From the NCBI RefSeq assembly GCF_963921235.1, contig NC_086097.1:66652001-66716000 (forward strand): a DNA stretch of 64,000 bases. The letters run 5' to 3'. This document shows positions 1 to 64,000 of the stretch, piece after piece. The stretch's first letter is position 1. Each line of letters begins with the position of its first letter. The stretch is from Mobula hypostoma. Its lineage: Eukaryota. The translations under genes and the position numbers were made by a program. Below the pieces are notes generated by a model. The model was not told the DNA's origin, did not search any database, and saw nothing but the letters and a program-made list of their open reading frames with translations.

Positions 1-346
1 GATGGTATTGTAATCAATATAGAGCATCCTGATGTATTCATCTTTGCTGTCCAGATGTTCCAGGGCTGATTGAATAGCCAATGAGATGGCATCTGCTGTA
101 GACCCATTGTGCCTCTATGCAAATTGGAGTAGATCCAAGTTGCTTCTCAGGCAGGACTTGAGATGTTTAATTACCAACCTCACAAAACACTTCATCACTG
201 TAGATGTAAGTGCTACCTGATAATAGTCATTGAAGCCGGTTACTACATTCTTCTTAGGCAGCGGTGTAAGTGAGGCCTGCTTGAAGACAGTGGGTATGAC
301 AGACTGCCAAAGGGAGAGGTTAACAATCTCAGTGAATACTCCAGCC
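1..346 (-). mobile_element. Rex1/Babar-type LINE RT fragment (continues at 2989 after a hAT insertion)
   Basis: Minus strand translates to SALEHLDSKDEYIRMLYIDYNTI, matching the RT region of the 30803-32287 ORF ([20 protein letters not shown]). Confidence 0.8.
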
Positions 347-2988
347 CAGCCTTTCTCAATCTTTTTGACCCTTGAAATAATTTTCAGGCCTCAGGGAATC
401 TCTGTATAAAAATTATGATACTTACAGCTCACAGTACATTGTAGCGTACTCAGTAAGTTGTAAATATAATAATCCAAAAATAATTTTCAATGCTCTTTTG
501 AGTAGAGAATCAATTTTTAGCCAAACTTTCTTGAAAAACGAACAGGTAGTTAAGCTTAGCTTATCTTTCTTGAAATTAATCTCTTTCTTTTCCTTTCGTA
601 AATTTTATAAACTCATAAGGCAAATAACTGGCTTAAACCAAAATAGGATTTAATTTTTATAAAGATAGACTTTATAGATTTAATTTAAAGAAAGGTTGCA
701 AATTGATTTTAATTCTTGCTGTTTACAACGTGAATATTTATTGACAATGTTGAATAGTAATGTTACTAAAAACCATAAGCCAAAGCAATATGAATAAAAG
801 TATAGCCTATGACAATTTTATACAAGACTTTTTAAAAACATTTTCTTACTACATGACATGATCAGGCTTTAATACAGGCCTAGCATGTGAAACCTGTGCT
901 TGTTTTTTTTTTCGCTGCAATTCTGGGTCGAACTTGAGATAAGCACACATGGATTTCACCTTTAACTGAAATGAGATGATTTCTATCCTTGTTCTTGATG
1001 CTTGTTAAACAAGAGAAAGCTTGCTCATACATGGAAGAAGTTGACAACTAGCTAAATGTTCCTTGCTTTCCTATAAATGGCAGGATACTCTTCTTTCACA
1101 GAAATCCAGAACTTGTCCAGGGGCAAATCAGTAAATCTCATCTCAAGTCAGTAAATCCTCCCGGGAGAGGGGAGAAGATGGCGACGCGACGGCAGCGCGT
1201 GCAGCCACTTCGGTAATGAATATCTGTTATCTGTCAAGTAGGGGACCATGCACAATTCTGATTTGATGGAGACAGATGTGAGAGCACAGCGGAACATCTG
1301 GAAAACTTCTGAAATGCCCACTTCGCTGCCACTGCTACTGTGTGGTAACCGGAATCTCTGGAGCTGAAGGGCCTGAAATCCTCGGCTTTGTGTGTTTCAG
1401 TGGCCGGGGAGAGATCGAAGGCGCTCAGCAGAAGATGGTGCTCAGGAGGCTGTATCGGAGAGGCTGGTCGGAAGCTTGAAGTTTTCGGATGGATGGACTG
1501 AGTGTCAGCTGGGGTCGGCTGCATCCAAGGTATTGGCAAGTTGACGATGCCTGGAGGTTTATGGCAGGGAGTTTCTCCCTTTTGCCGCCTGCTATTGGGG
1601 ACTCGGGAGTCGATCGACTCGGGACTTTGAGACTTTTTTTTACTGTGCCCATGTTCTTTATCAAATTATGGTATTGGTTTGCACTGCTGTAATTATATGT
1701 TATATTTACGTCATTCTGTTAGTGTTAGTCTTTGGTCTGTCCTGTTTTCTGTGATATTACTCCGGAGAAACATTGTATCATTTCTTAATGCATGTATGCA
1801 TTTCTAAATGACAATAAAAGAGGACTGAGTGTTCTCATAATCTAATCTAATCTAATCTAAAGTGTACTTTCGGACTGCAGCTCACAAAATTCTTCCTCTT
1901 TTCTCAAAGTCAAATTCTTAGGCTGAGCAGGAGATTCAGAGAAAGGGTCCTCACATAGTCATACACGTGTTGAAAGGGAGGAAAAATACTGTATCAATTT
2001 TGTTCTGCAGTTCTTCCAGGTGGCTTTCAAGAAAATTCAAGACTTTCTGATATCCTTCCTCACTCTCAAGCCCAAGCAGCAGTGGAAACATTTCAAGATT
2101 TCCTTTTGCAACATGATATTCCCAAAGATTCAGTTTCCTTTTAAATCCAAGAATGTTGTCACTGGAAGTCAAAACATTTTCTCCAGGGCTCTTCAGAGAT
2201 TTGTTCAAATGGTTCATATGATGAAAATTTCTGTTAAGTAGGCTAGCTTCTGCAGCCATTCTTCATCTTCAAAGCACTCAGCAAAATCTGGCCCACTTTT
2301 TTTTTGAAAGTACTCCCGCAATTCACCTTTCAGCTCTAACACCCTGTTGAGAACTGCTCTCTGCTAAGCCACCGGATTTCTGTAGGTAGCTGGAGATTGG
2401 TGTGCTCTTTGTCCAGGTTTTCACACAGTTTTTTAAACATTCTTAAGTGAACTGGTCTCTTTTAATAAAGTTAACCATTTATCTAGCATCATTCAGAACT
2501 TTTTAAAAATTTCATCTCCAAGGGTTTTTGATGTCAGCACTGCTCTGTGAAGAAAGCAGTGTGTTGTGATAATGTCAGGATTTTCTTTTTTTACAAGAGA
2601 AATGAAAAGTCTCATGGAGCCAACCATTGACGGGCAACCATCAGTACAGATGCCAACACAGTTCCTCCAAGACAGACCTTTTGTTTCCAGATATGAAGAC
2701 AAAATATTAAATATATCTTGGCTTTTGCTTGTTTCAGGCAGCTCTTGGCAACAGAAAAAGTCTTCTTGAATTTCACCATCATTTACAAATCTTACAAATG
2801 CTGCAAAATGACATTTATTGGTGAAATCTTTTGACTCATCAACCTGGATAGCGAAGCTGTTGTTTTTCAGTTTATCACACAAAACCTTCGTTGCACGAAG
2901 TTCAAAAAACAGTATTTTTTTTTTATATATCACAACCTCTCATGGAACCCCTAGCAACCTGTAACAGAACCCCGGTTGAGAAACCCTG
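347..2988 (-). mobile_element. hAT/Charlie (Buster-like) DNA transposon with disrupted transposase
   Basis: TIRs cagcctttctcaa / ttgagaaaccctg; 8-bp TSD ctccagcc (339-346) and ctccagtc (2989-2996). ORFs 2493-2933 (FAIQVDES..., CTDGCPSM, HCFLHR) and 1951-2259 are Buster-type transposase; C-terminal DLPLDKFWISVKEEYP lies near 1085-1130. Confidence 0.9.
1149..1859 (+). mobile_element. Non-coding retroposon nested in the hAT transposase; AAGATGGCG head and (AATCT)n tail
   Basis: Interrupts the transposase frame (LQSESTL|EMRFTDLPL) with a short aagt duplication. GC-rich head ggagaagatggcgacgcg; ends aatgacaataaa...(taatc)n like the Rex1 copies at 30583 and 42908. Confidence 0.75.
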
Positions 2989-3980
2989 CTCCAGTCAGTT
3001 GATCAACGCAGGTCGTTAGTACTTGGCCAGTTACTCTGTCTGGGCCGAATGTTTTTGTGGGTTCACCCTCCTGCAGGCTGCTCACACATCGACCTCAGAG
3101 ACTGAAATCACAGGACTATTGGGAGCTGTGGAGTTTGTGAAGGTTCCTCCATGTTTCAACGGTCAAAGCGAGCAGAGAAGGCATTAAGAACATCCGGAAG
3201 CAAAGCCCTGTTGTCACCTATGTTGGTTGATTTCACTGTATAAGAGGTGACAGCATTCAAAACCTGCCATAACTGTTGAGCATCCTTCATTTATTCAAGT
3301 TTAGTCCACAATTACAACTTCACCTGGAAGGTGGCATTCCAGAAATTGTACCTGGACTTCTTGTAATTTTCTTGGTCACCTGACTTCAATGCCTCTGATC
3401 TGGCCTCAGCAGACTGCAGATCTCATGGTTAATCCAGGGCTTCTGGTTGGAGAAGACTGAATGATTTTGTGGGGACACACTCGTGACAACTGTTTTTATA
3501 AAGTCCATGACAACCATGGTGTAGTCATTCAGATCCACTGATGAATACGGCCCATTCCACTGAATCAAAGCAATTCCATAGCCATTCCTCTGCCTCCCAC
3601 AGCCACCTCTTTGTTGTCCTGATCTCTGGAGCTTTGATCTTTAGCCTCTGCCTCTGTGCAGGTAGGAGAAGGACAGCCAAGTGATCAGATTTCCCGAAAT
3701 GTGCCATGGGCATGGAACAGTTGGCATTCCTTATCTTAGTATAGCAGTCCTCTAGTGTGTTAGGACCTCTGCTGTTACAGGTTATATGCTAATTGTTATA
3801 GGGCAGGGATTTCTTCAAACAAGCCTGTTTGCAGTCCCTGACTATGATGTGAAATGTGTCAGGATGGACTGTTCCTGGTTTGGAGACGGTATCATGCTGT
3901 ATGTCGTGTGTTTGATTATAGTGGATAGCTGGCAGTGTGTAAACTCTGGTGAGGATCATGGATGTGAATTCCTGAGGTAA
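2989..3980 (-). mobile_element. Rex1/Babar-type LINE fragment (endonuclease end and linker)
   Basis: ORFs 3525-3713 (HFGKSDHLAVLLLP) and 3386-3568 (NQKPWIN); colinear with 1-346. Confidence 0.8.
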
Positions 3981-4289
3981 AGAGATAGGTTCTTGATTAC
4001 TAAGGGCATCAAAGGTTATGGGGGGAAGCTTGCTAATGAAATTAGATAAGGATGTGAACAGGGAGGAAAGATATTAAGAGGTTTCAATTGAGAATATGGA
4101 AAACTAAATGAGTGATCAGCAGAAAGATAGATATGGGGGAAAAGGCTGAGGTTAGCTGCTTTGAACAAACCATAAAGAACAGGATATTTGCCGAAAGGTG
4201 AGAGACTGGGTAGTGTTGATGTTTAAAGGGGTCCAGATTGCTCGAACGCAAGTCCCTGAAGGCCAACATGCAGGTACTTCAAGCAGAGC

Positions 4290-5167
4290 ACCAATAACCT
4301 CTCCTGCTCACTGACAATCAATACAGGTGCACCTTAGAAACTGTGCTTATTCCACTGCTCTGCCCTCTCTGCACTCATGACTATATAGCTAAGCACGGCT
4401 CACATGGCATCTATAACTTGCTAATGACACCACTGTTGTTTGCAGAATTTAGGTGAGTGGTATTGCAACACAACTTTGCACTCAACATCAGCAAGTAGAA
4501 GGAATTGATCGTGGGCATTGGGAAGGGGAAGTTTGGAGAACACACACCAATTTTCATTGAGATGCCAGCAATGGAAAGAGTAAGCAACTTCGAATTCCTG
4601 GGTGTCAGCATCTCAGAGGATCTATCCTGGGCCCAAGTCAATGATGCAATCACAAAGAAGGCACACCAGTGGCTCTATTTCATTAGTGTGTTGAGGAGAT
4701 CAGGTATGTCACCAAAGACTTGTACAAATTTCTATAGATGTACCATGGAGAGCATTGTGACTGGTTGCATCACAGCCTGGTATGAAGCCTCTAGTGCACA
4801 GGATCACAAGAAACTACAGAAAGTTGTAGCTCAGCTAGTTCCGTCTCAAGCACAACCCTTCCCGTCTTCAAGGACATCTTCAAGGAGCCCTGTCTCAAGA
4901 AAGTGGAATCTATCATTAAAGACATTCACCTTCCGGGACAAGCCCTCTACCATGTTACTACCATGGGGGAAGACGTTTAGGAGCCTGAAGACCCACATTC
5001 AACGTTTCAAAGACAGCTTCTTCCCCTCCTCTTCATCAGATTTGTGAATGGACCATGAACCCACAAACATTACCTCATTAATTGTCTTTTACACCATTAG
5101 TTATTTTTGTAATTTTCATGTACTACTGCTGCAAATCAACAAATTTCACAACATATATCAGTGATAA
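4290..5167 (+). mobile_element. Rex1/Babar-type LINE 3' fragment
   Basis: ORF 4505-5047 has FLGVSISEDLSW and KKAHQWLYF...FYRCTMESI, homologous to the C-terminus of 30803-32287. Confidence 0.8.
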
Positions 5168-5169
5168 TT

Positions 5170-6545
5170 CAAATGACATATTGGCCATTATAATGAGAGG
5201 GTCTGATTATAGAGATAAGGAGCCATAATGTACTGTAAAGGGCCTTCCTGAAAGAGGGCATTGTGTACATTTTTGTTTCTGCACTTACATAAGGATGTAC
5301 TGGCCATGTAGGAGGAGCAGCACGGATCCCTGTTGCTGCATCTTGACCTGAAATGTCAATCTCCCCTTTGCCTCCCAAAATGCTGCTGACCCATTGAGTT
5401 CTTTCAGCAAAGGTTCACTGTATCCATTTCAGGATGGCACGTTTGCCATGTCAGGATTTAGGAGAGATTGAATAGACTTTGATAATGTTCCCTAGGGTTT
5501 AGGAGAATGAGAGAAGGTTTTATCATAATTTACAAAATTGTTAAAGGACTCCACTGGCCACGTGAAGGGAGGATGCTTCCCATTGACTGAGGGGTGTAGA
5601 ACCAGGGAGTACATTTTTGGAAGGGAAGGGGTAGGCTAATTAGGAACAATTGAGCCACTTAAGGATAACAGCGGGTAAAGTGCTAATTTCTGGTATTCTG
5701 TGCTAAAGAGAGTTGTCAAAGGTATTTCATTAGAATTATTTAAAGAGGACTCTGATCAGTTTTTGAAAGATTAGAGGATTCAGGTTTATGTGGATCTGGC
5801 ACAAGAAGGGGCTGAGGCCTGAAATAGATCAACCTTGATCATATTGAAGGATAGAGCAGACCTAAGTGGCCAAGTGACTTACTCACAGAGCCTTATAGAA
5901 TGGAAACCAGCCTCCTGGCCATACTTGTCTATTCCAACTGTGTTATCCAGTGAGCTAGTCCTATGTTTGGCCTATAGTCCTCAAAACCTCTACTATCCAG
6001 GTACTTATCTGGATGGCTTTTAAATGTTGCTAATGTGCTTGCCTCAACTATCTCTGGCAGCTCATCTCAAATACGTACCATCCATTGCATGAAGAAGCTG
6101 CCCCTGATGTCCCTCTTAAATCTTTTCCTCCAATCTTAAGCTTACTGTCTCTCATTTTTAGCACTGCCTTCCTGGAAAAGATACTGTGCTTTCATCCTGT
6201 CTGTTCCCCTCATGATCTTAAGTACCCCCACCAGGTCACTTTCAATCTCCTACGTTCCAGGGAATAATGTCCCAGTCTATGCAAACACTCCTGCAAATCA
6301 AGCAACATCCTGGTGAAATTTTCTGCACTCTTTCTAGTTTAATAACAATTTACCTATAAGCCGGTGACCAAACTGTACACAATACTGCAAGTGAGGCCTC
6401 ACCAACATCTTGTATAACAGCAACACAACTTCACAACTCCTGCACCCGGAACCCTGACTGACGAAGGCCAGCATGCCAAATGCCTTCTTCTCCAACCTCT
6501 CTATCCGAGACGCCACTTTCAACTTGCACTCCTCGGTCCCTCTGT
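5170..6545. mobile_element. Degraded CR1 LINE 3' fragments on both strands
   Basis: ORF 6334-6522 (KKAFGMLAF...LYKMLVRPHLQYCVQF) matches the CR1 C-terminus at 63135-63860. Confidence 0.7.
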
Positions 6546-9500
6546 TTCAATCTCCTACTCCTGTTTTCTTGTATTTTTGTGAATGAGGTAAGGCACTTGC
6601 ATAATGGTGAGACTTTGAGATTCTCTATCCAGATGGCTTTGTGGGCTCAGTCATTGTGTTAATTTGAACAGAATGATGGTTTTTTTGGATCTTAGGTGAA
6701 TCAAAGGATGTAATGATAGTGATGGAAAATGGCACTGAGGTTGAAGATCAGCTGTGATTTTATTGAATGGTAGAGCAGTTTGAAGGGCCAGGTAGTCTAC
6801 TCATGTCTCATTCCCCTATCGTATCTTTATGCAGCTCTATATGCTTTGGAATAAGTTTAACAGCCGCTATAATTTTATATATCTAGAATAATTTAAATGA
6901 AGGGTCATTTAATGAGTGATGAGCAGTAGCTTCTAAAAATACGCTTTAACCAATCACACTTCAACTACTCACATTAGTTTACACAACCATTTTACTATAT
7001 TTAAGCTACAATAAAACATAATGTACTACTATATTAATGCTGTAAATGTGACAAATGATCTTGGTACATTTATTGTTGCTATCTAATTCACATCATGATT
7101 CTACTCCATTCAAATTGTTAATTTCTTTGAATGTTCACGGTTAAAGCCTCATACGTAGCCACTTGAAATTCAGACCTAGGCTTGAGTGCATAATCTTCCT
7201 GGCTGAAACTAACTTTGGTGTCAGTCTGGACTGAGGGGCCTGTGCTGTAGGTACTGGGTCAGGAAGGTTAAGATGAAATCTATGCTATGGGAATACTACA
7301 TTATTGTAAGTGCTTTCCTAGTGATGACCCCTGGGAGGATTTTAACCAAGTGTATTGGGTTTTGCTAAAGGGAATGCCATACCCAACTCATGTTTTTAAT
7401 GTGATGTTTAGTTATTGCATATCTGGAGATGAATTGATATATAAACTTTAGTACTTTATAGTTCTTTGGAGAGCAGCTCTTTGACCAGTGCAAGGAGATA
7501 ATTGAGAACCATTGTTTCATATTTCATGTCTGATAGAAGGTCACCTCGGATAATCTTCACCATTTATAAACTTCCTAATGTATCTCTCATATCTGAAAGG
7601 TAAAAACACATTTTCTGCAGCAGAGAACAAAGATCTTTTTCTGCAGAGCTATCTTTACAAGAAAATCATGACTAATTTATCAGTACAAATACTTCAAAGG
7701 CACCATCAGGATAATTTCCGTAAATAAATGACAATTCACTGAACATGTCATGCTAAGGTCGCCTTCTGATGACTCTTCTGAGGAAAGTTCATTGACCTGG
7801 CATGTTAACCTTTCCTCTCTCCACAGATGCTGCCTGTCTTGCTGTGAATCTCAAGCTTTCTCCATTTTCCTGTAGGGTTAACTTCCACCCCTGTTTATTG
7901 ATGGCCCTTTTGTGAGCTCACAGAGGAATTATAGGATCCACATAGTCAATACTCTTGGTGATTACAATACAAAAGGTAAATTAGCGGAACTAATACTGGT
8001 TCAATCTTTGGACTTTGGTGCCCAAACTTGGAGGAATGCTTTTCTTCCTCCAGTGATTTTGTCATTATCATTTCTAAGAGCTTGATGAACAGACCCAGAC
8101 TTGGAGTCATAGGTTTTACTTACCTGTCTGATTAAAATCCAATTATAGACCCAAGTTTTAGGGGTTCAACAAGTATCCAGCCAACTAGTTTGAATAGATC
8201 AAATATTATTATTTGCTTTGGTGTACAGTGGTTACATAATCAAATTAATAATCAAGATGCTATAACTGGTGATATACGTTCAAATCCCATTATGACCAAT
8301 TAATTTTAAAAACAGTAATTAATTTTAATACAGTCTCAGTAATGGCAAAATTATTGTCATAAAGCTTCTAGTTCACTATTGCCATTCAGGATAAAAAATG
8401 TGCATCCAAATCTAATAACTATGAACTTTCATCTGAAATGACCCAGTAAGCTGCATCATTACCACTATGACACACCAGTCCCTGCAGCTGTATGGAAAGA
8501 TGAGATGGGAAGAGTGATTGTTATAGAGTCACAGTACAATAAGACGTTAGCCCTCCTCAGTTTGGTCATTCTATTGCAATACCAGGCTATTTCCATTTAT
8601 CATTTGTATTCCATTCATTGAAGAAATGACCAACCACTCACTTTATAGGTCTGGTTTGATTGATGTCTGTCATCAGCCAAGTTTATCTTTCAGCCCTTGA
8701 GCAAAGCTGGTTGCTTATATTGGGGAAGAGTTTTACATACATGATGCCAAACTTTTAAATGTTTCATGAATGAGAGAAAGTTTATCATTACTGATGAGTT
8801 TCTGTGCACCTTCCCCTAATGCCAGGGCCCCTGTTTCACATTACTGATGAATTCGGCAATGGTTGGAACCTTTAGAGTCAATTTGATATCATCAAAGACA
8901 AATATTGTTCAAAACATTTCGGGGCAGCTGCTGAACTGCAACACAGGCGCTCAGCATTGTTTTAGTACTCTGTAATACTTAGGCATGGGAATTTGCTGCA
9001 CCGTCTTCCAAGGACCAGTGTTTTTTACGGACAGGCAGAGTTTCCTGGGGAAAACACTTTTCAAATAGCAGGAAACTAGAGTGGAATATGTTAAAGGGTG
9101 AGAGCTGTTGGCAACTTGCCTTGTCCTAGACCAAGGAAACAAATATCCTTTGGGTGGATAAAATAGCAGAGGAAAGGCCAAATAGCTGTCCAAAGATGCT
9201 AACTTGATCACATCAGAAATATTTTAATACTAAAGACAAAATTATTTCTTTAAGGGTGCTCCTAATAAGCGTGCATTTTATTTATTGCTCCTGTAAAACA
9301 GGAGATGGAGCGTGAAGCGTGGATGAGTTTTCAAGGACATGGAATATTTCATTTTGAAAATAATCCCAGGTCACTTGTAAATCAATATCATTTAATGAAA
9401 CAAAGCAGTGTTTACAATAATATTTTAATTCTATTTCAGTACATGGATATTTGGCTGTACTGGAATCTTTTGCCCATTATTTATTGACTTGGAGAACACA

Positions 9501-9636
9501 AGACATTAAGAGTACGAGTAAGCCACCTGACCCCTCAAGCCTGGCCTAGCATTCAATGTGACCATGGCAGATTTACACTGGCCTTAGCTCCTCTGACAGC
9601 TCCCAAAGCTCTCAATTCTTCAATCTTCCAAAACTA

Positions 9637-9960
9637 CACCCAGTGACAACTTTATTGGGCACATCTGCAGTTCATGCAATTATCAGCCAATCATGTGGCA
9701 GCAGCTCAATGCATAAAAGCATGCAGACATTGTCAAGTGGTTCAGTTGTTGTTCAGACCAAACATCAGGATGGTGAAGAAGTATGATCTAAGTAACTTTG
9801 ATTGGGTGATGATTGTTGGTGCCAGACGTGGTGGTTTGAGTATCTCAAAAACTACTGATCCCCTAGAATTTTCACACACAAGTCTCTGGAGTTTATTACA
9901 GAGAATGGTGCAAAAAATTTTTTTAAAATCCAGTGAGCAGCAAATCCATGGGCAAAAATG
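9637..9960 (+). mobile_element. Tc1-like element, left end with transposase N-terminus
   Basis: TA then a TIR resembling cactcagtggccactttattagg; ORF 9674 encodes MVKKYDLSNFDWVMIVGARRGGLSIS (Tc1 paired-like HTH start). Same family as 28950 and 43888. Confidence 0.8.
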
Positions 9961-9962
9961 CA

Positions 9963-10625
9963 ACTGTGTGGCCGTTGGACACTACACTGTGCTTAGAGCA
10001 AACAGTTTTTAAATAGTATCAGTTGTGTGCACTTGTGTTTAAAAAGCAGTGATTTTTGTCACTGATAGTTCGCAAGAAATAAATTGTAAGACAATTCAGA
10101 AATGTTTTGCTCACCGTGGTTTCAAGCATTCAGGCATGGAGATGCCAGAAATGGCTGGGAATGAAAACGAAACGATTTTACTACTTCAACAAGTTAGGAA
10201 CTATGAAGAATTTGAACAGTCAATCATCTTGACTGTTACCATGAAAGTGAAGATCTGGAGGATGCAATCACCAAAGGCCTTGTCTGAAGTCAGTCCGTTA
10301 TCTGCACTAAGTGCCTGTATTGATTTTGCTCATTTATAGTCAATCAAAAGACCATGGAAGAAGACATTCTATGAATTCCTCCCACAATAATTATTAAGAA
10401 CTAATACACATTTTTATCTGTAGTTCTGTAGCAGTATTGATAGTATTATAATTTGTTCTGTATTTCATTCAAATACATAATTATTCACTCAGTTAAACAT
10501 TAGCTTGTCTTGTCTATTTTACATTTTTAACTGTTTCCATAAAACTTTGGCTAATTGAGGTGGCTGCTTAATTGGACCAAAATACACTGGTCCTGATTTT
10601 GTCTCATTTAACCAGAATTCTCTGT
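9963..10625. mobile_element. Tigger/pogo-like non-autonomous DNA transposon fragment
   Basis: Homologous to 60013-60832 and 23292-23502 (shared ttaattggaccaaaat...tggtcc...ttaaccagaat terminus). Confidence 0.6.
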
Positions 10626-10639
10626 GTAAGAAAAGTGGA

Positions 10640-11205
10640 GTTCAAGTTCAAGTTTAATTGACATTCATGAATACCCATGAATATAGCCAATCAAAACAAT
10701 GTTACTCCAGGGCCAAGCAGCTAAACATAATACCAACAGTCATACGCAGCACAAGGCACACATATCACATATATGACAGGAGTTAAATACAGTGCAAAGA
10801 AATAGTCCAAGTCCCTGAGTCCATAAATGTTGTAGCAGTCTGCATTTGAACACAATACATCTTGTCTTCTTCTGAGCGAACACTGGAGAGCAGCACGGAC
10901 TCCAGCCTGTATGCCACGCCACACTGCCTCCGGCACTCTAGTGGAGCAGACGGATTCTGATGCCTCTCTCCCGGTCAGCTGCAAATCGGCTACACCGTGG
11001 CTTGAGACCTGGTCCTCACTACAAACCGAGGCCACGCAGCTCCCCTGCCACTCACCAGTAAAGCATTGAATCAAGACCTGAAGTACTTTAAGTTGTTAAT
11101 GTTTAGCAGGGTGTTGTGATCATCAAAAATTCATTTAAAAAAGACTATTACACCTTTTGTTTTGTTAGAAGCCGCTGCGTCCAAGCACAGCATCATCTTA
11201 CCAAA
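10640..11205 (-). mobile_element. Non-coding retroposon with taagatg head and short-repeat tail
   Basis: Minus-strand head ggtaagatgatgctgtgcttggacgcagcgg; tail aattaaacttgaacttgaac. Homologous to 36955-37695. Confidence 0.6.
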
Positions 11206-12269
11206 AGTTACTGTACCATTCAGTAAAGTGTTGTGATCAAAGGCCTTCTCAACCTTGCAGGCAAAATGAGTACTTCCCATTGGACCTGAATACACACTCC
11301 TGTGAATAATTCAAAGTTCAAAGTACATTTATTATCAAAGTACTTGTATGTCACCATATATTACCCTGACATTCATTTCTTGCAGGCTTTCACAGTAGAA
11401 CAAAGAAATACAATAGAATCAATGAAAAACTGCACACAACGACTGACAAGCAGCCAGAGTACAAAAGAAGGCAAACTGCAAATACAAAAGAAAGAAAGAA
11501 ATATATAAATAATACTGAGAACATGAGTTGCTGAGTCCCAAATGCATGGTTCTGTTTGAAATATCTTCTCTTTGTCCATGTACTAATTTGATAAGGTAAC
11601 AAAACAATCTAGAATAACATTTGCTAGATTAGCATCCATGTATTACACTTGGTAAATAAGATTAAATATTGGTAATTTTTAGAATGTTAACTTTTGATAT
11701 CTTTAACATGTTTGCAGATGAATATGCAAAAATATATATTTTCTTTCATATGGTTAGTTTTTCTTGCATTTCCTGTCTTTCTTAAAGTCTTGTCTTGCTA
11801 CAAATAGCTGTATATCTCAGACCAATCCCTTCTGAAAAAAATCTGCTGAAAAGTAAGAACGTTATTTAATTTAAGACATCGTTGGATACAATAGTAATCT
11901 TTTTCAGGAAACCTTTCTTTGTGTTTGTGAGGAATTGCAGGAAGTCTATCATTCCTCTTGGAATTAGCTTTCATGTTTCTTTTGTTTAACAATTTATGGG
12001 ACAAGGAATGCTTTAGCTCAGAGTAAAGAATACAGGAATCACATTTTAAGATTGTGTATATAACCAAGAACAATTTAAGGAATACAGATCAGTAAGCATA
12101 TTTCTAAGTCAAACGTTTTAAAATCTAAATGTTCTACTTAAAAAAACAGCAAAATGGAAAACATAAAGCTTGTTTAGATGGGAACACCTTTTGAACCTTG
12201 GGAAGTTCATATTAGCCTCTCTCTTTCCAAAGTCACTGTGCTTTACTAACTTACATACTATAATGCACA

Positions 12270-12600
12270 AAAAAGCATTTGACCCATCATGTTCACATCA
12301 GCCCCAAGCAGAGCAATTCCATCAGTCCTGTTTCTCTTCTCCTAGTTCTTTATACCCCTACAACTTTACCTACTCTGGCCGTTTACGGTTGCCAATCAAG
12401 CACCAGCATGTCTTTAGAATGTGCAGGCAGGAAACCAGAACTTGTGGGGAAAACTCATGCCATCACAGGGATGGGTTTTCTCTATGGGATGGTGCAAACA
12501 CCACACTCGTAGCCTCTCAGGAAAGGATCGAACCTGGGTACTTGCACCTGTGAGGGAGCAGACCAACAGCTACATTTCCTGTCTGCGCTGAGGCTGTGCT
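12270..12600 (-). mobile_element. Degraded V-SINE (HE1-like)
   Basis: Reverse complement resembles the V-domain and tail of 59455-59765 (aggaaaccagaac..., aggatcgaacctggg B-box-like). Confidence 0.5.
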
Positions 12601-12804
12601 ACATGCTTCCTTCCCAGTAAGTAAGCAGCCAGACAAACTAGCTGTCAGCCAGAGAGCAACCTGGTCAAACAATTTAACTAACTCCCAAGGGACTTCAGGA
12701 AATACAGGTTTCCATCCAGAGAATGTTGTTACAGTAATATTGGGGAACTTTAAAAAATAGTGTAAACTGCAATTCTGCTGGTTTAATGCTTTTTTCCTGC
12801 TTGA

Positions 12805-14275
12805 TTCAAGTGCACAGCTCCGAAGCCATATTTAAGTTTGCTCATGACACCACTGTCGTTGGCCAAATCAAAAGTGGCATTTAGGAAGGAGATTGAAAAT
12901 CTGGCTGAGTGGTGCCACAACAACAACCTCTCACTCAGTGTCAGCAAGGCCAAGAAGCTGATTATTAACTTCAGGAGGAGGAAACTGGAGAGCCATGGTG
13001 TTATCATTTCTGATTATCTGTTCTTGGCCCAGCACATAAGTGCAATTACGTGGAAAGCATGGCAGTGCCTCTACTTACTTAGAAGTTTGTGATAGTTTGG
13101 CACGTTATCTAAAACTTTGACAAACTTCTACCGATGCGTGATGGAGAGTACATAGACTGGTTGCATCATGGCCTAGTATGGGAACATCAATGCCCTTGAA
13201 TGGAAAATCCTACCAAAAGTAGTGGACACTGCCTAATCCATCACTGATAAAGCCCTCCCCAACACTGTGCATATCTACACACAACACTGTCGCAGGAAAG
13301 CAGCATCCATCACCCTGGCCATGCTCTCTTCACGCTGCTGCCATCAGAAAGGTGGTACAGGAGCCTCAGGACCCACACCACCAGGTTCAGGGACAGTTAT
13401 TACCCCTCAACCATCAGCATCTTGAACCAGAGGGATAATTTCACTCAACTTCACTTGACTTATCACTCTTTCCACAACTTATTAAAGTTCAAAGAAAATG
13501 AATTATCAAAGTACATATAAGTCGCCATATAAAACACTGAGATTTATTTTCTTGTGGCCATACTCAATAAATCTATAGAATAATAACCATAACAGAATCA
13601 ATGAAAGACCACCCAATGTTGGCATTCAACCAGAGTGCAGAAGATAACAAACTGTGCAAATACAAAAACAAAGAAATAATAATAATAAATAATACATATT
13701 GAGAACCTGAGATGAAGAGACTTGAAAGTGAATCTTTTGGTTGTGGGAATATTTCAACGATGGGGCAAGTGAAGTTGAGTAAAGTTATACCCTTTGATTC
13801 AAGAGCCTGATAGTTGAGGCATAATAACTGTTCCTGAACCTGTTGGTGTGAGTCCTGAGGCTCCTGAACCTTCTTCCTGATGGTAGCAAGGAGAAGAGTG
13901 CACGTCCTGGGTGGTGGGCTCTCTGATAAAGGATACTGCCTTCCCATGATAGCTTTTCATGTGGATGTGCTCAATGGTTAGGAGAGCTTTACTGTGATAT
14001 CTGCTTTATCCTCCTCCTATATGCTGATTCAACACCAGCTTTGATTCACTCTACAACAGCGTTGTCATCAGCAAACTTAAATATGGCATTGGGCCTGTGT
14101 TTAGCCACACAGTTATACGTATAAAACAAGTAGAGCAGGGGGCTAAACACCCAGCCTTGTGGTACACCTGTGCTGATGGAGATTGGGGAAGAGATGTTAT
14201 TGCCAATAACTGAGGTCTGCAAGTGAGGAAATCCAGGATCCAGTTTACACAAAGTACTGAGACCAAGGGACTGAG
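12805..14275. mobile_element. Two Rex1/Babar 3' fragments tail-to-tail (+ 12805-13470, - 13485-14275)
   Basis: ORFs 12838 (EWCHNNNLSLSVSKAKKLII) and 14046 (TGVPQG..SPLLY..FKFADD). Confidence 0.75.
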
Positions 14276-14277
14276 AA

Positions 14278-14815
14278 CAAATCTGCCAGAACAAGCGGGA
14301 ACTCCCAGTGGCCACCCATTTTAATTCCACTTCTCATTCCCATTCCAATACGTCTATCCATGGCCTCCTCCACTGTTGTGATAAGGCCGCATTCACCTTA
14401 TATTCCATCTGGGTAGCCTCCAACCTGATGGGATGAACATTGAGTTCCTGAACTTCCGGTAATGTCTCCCTTCATCATTTCCCATCCCCTTTTCCCTCTC
14501 TCTCCTGCTCTCCTTGCATACCCATCTCCTACCTCTGGTGCTCCTCCCCCCTTTCTTCCATAACCTTCTGTCCTCTCCTATCAGATTCACCTTTCTACAG
14601 CCCTGTATCTTTTTCACCAATCAACTTCCCAGCTCTTTACTTCCACCCCCCCAGTTTTACCTATCACCTCCTGTTTCTCCCTTTTAAATCTACTCCCCAC
14701 CTTTTTAATCTACTCCTCATCTTTTTTCTCCAGTCCTCATCAAGAAATGCTGGCTGTACTCTTTTCCATAGATGCTGCCTGGCCTGCTGAGTTCCTGCAG
14801 CATTTTGCATGTGTC
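14278..14815 (+). mobile_element. Penelope-like element 3' fragment with pseudo-LTR remnant, inside a Rex1 copy
   Basis: PVATHFNSTSHS and GSLQPDGMNIEF motifs (GIY-YIG C-terminus), a pyrimidine-rich UTR, then ttccatagatgctgcctggcctgctgagttcc. Confidence 0.7.
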
Positions 14816-15899
14816 TTTTGGAGCTTATTGATTAATTTTGAAGGGATAATGTTATTGAATGCTGAGCTGTAGTTGATAAAAAAAACATCTTTGTTGTCCA
14901 GATGTTCCAATATGGAGATTTTCACTTTCAAGGATTCCTCATCTTATGTTCTTGATGTTTATTGCTTATTTATTATTATTAATATTTTAATATTTTTTCT
15001 TTTGTATTTTCACAGTTTGTTGTATTTTGCACACTGGTGCATGTCTGTCCTGTTGGGTACAGTCTGCCATTGATTCTATCATGTTTCTTGGATTTCCTAT
15101 GCCTGCAAGAAAATAAATCCCAGGGTTGTATATGGTGAACATATGTACTTTGATAATAAATTTACTTTGAACTTTGAATTTCAAAACTTTATGATTTTTA
15201 CTTTTATAAAATTGATGTTCCTATTACAAATTGAAACGCCAGGGTCTGAATCAGGCAAATTCAGTCAGATGAGAAAGCTGTAGATACACATTCCTACACC
15301 TTAACCATTGCATCCTGATATCATTTCCACTGGAGTTATGTAAACAGACCTGTTATCCACCTCTGTATCTGATCCTGGGGCATTCCATGGTGCAACCAAA
15401 CCAACAATGAAGAAACAAGTACCCATGTTTTGAAATTTTAAAAATATTATCTGGTAGTATTGCAAAAAAACAAATGTATGATCTTAAGGTGAGGTTTAAA
15501 TAATTGATGCAAATAAAAGACTTGAATTTCAGCATTCATGTTGCAAATGCAGATGAACCATAAAGCCAGTGATATGCACTCCAATCTTGTAAATAAGCCA
15601 AGAGTAGACTATCGCCTGTATAACTAGATATGCTCAGTGTGTAATGACACAAGATAAAACTGTCAGAAATAAAATACTGAGTAATATAAAGCCTAAATTA
15701 GCAGAGATTGCTTTTATCCACAGCCGACCTTTATCGTAGACTGTTGTACATGAACCAAATTGAGCTGCCGCAGGAAAGGACAGGTCAGTGCTGCCTGGAG
15801 CATGAATAAGTCGAGCAGCAAAAGCAACAATTGTATTAATCTGAACTGTCACAATATATTTATGGATCAATTCCCCAAAGGAAACAGTCCCATAATGTA

Positions 15900-16720
15900 A
15901 ACAAAAGGAGCTAAGATGCAGCTCTCTTTTTGGAGAAACTAAACATTTTAAACTGGAAATGCAGGCAAAGTAATGGTAGATGGAAATTGACTCTGACAAA
16001 TGCAGAGAGATGTATTTTGAGAATTTAAACCAGGACTGGAGATACATAGTGAATGTCGGGTCCTGGGGAGGATTGTAGAATACACAGACCCAAGGGTACA
16101 AGTATCCTTGAAAATGAAAACACTGGTAGAGAAGGCATGCTTGCCTTCATTGGACAAAACATTGAGTAACGTCGTGTTACAGCTGGTCAGACCGCACCTG
16201 AAATATTGTAAGCAGTTTTATTGTCATACTTGAAGAAGGATCTGATTAAGTTAGAGAGGGTGCAGAAAATATTCAAGAGGACTTTGCTGGGACTGGAGGG
16301 CTTGAGTTACAAGGAGAGGCTGGATAGGCTAGGACTATCTACCCTGGAGTGAACTATACTGAGCGGTGACCTTACAGAGCTCTATCAAATCAAGAGGAGC
16401 ATCGATAAGGAGGATAACCACAGTCTTTTTATTTCTAGGATAATAGAACTTTCAACTAAAGCTCACAGATTTCAATTGAGAGGGGAAATATTTAAAGAGG
16501 ACTTAAGGGCCAAATTTTTCTTGTGGAAGTTGAGGGATATATTGAATGAGCTGCCTGAGGAAGTGGTTGAGATAGGAACAATTATAACTTCTAGGAGACA
16601 AACGGGCACGTTTGTGGATTGTAAGGATTTTGAAGGATATAGGGCATGCAGGTGAATGGGACCAGTTCAGGAAGACACCATTCATGCACGAGTTGGAAAG
16701 CTTGTTACCATACTGTATAC
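15900..16720 (+). mobile_element. Degraded CR1 LINE 3' fragment
   Basis: ctggtcagaccgcacctgaaatattg and gagagggtgcagaaaatattc match the CR1 copy at 63135-63860. Confidence 0.7.
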
Positions 16721-18744
16721 TGTAACTAAATTACCCTATGGAACATTGCAGGGTATCTTAAACAAGAAACGTGAGTGAATCAACTGTGGGTAAGTAATTG
16801 GAATGGTAAAGTTTGGACTTTGTTTTGTTAGCCCACTGAATCAAGGCTAAGGAAGCTGGAGTGGTTTGAGTTTAAAGTGCAGGGTCAGCTTCTCTTGATT
16901 CTATACACATATCTGCCTCTATTGCTGAAGGCATCTACATAGCCACACTTGCGAAGGTGTCTCTCAAACAGTTCTCTCCCTCAACTTTCTGTGTCCATTT
17001 CCAGTGTAGCTTAAGTTGTGAAATCAGTTTATGAGGTTCAAGCTACATGATTTTGAGTTTCTTCCCTTGAAATTCCAACTTGCTTCACTGCTGCCCTATT
17101 TTTGAAATAACTTATATACAGTAAGGTTTTGTGGCTTTGGCTCAAAGAAAGGTAAGGAAACCATTTGCGGAATACCACCTAAGAACCTTCTCACCCCCCA
17201 CAACAAAAAAAAATTGTTGTTCTTACACTTTGAAATTGACCCATTAATGATAGTGATAAATCAAGGGCATGGAATATAATCAGTCCAGTGGATCCTAAAC
17301 ATACAACAGTGGTTGTAGAGCTACTGAATAACCTGGGCTGCATACTAATTTACACATCTTTAAGGTCATCATGTAGGGAAGCAGCATTTTGCATTTCCTT
17401 TGTTTAAGATCAAAGCACAAGAGAAAAGATGGTTCATGGACGTGGTTAGGCCAAACATAATGCATTGTAATAAAAATAGAAAATACTGTATCTTCTGTTT
17501 CTAGTTCAGATTTTTAGATCTGCAGTATGATTTACATTTAATTTACCGGGTGCTATTTAGAATACCCCACTATAGAAAGGGCATTAAAATCCTAAATAAC
17601 AAGCCACATAGATTTGCCATGTTGACAGTTGTTATAATGAGGATAGATTTCAGATACTGTGACTGTTTCTAGTGCCTCAGAGAAGGAACGAAGATTTATT
17701 CGAATATGCCTTGTCTGATAAATTGGACGTGATTAACTAACCTCCAACCTTTCTGTAAGGTAAAAATTTGCTTAGACACAATGATTTTCAAATAGATTGC
17801 AGGAAGTGCACTGGTGACATGAAAGACATTAACACTTCAAATAAGGTTATTAATGACAGTCATTATTGGGATTGATCAGGCGTCCCACAACACACCCGTT
17901 GATAAATTGTAATCTTCCAATAATGAATTTGACTTATAAAGATGCTTATTTTCCTTTTTTTCAAGATTAGGCTTACTCTCCAATTGCAAACTCTTCTTAA
18001 AGAACCTACTGAGAACCTACAGGTTGAACTTTAATATAATTTGATTATTATTATTCACTGCAAATAATTCTAAGACAGAAGATTTGTCTAGAACATTCAT
18101 TCTTACTAACTGCACTAAACATTTAAGTCTGGCTGAAGAAGTGACTTCAATTAAAAAAGAAACTGGAGGCAGAATATAACATGCTGATAAGATTACTAAC
18201 CAGAGATGAATTTCTAGGCAACTGTACTTATAAAATAGAAATTAAACCTGTACAAGCAGCTTTGTCATTATGGATCAGCAAGCAAGGATCAAGCATTCTG
18301 GCTTAGATCCATTTCACCAGATTCCTGCTCAAGGTGCATGTTATGGCCAGTTTAACCAGTGAACCTGTGTCTCACAGCCCTCTCAATGAAATGGTATTCC
18401 CCTTTAAATAAACTCGGGCCCACTCTTTGAGCATATAAACAAAAGATGTTGGAGATATTCAGTGAATAAGGCAGCTTCTGCAGAAAGAGAATCGGGGTTA
18501 ACATTTCTGTTTGATGGTCCATCATCAGCTCTGTCACCCCAAATTTGGCATGTGCATAATTATATGTTAAAATATCACCTCAAAAACATTTACACTACTC
18601 AACATTACAAATTATTAGACATATAATGTATTGAAATTCTTGTAAACAAGTTCAAATAGCCGGGCTAAGTCATTCTGGAGCCCATGCCTGGACTCATCAT
18701 GCAGTCTGCCAGTTTGGCTGCACAGGCCTTTTTGAGATGGCAAA

Positions 18745-21180
18745 TCATAGACACAACAGATTCTGCAGATGCTAGAAATACAAAATTAGAAACTCAGCAG
18801 GTCAGGCAGCATCAATGGAGGAGAATAAACAGTCAATGTTTTAGATCATAAACCATCAGGCATCGAAGCAGTAATAGGCCATTTACTCCACCATTCAATC
18901 ATGCTGATCCTTTTTTCATCCCCTCAGCCCCACTCCTCGTCCTTCTCCCCGCAACCTTCGGTGCCATGTCCAATCAAGAACCTATCAATCTCTGCCTTAA
19001 AAGCACCCAATGACCTGGCTTCCACAGCTGCCTATGGTAACAAATTCCACAAATTCACCACCCTCTCGCTAAAGAAATTTCTCTGCATCTGTTTTAAATG
19101 GATACCCCTCTATCCTGAGGTAGTGCCCTCTTGTCCTAGACTCCCCCACCATGGGAAACATACAAACTTTCCACTTTGGTCTTTGGGCCAAAACCCTTCA
19201 TCAGGACTAGAAAGTGAGGGGCAAGAAGCCAGAATAAGAATACTTGGGTAAGGGGAGGGAGTATAAGCTAGCAGCTGATAGGTGAGACCAGGTGTGGTGG
19301 AAGTTAGGTGAGTGGGAGAGAGGGGGGGTGGTTAAGTAAGAAGCTAGGAGGTGATAGATGGAAGAAGTAAAGGACTGAAGAATGAAGAATTTGATAGGAG
19401 ACGAGAGTGGACCATGAGAGAAACAGAAGGAGGGGTAACAGAGGGAAGTGAGAATAAGAGAAAGTGTATGTGAAAATCCAGAATGGGGAATCGAAAAAGA
19501 GAGACGGGAGAGGGGGAGAAATTACTGAAGTTTAAAAAATTGATGTTTATTCCATCATGGTGGAGGCTGTCAAGATGGAGTATGAGGAGTTCAAAGTAAA
19601 ATTTATTATCAGAGTACATACGTCATCACATACATCTCTGAGATTGCGGACATACAGTTGAAGTCAGACGTTTACATACACCTTAGCCAAAACTATCTAA
19701 CTCTGTTTTTTACAATTCCTGACATTTAATCCTAGAAAACATTCCCTGTCCTAGGTCAGTTAGGATCACTACTTTATTTTAAGAATGTGAAATGTCAGAA
19801 TAATAGTAGAGAGAATGATTTATTTTAGCTTTTATTCCTTTCATCACTTTCCCAGTGAGTCAGAAGTTTACATACACTTTGTTACTATTTGATAGCATTG
19901 CCTTTAAATTGTTTAACTTGGGTCAAACATTTTGGGGTAGCCTTCCACAAGCTTCTCACAGTAAGTTGCTGGAATTTTGTTCCATTCCTCCAGACAGAAC
20001 TGGTGTAACTGAGTCAGGTTTGTAGGCCCCCTTGCTCGCACATGCTTTTTCAGTTCTGCCCACAAATTTTCTATCGGACATAAGGCGAATAGAGCAGGGA
20101 GCACTAGTGCTAGTGCTGATGGTGATTGTGGAGGAATCCAAAATGACTGGGGTCTGTGAGTGAGAAACTCCAAGATCCAATTGCACAAGGGAATATTGAG
20201 GCCCAGCTCTTGCTCCTCCAACCTGAGAGTGGTCTTATTGTTGCAGTAGAGGAGGCTATGGACTGACATATCGGAATGGGAATGGGAAGTAGAATTAAAA
20301 TGGTGCCCTCTGGGAAATTCTGCCTTTCATGGAGGATAGAGCAAAGATGCTTCAAAGAAGTGGTACCCCAAATTCAATCAGGTCTCACTGATGTACAGGA
20401 GGCCACACCAGGAGCACTGGATAAAGTAGATGAATACACTCAATGACTTGGTCTCCACAGCCACTTGTAGCAATGAATTCCACAGATTCACCAACCTCTG
20501 ACTAAAGAAATTCCTCCTCATCTCCTTTTGAAATGGGCACCTCTCTATTCTGACATTGTGCCCTTTGGACCTGAACTTCCCTGTGATAGGACTTCTCCAC
20601 ATCCACTCCATCTAGGCCTTTCAACATGTGATAGGTTTCAATGAGATCCATCCACATTTTAAATTCTAAATTCCAGCAAGCACGGGCACAGAGCCATAAA
20701 AACGCTCCTCGTATGATAAGCCTTTCAAACAACCTCCTTTGAACCCTCTCCAATGTCAGCACATATCTCTTAGATAAGGGGTCCAAAACTGCTCACAATA
20801 CCACGAGTGAGGCCTCACCAATGCCTTATAAAGCCTCTGCATTAGATCCTTGTTTTTTTCCTATTCTAGTCCTCTCAAAAGGAATGCTAACATTGGTGGG
20901 GGGAGGGGTTGGAGGTGTAGCGCTTGTATCACTTGTAAGTGAGAGAAGGGGATCAGTGGGGAGGAAGAAGTGCATACAGGAGAGTCACGTTGACAGCAAT
21001 CCCTGCAGAAGGTGGAGAGAGGAGAGGGCGAGTGGTGAGAGAGAAAGATGTTTTGAGTGTCAGAATCCGGTTGAAGATGGTGGAAGTTATGGAGAATGAT
21101 GTGCTGGATGTGGTGGCTCATGAGGTGGACAGGCATTGATGAGGGGAATTCTATCCTTGTTATGACAGCAGGAATATAGG
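18745..21180 (-). mobile_element. Penelope-like element interrupted by CR1 (about 18850-19160, 20425-20880), Rex1 (about 19590-20205) and an SB-like Tc1
   Basis: Pseudo-LTR pieces at 18750-18840 and 19180-19210; ORF pieces IILHNFHHLQPD (20861) and TLRLEEQ. Penelope sequence resumes across each insert. Confidence 0.7.
19655..20078 (-). mobile_element. Sleeping Beauty-subfamily Tc1 fragment: complete right IR/DR plus transposase C-terminus
   Basis: TA|cagttgaagtcagacgtttacatacaccttagcc outer DR and cccagtgagtcagaagtttacatacact inner DR (about 19851-19878). Protein PIENLWAELKKHVRARGPTNLTQLHQFCLEEWNKIPATYCEKLVEGYPK, then a frameshift to LTQVKQFKGNA. Confidence 0.9.
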
Positions 21181-21834
21181 GTGAGGACAGCTGTATGGAA
21201 ATTGGAGCTGGACAGGACTGAACAAACAGAATCTCTTCCCCAAGCATCATTGCACAAAGCAGAGTTGGCTCCAACAGAGAGTTAGGCCTCAGTTAGTATA
21301 CCGCAGAGCTTGTAGGTCAAGGCCTTCAAAATATTTTAAATGTCCTGAACAGTCAGATACTGTATATTCTAAGACCTTTCAGAAAGATTTCAATACTTTA
21401 AACAAAAATTAAGCTTAACGAAAATACCATAAAATACTTACAAATAAATAAGAACATTAAAATACAGAAAAATAATTCCACTGGTTCAGCAAGCGTGCTC
21501 GAATGAATGAGGTTGCTAACTGTGTGTCTGCCTTCCCTAGCAGAAGGCCCAGAATCCAAGCACACCTCAGCACCCCTAAAATTCTACCATTGGGCTCAGT
21601 GGTGAGTCCATCTGTGACTTTAATGGGCTCCACTGACTGGGCTGTTAAATTTGGTGACAAGCAGAAGGTATTATATTCTGTCCTTCAACAATCCAAAGAG
21701 AAGCTGGAAACTTTCCACCAGGGTGGTAATCAAAAATGATCATTGGTGTTGAAATGTACTAGTATAATTGCCAATGAAGTTAGATAATTTTTTTAAAATT
21801 TATATTTGTGTTATGTAAATATATGAAGTGAAGT

Positions 21835-22910
21835 AAATTGGAAAATTGGCTTATTATTGTCACATGTATGGCTTCCAGCATTCCCAGCAGGGTCTCACCC
21901 ACACCACCTCGGCTTCTCTTCCCCTGGTCAGCTGCAGCAAGTGTCCCCGCAGCCTCAGCCTAGACCTTCACAAATGAGGCAGTCTCGCCAATGAACCAGT
22001 GAACCAGTGAACCAGACTTGTAGTATTCTACATTACCAATGACAGGCAGGGTCTTGCGATCACAATAAAATCGTCCAAGGTAATCAATCTTACTGCACAC
22101 CGTCCAACAGTGCACAACAAGTCTAGGTGACAACACAGCAACAGTATGCAGTAAGTCCAGCCCCAACACTTTCGAGCAACTCACTGATGGGCTAGTCCTG
22201 CCAAACTTGATGATCTTTGTATCCAGCAGCGGCATGTAATCATGAAAAAGACATACAAGATGAACAAATATACCTTTGGTTGGCTGCTGTATCTGAGTGC
22301 TTGGGATTCCATGATGTGCTGGGCTGTCTCCACAACCCCCTGCAGTTTCTTGCAGTCACGGGCAGAGCGGTCCCCATACCAAGTTGTGATGCATCCAGAT
22401 AGAGTGCAATAAGAATTGATGAAGGTCAAAGGGAACATGCCGAATGTCTTTGGTCTACTGTGGAAGTAGAGATGCTTGTGAGATTTTTTTTCACTGAGAC
22501 ACCTATGTGGTTGGACCTAGAATAGGTATTGGTGACATCGATCCACAGGAACTTGAAGCTCTCAATCTCCAGACTGTTAATGTTAATGGAAGTGGGCCAC
22601 CATCCCCCTTCCTGGAGTTAATGACCAGCTCTTCTGTTTTGCTGACATTGAGGGAAAAGATGTGACCATGTCATGATGTTACTAGGCTCTCTATCTCCGT
22701 CCTGTACTCCAACTCATCTTTATTGGAGGTACAGCACACTATTGCAGATTGTGCTTGAGCAGAATCCGGCTACATAGGCATGGGTGTACAGGGAGTAGAG
22801 TCAGAGACCGAGGAGGCAGCCTTGTGGGACACCAATGTTTATCATGGCAGATGTGTTGCTGCTTATGCTTACTGATTGCGGTCTCTTTGGCAGGAAGTCA
22901 AGGACTGTGC
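21835..22910 (-). mobile_element. Rex1/Babar 3' fragment with non-coding retroposon pieces
   Basis: ORF 22181 LSGCITTWYG...KKLQGVVETAQHI; tail ttattattgtcacatgta. Confidence 0.6.
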
Positions 22911-23291
22911 TCTGGGCTTCTGGATGAACTAAAATGAAACTTAACTTTCAATATCACCATCAAGATTCAGATTGATCTAGAATCAAAAAATAATGCTCTT
23001 TTACTGTGTTCATCTCACCAAACATTCTTAAAGAATTAATTTACAGAATTTCAGAAACAAGAATGTATAAAAGTTAAGTACGAGACTCTCCACTTTTCAA
23101 AATAAAAAAGAATAGTTTTTTGTGGGAATTTTATAAAGATATATTAAAAATCAGGTATCATATGTCTAATTTCATAATCAGCCCACAAAGAAGATTACTA
23201 AGATTAGAAATGTGTGGGTGCTAAATATTTGGCTTGAAGTTTTTACTGTAATAGCAACCTAACATCATATCATTCATCTTACTTTTAAGTG

Positions 23292-23502
23292 CAGTGGTTT
23301 ACGGTTAATTGGGCCATCAGTTAATCAGGGCAGCCGCTTATTTAGGACAACTCTTAAAGAACAAAAACTAATCGAGAAAATAACTGGGATGCCCTTTGTT
23401 TAATTGGGACTTCTTCCATGAAACTTCAGCTGATTGGGGCAGCCACCTGATTGTGCTAAAAGTGTACTGGTCCCAATGTGTCCCAATCATCTGAATCCAC
23501 TG
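23292..23502. mobile_element. Tigger-like MITE
   Basis: Termini cagtggtttacggttaattggg / cccaatcatctgaatccactg; short version of 60013-60832. Confidence 0.65.
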
Positions 23503-26324
23503 TGAAGTGTGTTTGCATCTTTACCTTGATAACTACCAGTGGGTTACATTTTAACACACTGCTGTCACTCTTAAATTATGTTTTTCCATCAGATTGTTGA
23601 TTGTGACCTTAGACAGTCTGAAATAATTATTTCATATTCATGTATTACACAAGTCTGTTGTGAAACTGTGTGATCATTAGGGGTGAAGCCTTGTTGGTGG
23701 CTGACGAACCCAGCACTTGCAGTTGGCAGGTTAGATAGAGACCAGGCTAGGTTGTTAGAACCAGGGGTTACAGTCTCCAAACAAGGGGTTGTCCATTCAA
23801 GACAGAAATGAGACAGAGATGTAATGTATTCATGCAGATGGTTGTGTGGATCTTTAGCATTCTTTACCTAAGAGGTCTGTGGATACATACTTCAAAACAG
23901 AGACTGGTAAATACTAAGCGAATGAAAGAATGTGAAGAAAATGTCACAATAACAATCTTGTGGAATGACAGAGGAGGCACAAAGGACTAAAAGGTTGTCT
24001 CCTGCCTTCCTTTCTGATGCTCCCAGATTCTAGGGCAGGCATTTTGGCGATAAGGGTTTAGAAACATATTGAAGTGCAAAATGTAAAGACAATTTGAACT
24101 GTCTTAGAAGTGGCACTTAATGATTGGTCATCTGAAACTGATAGATCTTTCTTAGCCAATACTATTGAAATTGGCTTACTTTGTCACGTGTACTGAAATA
24201 TAATGAAAAACTTTCGTTTGAATGCCATCCAGACAGATCATTCCATACGTAAGTACCTCGAGATAGTAAAAAGGAAGACAGAATGAGAATATAGTGTCAC
24301 AGTTACAGAAAAAGGATAATGCAAATTAAGTACGGGGAACACAACAGAGTAGATTGGGAGATCAAGAGTTCACCTCTTAATATATCAGAGGCTCATTCAA
24401 GAGTCTTATAACGGTGGAATAGAAGCTGTCCTTAAGCCTGGTGCTAATGATATTGAAGGCTAAGACAGTGAATTCACATCCTTATGCTGCAAATTATGAT
24501 CACAAACCCATAACAAATAAGATTAAATTGTAACTGTACCTTTTAATGCTAACCATTGAACTGTTCAATATGAAATTCAAGGAACTTGTGCTTGTTGCCT
24601 TATTGCAAAACATCCATTTAGAAGCAACAAAGTGAAATTGCTCTATTTTTTAAATTAAATGTAATACTTTACTTCACTTGAATTTGCTATTGAAATCAAA
24701 TAACCTTCCAAGAGAGAGAGACAAAAGGAAAGAAGTCCTGCACAGAAGCAACCCGTGGATTCCTCTGAAGCAATACAATCGTCATGCTCTACTAAACTTT
24801 TCAAATGACATGGCCCAAAAAGGTAGTAATTCCACACCAAGTATTGCATAGAGAAATTAATAAAGATAACTAGGTGCAATAAAAAGCTTCACATATAAAA
24901 CCCTCGAAAATGGCTTGTATACAAGATCGCAGCTATGAACTTCAAATCATGAAGTTTGAAAGGCAAAGCATTTTTTCTTCAGAAAGTCTGCAGAATTTTG
25001 TGGCAGGGTTCGGTTGTGAATAAAGACCACTGGTAATGACACCTTCCATTACTGCTGATCGTTAGTGGGATAATTGTTAGCCAAATTGGATTAATGTGAA
25101 TAGGTCACACCAAGTTAATTAATTTTCTACTTGATTAGGTAGATCCCTTATTTCTAATTACTGGAATAGTACAGTGGCTGAAGGTCTGATCTCAAGAGTA
25201 GTTTCACCTTAGCACACTCTCATTGATGGTGAAAATACATTTCGTCGCATCTTTAAGAGATCAGGACTCTATTTGCAGTTTCTTGCTTAGGGCCAGTACT
25301 TCACACATAAGGACTTTAAGATTCTCCCTATAATCCTACCGGTACCCATTTAGAAATGCAATAGAGTAACTAGGAAAATGTGGGAATTATCCAGGATTAG
25401 AATTGATCCTTTCCCAAAATAGGCTTTATTAGTGCTGGTGGAATACTGATAGAACCTCTGGTAGTATCACAGTAAAATATTTGTAGAATCTTATTTCCTT
25501 TGAATTATGATTGAAAGGTTTCATTATAAAATGCCCAGTTTAGCTGAAAGTAAGATTGATACATTGCATATTTTAAATTTTTAGTGTTTTCTTAGTGTGT
25601 TTAATTATTTAAAGTGACATAAGTGGTTTGAGTGTTGATTACCTTTAAAATGTTTACATAAATTATTTCATTCCCAATATTTTAAAAATGTGGTTAGCTT
25701 TGACAGATTCAAAACTTATGCAGGGAGGTTTCCCAGAGTTTTATGGGCAGAATTTGTCTTCCTGCTCACATCACTGCCAAATGTTTGAGGTCCTGCTTCC
25801 AATCAGGGAATCATCTCCGGACCTCAGCACTGCAAGGATAGACAAGGACTTGGCTAAGTCCAGGAGAGGGCAAAGACAGTCAGCAAGAATGATGGAGGAT
25901 CCACATCAGTAAAATGTGGGTCAGTGTTTATCTTAATGGACTCCAAGTTCTTCAGCAATGCACAGATGATAACTTTCAGGCACTTGGATTCTGAATGCTG
26001 TTAATGGCACTCAATAGCCTGTTATATCTAGAATAGACCCATCTAGTGTGTGGAGGGCTACTCAGTATAAGAACTGAGGAACCCTCCTAAGATCCAAGAT
26101 GGCTGCTCACATAGTCTGCAAATGTTGAACAACCTCACGATGTTTTAGGACTTTGCTTATTTAGAATCACAACAGGTAAATACAAAACCTATAAAATATG
26201 AACATAATGTTAGCTTTTGCAAAAATAGCAGATTTTATTTAATTGGCCAAGAGTATTTTTGAAAGCACCTGTGTATGTCACCAGCAAAATACATGACAGG
26301 GAAGAATGCCGTGGGAAATCACTC

Positions 26325-26750
26325 TCTCAGCGGTGGCTCAGTGATTCTTGCCTCGGAATGTGAAAGTCGTGTGTTCAAGTCTCAGTCTGGAGACTTCAGC
26401 ACTTAGGAGCTACTGTGTTTATGGAAGAGAGATGTTGAAGTATTTTTCACCTGTAATTGCAGTGATATATGCAATGGTTTAAACTTGACCGCTTTTGGAG
26501 GAACATGTCAAACAGTCAAATTTTATCATGAGTGCACATGTCTTTAACATAAGATGATATTCCTGGTGCCCAGTTCTGATACCCAGAGAAATTGCAATGT
26601 ATTATCTGATCTTTATCATATTAATATGTGTGAGAGCTTGCTGTGGGGACTTTGGCTAATATGTTTTTTTTGTTCATTGGAATAATAGGTCTCTGATTAT
26701 AAAGCTCTTGAGGAAAGGGACATAAGGTACCGCAGAAATACACATCTTAT
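26325..26750 (+). mobile_element. Old tRNA-headed Deu-domain SINE (SacSINE1/AmnSINE-related)
   Basis: Head gtggctcagtgattcttgcctc...gtgttcaagtc...ggagacttcagcac; core attatctgatctttatcatatt...gtgtgagagcttgctgtg...ttggct resembles the recalled Deu domain. Confidence 0.5.
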
Positions 26751-27504
26751 TAATTGCAGTTCACAGACTGAATTCTGTTTACTTTGAATATTCTCCCTCA
26801 AGCTGTTATTTTTGTAAGTCCTTTTGAATTATTGTAGAACCAGGGCATTTTCTTCTATTGCTGTATGATTTAGGCTGCGTGCATACATAAGGCATCAGTT
26901 AAATTCATTTTGGAATGGTGATAAATTATCTGATTCACATAAAAGTTACCTTTTATATAACTGAGACTATTGAAATGTTTGGTGCCTTTATATTAGCAAG
27001 AATTCAATCTGGTCACAGTATATTATTATTTCACCGCATGGATTTTTCTTACCATGCCTCTCTCTAATTTTATGGTATATTTGGTTGACTTAAGTGTAAT
27101 TGGAAGGATAGAAACTGTTTTCTTCATTTCCTTGTTCACAGCTCTACTGGCACCAAGAACAGGAATGAAAGCAATGCACAAATTCTGTCAACCAAGTCAT
27201 TGAAAGAACCATGCTGACAGCAAGCATAGAGGGCGCACATAAAGCACTTAAAACAAAATTTAAGTTGCTCGAAATTTTATACAATTAAATTGATACAAAA
27301 CTCGATCATGGCAGTAACATTAGTGACTGGAGCATTCATCTTTTAGCTGGTCACCCACAAAATATTAAGGTTATTTTCCTTTTATTCCTTGGCCCATCAT
27401 GTCAGCTCAATGTTTAGCTGAATGAGTTTTATTAGCCTTAATTCAGATCAAATGAGAAAAAAAGCATTCTGTGCTAAATATCAAGAAGAGTAAAGGGAAG
27501 ATGA

Positions 27505-28645
27505 CATGCTCTCAATCTCCTTAACAACTTTCAACTCCCTGGCCCTGATCGCCTCATTTTCACCATGGATGTCCAGTCTGTATACACTTCTATCTTTCAT
27601 CAAGAAGGCCTTAAAGCTGTCCCTTCTTTTTTGACAACAGACCCGGCTAGTTCCCCTCCACCACCACCACCACCCTCCATCTAGCTAAACTGATTCTCAC
27701 ACTCAACAATTTCTCTTTTGGCTCCTCTCATTTTCTCCAAACTTAAGGTATAGCCATGGGCACCTGCATGGGCCCCAAGTATGCCTGCCTTTTTGTTGGC
27801 TACATGGAACAATCTATGTTCCAAGACTTCCATGGTACTTCTCCCCGACTCTGTCTGTGCTACAGTGAAGACTGCATTGGTGCTGCTTCATTCACCCATC
27901 CTGTGTTTGTCAATTTCATCAACTTTGCTTCTAACTTCCACTCTACCCTTAAAGTTAATTGGTCCATTTCTGACCCCTCTCTCCTCTTTCTCGATCTCTC
28001 TGTCTCCATCTCTGGAGCCAAACTACCTACAACATGTTTTATAAAATTGCTGATTCCAATGGCTATCTTGAATATACCTCTTCCCACCCTGTCTCCTATA
28101 AAAATGTTATTCCCTTTTCTCAGTTCCTTCAACTCAATCTGCATGTCCCCCAGATTAGGCTTTCCTTTCCAGGATATCAGAGATATCCTCTTTCAAAAAA
28201 AGGGGGTTTCCCTTCCTCCAACATTGATGCTGCCCTCACCCACATCTCCTCCATTTCCCGAACATCTGCCCTCACCCCACTTCCTGCAGCCGTAATAGAA
28301 CAGATTTCCTCTTGTCCTCACCTATCTATCACATCTTCCTGGTGCCTCTCCTCCTTCCCATTCTCCCATGGTCCATTCTCCTCTTCTATCAGATTCCATC
28401 TTCTCCTGCCCTTTACTTTTTCCACCTATCACCTTCTAGCTTTGAACCACCCACCCACCTGGCTTCACCTATCATCTTATAGCTTGTAGCCCTTCCCCTC
28501 TCCTCACCTACTTATTCTGACTTCCTTCCCCCTTCCTTTCCAGTCCTGATGTAGGGCCACAGCCCAAAATGCCAACCGTTTATTCATGTTATAGATGCTG
28601 TCTGACCTGCTGAGTTCCTCCAGCATTTTGTGTGTGTGTGTGTTA
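27505..28645 (+). mobile_element. Penelope-like element: RT fragment, internal deletion, 3' pseudo-LTR
   Basis: FTMDVQSVYTSI and GIAMGTCMGPKYACLFVGYMEQ (ORF 27756) are Penelope RT motifs. Ends cagtcctgatgtaggg...cccaaaatgcc...cagcattttgtgtgtg. Confidence 0.85.
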
Positions 28646-28949
28646 CAAGAGAAAATGACATTATCCAGGTCTCCACACAATCTAAAGCAATTTCACCAAA
28701 AATCAATTTCCAATTTAACAGTCATGGACATGCTAGCACCTTAACTCCAAAGCTTGTTGGAGATCAAGTTTCGAATCTAGGCTATTTACTACAGAAGGCA
28801 CCTGACCTCAGCATGATGGTGCTCACTTGAAACACTGGTAAATGGCAAATTGGTTTATTATTGTCACATACAATGACAACCTTTGTTTTGCATGCCATCA
28901 TTGACGCCCCCCCCCAATTATATCTCCCTACTCAATATATTGTGATGTA

Positions 28950-30219
28950 CAATCAGTGACCACTTTATTAGCTACCTCCTGTACCTAATACAGTGGCCAA
29001 TGTGTGCATGTTTATGGTCTTCTGCTGCTGTAGCCCATCCACTTCAAGGTTCAATGTGTTGTGCTCTCCTGCAGACCACTGTTGCAATGCTTGGTTATTT
29101 GAGTTACTGTCAACTTCCTGTTAGCTTGAACCGGTTTGGCCATTCCCCTCTGACCTCTTTCATTAACAAGGCGTTTTCACCCACAGAACTGCTGCTCACT
29201 AGATATTTCCTGCACCATTCTCTGTGAAGCCCTTTCTTACTGGGCGTCTCTGGAAATGTGGCTCATTAGCCCCTTGCTAACAGCCATTGGATTCCACTGC
29301 AATAAGCCCACCATTCTTCGGCTTCATAAATCTAAGGTGTATATGACTTTAGTCCTGCCAAATCCATGAGATTGGGATGTCTCGCCCACCCAAACTCCAG
29401 TTTGTGTGAACGCTTTGTGATTAACTGCCCTGCAATAGCCAGTCAGAATGAAATAACAGGTCACACACTGCATACAATTATAAAGAAGTATATTTGTGAA
29501 CGTTAACTTAAACAAAGAATTAGTAAAGAAAAGAAAGAAGAAAAACAAACAGGCCCATTATAATTAAATGGTCAAATGTGCACAGGGTGGATCTCTAATC
29601 TTCCGAAAGCCATATTCACTGATCCTCGGTAGACCTCTGCACCTGGGCTCCATCAAATCGCGTTTTCCCACCAGATCGAATCCTACGACCACTTCTCTCC
29701 AGCGTCTTCTCAATCATCTCCCGCTGCAAAAAAGACAAAGACCCACCACTGGTGACAGTCACAAAACCGCTTCCCCCAGCCTTCTCTAGAACCTCCTCCC
29801 CGTTCCACTCTCCTGATTGGATGGCCAACATTCCCAAGCATCCCTTATCTCCGACAGTAACCCAAACACTGCTTCTACAGAAAAACCATTACATGAAATA
29901 CCCTGCAACACGAGCAGTAAAACGTTTAGCAGGGTGTTACATCTGTAAAACTTAAAGACTGCTGTGTGTGAAAATCCCAGAAGATCAACAGTTTCTGAGA
30001 TACTCAAACCACCCTGTCTGGCACCAGCAATCACTCCATGGTCAAAGTCACTTAGATCACATTTCTTCCCCACTCTGATGTTTGGTCTGAACAACAACTG
30101 AAGCTCTTGACCATGTCTGCATGCTTTTATGCATTGAGTTGCTGCCACGTGATTGGCTGATTAAATATTTGCATTAACAAGAAGATGTACAGGTGTACCT
30201 AATAAAGTGGCCACTGTTG
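28950..30219 (-). mobile_element. Non-autonomous Tc1-like element carrying a solo LTR
   Basis: TA-flanked TIRs caatcagtgaccactttattag / ctaataaagtggccactgttg; ORF 29786 VGKKCDLSDFDHGVIAGARQGGLSISETVDLLGFS. Confidence 0.85.
29225..29941. mobile_element. Solo LTR (717 bp)
   Basis: TG...CA termini and 4-bp TSD tctg (29221-24, 29942-45); removal restores the Tc1 sequence cattctctgtaaa. Confidence 0.75.
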
Positions 30220-30582
30220 TACATTATTGCTGCACTTGTCGCAATAGTGAATTGGCCACAAAGAGACAGAATAGTCATTCAACCTTTAAAGCTATTCCAC
30301 AGTAGTTTACATTTGAAGGGTTACGATTATCTGAGGAAAGTGCATTGGTGCAGAGCTGTCATTTGCTACAGAGATGTAGAAACCATTTAAATAATTAGGA
30401 GCAGGAATTCATTCACTGAAGTTTCATTATCTGCTGAATATGGGAGGATCTACAAAGTGTTGTGAGGAAGAATATGCATATCTGATTTCTCCTAGCTGAT
30501 TACTGGTGATAACAATTGGAGTGTGAAGAGGGTCACTTGGTTTACATTGATCTCACATGAAATGTCATGTGTCATGGTGATT

Positions 30583-33496
30583 TTAGATTAGATTAGATTC
30601 AACTTTATTGTCATTGTGCCGAGTACAGATACAAAGCCAATGAAATACAGTTAGCATCTGACCAGAAATGCAAAGAATAGTGTTGTTTACAAAATAACTG
30701 TGAATAAAAAGTAAGTGCTACAGCACACAAAATATAGAAGTACTGAGACAGTACAATATGGGTGCAATACTGCTTAGCATTGTGATGAGAGGTTCAGCAG
30801 GGTCACAGCCTCAGGAAGAAGCTCTTCCTGTGCCTGCTGGTGCGGGAGCGGAGGCTCCTGTAGCACCTACCGGATGGGAGGAGAGTAAAAAGTCCATGGT
30901 TAGGGTGAGATGCATCCTTGATAATGCTTTTTGCCCTGCCCAGGCAGCGTTTATGGTAGATGTTCTCAATGGTGGGCAATTGGGTGCTGATAATCTGCTG
31001 GGCAGTTTTCACCAAACGCTGGAGTGCTTTGCGGTCTGATATGGGACAATTGGCATACCACACTGAGATGCAGTTGGTGAGTATGCTCTCAATGGTACAG
31101 CGGTAAAAGTGCGTCAGTATCCTGGGACAGAGGTGAGCTTTCTTGATGCTCCACAGGAAATAAAGGTGCTGTTGTGCCTTTTTGATCAGAATGGAGGAGT
31201 TCAGGGACCAGGTGAGATCCTCAGAAATGTGGACACCAAGGAATTTGGAGCTTGATATATGCTCTACTACAGCTCCGTTGATGTAGATGGGGACGTGAGT
31301 GTGGCTCCTAGCATGCCTGAAGTCCACAATGATCTCCTTTGTCTTCTGGGTGTTAAGGACCAGGTTGTTGTCAGCATACCACGCGGCCACGTGCTGGACC
31401 TCGTCCCTGTAGGCCATCTCGTCATCCCCTCTGATCAGGCCAACCACCGTGGTGTCGTCTGCGAACTTGATTATGGAGTTAGAACTATGTACAGGAACAC
31501 AGTCATAGGTGAAAAGGGAGTACAGAAGAGGGCTCAGCACACAGCCTTGAGGCATGTTTGTGTTCAGGGTGAGAGTGGAGGAGGAGAGGTTGTCTAACTT
31601 AACCGTTTGAGGTCTGTTAGTCAGAAAGTCCAAGGTCCAACTGCAGAGGGATGAGCTGATACCAAGCTGGCAAAGTTTGGCGATCAGCTTGGAGGGGATC
31701 ACAGTATTGAATGCCAAACTAAAGTCAATGAACAGCATTCTGACGTAAGAGTTGGGGCTGTCCAGGTGGGTCAGGGCAGAGTGAAGTGCTATGGAGATGG
31801 CGTCCTCTGTAGACCTGTTGGTGAGATAGGCAAATTGATGGGGGTCCAGGGTAGTGGGCAGACAGGATTTCAGATGTGATAGAACCAGTCTCTCAAAGCA
31901 CTTTGCAATGATGGGGCTGAGTGCAACTGGACGGAAGTTATTCAGGCCCGTGGCAGTGAAATGCTTTGGCACTGGCATGATGGTGGCGATCTTGAAACTT
32001 GTGGGGACAACTGCCTGTGCCAGGGACAGATTAAAAATGTCCGTGAAGACCCTGGCCAACTGCACTGCACAGACTCTGAGCACACGGCCAGGTATTCCAT
32101 CTGGACCAGCTGCCTTCCGTACATTCACCCTGCTCAGGGTGGCGCAAACATCGGAGGTGGGAAGTGAGAGAGGCAGTTCACCAGGTGGGAGATCGGCTTT
32201 GAGGGTGACCTCCTTGTTCTCTCGGTCAAAGTGAGCATAGAAGTAATTGAGCTCATCAGGGAGGGAAGCAGAGCTGGAAGGGGGCACAGACTAGGTGGTC
32301 TGAAGTCTATAATGACCTGCATGCTATGCCACATGCGCCGGGGATCCGAGGAGTTGAAATGCTCCTCGATTCTCTGTTTGTATAAGTGTTTAGCCTGAGA
32401 GATTCCCTTCCTCAGGTTGGCCCTGGGTGAGCTGTAAGCCTCCCGGTCTCCAGACCTGAAGGCTGAATCTCTGGCTTTGAGCAGGAGGTGAACTTCTCTG
32501 TTCATCCATGGTTTCTGATTGGGGAAAACTTATATTTGTTTTTGTGATGTCACTCTATCTACACACTTGTTGATGTGTTCAAGGACAGAGTTGGTATATA
32601 AGTCAATGTTAATCTGAGAGTCTGTGGTGGCATGGGCAGCAAACTGTGTGCTGGAATTGGTGCTGAAGAGCAGAGTCAGCACCCTCCAGCCAGATCTTTA
32701 TAGTCTTCATTGTGGTTTCACAGGTTCAATGACTGGGCTATACTTGAGAAGCAGAAACACTGAAAGATGGTTGGACTGTCCCAGGTGGGGGAGGGTAGTG
32801 GCTTTGTAAGCATCAACCACATTTGTGATCTAAGGTTTTATTACCCCTTGTGCTGCACGATACATTTTGGTAAAATCTTGAAAGCACGGTACGTAGGTTA
32901 CAATGAATTAAAGTCCCCAGCGACAATAAATGCTCCATCTGGATGCAATGTCTGCAGCTTGCTAATAGCAGCACTGAGGTCTTTTATGGCTACTTTAGCA
33001 TTAGCATCCGGTGGAACATAAACTGCGACAGCAATGATGCATGTAAACTCTCGAGGTTGATAAAAATGTCTGCACTTAATAATCAGGTATTCCACATCAG
33101 CAGAGCAGTAAGTGCCAGCAATGGTAGAGTTAGTACACCATGATCGATTCACGTAGATGCATAAACCACCTCCCCTACTTTCACCTGTCGCTGTTGCAGC
33201 TCTGTCAGCCCTGAAGACCGTGCACCCTTCCAGTTCCAGCACGTTGTTTGGGACATCACTGTTTAGCCACGTCTCCGTAAAAAACATGACGTTGCAATCC
33301 ATAAGCCTTCTTTGTGTGAGTGTCCAAGTCCTTAGTTCGTCCGGCTTGTTTATCAGAGACCGAGCATTGGCGAGAAAGATGCTAGGTAGTGCTGGCCTGT
33401 GTGGATTTAGCTTGGCCTAGCACACAAACCTCCATGCTTCCCCCGTCTTCGTTTACGGTCTCAACACTGGCACCGGGCCCTTCTGGTCAGAGCGAG
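30583..33496 (-). mobile_element. Rex1/Babar LINE (APE endonuclease + RT), frameshifted, with (TCTAA)n tail
   Basis: EN ORF 32898-33302 (FTETWL, GGGLCIYV, VAGDFN), linker 32134-32505, RT 30803-32287; tail ttagattagattagattcaactttattgtcatt. Confidence 0.92.
30803..32287 (-). pseudogene. Reverse transcriptase portion of Rex1 ORF (494 aa open, separated from EN by frameshifts)
   Basis: [40 protein letters not shown] and FADD motifs. Confidence 0.9.
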
Positions 33497-34278
33497 TTAG
33501 ACTTAGAAAAACCTGGAACTTATCGTCAGAGATGTGATCTGGACCTCAAGATCTAGTTGTGGGCCTATTGCTTTTGTCTTCTGTCCTAATTTCCTTGGTG
33601 GCTAGATGCTTAGGTTTATAACCACTAACTACCCCTTGAATGCCTCGCTCAGCAACTACGTTCTGAAAAGTTCAGTCAATCTTATCTGGAGCTTGGCCAT
33701 CTACCCATTTAGGTTTCCCTTTCTCAAAATGGCAATCAGTAGCAAGCAAGCAGATGTGCTCCTGGTTCTTCTGACACTGTTCCATGGTGGTCATTGTGTT
33801 GTGCTTTGAGCTGTAGGGTTATGTTGGTATGGGCAGAAACATGTGTTAAACAAGTAATATCACCACTAATTGAGTATCTGACACAAGAATATGTGTGATT
33901 TGAATCTCACACCTATCTCGCATGCATAAATACCCTGTTTATTTCTTTAAATGGTATGACTTTATCTGAAAATGATCACTGCTATGATTTCCCCCAGATA
34001 AAATCCATTTTGGATCACAGAGCACCTAAAAAGCTAGTGCTACCCAAATCAGATTTAGGTAGTTTTATTCATGTGAGAAATCAGAAACTTGGCTTCCAAA
34101 AAACTCTTTTGTCAATTGTTGAAGATAAAACAAAGCAGCCCTAAATAATGGCGATACAGGTAAGGGAGATCAGAACTCTGCAAAACCACTGCTGTAATTT
34201 GAAAGATTGATGGTAGGAGGATGAGACTTCAAGAATATCTCTGTCCACAGTGAGGTCAGGTCCCAGTATATGATTTCT

Positions 34279-34545
34279 CTTTTTTTTGGCGTGTGCCTGC
34301 GTGCGTGCGTCCGTGACGATGTCTTTTACAAGGCGCGGAGCGAGAGAGAGAGACTGTGTGACACACCACTCCTCACACAGACATTTTCACAGTGTTTTCC
34401 CTTCAGTTTACGAGGTCCAGTTGCGATCTCGACGCTCAACCCGGCACGAATGGAAAGCGTACTCGGGGGCGGACCCGACTAGTTTTGAACTCAGGAACCT
34501 CTGCTCCCGGGTCCGGCGCCGATGTTGTTGCACCACCAGCCGGCC
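34279..34545 (-). mobile_element. tRNA-derived SINE with long TSD
   Basis: Minus strand gggccggctggtggtgcaac (A box-like) and gagttcaaaac (B box-like), A-rich 3' end; 17-bp TSD cccagYatatgatttct at 34262-34278 and 34546-34562. Confidence 0.85.
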
Positions 34546-34589
34546 CCCAGCATATGATTTCTAAAGATAAGTCTGAAGCATGAAAACTG

Positions 34590-35470
34590 TGTTCTGATGA
34601 AAATATTAAACGAATGATGCATCTCAGCCTCCCCCTGAAATCTCACCTTCACAGAAGTCATATCCCAACCAATTTGATTCACTCCACGTCTCAAGATATG
34701 ACTGAGAGCACTGGATAGGACAAAGACCACAGGACAAGACAACATGCCAACTATAGTAAATTCTGGAAAGAGCTGCACCTCTAGCCAAGCAGTTACAACA
34801 CTCACATTTACCCAGTGGAGTAGAAAATTGCCCAGGAATATCCCATAGCAATAACAAGAATAGATCCATTCAGGCTGAATACCATCCATTCAGTCTGCCG
34901 AAAGGCTTCAGTAAAGTGATTAAAACAGTCATCAACTGTCCCATTGGATGGTTCAATTCAAATCAAGGGAAATCAAAGGAAAAACTCTTAGTGACTGGAA
35001 TCACGCCCTCCCCAAAGGAAGATGGTTGAGAACGCTTTGTCAAAAACCTTCATTGCATTATATAGGGTAAAGTGGAACCAAGTGGTCCTGGGAAAATATT
35101 AACTGGTGAATAGATTGTTGGTGAATAGATGTCACTTCATGAAACTTTCAGATGATGGCTTCTATTAATTGGGTTTATGATTGAAAGTAGACTGATTGGT
35201 CATTGGTTGGATTGGATTTCTCCCGCTTTTTGTGAACAGAGCTTAATAGTGCAATTTTTCATAATATGAGGTAGATGCCAATATTGTAACTGGATACTTA
35301 CAAAACAGTAATATCTTTGCTAGAGAGCTATTTCTGGAATGGGGGTATTCAGTATCAGAGCTGAGATGTTGACTGGTCCCATAGTGTTTTTGTCTCCGAA
35401 CCCAGCACTTTCAGCCATTATCAGATGAACTGAATCAAAATGGCTGGAAAGTGGCTTCTGTAATGGTGAA
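34590..35470 (-). mobile_element. Ancient degraded LINE remnant
   Basis: Weak resemblance to CR1/L2-type RT-proximal sequence (gaggtagatgccaatattgtaactggatact); no ORF remains. Confidence 0.35.
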
Positions 35471-36954
35471 TATATCAGAAGGAAGTCAATTGCATCTAAA
35501 AATAGTGTTAGTTTCCAATATTCTTCTCTAACTTAATATCACTTCTGTAGATTTATTTACTTGATTTATATTGTTGTAATCCAGAGCAAGTGGGGAAGCT
35601 TAATCCAAATAAATATTGATAATACAGAGACAACCTTATTTTATCTTAGATTCCCATAAAAAAAAAATCTGTCCCTTAATAACTAACACTAACTTTCTCC
35701 CTGGCAGCTGTCTGAAACTGATGCAGACTCTATGCAGCCAGGATAAGCTTTGTACCACATACATTATTGCCTGACATTGTCCAGTTTATTCACTACAGAA
35801 GCCCTCCTCTACATCTTTAATATCTCCATACTTCACTGCTGATCATCCTGCCCTGTTCAGTCTTCTGCAAAATACAAGTCTTTTGCAATATGGCAGCATC
35901 CCTGGAAAGAGAAACAGTTAACGTTTCTAAACTAAGGCCCATGTAGCAGACTGTTGCAGATTACACAGTTGTGCAATGAAGAATCATCTAGTGCCTCCAA
36001 TCGCGGAAACCCAGTGCTTTGCTTGGATCTGCTGAGAATGTTTAGTGCTTGCCTCAGTCAAGTGCTGTCTTGGTGTTAAAGTAGTCACTCTCAGCTCACC
36101 TCCAGCACTCAGCTCTTCTTGGACAAAGGCTCCAAGTCTACCCGGGAGTGGAAATCGAGGAAAAACTGCAGATGCTGGAAATCTGAAACTAAAAGAGAAA
36201 CAGAAAATGTTGGAAAATATTTCTTAGACAGGCAGTATCTATGGAAAGAGAAAAATATAAGTTGTCAAAACGAAGGATGATATGCCTATCTCTAGAAAGC
36301 TCCCTACCAACACTTCCAGTTATACAAACTTTTTAAATATAATCCATTAAATTATATTAAATTAATTTTAATGATTGTACAGAGGAAATATTAGTTGACC
36401 ACAGAGATACAACAATCTTTCAGGGCTATTATAGAGAAAAGGAGGGGTGATGCTGGATTCTGATGACTTTACCACCTCTCCTTATCGCTATAATCATCAC
36501 AAGTCTGTCATATTTCTGTCAGCAATTAATTTCTTCAGGTCAGTCTTTAAAATCAATTGCTCTATTGTTTGTAGCTGTGCCTTCGGATACTCAAGATCCC
36601 TAAACCCAATCTCTTTCACAAGTTTGTTCCCGTGGCCTGATGTGCCTTTCCGTGTGTGCATGTTCAAATTTCTTTCACGTTATCGTGAAATTCTAGGATG
36701 TGTTGCTGAGTTAGAGACACTACATAATGTGTTGCAGCACATTAAAGTCAATAGCGTAGAAGATAAAGTAACACTTTTGGGCATTGTACGTAAACACCAA
36801 ACACTGGCAAATACAGCAAAATTGTTATTCCAACAAAAGCAGGAAAGGATCCTATCTAATTAACAGAATCAGGTTCAGATTTATTATCATTAATATAGGA
36901 CATGATGATTGTTTGGTGGCAGCAGTAAAGTACAAAGAAAAATCTACAAATTAT

Positions 36955-37695
36955 AATCAAATCAAATCAAGTTTAATTATCATTCAAACCACACGCCAAT
37001 ACAGCCGAATGAGACAGTGTTCCTCTGGGGCCAAGGTGCAAAAACATACACATGCATTCAAAATAATGAGAAAGGGAAAAAAAGAACATAGTCACGTATG
37101 AAAATAAATTCTTAGCCTAAGTCCCTGAGCGACAAATCCCGCAAATTGATGGTTCCTGGCAGTCCAGCCTGTAATGTCATCGATCTAACACTGGAAGGCA
37201 CCATTGACATATGAGGCCACCCCCAGATGAGCCTGGACACCATGATACAAGGCAAGCCCGAGGACTGAGGCCTAGTTCTAGCTACAATGGAGGTGATATT
37301 GCTGTCTCTCCAGCAAACAAAGGAAGCAGGCCTGCAGCAATCAATGTCCAACGGGGTCTTGCGATCACAAAAGATATGTCCAAAACAGTCACTTACGTTT
37401 TCACTGCACGCCGCCTTTGCGCCAACTCAAAGGCACCAACTCCAGTGCCTCCTAGTAGCATGTGACCCCAATCCAACTCGACCTCCCTGGCCCAATGGCC
37501 GGTTCTTACGACACCCCAGCCAATTACTCCTAACAATGAGCAGCTCACTGATGCGGTGGATCTGCTGTATAGGTAGTTACTGGAGACAATAATACTCTTA
37601 CTATGTATAAAAGCACATTTAACAAGGTAAAAAGCACCTTTGGTTGGCCCCTGAGAGACCGCTGCGTGTATACATGCTGCCATCTTAGCGAAAAT
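36955..37695 (-). mobile_element. Non-coding retroposon with AAGATGGC head and (TTTGA)n tail
   Basis: Minus-strand head ttcgctaagatggcagc...acgcagcgg; plus-strand tail aatcaaatcaaatcaagtttaattatcattc. Homologous to 10640-11205. Confidence 0.65.
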
Positions 37696-38366
37696 AAACA
37701 GTGCAAAATTGGAATAACATGATAGAGTTCGTGAGTTCAAGGACCAATCAGAATCTGATGGTGGAGGGAAAGTAGCTTGTTCCTAAATCATTGAGTGTGG
37801 GTATTCATCTTCCTGTACCTCCTCCCTGATAGTAGCAATGGGAAGAGGGCATTTCCCAGATGATAAGAGTCCTTAATGATGGGTACCTTCTTTAGACACT
37901 GCCTCTTGAAGATGTCCTTGATGTTGGGGATGGTCGTGTCTGTAACCGAGTCATAATCTTCTGCAGCCTCTTGTGATCCGATGCATTAGTGCCTGCATGT
38001 CAGGCTCTGAGGCAACCTGTCAGAATGCTGTCCACCATACATCCATGTCAGAATCAGAATCAGGTTTAATATCACTGGCATACATCACAAAATGTGTTGT
38101 TTCGTGGCAGCAGTACATTGTGATACATAGTAATAAAAACTATAAATTGCAATTTTACAGTTTTGCTTTGACCCCAGCATCTGCAGAGTATTTTGTATTT
38201 ATAAATTGAAATTTGTACTTATTAAAAATAAATTCAATAAGTTGTCAAACAAGAGAGGGAGAAAATTACTGGAGTGTTCATGGGTTCGTTATTCATTCAG
38301 CTATCTCCTTAATGGTAGCAATGAGAAGAGAACATGTCCTGGATGATGGGGGTTCTTAACGATATA

Positions 38367-39807
38367 CAGGTTTCCCCCGCCATCCGAAGGTAGAGCGTTC
38401 CTATGAAATGGTTCGTAAGCCGGAATGTCGTAAAGCGAAGAAGCAATTACCATTTATTTATAGGGGAAAAATTTGTGAGCGTTCGCAGACCCAAAAATAA
38501 CCTACCAAATCATGCCAAATAACACATAAAACCTAAAATAACAGTAACATATAGTAAAAGCAGGAATGATATGATAAATACACAGCATATATAAAGTAGA
38601 AATACTTTTCCACAATCGTTGCCTGCACTATTCTCCGTAGCAAAAATCTCATGCAAGCACCGTTGGCAAAACCCGGCGCAAGCGCTCTCCAGTAACCTTT
38701 AACCTATGAAGCTGCCAAATCATACCAAATAACACGTAAAAATACACAGCCGATATAAAGTAGAAATAATGTATGTACCGTGCAGTATCACTTACCGGAA
38801 TTGAGACCGCGTCAAGCACACTGATGATGGTGTGTTAGGCTGAGTCGGAGGTTCGGGTGGTGCAGTGGCCCCCACCCTCCGGCAGCGACCCGATACATTG
38901 CCACAAAGCATGCAGGGGTCCAGCGGTAGCCGGGAGGCACACAGCACATCTTTAAGAAAAAAGCCGAAATAAACATGCTAATTAATTAGGTGCCGCCGTT
39001 TATTTCAGATTTTTTCTTAAAGATGTGCTGGGTGCATCCCCGCTACCACTCCATTCTCCTCGAATCGGTATCTGTCCACGGTCTGGGTGTTGGGGTGGTC
39101 GGACACTGGGGTGTCATCTCATCGTTGTCTGTTTCCATTAGAGCAGGCAGCTCATCTTCTTCTATCTCTGCTGGCCTCGATGTCAAAGGTCGAGGTTCGT
39201 CATCTGCTGTGGCTGATGTGGAAGGCTTGCTTGACTGCTGAGCCTCGTGCATTTTTCTATCATACAGTTCTTTGAAAGCACTCAAACCATCTTGCAAATA
39301 TCCCCTAAACCTACGTACCCTTTCAAAATTAAAGTTGTACTTTATCATTACTCATTCGGTTTCGATTGTTATCCTTTCCTCTTCCAATTGCATCAGCTCT
39401 TCATCTATCAGTTCTTGGTCATGGGATGCCAAAACCTCTTCAACATCATCTTCGTCAGCTTCCACAAGCCAAACTCACTTAGTCTTTACTTCGTTCACCA
39501 CGATCAAAACGCTTAATTATGTCTAGTTTTACGCTAAGTGTAGCACCCTTACGAGCTCTTTCAGGCTTTTCCGATACCATAGAACTCATCTTGCAAATGG
39601 CTGCTCACAGGCACAGGCAGTGCCGGCGAGAATGCAGTTCTGAATTGGGGGAGAGTGGCTGCTCAGGGCGCGCACTGCCTTTTATCGCGCACTGATTTTT
39701 TCGTAACAGTGAAAACACCTTCTGTTAGCGAAAACAGGGTACTAATGTAGGTCTTTCGTAACAGTGCGGTTTCGTAAAGCGAACGTTCGAAAAGCAGGGG
39801 ACACCTG
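38367..39807 (-). mobile_element. Tigger/pogo DNA transposon, internally deleted (no DDE domain), inserted in a Rex1 fragment
   Basis: TA TSD; TIRs caggtttcccccgc / gcaggggacacctg. N-terminus MSSMVSEKPERARKGATLSVKLDIIKRFDRGE (HTH) is joined directly to an acidic C-terminus (DVEEVLASHDQELIDEELMQLE; ORF 39043-39348). Confidence 0.88.
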
Positions 39808-40044
39808 TATTCCATTTTTTGAGGCATCGCCTTTTCAGGGTTCCTGGTCGCTGGGGAGGCTGGTGCCCATAATGGAACTGGCTGAATTTACAACTTTCTG
39901 CAGCTTTTTTTCTGATCCTGTGTCATGACCCTTTCATACAAACGATGTTGCAATCATTTTGAATGCTCTCCGGGGTACATCCGTAGAAATTTGCGAGTGT
40001 CTTTGGTGACATGCCAATTCTCCTGAAATTTCTAATGAAATATA

Positions 40045-40085
40045 GCAACATTTCAACTGTAAACCTGACCGTCTTCCTCAGGCAC
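40045..40085 (-). ncRNA. Degenerate minimal hammerhead ribozyme in Penelope pseudo-LTR
   Basis: Minus strand tgc-CTGAGGA-a-gacggt-caggttt-acagtt-GAAA-tgtt-gc: CUGANGA and GAAA cores flanking a helix II. Confidence 0.6.
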
Positions 40086-40825
40086 AAGTTAGTCAAGTGA
40101 CAAGTCCTCCTAGAGACACAGCCTTATATAGCCTCTCGAGTGAGCAGGGCATGGGTGAGGATCAATGCTCAATCCTGATTGGCTGGATCTGAATTGCCTT
40201 TTCCTGATTGGTTAGTTTGAATTGGCCTTGTTCTGATCGGATGATTTTTTAGACCAAACCTCTTTAGGAATGTGTAGTCCCAGACTGGAGCTATCTCTAC
40301 ACTCTTAGAGCCTATATTTACGTCCTCCACATACTCCATCTCTAGTGATTCCCTAATCTTTCTCTTGTAGGCATTCTCTTCCCTGCCAAGGATGTTGGCC
40401 CAATCAAGCCTTGGTTTACATGAGCACAATAGGCAGTGTTCAGTGACCCCATTTCATTCCGCTGTTTTTTTAAGAAACTCTTATGTTCTGCTATCCTGGT
40501 CTTCAATGGCCTTCCGGTCTCACGAATATATACATTTTGGCATGATGACACAACTCCCTGACATAATTCTTTGGTCTTCTAGGTGCCACTTTGGTTAGCC
40601 TTTTTCTAATTGTGTCCTCACTTTTTGCTGTTAACTGGACACCATACTTTTGACAAATTTGTCTTAGCTGCCGCTGAATGGCACAATAACCATTCTACCT
40701 GGAAGTTGTTTTTGCTGTGGTGTTGTATTACACTCCATTCCTTTCTCAATTATGTGCATAGGGTAGCCATTTTTTTTAATGTTTCTCTGATCTTCATGCA
40801 CTCTTCCTCCTTTGCAGCATAGTAC

Positions 40826-41681
40826 CGTTACGAGAATACACATAAAATTAAGATGTTTGCTGGCCTGGGCTAGCATCAGTGGCATCAGCAGTTGGTCTGC
40901 CACCTGCCCTCAGGGGAAGGAGAGATAAGGAACAATGGAGCAGCGTCTGGAGATGTGTAATGAAGGGATGTGGGAGGAAGAGCTGTCTGGAGCGGCTCCC
41001 CCCTTTGAGCCCTGAACTGTTTGAAGTGATGGACAGGCGATACCCCAGCAGGGGGATAAAAAGGGACAGGTTCGCTAAGACAGACACACGCCACCCGAGG
41101 TAACGAGACCCTGGAAGCGGTACGCTTCTCACGAGTGGGTGAGAAGTGCCAGACAACGACCAGGGTGGAAAGGTACGATCAGCGGGAACCCGGTGTGTGT
41201 CCGCCCTTGCCTGGGTGCCGGGTTCACTGCAGAGGATCGACCGCATCTGGAGGAGGGGTCACAGTCGGTGACCTCAGGTGACATCACCAAGGACCCGCCC
41301 AAATGCTGTTTGTGAGCCATCTCGCTGGTCTGTGAGTGAAGCTGTGCTGAATGATGAGTTGTTCCTATTCTATGTCTCTCTTCCCCACCTTGTCCATCGC
41401 CATGACAACGATTACTGCGAACTGAACTACAAACTGGACTGAACTTTGAGTCATTTTGAAATTGGTCATTTACCCCTAGACAACGATAGAGCTTGATTGA
41501 TGCTGTTATCTTAATTCTGTGCACATGTGCGTTTATCATCGCTGAACTGTTGCATTTATTATCCTTTCGATTAATGTGTTGCTTGTTTCTTTAATAAAAC
41601 TTTCTTAGTTCTAGTACTCCAGACTCCAACTGAGTGATCCATTTCTGCTGGTTTGGCAACCCAGTTACGGGGTACGTAACA
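40826..41681 (+). mobile_element. Solo LTR (856 bp)
   Basis: Termini cgttacg...cgtaaca, 4-bp TSD gtac (40822-25, 41682-85), gggataaaa TATA-like motif and aataaa near 41593. Confidence 0.85.
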
Positions 41682-41956
41682 GTACTAAAAGCAAATACCT
41701 TGTGAACAACTAGAACTGCAAAGGAGGAAGATTAGGGAATCATCAGTGATGGAGCATGTGGAGGATCTAAATGTAGGTTCTAAAAGTGTAGAGACAGCTG
41801 CAGTCCGGGTCACACGTTCCTAAAGAGCATTTGGCCTAAAAAATCGACCAATCAGAACAGAGCCAATTCCAACTAACCTATCAGGAATAAGCAATTCAGT
41901 TCCAGCCAATCAGGGTCTAGCATTAAGTCCCACCATTGCCCTTCATCAGTTCCCTG

Positions 41957-42692
41957 TGTCATGTGTGACGCCAAGCAGAGCTACCGGACGGATGATGCTA
42001 ATGAGAGAGATAACGGGAGACAATTGAGAAACATTCAAAATGCTAATAAGAGAGAAGAGAGAGATTAACGAGAAAGAAACACTATTCAGATATTGACAGA
42101 CTGTTTGCTTTGAACCTGAACAGTTTGAAGTTTGATGGACAGGTGATACCCCAGCAGGGGGATAAAAAGAGCAGGTTTGCTAAGGCACGGCACGCCATGA
42201 GACCCTGGAAAGAGCAGTGTGCCCCACAAGTTGGTGGGAGTTTGGAGAACCGGTTCGCGGGAATTGGTCAGAGGCTCACAGGATGTAAAGGTACAATCGG
42301 TGGGAACCTGGGGTGTGTGTCCACCCTTGCCTGAGTGCCGGGTTCACCGCGGAAGAACAATCATATCTGGAATGGAGGGGTCACAGTCGGTGACCACAGC
42401 GGGATCAGAAGATATCAAAAGGTCTGCCCAAAACCAACTGCATCTCTCTCTCTCTAACTTAAGACTGATCATTTTACCCCTAGACTGCGATAGAGCTTGG
42501 TTGATTCCGATTACCCTATTTCTGTGTATATGTGTGTATTATCATTGCTAACCTGTTATATTTATATCCTTGCGATTAGTGTACTGTATTACTTATTTCT
42601 TTAATAAAACTTTATTAGTTCCTAGTAATCACAGACTCCAACGAACGTTCTATTTCTGCTGGTTTGGCAACCCAGTTACAGGGTACGTAACA
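41957..42692 (+). mobile_element. Solo LTR (736 bp), related to 40826-41681
   Basis: Termini tgtcatg...cgtaaca, own TSD cctg (41953-56, 42693-96). Shares the 3' two-thirds with the first LTR but has a different 5' part. Confidence 0.85.
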
Positions 42693-42907
42693 CCTGTCAT
42701 TGGCCTTGGTTGAAGTTACTTCCATTATAGGAAATGATTCTTCATCATTGGCCAACACCAGCATTTAAAGAAGTATGTTTTTCTTCTCATTTCTCCCCTC
42801 TCATCTCTGTCCCCACCTTTGATCTTGTTTCTGTTACATTAAACTTATGTTGCTTCATCTTTGAACTGTATTTGGATTGGGTAAATATTGTCAGACAGTT
42901 AAAACCC

Positions 42908-43769
42908 ATTAAGATTAGATTAGATTAGATTAGATTCAACTTTATTGTCATTGTGCTGAGTACAGATACAAAGCCAATGAAATGCGTTTAGCATCTGACC
43001 AGAAATGCAAAGAATAGTGTTATATACAAAATAACTGCAAATAAGAGAAGTGCTACAGCACACAAATATAAAAGTACTGAGACAGTACAATACGGATACA
43101 ATACTGCTTAGCGCTGTGATGTGAGGTTCAGCATGGTCACAGCCTCAGGGAAGAAGCTGCGTGGAGGCTCCTGTAGTGCCTACCGGATGGGAGGAGAGTA
43201 AAAAGTCCATGGTTAGGGTGAGATGCATCCCTGATAATGCTTTTCACCCTGCCTAGGCAGCATTTATGGTAGATGTTTTCAATGGTGGGCAATTGGGTGC
43301 CGATAATCTGCTGGGCAGTTTTTACTGCACGCTGGAGTGCTTTGTGGTCCAATATGTGACAATTGCCAGACCACACTGAGATGCAGTTGGTGAGTATGCT
43401 CTCAATGGTACAGCGGTAAAAGTCCGTCAGTATCCTGGGACAGAGGTGAGCTTTCTTGATGCTCCACAGGAAATAAAGGTGCTGTTGCGCCTTTTTGATC
43501 AGGATGGAGGAGTTCAGGGACCAGGTGAGATCCTCGGAAATGTGGACACCAAGGAATTTGAAGCTTGATACATGCTCCACCACAGTTTCGTTGATGTAGA
43601 TGGGGACATGAGTGTAACTCCTGGCATGCCTGAAGTCCAGAATGATCTCCTTTGTCTTCTGGGTGTTAAGGGCCAGATTGTTGTCGGCACACCACGTGGC
43701 CAGGTGCTGGACCTCATCCCTGTAGGCCATCTCATCATCCCCTCTGATCAGACCAAGCACCGTGGTGTC
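42908..43769 (-). mobile_element. 5'-truncated copy of the 30583 Rex1 family
   Basis: ORF 43137-43760 is nearly identical to the C-terminus of 30803-32287; same (TCTAA)n tail; ttaa at both flanks. Confidence 0.92.
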
Positions 43770-43887
43770 TTAATTGAGTTTCTTCTCAATCTTTGCACCA
43801 AGGAGAACAAATTCAAGTTTCCTATATAATTTGAGACCTATCATCCTAGAATCATTCTAATAAATGGTTGATGTTTGCACGCACATA

Positions 43888-44364
43888 TACTCAGGGACCA
43901 CTTTATTAGGCGCACCCGTACATCTTGTTAATGCAAATATCTAATCATCCAATCATGTAGCATCAAAGAATGCAGACATGATCAAGAGGTTCAATTGTTA
44001 TTCAGACCAAACATCAGAATGGAAAAGAAATGTGATCTAAGTAACTTTAACTGTCGAATGATTGTTGGTGCCAGACAGGGTGGTTTGAGTACCTCAGAAA
44101 CTGCTGATCTTCTTGGATTTTCAGGCACAACAGACTCTAGAGATTACAGAGCATGATGCAAAAAACAAAAAAAAACATCCAGTGTGTGGCAGTTCTGTAG
44201 GCAGTTCATTGCCTTGATAATGGGAGAGTTGAAAGGAGAATGGTCAGATGGGTTCAAGCTGACAGGAAGGCAACAGCAACTCAAATAACCACACATTACA
44301 ACAGTGGTGTGCCTAAGCACATCTCTGAACATAGGTGTTGAACCTTGAAGTGAATTGGCCGCAG
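43888..44364 (+). mobile_element. Tc1-like element (same family as 9637 and 28950), interrupted by a hAT
   Basis: tactcagggaccactttattagg TIR and MEKKCDLSNFNCRMIVGARQGGLS; resumes briefly at 45321. Confidence 0.8.
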
Positions 44365-45320
44365 CAAGGGTCCCCAACCTCTTTTGCACCGCGGACTGGT
44401 TTAAAATTGACAATATTCTTGCGGTCCGGCCGACCAGGGGTGGGGGGGTGGGGTGTTAATCATGACCAGAATATAGGTGATAAATCAACAATAAGTCACT
44501 TATAAGTGGCTAATACACTCAATTCCGTTTCTAAAAGGGTTTATCTAACAAATTTAATATTAAACACACAGCGCATATTTTCCTCGCATGAATATAGTGA
44601 TAAGTCAATTTTAAGTTACTTATAAGTCAATAGCATCATAACATTTTAAGTAACGTTTGGATATTAAACACACAGCGTATATTTTCCTCATACGAACATG
44701 TAAAATCATTGCAACACACCAATATTGCTGAATCAGTGGGAGCCCTGGGCTTGTTTTCCTGCAACAAGATAGTCCCGTCGAGGGGTGAGGGGAGACGGCG
44801 ATACTCGAAGGGGGTTCCTTATGTCCAGTCTATTCCGCAATTTAGTTTTCATTGCATTCATTGTAGAAAACTCCGCTTCGCAGCGATACGATGTTGGAAA
44901 TGGAAGCAACGTTTTCAGTGCTTTCATGGCTGTCTCAGGATATTCAGCCTTGACTTTGATCCAGAATGCCAACAGAGATGTTATGTCAAACATACTTTTC
45001 AGCCCGCCGTCATTTGCGAGCTCAAGGATTTGATCTTTTTCACGTGCTGACATGGATGATTCACTGGAGACATTCACAAGTGGGTCATGGACCCATTCCT
45101 TTACACGTCTTGGGTCATTTGCGTCTTGGGTCACTGATGACCTCGCGTGGGTAGTGACCTCGCGTGTGTTCAAGTTCAACAGTGGGTGTGACAGGGAATG
45201 AAGAAAGGTGCAGCTGACTCATATCGTTTCATATCGCCAAATCATATTGTTTCCTCACGGCCCGTAGCACATGCTTTGCGGCCTGGTACCGGTCCGCGGC
45301 CCAGTGGTTGGGGACCACTG
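44365..45320 (-). mobile_element. hAT/Charlie (MER1-like) deletion derivative
   Basis: TIRs caagggtccccaacc / ggttggggaccactg; TSD ggccgcag / ggctacag. ORF 44733-45179 FWIKVKAEYPE...LLPFPTSYRCEAEFS...KTKLRNRL is a hAT dimerisation domain. Confidence 0.88.
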
Positions 45321-45670
45321 GGCTACAGTAACAGAAGACACCTTCATCCCCTTAGTACTAATCAACAAGCTCTGAAACCTGGGCCTCTGTACCTCCCTCT
45401 GCAACTGGAACTTTGACTTCCTCATCGGAAGACCACAGTCAGTGCAGATTGGAAATAAACATCTCCTCACTGATAATCAACACTGGTGCACCTCAAGAAT
45501 GTGTACTTTACCCACTGCTCTACACCGACGACTGCAGGACTAGGCACAACTCAAATGCCATCAATAAATTTGCTGGTGATGCAACCTATAGTTGGCAAAA
45601 TTTGAGATGGTGACAAGGAGGCATAAAGGAGTGAGATAGATCAGCTGGTTGAGTGATGTCGCATTAACAA

Positions 45671-48600
45671 TATCATGTATTTAATATAGCGGTAATGTTT
45701 GAGTAATATTGTAAATGTATCGTTTGGTTAAGCATTCTTGCTCATTTAAATATTTAGTTACAGGTTATATATAAAAGTACACGAATGTCATCATACATCA
45801 ACACACTACTACGTCATATGTGCGTGCCTCACTTAAAGTAAAAACAAAAATAAGATGTTCTCCTGGGCTCCCATCTTTATCTTGCAATTAGTTTTATGTT
45901 TTGGGTTACAAAACATAACAGTGGCAACGAGAAAGTTTTAAATGAACACAAGATGACTATCTACCTGTGGAAGCACAGCAAGACGTTCAGGTTAAAAGCA
46001 AAATTGCAGTGAGATGTTCACATTTTTTAAAAAAAGCAGTGTACTATATATTCTTCAGAAGAGACAGATGTGGTTGAGTTTTTAAAAAGGCAGAAAAGGG
46101 GCAAATTCATGGGTTCATAAACAGTGAGTACTGAGTGATAATCATCTTAAGTTTTTAAAAAAGCAGAAATGGATGGCTAAATCGGAAAGATAGACATGTT
46201 TGATTGCATAAGGAGATAACCGGATGTTGTATACTTAATGGATTGAGGAGTATTTTGAAACAAATGAAATAGTCAGTAAGAAGAAAGTACCAGTTATGTT
46301 GAGTGCATTGGATTTAAAAACATACAGTTTCCTTGGAATTTTAACTGCTCCAACCAAACCAGCTGAAATGAGCTTTGCTGATATCATGAAAGTATTGCAA
46401 GAACATTTAGAACCTGATTGCAGAACACTTCAGGTTTCATAAGTGGAATCAAAAGGAAGGGGAATCCATTTCAGAGTATTGAAGAATTGAAGAAATTGCC
46501 TGAGCATTGTCAGTTCAGCGATGGGCTTAATGATGCATAGAGATATTATTTAGATTGTGGAATGGTACAAGAAAGTATTCAAAAAGGCTCCTAACTGAAG
46601 CACAACATACATTTAAAGGACCAGTTAAAATTTCTGTGTCAATGGAAACAGCAGCTAGAGATACAAATGAGTTGCAGTCAGCAATGAAGTGAGTGTGAAC
46701 AAAATTACAATGCCTAAACAGAAACCTGACTGGCCAAACAAATCATGTTACTATTGTGGCAGGAGCAAAACTTGCAGAAAATGCAACAAAGTAGAACACA
46801 TACAAAGAGCATGTGAGGCAGACAGATATAAATGGACTTCACGAGGAAGAGAAAATAATTAAAGTCAAGTTACAGTTTCAAAAAGAGTACTATTCTGCAT
46901 GCTGTTGATGACAATTCTGATAATGGTGAGAGGGACACGGGACTGAGCAGCCTTGAGATTTGCATGCTGTTGATGACAATTCTGATAATGGTGAGAGGGA
47001 CACGGGACTGAGCAGCCTTGAGATTTGCAATGAGAAAACCAACAATAGACAAGTATTATGGCTTACACCAGAAGTGAACAGCAAATTAATTAAAATAGGA
47101 TTGGACACTGGTTTGGCTGTTTCAGTCATTCCACAAAATGAGTTTGATTGGCATTTCAAAGATACTGAACTGAAGCCTGCAGATATCCAACTAAGAACTT
47201 ATACTGGAGAAGAGGTAACTCCTGTGGGAATGATATTCGTAACTGGGAAATACAACAACCAACAAGCCACATTGAGTTTGCATGTCATAAAAACAAGAGA
47301 GCCAGCTTTGTGGGTTTGAGTGGCTGAGAGAACAACAGCTTGGTTGGAGATGCATTCACCATCTGCATGCCATATCCCCTGCAAAAGAGTCAACTGAAAG
47401 TGAGTTAAGAAAGGTATTGGATGATACCACAGAAGTGTTTAACGATAGCATTGGAAAACTCAAACATATCAAGGGTACAGCTGTGGTAAATGAAAATGCC
47501 ACACCCAAGTATTGCAAAGCACACCCTGGTTCCTTATTTCATCTGTGACAAAGTAGCTGGTGAGTTAGATTGCCTGGAGGCTGAAAGGATCTTTGCAAGA
47601 TTGACTGGAGCCCATGGGCAACACCGCTGGTCCCAGTAGCCAAAAAGAATGGGTCTGTCAGGATCTGAGGTGATTTTAAGGTCACCACCAACCCAGTACT
47701 GCTGAGAATAAAGGATATATTTGCAAAACTTTCTGGAGGGAAACACTTCAGCAAAGTGTACTTAGCTGAGACCTACCTACAAAAGGAGATGGAAGAAGAG
47801 TCCAAAGTGTTTCTCACCACAAACACTCACAAAGGGCTTCATTGCTATAATAGGCTTGCTGTTGGAGTAACATCTACACCTACACTCTGGCTATGAACCA
47901 GGAGCTGCAAGGCTGTTCAGGCACTCAGTGTTTCCTGGATAACATCACTGTTACTGGTAAAGATGATGAGGAGCATCTCTAAAATCTCAAGACAGTACTA
48001 AAAAGATTAGAAGATTATGGGCTCAGAGCACGAGACAACATTTGTGAATTCTTTAAACTAAGCATCACTTACTGTGATCACACTAATAATGCATAAGAAT
48101 TGCACAAATGTGCTGAGAAAATTCAAGCAGTGGAGAATGGCCCAAGGGCAAAGCCCATGTCGTAGTTGTGGTCCGTTTTAGGATTTGTCAATTACTATAA
48201 CAGGTTTCAGTCAAACCTGCCTACTGTTCTTTAATCATTGAAGTCATTACTACAGATCGGGAAGAAATAGCTATGAACAAAGCAGTGTGAGGTGGCTTTC
48301 AGAAATGTAAAGGAAATGGTAACATCAGACACTGTACTCACACATTATAACCCACGTCATCCAGTAAAGCTCATCATGAACTGTTTGGGATGCCAACACT
48401 CGAGGAAAGGTGTCCAGAGCTGTCAGAGTCAGCCTTGCAGTCCCGGAGTCAACTCCTACAACCACCATGGAGGAGGCACCAGAACCTGGGATTGTTTCTC
48501 AGCCAAGTCTCACCTGCCAGGGTGCCCCTCTTGTCAGGAAAGATGTTATCCCTCAAGAGTAAGAAATCCTCCGCAGTGATGAAATCTAGAGGCTGATTGG

Positions 48601-48756
48601 AACAGTTTAAAATTTACAATGCTCTGGACATCTCTATAGTAGCTGTATTACATACATTGAGATGCATTCTGTATTGAGTTGGAGCTTATAGCTAAGCAGG
48701 GAGGAACGTTGTGTATTTAATATTTAAGTAATACTGTAAATACATTGTTTGATTAG
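45671..48756 (+). mobile_element. Degraded Gypsy/Ty3 LTR retrotransposon (integrase deleted, 3' LTR truncated)
   Basis: 5' LTR 45671-45920 ends taaca, then PBS-like gtggcaacgag; gag with CRKCNKVEHIQRAC; protease LDTGLAVSVI; RT PWATPLVPVAKKNGSVRI; PPT aagcagggaggaa before a partial 3' LTR at 48707. Confidence 0.85.
46896..47025 (+). repeat. Perfect 65-bp tandem duplication
   Basis: 46896-46960 equals 46961-47025, followed by tgca microhomology. Confidence 0.95.
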
Positions 48757-50408
48757 ATGCTATTTTGGGCAAATTTGAATCAGGGTGACCTGCAGATAAT
48801 TAAACTAAATGTGCCTGGATTCTTTCGATTTTGTGTATTATATTCCATATTTTTTGCTTTTTTGTTATTTGCAGTATTTGTTTTTTTGTACGTGGGAGGG
48901 GTTGATGTTTTTCTTTGAGTAGGTTCTATGGTTTTCTTTGTTTCATGGCTGTCTGTGGGAAAGCAAATCACAGGGTTGTATACTGTATACATACTTCGAT
49001 AATGAATGTACTTTGAATCTTTGAAATCATGAGCAAGACCCAGGAGTACTCAACATTGAAAAGGCCTATAGAACAGAAATTGAAAAGATGGACAGAATTT
49101 GACTGGGATCCAAAGCCATTCCACTGGTGTTGTGATGTTATTCTATGAGCACAAATGATCAGATGGGGTTATAGAGTGATCATACCTCCTACTCTGTGAG
49201 GAGGCTAAACCAAACTTGAAAACAACGGCAAGAAGCTTGTTTTTTCTGGCTTCTCAGACGAGTGTTCTTAAGCCATGGCATGCAGGTATGGACCTCCAAT
49301 CAGTTTTGTACATTCAACTGGGGTACATTAACCCGTATGTTTCACTTGAATCACTTTGTGTCAGTACAATGTTCATTCCCTATTTCACAAACATCCACAT
49401 GCACTCTCAGAAAAGGCCATGACCATGCCTGCAAAGGACATTTTGGTAAGTAGATGCACTTGTTTACTAATAATTTTGTCACTGCTCAATGGACCAGTGC
49501 ACAGCAGACAAAACTTGGATTCTATATCTCTTCTGGATGAACTCTCAGCTGATCTATTTTAAGTCAGGTGTTAGGAAGGAACGAGTGCATGTTTGATACC
49601 ACAACATGTCATGCAGTTTGCAAACTAAGCAAGCTCTAAGTTTCAATTTGCTCTGTTTGCAAATTTCATGAAAAGAAATAGCATCAAATCTTCCTTCATA
49701 TCGTCGAGTGCAGACTTCAGGAAGTGATGCTTCAAACCTAAGCAAGATCAGCAAAGAATCAGAATCTTTTTTCAGTTTGTTCAAAACTGAATATTGCGAA
49801 GTTTGGTTTGATAATAAAATTTATAGGGGGAACAAAAAAGCTCTAGGGAAACTGCAGATGCCAAGCTGATGTAGCAAATCAGCAGGTCTGGCAGCATCTG
49901 TGGAGACAAAGTACAGTCGATGTTTCTGTCAAGGTCTGAAAAAAGGTTACTACGTTAGATTTATAGTTGGTGTACATTTAAATGGAAAACAAAACTATAT
50001 GAATGATATAATGAATGACACTTGTACTTTGAAAATGTGAATTGGCTATAGACAAAATAATTTTATTTTTATTTTAATGAAGTCATTGAATATGTATGCT
50101 TGGACATGCAGTTTTCTGTATTGTGATCCCGTTGGACAGGAGAGTTATGCAGTGTGTCTGCTATGTAATTTGGAAACATTGACACAGGCTGCAACAAGAA
50201 TCTGAAGAATTCACAGATTGTATTTAATGATTTACAGATTAAGACTTCTGTCTTGCAAATCAACACTGCCTCTTTTGTATACTATGTCTACCCTTGTGAC
50301 TTGATGCATTAATGAAGACAATGCTGCACTCCAGCGTTGTACACACATCTGGGAACAACTGGTCTGAGCAGATATCTGAGGTCAAAGCAAAGTTCATCAG
50401 CACATCAT

Positions 50409-53400
50409 TTTTTTATATTTCAAAATATACTTTATTCAAAAATAAAATTATATACAATAAACCATTCAATAATTTTTACGTTTCCATCATAGTCTGTACA
50501 TATCCATACTTATGGCCACCCACGTGGCACTCCAGGTGTTCACCTTACCACATCATTGTTGAGGGGTATACTCCCCACCACCCGACCCCTCCCACTCCCA
50601 CGGGTGGAGAAACCTATACTGTGGTCCTTCCCCACCGGGCCCTTGCGGTGGCTGCACCGAGTTTCAGTGCGTCCCTCAGCACGTACTCCTGCAGCCGACA
50701 ATGTGCCGGTTGGCAGCATTCTCCCACGGACATCTCCATGTGCTGGTAGATCATCAAGTTTCAGGCCGACCAAAGAGCGTCTTTCACCAAGTTGATGATC
50801 TGCCAGCAGCACCGGATGTTGGTCTCCATGTGTGTCCCCGGGAACAGCCCGTAGATCAGAGAGTCCTCTGTTACGCAGCTGCTGGGGATCAAACATGACA
50901 CTAGCCTGTCCATCCTCCTCCACACCTTCTCTGCGAACTCACAGTGTGCAAAGAGGTGGGTCACAGACTCCGCCTCACTGCAGTCCTCCGGTGGGCAGTG
51001 AGGTGTGGAGACGATGTTCCGGGCGTACAGGAGGGCTCTGACTGGGAGGACCCCTCTCACTGCCAGCGAGGCAAGGTCTTGGTGCCTGTTGGTGAGATCT
51101 GGCGATGAGGCATTTTGCCAGATGAACTGGATGGTTTGCTCAGGGAACCACCCCACTGTGTCCATCACGTCCTTCTCCTGCAGTGCCTGCAGGACATTAC
51201 GTGCCGACCACCGCCTGATGGCCCTGTGGTCAAAGGCGTTCTCCTGGAAGAACTTTTCTATGAAGGACAGGTATGGGGCAACGACCAGCTGACTGGGGCA
51301 TTGCGCGGGAGTGGGGCCAACCCATCTTCGTAGCCAGGGCAACAGGTAGAACCTGGGCACATAGTGGTACTTGGTGCCCACATACTTGGGTTCTATACAC
51401 AACCTGATGCAGCCACACACGAAGCTGGCCATCAGGGTGAGGGCAACATTGGGGACGTTCTTGCCCCCATTGTCCAGGGACTTGTGCATGACGGTCCATC
51501 TCACCCTCTCCATCTTGGATCCCCAGACGAATCTGAAGACAGCTCGGGTGATTTCCGAGCTGTAGGAGCGGGGGACGGATCACACCTGTGTCAAGTACAG
51601 CAGTCCTGAGAGCACCTCACACCTGATGACCAGATTCTTGCCCGTTATCGATAGGGAGCGCTCTCCCCACAGTCCCAGTTCCTGTTTCACCTTGGCAGTC
51701 TGCTCCTGCCAGTTCTTATTGCACGCCTCGGCCCCTCCGAACCAGATCCCCAACACCTTCACGTGATCAGACCTGATGGTGAAGGGGACACTGGATCGGT
51801 CGAGCCAGTTGCCGAAGAGCATGGCTTCGTTCTTCGTGCGGTTGACCCTGGCCCCCGACACTAGCTCGAACTGTTCGCAGATGTCAATCAACCTGCGAAC
51901 TGACCTCGGATCAGAGCAGAAGACAGTGACATCGTCCATATACAGGAAGGTTTTCACTTGGGTCCCTCCACTACCTGGCAACGTCACCCCTCTTATGCCC
52001 TCATCCCTCCTGATGGCTTCCGCAAAGGGTTCTATGCAGCAGACAAACAAGACGGGAGTGGGGAGAGCCCTGCCTGACTCCAGACCTGATGGGGAAGCTG
52101 TCTGTTTCCCACCCGTTGACCTGGACTGAACTACGGATGTCTGTGTAAAGCAGTCTGATCCAATTCCAGATACCCTCCCCAAATCCCATTTTGGAGAGCA
52201 CGTCCGCCATGTACGTGTGCGATATCCTGTCGAAGGCTTTCTCCTGGTCCAAGCTGACCAGGCAGACGTTCAACCCCCTGTCCTGCACGTAGGCAATGGT
52301 GTCCCTCAGCAGCGCGAGGCTGTCTGAGATCTTCCTGCCCAATACAGCACAGGTTTGGACCGGGTGGATCATTTGTCCCAGAGCAGACTTGACCCTGTTG
52401 GCAGTAGCCTTGGACAGGATCTTGTAATCCACATTCAGGAGAGAGATGGGCCTCCAATTTCTAATGTCCTCCCTTTCCCCCTTCTGCTTGTAGATGAGGG
52501 TGATGATGCCCTTCTTCACGGACTCTGACATGCTGCCGGCCAGAAGCTTAGCGTTGTACACTTCCAGCAGGTCTGGGCCCATACAGTTCCACAGAGCAGA
52601 ATACAACTCGACCGGTAAGCCGTTACTTCCGGGAGTCTTACTCGACTCAAAGGAACGGATGAAGCCTATCCGCTCGTCCAGGGTCAGTGGCTGATCCAAA
52701 CTCTCCCACTTGCCGTCGTCTAAGACCTGCATGATAGACAACAGGAAGTTGCGGGAGGCTGTGGATTCTGTGGCCTTTCCATCGTACAGACCGGCATAGA
52801 AGGACTTGCAGATCCTCAGTATGTCAGTCTGCGAGGACGCGACTGAACCATGCTCTTCCTTAAGGTTGAGGATCACAGAGCTCCCCCTGTGCACCTTTTG
52901 GAAGAAAAAGCGTGAGCACATCTCGTCCTGCTCCACAGTTTGGACCCTTGATCGGAAGATGATCTTGGAGGATTCGGCGGCGAGGTGCTGGGCTTGCCGG
53001 CCCTTCACCTCTCCCAAATCCTCCCTGACATCCACCCCCTTTGACTGCAGAAGGAGAAGTTGTTGCAACTCTGTCTGGAGTTTACGCAGTTCCCTCTGCT
53101 CCTGCCTTGCCTTCTGGATACCCTTGCGAATGAAGAACCTCTTAATGTTCTCCGTGGTGGCTTCCCACCAGTGAACAGGGGAATCAAAGAAGGCTTTCAA
53201 GGTTCTCCAACCTGTGTACTCCCTCTCTAGTTCCTCGATGTTCTCTGGGGTCAGCAGCTTTACGTTCAGCTTCCAAGTCCCCCTGCCTGCCTTCTGGTCC
53301 TCCCGTCAGAGACAGGTGGCTCTCAGAAGGCAGTGGTCAGAGAAGAACACCGGCGTGACATCAGTGGACCTGACCGTGAGGGACTCTGACGGGAAGAGGA

Positions 53401-54571
53401 AGTCAATCCGGGAGCGGGCTTTGTCGTCCGATCGTGTCCAGGTGGCTTGTGGCTGTGCTCCACCTGTGGAGGTGCCAGTGGCTGTCTTCACCATTTCCCT
53501 CAGGAGTCTGGAGGTACTGTCCAGCCTGCCATTAGCACTGCCGGGTCCTCCAGCCACATCAATGGTGCAGTTGAAGTCTCCGGCCAGAACGACCGGCTGG
53601 GACGTCACCAGCAGCTGTGGGAGCTGCTCGAAGACGGCCAGCCGCTCGCTCCGCACGGGGGAGGCAGACACGTTGATCAGCCGGAGCGGAGTGCCCCGGT
53701 ATTTGACGTCTGCTACCAGGAGGCGACCCGCAGCCACCTCTTTAACTTGGGTGATTGAGAAGTTGCCTCCCCGCAGCAGAATCCCCAGGCCAGAAGCGCG
53801 ACAATCATTGCCCCCCCGACCACACAGACAAACCTTTGGTCCACCACCGTGACCACCTCCGGTAGTTACAGAGGTGTGGTAGTCCACACTCCTGGAGGAA
53901 GGTCACGTTGGCCTTTACAGTGTCCAGGTACTGGAGCGTGCTGACGCATTGCCCAGTACTCTTCAAACTGCACACGTTCAAGCACGCCAATTTAAGGTCT
54001 GCCATCATTGTAAGTCCTTTATTTTGGCTGCTGTCCATCCTCACCCTTGCAGTCCTGAGCCTTCATGCCTTTGTGAGGTCTTTCACCTTCTGTGGGCTCA
54101 GGTACTGCAGGTAATACTCCCCCAGGTGTGGCAGTTCTGGTTCTGAGCCTGGGGGGGTTGTTTACTTCCAGGGCTGCTTCCCCTTCAGGCTGCTGGGTGC
54201 CGGCCGTGGCTCTGCTCCCGGATTCCCGGAGCTGGGTGTCTCTGCTGCTCTCTGCCTCCTGTACTAGCAGACCTTCTCCACTCTCTCTCCTCCTCTTCGC
54301 CTGTTCTGCCAGCCACCTCCTCCGCCGGGGCTGCTGGCCTCCCCCAACTCCTTCCTCCTCTGAAGAGGACAGGGTACCAGAGGCTGTGTGGTTCCCTGCC
54401 CTTTTCTTTTGTTCCTCCGCCTTCTGTCGTTTGGCCGCCGCCTTTTGGACCTTTTCGCGTTTGGCCACGACACTCTATCCGCTTTCCACCTCGGCTCTCC
54501 CCTCCTCCATGTACTCCTCCTCGTCTTTTGGTGGGTCCTGAAGGGTCTGCAAGGGGGTGCCGGGCCTTGGG
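50409..54571 (-). mobile_element. L1/Tx1-clade LINE, truncated within ORF1
   Basis: Poly(A) at 50409 and 9-bp TSD gcacatcat (50400-08, 54572-80). ORF1 C-terminus stops at 54019, followed by ORF2. Confidence 0.92.
50614..54005 (-). pseudogene. L1/Tx1 ORF2 (APE endonuclease, RT, C-terminal Cys/His finger), several frameshifts and stops
   Basis: MADLKLACLNV..FLQE; LAGDFN; SDH; NWRPISLLNVDYKIL; LDQEKAFDR; GVRQG; YMDD; CPPEDC...HLFAHC. Confidence 0.9.
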
Positions 54572-54589
54572 GCACATCATGCCCTAAAG

Positions 54590-54648
54590 CAAGAGTTCCC
54601 AACCTTTTTTATGCAAGGTGTCTGTGGGCCCCAGGTTGGGAACCCCTG
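54590..54648. mobile_element. 59-bp hAT MITE
   Basis: TIRs caagagttcccaacct / aggttgggaacccctg; perfect 8-bp TSD ccctaaag (54582-89, 54649-56). Confidence 0.85.
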
Positions 54649-54929
54649 CCCTAAAGAGTTTAGCAGCAAACATTTAAGTTATAGCGACTGCCAGGAGAAA
54701 ATAATCCGCTACTGAATAGCAAGTAGATCCATTAAATATAGCTGGTTGTAGTTCTTACAGCTGTTTAACACTACACTTCTCAACAATTGGCACCACGTCC
54801 TATTATTCTGTGCACGTCTGGCAGGTATTGGCTGTGAACATGTAATTATCCTGACCAATATGGCAGCCAGCGACACTGATGTGTATTCAATGGCCACTTT
54901 ATTAGGTACAGGAGTGGACCCTGGTATGG

Positions 54930-55566
54930 TCAGAATCAGGATCAGGTTGAATATCACTGGCACGTGCTGTGAAATTTGCTATTTTGCAGCAGCGGTACAT
55001 TGCAATACATAATAATAAAAACTATAACTTACAATAAGAAATATGTGAAACGGTAGAGCAAAGAAGGATCAAAAAGTAAAAATAAAGTGAGGTAGTGTAC
55101 ATGGGTTCAATGGCCATTCAGAATTCTGATGGTGGAGGGGAAGAAGCTGTTACTGAAACATTAAGAGTGTGTTATCAGGCTTCTGTACCAGCTGCTTGAT
55201 GTTAGCAATTAGAAGAGGGCTTGTCCAGGATGTTGGCCGTCCATAATGATGGATACTTCCTTCTTGAGGCATCGCCTCTTGAGGTTGCCCTTGACACTGG
55301 GCAGGATGATGCTTGTGATAGAGCTGGCTGAGCTTGTAGCTTTTTCCACTCCTCTACAGTGGCCCCACTATACCAGACAGTGATGCAACTAGTTGAAATG
55401 CTCTCCACGGTGTATCTGTAGAAATTTGCAAAAGTCCCTGGTGATATACCAGGTCTCCTCAAACTCCTAATGAAATATCGCCGCTCTCATGCCTTCTTTG
55501 TAATTGCATCAATATGTTGGGCCCAGGATAGATCCTTCAAGATGTTGACACCCAGCAACTTGAAAC
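54930..55566 (-). mobile_element. Rex1/Babar 3' fragment
   Basis: ORF 55202 FANFYRYTVESISTSCITVWY; tail cagaatcaggatcagg. Confidence 0.75.
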
Positions 55567-55619
55567 TTGAGTTTCTAATGAAAAACAAAGAACTGCAAAG
55601 TAATTGAACAAAACTTTGG

Positions 55620-57480
55620 TTTTGTCTTTTCAGTGGGGAACTGAAGAAAATTCAATTTAGAAGAGAAATTGATTCGATTTAGGCTGACTAATCCTTAGCT
55701 TGTATCCTATGGTAGTAGAGGAAATGGCCCTGGGAGTAATGCATGGACATTCTTGTGAATCTCTGGCCGCTGGATCAGTTTCTATGGTTTGCACAATAGC
55801 TAATGTTACCCACTGTTTAAATAAAGGAGCAAGTAAACAAGGAGTTATACAATAATTAGGTTGACACTGGTAATTGGGAAAATGCTGGATTTAATGGTGT
55901 TATATTTTATTCATGGTGTTCAAGTGGAAAATGTGGAAAACAATGACAGAATTAGTCAAAGTCGACGTGGATTTAATAAAAGGAAATTATGCTTGACAAA
56001 CATACTGGAATCTTTTGAGGATGTAAGTTAGTGTATGAAGGAGGATATGGTGCATTTGGACTTTTTAAAAGCTCTGATAAGGTCTTGTATAAAAGAGATT
56101 AGAGTGAAAACCACATGGCGTTGATGATAATGTTCTATAAGGATAGAGGGTGGTTGGCAGATCGCAAGCAGAGAGGACAAGCCCTTTTGAGAGGCAAGTA
56201 ATGGCTTGTGGGGTTTCACAGGGTTTAGTGCTGGGACTCTAGTTAGTCACAAAGTGTGATGATGATATGGATTTAATATCGCCGGGTTTGTGGACAGCCC
56301 AATGCTGGGTAGAGTCTGAAGGGTGAGGAGAAAGCAAAATGGCGTCGCTGTGATTTAGACAGGTGGAGTTAGTAACGAAAAGGAGGTGATGTGAAATTAT
56401 CCACAATGGAGAAAACAGGAAGGCAGATTATTATATGAAAGACAAGAACTAGGAAAGAGAGAGATTCAGCAAAGCGTGAGATGAGCACTAGTCGATAAAG
56501 ATAGCATATTGTTGCAAAAAGGCAAATAGTATGTTGGCTTTTACAGTGCGAGGAATTAAGTATAAAAGCTGGAATGCCTCATACAGGGCCTGGGTGAGAT
56601 TACTCTTTGACTATAATATTCAATCTGATGAAGGATATTCTTGTTATAGTTTATCAAACTGATTCCTGAGATGACTAGATTAATGTATGAAAACAGGTTG
56701 GGAATTGGGCTTGTATCTATGAAAGTTTAAAAGAATGAGGGGGAACCTTTCCCTGATGAATTGGACAGATTATGTACAGGAAAGAATTTCTGAAGATGGT
56801 AAGTCCAGAACTAGTGATCACAGACTAAGGAGATTTGGTAGGCCACTTCTAGTTCAGCTGAGGAAGCATGTCTTCATCTAGAGTGGTGAACCTGTCAATT
56901 TCTCCCATCAAAATAACAGATGGGGTTTTAAATAATTAAATGTATTTAAGAATAAATTATGTTTCTGATTGCTAAAGATGTCAAGGGGTAAGGGAAAAGA
57001 ATATGAACAGAATATGAAATTGGACAATTATAATCATATTGAATGGTGGAGCAGGCTCAATGGGTAAAAGGGCTTCTTTCTGCTCCTAGTTGCTAAGTTT
57101 CCTTGTCAAATGCAGAGCTTTGCTCCATAGAAGAAGGATCCATTCTGTTTTCAGGATGGTGAGTTTGCTGCATGAGAGATTTAAGTGCCAGATCTGTATT
57201 TTATAGACATTAGAAGGATGAGAAATGATCTCAAAGGAACTTACAAAATTCCTACTACGTTCAACAGAGCAGATATGGTGAGGTATTTCTCCTGACTGAG
57301 AAGCCTAGAACTAGGGGCCACTTCCTCAGTATAAAAACTAAGAGGAGAAATTTCTTCATGAGATGAGGAGAAATGTTCCCACACAGAGATTGATGAACAA
57401 GGAGATAGCGCAGAAAACTGGTGCTGATCTAGTAGATCAACAATGAACATAAAGTAGGCCAGAATGGTCTGCTGATTTTC
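55620..57480 (+). mobile_element. Highly degraded CR1 remnants
   Basis: Recognisable decayed motifs (taatgttacccactgtttaaataaagg, aggaaattatgcttgacaaac, ttggactttttaaaagctctgataagg) matching 62520-62820. Confidence 0.65.
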
Positions 57481-58280
57481 CCTTAATCTTGTTCTTGCAT
57501 TGGCTGTAATCTTAAAACTGAAGCAATCTAAGTTTTGTAAAGTTATTTATTGCTTCTTTGATTTTAGTATGTTTCTGCATCATTGCATTAACAATTATTT
57601 TTCTACCGTTTGTAGATATTTTGTAGAGTGGAAAAAATATCTTTTTCCACAGATATCTGCAATTAATGGCAAACGTCCTCACTTCTGACCATGAAAGAAG
57701 GAGGATTATTGAAGAGAAACTGAAAATAGTTGAGGTTAAGAAATCGCCGAGAGGAACTTTCACATCAAAGTCCTTGAGTAGAGATGATGGCTTCCATTGA
57801 CAGTAGTCATCATCCAATGTGCCACACAAGCAGTGCAGAGTTTTTCTTGTTCAGTGTTCACTTCAGTTCTGTTCAAGTAGAGTCATTATCACCTCAAGAA
57901 TTCAGCTCTTCTGTTCGGGTATGGCCCAAGCTCTATGGAGTGGAGTGAGGTGAACCTATGGGGATTGAGCTGAACATTACTGCTTATTTGTCAGTAGATG
58001 TTCCTTGATGTCGGTGACTGTATTTTTGTCTTAATGAATCTTACTCTCTTCTCCGACCTTAAATATAAATACACTTCCAGCAAACACTGAACAAGTGGTG
58101 ATTATGAAAAGCATGAATATTCCCAAATATTATATTACAAATGTTAGGATTGTCATTGCATTTATATGACACCTATTTATGTCTGTGATGTAGTTGTTCT
58201 AATTAGATTACTTTGGTGAAGGCAGAAGGAAGGTACCTAAAATATCTTCTGTCTGGTAGGATGTAGGTTTTTGAAGCTAA

Positions 58281-58517
58281 GCACAAGAGATTCTGCAGAT
58301 GCTGGAAATCCAGAGCAACACACACAAAATGCTGCCGGGTCTCAGCAGGTCAGACAGCATGAATAATGAGTTGATGTTTCTGGCTGAAATACTTCATAAG
58401 GGCTGGAACCCCTTCCAGAGCTGATAAAGGTTCTCAATACAAAACGTCAACTGTTTATTCATTTCCATAGATGCTGCCTGACCTGCTGAGTTCCTCCAGC
58501 ATTTTGTGTGTGTTGCT
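58281..58517. repeat. Inverted pair of Penelope pseudo-LTR fragments (about 200-bp palindrome)
   Basis: agcaacacacacaaaatgctg (58314) / cagcattttgtgtgtgttgct (to 58517); each arm has a decayed hammerhead core. Confidence 0.8.
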
Positions 58518-59454
58518 TTAAAATAAAATTACTTCTTTGCAACATTACTTTAATCAAACAGAAAGTGCCAGAAATATTCAGCAGATCAAGCAGCAAATAT
58601 GACGAGAGAAATACATTCTGTGCAGAATACCATTTACAATCAATAGCAAGGAAGCATCTGATAGTTTTACAAATTTCCTTTTGTTTACAAGAGAACGTGA
58701 ACAAAGTATGAAACTGAACAACTATCATATTGAATGGTTTGAGTTATTCTAGGAAGCACTTATATTAGAATACAACATGGTGAGATTGCATTGTGTGCTG
58801 TTTTCAATAATATCTAGGACACAATCTTAAGATTATCGTAAAATATTTTGCAGGTGGTTATGTGTCACCACTGCTGCTTGCTTTGTATCTGACTCAGTGT
58901 AATGCAGCACCTCAAGATCCCTGCTGCCAGATTCAGTTGTTAAATTTTAATTATTTTTAACTATTAATCGGCTAAAATGGGATTTATTATTTTCTTCAGT
59001 TTTCTGAATGGATTTATTTACGTAGAGCTCTATAGACCCAGCAAGATTTGCCATCCATCTGTGCTCAGATAGCTGAACTTTAGAAGTAGAGTTAGGGCAT
59101 TAAACTTGGCTCAGTACCCACATTGTGCGGGGGGGGGGAGAAATTAATCATTTCTGTTCTCTGTGAGCAACAGCTTCTAAAGTGCAAATGTTGACAGAGA
59201 ATGTGACTGTAGTCAGCTGTACTGCTTTCCACAGTAACAAAAACTTGCCAATGTAGAGTCTGGGCTGAGACATGAAGGTTTCAATACAGAACTGTGGTTA
59301 TATCATTGTGCTGTTAAATCAAACCAATGATCTCGAAGAAAATATGAATTCCATCATTGAAGATTAATTAATATGAGTGATTTTTTTTAAAAGGTGGAGT
59401 AAGTCTATTAGCAGTAATGGACATTAAAATAGCTAGACTTTAATATTCCTGGAT

Positions 59455-59765
59455 GGAACAGTAGCGTGATGTTAGCACAACGCGTACAGTACCAACAAGC
59501 CGGGTTCAATGGCTGCTGCTGCCTGTAAAGATCTTGTACATTCTCGCTGTGAAGGCATGGGTTTCCTCCGGATGCTCTGCTTTTCTCCCACAGTCCAAAG
59601 ATGTACTGGTTGGTAGGTTAATTGGTCATTGTAAATTGTCCTGTGATTAGGCTAAGGTTAAATCGGGAGATGCTGGGCAGCATAGCTCGAAGGGCCGAAT
59701 GGGCCTATTCTGTGCTGTGTCTCAATAAATAAATAAATAATATAATATAATATAATATAAATAAT
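59455..59765 (+). mobile_element. V-SINE (HE1-like) with CR1-derived tail and (TAAA)/(TAATA) microsatellite
   Basis: B box-like gggttcaat; V-domain gggtttcctccggatgctc...ctcccacagtccaaaga; tail gggccgaatgggcctattctgtgctgt resembles the CR1 3' end at 63879-63905. Confidence 0.8.
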
Positions 59766-60012
59766 TCCACGTGTTCACTGAAGCATGTTAGGGAATTTCT
59801 ATCCAAAGTGGTCTGAATGTGCATCAGACCAACAGTAAAGTACTTCTTCAGTGCCCTTTGGAATAGCTGAATGAGTTGCTCAGTCCTGGTGTACAGTAAT
59901 TATGTACAGGTAAGACAGGTAAGAAACTACAACTTTGCAAGTGACCTCTGATATATACAGCCCAATTAACCAATCCACTGGGTGTGTGCATGTTTATATA
60001 TAAACTGGACAT

Positions 60013-60832
60013 ACACTGGATTAACTGGGCCATCAGTGAATTGGGCCAGCCATTTGGGACAATATTAGAAAAACAAAAACAAATCAAGAAATTAGGCAGG
60101 ATTCCTTTTGTCTATTTGGGACATCATGCCGTCTAATTGGGACAGAAGATTATTGCCGAACAGTTTCTAACTAGCATCAGTCATGTGCACTTACGTGGCC
60201 GTTAGATAAAACACCATGCTAAGAGCAAAAAGATTTTAAACAGTGTCAGTTGCGTGTGTTTGTATTCAAAAAGCAGTGGTTTTTGTCACTAATAGTTGGT
60301 GAAAAGTAAGCAATGAGACAATTCTGAACTGTTTTGCTCAATGTAGCTTTAAGCATTCAGGCTTGGAGATGCCAGAAATTACCACTAGATATTTTGGAGT
60401 TTTTAAATAGTATCAGTTGCATGTGCTTGTGTTATGTCATGCATTTGGGCAGAAAAACAGCAATTCAAAAAGCAGAGATTTTAAATAATTTTGTTTTTAT
60501 TGTGACTTTATGCAGAAAGGCAATGAAGGTAATCCATTAGGTGCGCAAGATGTCTGTGATAATTTTGTTTATTTACAGGCAATCAAAAGAAATGGTAGCA
60601 ATGATTCTCTCAATAACTAACAGAAACTAATAGTTTTATAGTACTGTAGTAGTATTCATAGTGTTCGAATTTGTTCTGTATTTCATTTAAATACATAATT
60701 TGTTACTCAGTTAAACAGTTGTTTGTCTTTTTCATGCCTTTTAACTATTTCCATGAAACTTTGGATAATTGGAGCAGCTGCTTAATTGGACCAAAATGTA
60801 TTGGTCCCAATGTGTCCCAGTTAATCAGAATC
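60013..60832. mobile_element. Tigger-like non-autonomous DNA transposon
   Basis: Ends ttaactgggccatc / tgtcccagttaatcagaatc; homologous to 9963-10625 and 23292-23502. Confidence 0.65.
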
Positions 60833-61322
60833 AAAAGGCAAATGAGCAATTCAGTATTCGAGATCATAACATTTTAAAAGTAAGTCATATTATAGAACTC
60901 ACATATTAAAATCACTATCCCAAAATTGCTAGCTGTGAATTTGAAACAATTAATGTCAGTAACCAACGAAGAGAGATAAAATAAACATTCCGAGCCAAAT
61001 GTTAAGCTCTTGTAAAGAAGATAGTGAAACTGGACATCTTAAAACTCTTAACAAATTTCCTGTCATTTTCAAAATATAAATGGTTTTAAAAATAGTCTGT
61101 GAATTATTTTTGCATTATTCAGAACAATTTAGTTTGTGTATAAATATAGCTATTAAACATTATAAAGATTGTGGCATTATAAACTGGAAAGTCAAGAACA
61201 GGAAGGGAGCAGTTACTCTATTGGGAGTATTCTATAGGTCCCCTGGTAGCAGCAGAAATACCGAGGAGCAGATTGGGAGGCAGATTTTGGAAGAGTGAAA
61301 AAATAATAGGGTTGTTATCATG

Positions 61323-61524
61323 CGTAAACACAAAATAATCTGCAGATGCTGGGGTCAAAGCAACACTCACAACATGCTGGAGGAACTCAGCAGGTCGAGC
61401 AGCATCCGTGGAAACGATTAGTCGACATTTCGGGCCGGAACCCTTCATCAGGACTGTAGAGGGAAGGGGCAGAGGCCCTATAAAGAAGGTGGGGGGAGGG
61501 TGGGAAGGAGAAGGCTGGTAGGTT
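61323..61524 (-). mobile_element. 202-bp Penelope pseudo-LTR unit inserted in the CR1
   Basis: TSD tcatg (61318-22, 61525-29) splits CR1 VVIM|GDFN; sequence matches the pseudo-LTR at 28500-28645. Confidence 0.85.
61420..61456 (-). ncRNA. Minimal type I hammerhead ribozyme motif
   Basis: cagtc-CTGATGA-a-ggg-ttccgg-ccc-GAAA-t-GTC-gact: helix I agtc/gact, helix II ggg/ccc, GUC cleavage triplet; GAAAC is changed to GAAAT. Confidence 0.75.
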
Positions 61525-63915
61525 TCATGGGTGACTTTAACTTCCCTAATATTGATTGGCACCTGATTAGTTCCAAGGGTTTGGATGGGGCTGAGTTTGT
61601 TAAGTGTGTCCAGGACGGTTTCCTGTCATAGTATGTTGACAGGCCGACTAGGGGGAATGCCATACTAGATCTAGTATTAGGTAATGAACCGGGTCAGGTC
61701 ACAGATCTCTCAGTGGGTGAGCATCTGGGGGACAATGACCACCGCTCCCTGGCCTTTAGCATTGTCATGGAAAAGGATAGAATCAGAGAGGACAGGAAAA
61801 TTTTTAATTGGGAAAGGGCAAATTATGAGGCTATAAGGCTAGAACGTGCAGGTGTGAATTGGGATGATGTTTTGCAGGGAAATGTACTAAGGACATGTGG
61901 TCAATGTTTAGGGATCTCTTGCAGGATGTTAGGGATAAATTTGTCCCGGTGAGGAAGATAAAGAATGGTAGGGTGAAGGAACCATGGGTGACAAGTGAGG
62001 TGGAAAATCTAGTCAGGTGGAAGAAGGCAGCATACATGAGGTTTAGGAAGCAAGGATCAGATGGGTCTATTGAGGAATTTAGGGTAGCAAGAAAGGAGCT
62101 TAAGAAGGGGCTGAGGAGAGCAAGAAGGGGGCATGAGAAGGCCTTGGCGACTAGGGTAAAGGAAAACCCCAAGGCATTCTTCAGTTATGTGAAGAACAAA
62201 AGGATGACAGGAGTGAAGGTAGGACCGATTAGAGATAAAGGTGGGAAGATGTGCCTGGAGGCTGTGGAAGTGAGCGAGGTCCTCAATGAATACTTATCTT
62301 CGGTATTCACCAATGAGAAGGAACTTGATGACGGCGAGGACAATATGAATGAGGTTGATGTTCTGGAGCATATTGATATTAAGGGAGAGGAGGTGTTGGA
62401 GTTGTTAAAATACATTATGACAGAGGGATATTAGAGGAAGGCGAGGGAAGAGATTGCTGAGCCGCTGGGTAGCATCTTTATGTCCTCGTAGTCCACAGGA
62501 ATGGTAACAGAGGATTGGAGGGAGGTGAATGTTGTCCTCTTGTTCAAAAAAGGTAGTAGGGGTATTCTGGGTAATTATCGACCAGTGAGTCTTACGTCTG
62601 TGGTGGGAAAGCTGTTGGAAAAGATTCTTTGAGAAAGGATCTATGGGCATTTAGAGAATCATGGTATCTTCAGGGACAGTCAGCATGGCTTTGTGAAGGG
62701 CAGATCGTGTCTAACAAGCCTGATAGAGTTCTTTGAGGAGGTGACCAGGCATATAGATGAGGGAAGTGCAGTGGATGTGATCTACATGGATTTTAGTAAG
62801 GCATTTGACAAGGTTCCACATGGTAGGCTTATTCAGAAAGTCAGAAGGCATGGGACCCAGGGAAGTTTGGCCAGGTAGATTCAGAATTGGCTTGCCTACA
62901 GAAAGCAGAGGGTCGTGGTGGAGGGAGTACATTTGGATTGGAGGGTTGTGACTAGTGGTGTCCCACAAGGATCTGTTCTGGGACCTCTACTTTTTGTGAT
63001 TTTTATTAACGACCTGGGTGTGGGGGTAGAAGGGTGGGTTGGCAAGTTTGCAGACGACACAAAGGTTGGTGGTGTTGTAGATAGTGTAGAGGATTGCCAA
63101 AGATTGCAGAGAGAAGTGGGCTGAGAAGTGGCAGATGGAGTTCAACCCGGAGAAGTGTGAGGTGGTACACTTTGGAAGGACAAACTCCAAGGCAGAGTAC
63201 AAAGTAAATGGTAGGATACTTGGTAGTGTGGAGGAGCAGAGGGATCTGGGGATACATATCCACAGATCCCTGAAAGTTGCCTCAGAGGTGGATAGGGTAG
63301 TTAAGAAAGCTTATGGGATGTTGGCTTTCATAAGTCGAGGGATAGAGTTTAAGAGTCGCGATGTAATGATGCAGCTCTATAAAACTCTGGTTAGGCCACA
63401 CTTGGAGTACTGTGTCCAGTTCTGGTCGCCTCACTATAGGAAGGATGTGGAAGCATTGGAAAGGGTACAGAGGAGATTTACCAGGATGCTGCCTGGTTTA
63501 GAAAGTATGCATTATGATCAGAGATTAAGGGAGCTAGGGCTTTACTCTTTGGAGAGAAGGAGGATGAGAGGAGACATGATAGAGGTGTACAAGATAATAA
63601 GAGGAATAGATAGAGTGGATAGCCAGCGCCTCTTCCCCAGGGCACCACTGCTCAATACAAGAGGACATGGCTTTAAGGTAAGGGGTAGGAAGTTCAAGGG
63701 GGATATTAGAGGAAGGTTTTTTACTCAGAAAGTGGTTGGTGTGTGGAATGCACTGCCTGAGTCAATGGTGGAGGCAGATACACTAGTGAAGTTTAAGAGA
63801 CTACTAGACAGGTATATGGAGGAATCTAAGGTGGAGGCTTATATGGGAGGCAGGGTTTGAGGGTCGGCACAACATTGTGGGCCGAAAGGCCTGTACTGTG
63901 CTGTACTATTCTATG

Positions 63916-64000
63916 AACTGAAGCCTGAAGATATGTAACTGAGAAGTCATACTGGGGAAAAGATCATTCCTGTGGGAATGATATTCATTACAGTGAAATA
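63916..64000 (+). mobile_element. Gypsy protease-region fragment, same family as 45671-48756
   Basis: aactgaagcctgaagatatg...ctgtgggaatgatattc matches about 47168-47252. Confidence 0.8.

Follow-up and report, generated by a model that had tools for sequence, protein, structure and literature searches.

A right-end fragment of a Sleeping Beauty-clade Tc1 transposon in a probable ray genome and its probable horizontal origin

A nested transposon end in the window

[quoted passage not shown] The fragment sits inside a LINE, and together they split an older repeat, giving the following arrangement.

19182 to 20337, minus strand: older Penelope-like repeat in two pieces, 19182-19587 and about 20209-20337, with the LINE/transposon block between them
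19588 to 19654, minus strand: 3' tail of a Rex1-type LINE, the target of the transposon, 78 to 85% alike to copies at 13486-13544 and 15116-15173
19653 to 19654, no strand: TA target dinucleotide at the right end, inside the 3' tail of the Rex1-type LINE
19655 to 19877, minus strand: right IR/DR end of the SB-clade Tc1, about 223 bp, differing from the full-length element L001 by 13 mismatches in 223 bp and by 3 gap columns
19655 to 19686, minus strand: outer direct repeat, the predicted terminal transposase binding site, 2 bp longer than the inner one (as defined in the accessible part of PMC5224488)
19850 to 19880, minus strand: inner direct repeat, located by repeat comparison and alignment
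19885 to 20077, minus strand: transposase tail, last 63 codons, corresponding to SB residues 277-339 and starting 2 residues before the catalytic glutamate
20078 to 20079, no strand: deletion junction from SB sequence to Rex1 RT sequence, with 1,215 bp of the element gone; loose ends lie at 20078 in sequencing runs X2, X24, and X9
20079 to 20208, minus strand: degraded RT-coding piece of the same Rex1-type LINE (tblastn E 4e-8), 70 to 76% identical in nucleotides to copies at 14170-14267 and 31608-31668

A preliminary description of this DNA had seen a TA followed by an inverted-repeat end of about 225 bp with outer and inner direct repeats, and the TA at 19653-19654, the ∼223-bp inverted repeat, and both direct repeats are what we recover. 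The direct repeats lie 196 bp apart, at 19662-19684 and 19858-19880, with a likeness of 91%. The 64-kb window has exactly two occurrences of their 12-nt core, each of them in the SB fragment; 0.23 occurrences are expected by chance at one mismatch, and a count of 2 was reached in 3 of 100 shuffles. Two direct repeats, the outer 2 bp longer than the inner, are at the right end the hallmark of the IR/DR subgroup in the portion of PMC5224488 available, which also gives that subgroup a left inverted repeat with an HDR enhancer and paired ends. Neither an SB left end nor any further Tc1 piece was found elsewhere in the 64-kb window by tblastn and motif scan.

Only 424 of 1,639 bp survive. With the left 1,215 bp went the left end, the part coding for the DNA-binding domain, and the two aspartates of the D,D34E catalytic triad; the fragment begins at residue 277 and retains the glutamate. 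The transposase tail is further damaged by a one-base frameshift near 19930 and by a stop that comes one codon early (19885-19887), and the copy falls short of an intact element of about 1.6 kb with a 340-aa ORF. The TA is present on the surviving side only, the opposite flank having been lost to the deletion. Because it has a single end, lacks the DNA-binding domain, and is frameshifted, this copy is inert and unable to move.

An uninterrupted copy of the LINE tail has the same TA, at 13561-13562, where the transposon sits, and the two Penelope-like pieces match adjoining stretches (14669-14396 and 14395-14281) of another copy of that repeat. The RT sequence past 20078 lies at least about 0.55 kb further into the Rex1-type LINE than the target site, so that one deletion at 20078 removed three quarters of the SB element together with at least about 0.55 kb of Rex1. 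The order of events indicated by the nesting is Penelope-like repeat, Rex1-type LINE, transposon, and finally deletion. Flanks and empty copies thus agree with the earlier proposal of SB nested in Rex1 nested in Penelope. We take the LINE to be Rex1 from its RT plus ALKBH8_N layout, and the older repeat is presumably Penelope, to judge from an HTH_animal-like ORF in a longer copy.

Several other repeats were noted in the window. Two 3' pieces that we assume to be CR1, 75% alike, lie beside the block at 18843-19161 and 20420-20890, and the first also interrupts the Penelope-like repeat. A longer Penelope-like copy at 27.7-28.6 kb contains an ORF resembling HTH_animal proteins. The minus strand carries a near-complete Rex1-type LINE at 30580-33416, with 85% amino acid identity to a Mobula birostris model and 79% to carp and Prochilodus proteins; this LINE, too, may have passed between rays and teleosts like those described in the accessible text of PMC13343379. 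The host control was a GC-rich LINE of L1/Tx1 type (50764-53902, minus strand) that has pieces of endonuclease, RT, and zf-RVT, and weak hAT-type or Gypsy-type domain matches fall at 2496-2939, 44736-45218, 46671-46859, and 48277-48576. A crude splice-site scan and a Pfam search of 256 ORFs (106 long and 150 shorter ones, leaving out ORFs under 55 aa and some of 55 to 89 aa) gave no host exon and returned just transposon domains and two sub-threshold matches. An Rfam search of the window gave no match.

Relationship to Sleeping Beauty

The fragment was compared with two full-length elements, L001 and L003 (1,639 bp, TA on both sides), found by a motif scan of metagenome contigs. The L001 protein has 340 aa, differs from SB100X at ∼8 of 228 aligned residues by hand count, and is 98.5% identical to a protein cluster (P0025) with salmonid-labeled members. 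The label salmonid-type, which we use for L001, L003, and runs X2, X24, and X9, rests on this protein likeness.

Over 428 columns, the fragment is identical to the right ends of L001 and L003 at 391 and 390 positions, respectively (∼91%), which bears out the SB-clade identity suggested at the outset. The local alignment score against L001 is 664, compared with a best of 33 in 100 shuffles, and the K2P distance is 0.08; 13 mismatches fall in the 223-bp inverted repeat and 16 in the 194 bp of coding DNA. The surviving coding part is 91.8% identical to L001 (178/194) and so, over that part alone, exceeds the 80% coding identity that Jia 2022 (PMC9777934), in the sections available, reports inside the SB clade, against 61% to SB-like elements. 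The same sections give a TIR identity of 65% within the SB clade and 33% between SB and SB-like elements. Here the long TIR typical of the SB clade matches the right inverted repeat of L001 at 209 of 227 positions and its left one at 158 of 233; the fragment is therefore a right end, and its reading as a left SB end can be discarded. The spacer between the direct repeats had been described as a conserved non-coding sequence, and it is indeed identical to that of L001 at 146 of 158 positions (92%); the left and right spacers of L001 itself agree at 104 of 169.

At the protein level, the sole PDB match of the transposase tail is the SB100X structure 5CR4 (E 3.9e-22). The first frame agrees with L001 at 40 of 48 residues, or 41 of 49 when the next lysine is included, in line with the count of about 41 of 49 given beforehand for the SB C terminus. 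As a control we used an unrelated Tc1 (L001:223-1224, minus strand) that adjoins the SB element and has about 36% amino acid identity to SB. It matched at 19 of 48 residues and gave no blastn match under E 1; the resemblance is therefore one particular to the SB clade. The fragment found no match in a plasmid collection, and viral and prokaryote contigs yielded neither a motif match nor related loci.

The fragment has in common with Sleeping Beauty (SB10/SB100X), and with the salmonid-type Tc1 elements of nature from which SB was rebuilt, a right IR/DR whose direct repeats are of the 14- and 12-type, the TA target, the transposase tail, and the 91% nucleotide identity to full-length elements coding for a near-SB100X protein.

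A distinct family in the host

Three proteins of the window are, among named relatives, nearest to Mobula models, in keeping with the elasmobranch surroundings that had been surmised. Among 127 matches of the SB tail, the closest named one is a Mobula hypostoma gene model (44/47), and teleost-linked proteins agree at 38 to 41 of 48 residues. In one 161-aa stretch, the L1-type ORF is 87% identical to M. hypostoma, 60% to newt, and 47 to 53% to six named teleost proteins; another stretch is 66% identical to basking shark. The Rex1 ORF (85% to M. birostris, at most 79.5% to others) is the weakest of the three pointers to a ray, since Rex1 moves between rays and teleosts according to the accessible text of PMC13343379. 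From these repeat-derived proteins we regard the host as likely a myliobatiform ray.

The TTC33 isoform X3 RefSeq model of M. hypostoma (P0002, XP_062905703.1) ends in about 70 residues of SB-family transposase tail, which is either an exonised SB copy or a gene-model artefact. Another protein, P0003, has a tail close to the ray family (42/47), and the unnamed proteins P0027 and P0184-P0195 have variant residues of their own in the tail; all of these may represent further SB-clade subfamilies.

The SB tail has several residues in common with characiform and sparid proteins. A tree of 63 residues places both the tail from the window and the Mobula protein in an open fork that is not part of the salmonid clade (support 96/95); 10 of the 14 inner branches are open.

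Words of the fragment are held by 24 sequencing runs, and four of these (X21, X2, X24, and X9) were aligned to 17000-21500 at 80% likeness, leaving out X15-X20, with small word shares, and organisms A, C, D, F, H, and I. X21 is a run of the host species, since its contigs match the unique flanks without a difference over 1,779 and 417 nt; among the X21 contigs listed, none bridges the SB-flank junctions. Summed depth in X21 is about 1.4-2.3e5 on the SB part and 17-30 on single-copy DNA, a ratio of about 1e4 that is not a copy number but shows that the SB family in the host is large. In X2, X24, and X9 the SB part stands at a depth of 4e4-1e7, and the flanking repeats have any depth in 5, 9, and 6 of 30 bins, respectively. 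These three runs carry the letters of L001.

The window copy and L001 are separated by 32 substitutions, 22 of which are at listed sites and could be classed, the other 10 being outside the listed rows. At 9 of the 22 classed sites the host family agrees with L001, and the change is private to the window copy. At the remaining 13, X21 keeps the window letter almost throughout, and X2, X24, X9, and L001 differ. At site 19770, for example, the other letter has 0 of a depth of 175,139 in X21, while site 19961 is 8% mixed. The host family therefore differs from Sleeping Beauty and the salmonid type at 13 to 23 of about 424 sites, and the window copy, which is in addition truncated and dead, has drifted from its own family by 9 to 19 substitutions.

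The host family is thus a distinct ray subfamily and not strictly the salmonid one, and the uniform, near-fixed letters across so deep a family make it look like the offspring of one founder. The preliminary description had named the salmonid Tc1 subfamily. Its placement in the SB clade stands, but the strict salmonid subfamily is excluded by the 13 near-fixed differences in X21 and by the position outside the salmonid clade in the weak 63-residue tree. Contamination was also considered, and the deep X21 family with near-fixed letters of its own speaks against it.

Probable arrival of the family in rays

Over 62 codons, the tail and L001 differ with a dS of 0.089 (upper 95% bound, about 0.27) and a dN of 0.084, giving a dN/dS of about 0.95. 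With dN close to dS and a non-coding spacer that is 92% identical, purifying selection does not account for the likeness. The split between rays and teleosts dates to about 462 Ma (PMC13343379), and DNA transposons are neutral in evolution within vertebrate genomes (PMC7070016), as stated in the parts of the two papers available, so that vertical descent would not be expected to leave a dS and a spacer of this kind. Our proxy for host divergence, the L1 protein with 47 to 53% amino acid identity to teleosts, points in the same direction as the low dS of the element. Together with the 391/428 identity, these values favor horizontal transfer over vertical descent, as had been proposed from the first reading.

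We consider it probable, at roughly 80%, that the SB family entered the ray lineage by horizontal transfer from the bony-fish pool, likely once, and then multiplied. The direction, into rays, is one we infer from the breadth of the clade in ray-finned fishes and from the uniform ray family. As far as its accessible sections go, the survey of Jia 2022 (PMC9777934) credits SB to 107 ray-finned fishes plus a single snail, SB-like elements to 255 ray-finned fishes plus three others, and to chondrichthyans just ZB-like elements, in one species, with no SB or SB-like element listed there; loss and arrival in rays fit this distribution better than inheritance does. The host described here, likely a ray, would belong to a group without SB or SB-like elements in that survey. 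The donor need not have been a salmonid, to judge from the position of the tail outside the salmonid clade and the residues that it has in common with characiform and sparid proteins.

An active SB-clade founder would thus have passed from the bony-fish pool into the ray lineage. Its transposase would have attached to the direct-repeat pairs, made its cuts at the outer repeats, and inserted copies at TA dinucleotides, a mechanism taken from what the available text of PMC5224488 describes for SB. The founder would then have multiplied into a host-specific subfamily, and the window copy would have inserted at the TA in the LINE tail, later to be cut by the deletion and to decay.

Transfer out of rays, or from an unsampled third lineage into both groups, would make the ray family the older one and the seed of the salmonid-type elements. 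This would suit the tree, in which neither the window tail nor the Mobula protein joins the salmonid clade, and the residues common to characiform and sparid proteins, as well as the 9 to 19 substitutions of the window copy, which possibly represent a long time if the lineage evolves slowly. We nevertheless think it improbable, because the diversity of the clade sits in 107 ray-finned species of 33 orders (in the available part of PMC9777934), the near-fixed letters of the ray family resemble a single founder, and most inner branches of the tree are open.

A bony-fish host, or an assembly error that placed salmonid or vector DNA in the window, is very improbable indeed. The window offers no host exon and the listed X21 contigs no bridge across the junctions, but in X21 the family, with letters of its own, reaches about 1e4 times the depth of single-copy DNA, a chromosome-scale M. 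hypostoma gene model holds another copy that agrees in the diagnostic residues, the SB element occupies a TA that the surrounding LINE also has in an empty copy, and three window proteins point to Mobula. Least credible of all is vertical descent from a jawed-vertebrate ancestor with the likeness kept by strong constraint or slow ray evolution: elasmobranchs do evolve slowly, but a dS and dN both of about 0.09, the 92% identical spacer, the neutrality of DNA transposons and the age of the split given above, and an L1 of the same window with only about 50% protein identity to its teleost relatives leave it hardly any room.

Horizontal entry from the bony-fish pool has close precedents. In Kuraku et al. 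2012 (PMC3516227, accessible part), the Group 1/DTSsa1 Tc1 transferred between lamprey and teleosts is common to hosts about 500 My apart at 95 to 99% identity with a Ka/Ks near 1, the same argument as ours; that family is a different one, without amplification from a cartilaginous fish, and a parasite link was proposed for it. Rex1 and L2 LINE transfers between rays and teleosts (PMC13343379, 2026) involve the same pair of host groups and document the route already, but in the text available they concern retrotransposons, with no SB, whereas the element here is a DNA transposon. The ZB-like Tc1 of one chondrichthyan (Table 1 of Jia 2022, PMC9777934) is likewise a DD34E Tc1 common to teleosts and a cartilaginous fish; it belongs to another clade, and the SB and ZB groups share 52 to 54% of coding DNA and 20 to 30% of TIR in the sections available. 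More broadly, the accessible text of PMC7070016 counts 975 vertebrate transfers, 93.7% of them involving ray-finned fishes and Tc1/mariner being the most frequent.

Our search of the open literature turned up no SB-clade element described from a ray, repeat databases (Repbase, Dfam) and subscription journals lying outside it. By term search, cartilaginous fishes are unmentioned in the main text of PMC7070016 and of bioRxiv 2024.12.18.629015, and a preprint of 2026 on mobulid genomes, in its available part, reports DNA transposons just as a total, with no SB-clade element in rays. In PMC12361510, Tc1/mariner elements make up 2.3% in rays and 0.14% in sharks, skates and rays exceeding sharks, and the portion available names neither families nor transfer.

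What is new here is the host group; the SB family and the process of transposon transfer, including that of ray-teleost LINEs, are well known. The window copy itself is an inert fragment, and transfer as a phenomenon is common. A larger claim can be made only tentatively, and we hold it to be rather less than an even bet: that a single SB-clade invasion gave rise to thousands of copies in myliobatiform rays, explaining part of the Tc1/mariner excess over sharks, that it was spliced into at least one host transcript (the TTC33 model of Mobula hypostoma), and that intact members persist as an independent natural SB branch with its own transposase and end variants.

The ray SB family would be a testable source of the Tc1/mariner excess reported for rays in the accessible text of PMC12361510, and a single-founder family of high copy number would provide a datable marker of DNA exchange between teleosts and rays. 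It would also supply natural sequence variants of a transposon that is used in gene therapy. The SB clade, listed so far from ray-finned fishes and one snail, would then include cartilaginous fishes as hosts, on the far side of a split of about 460 My.
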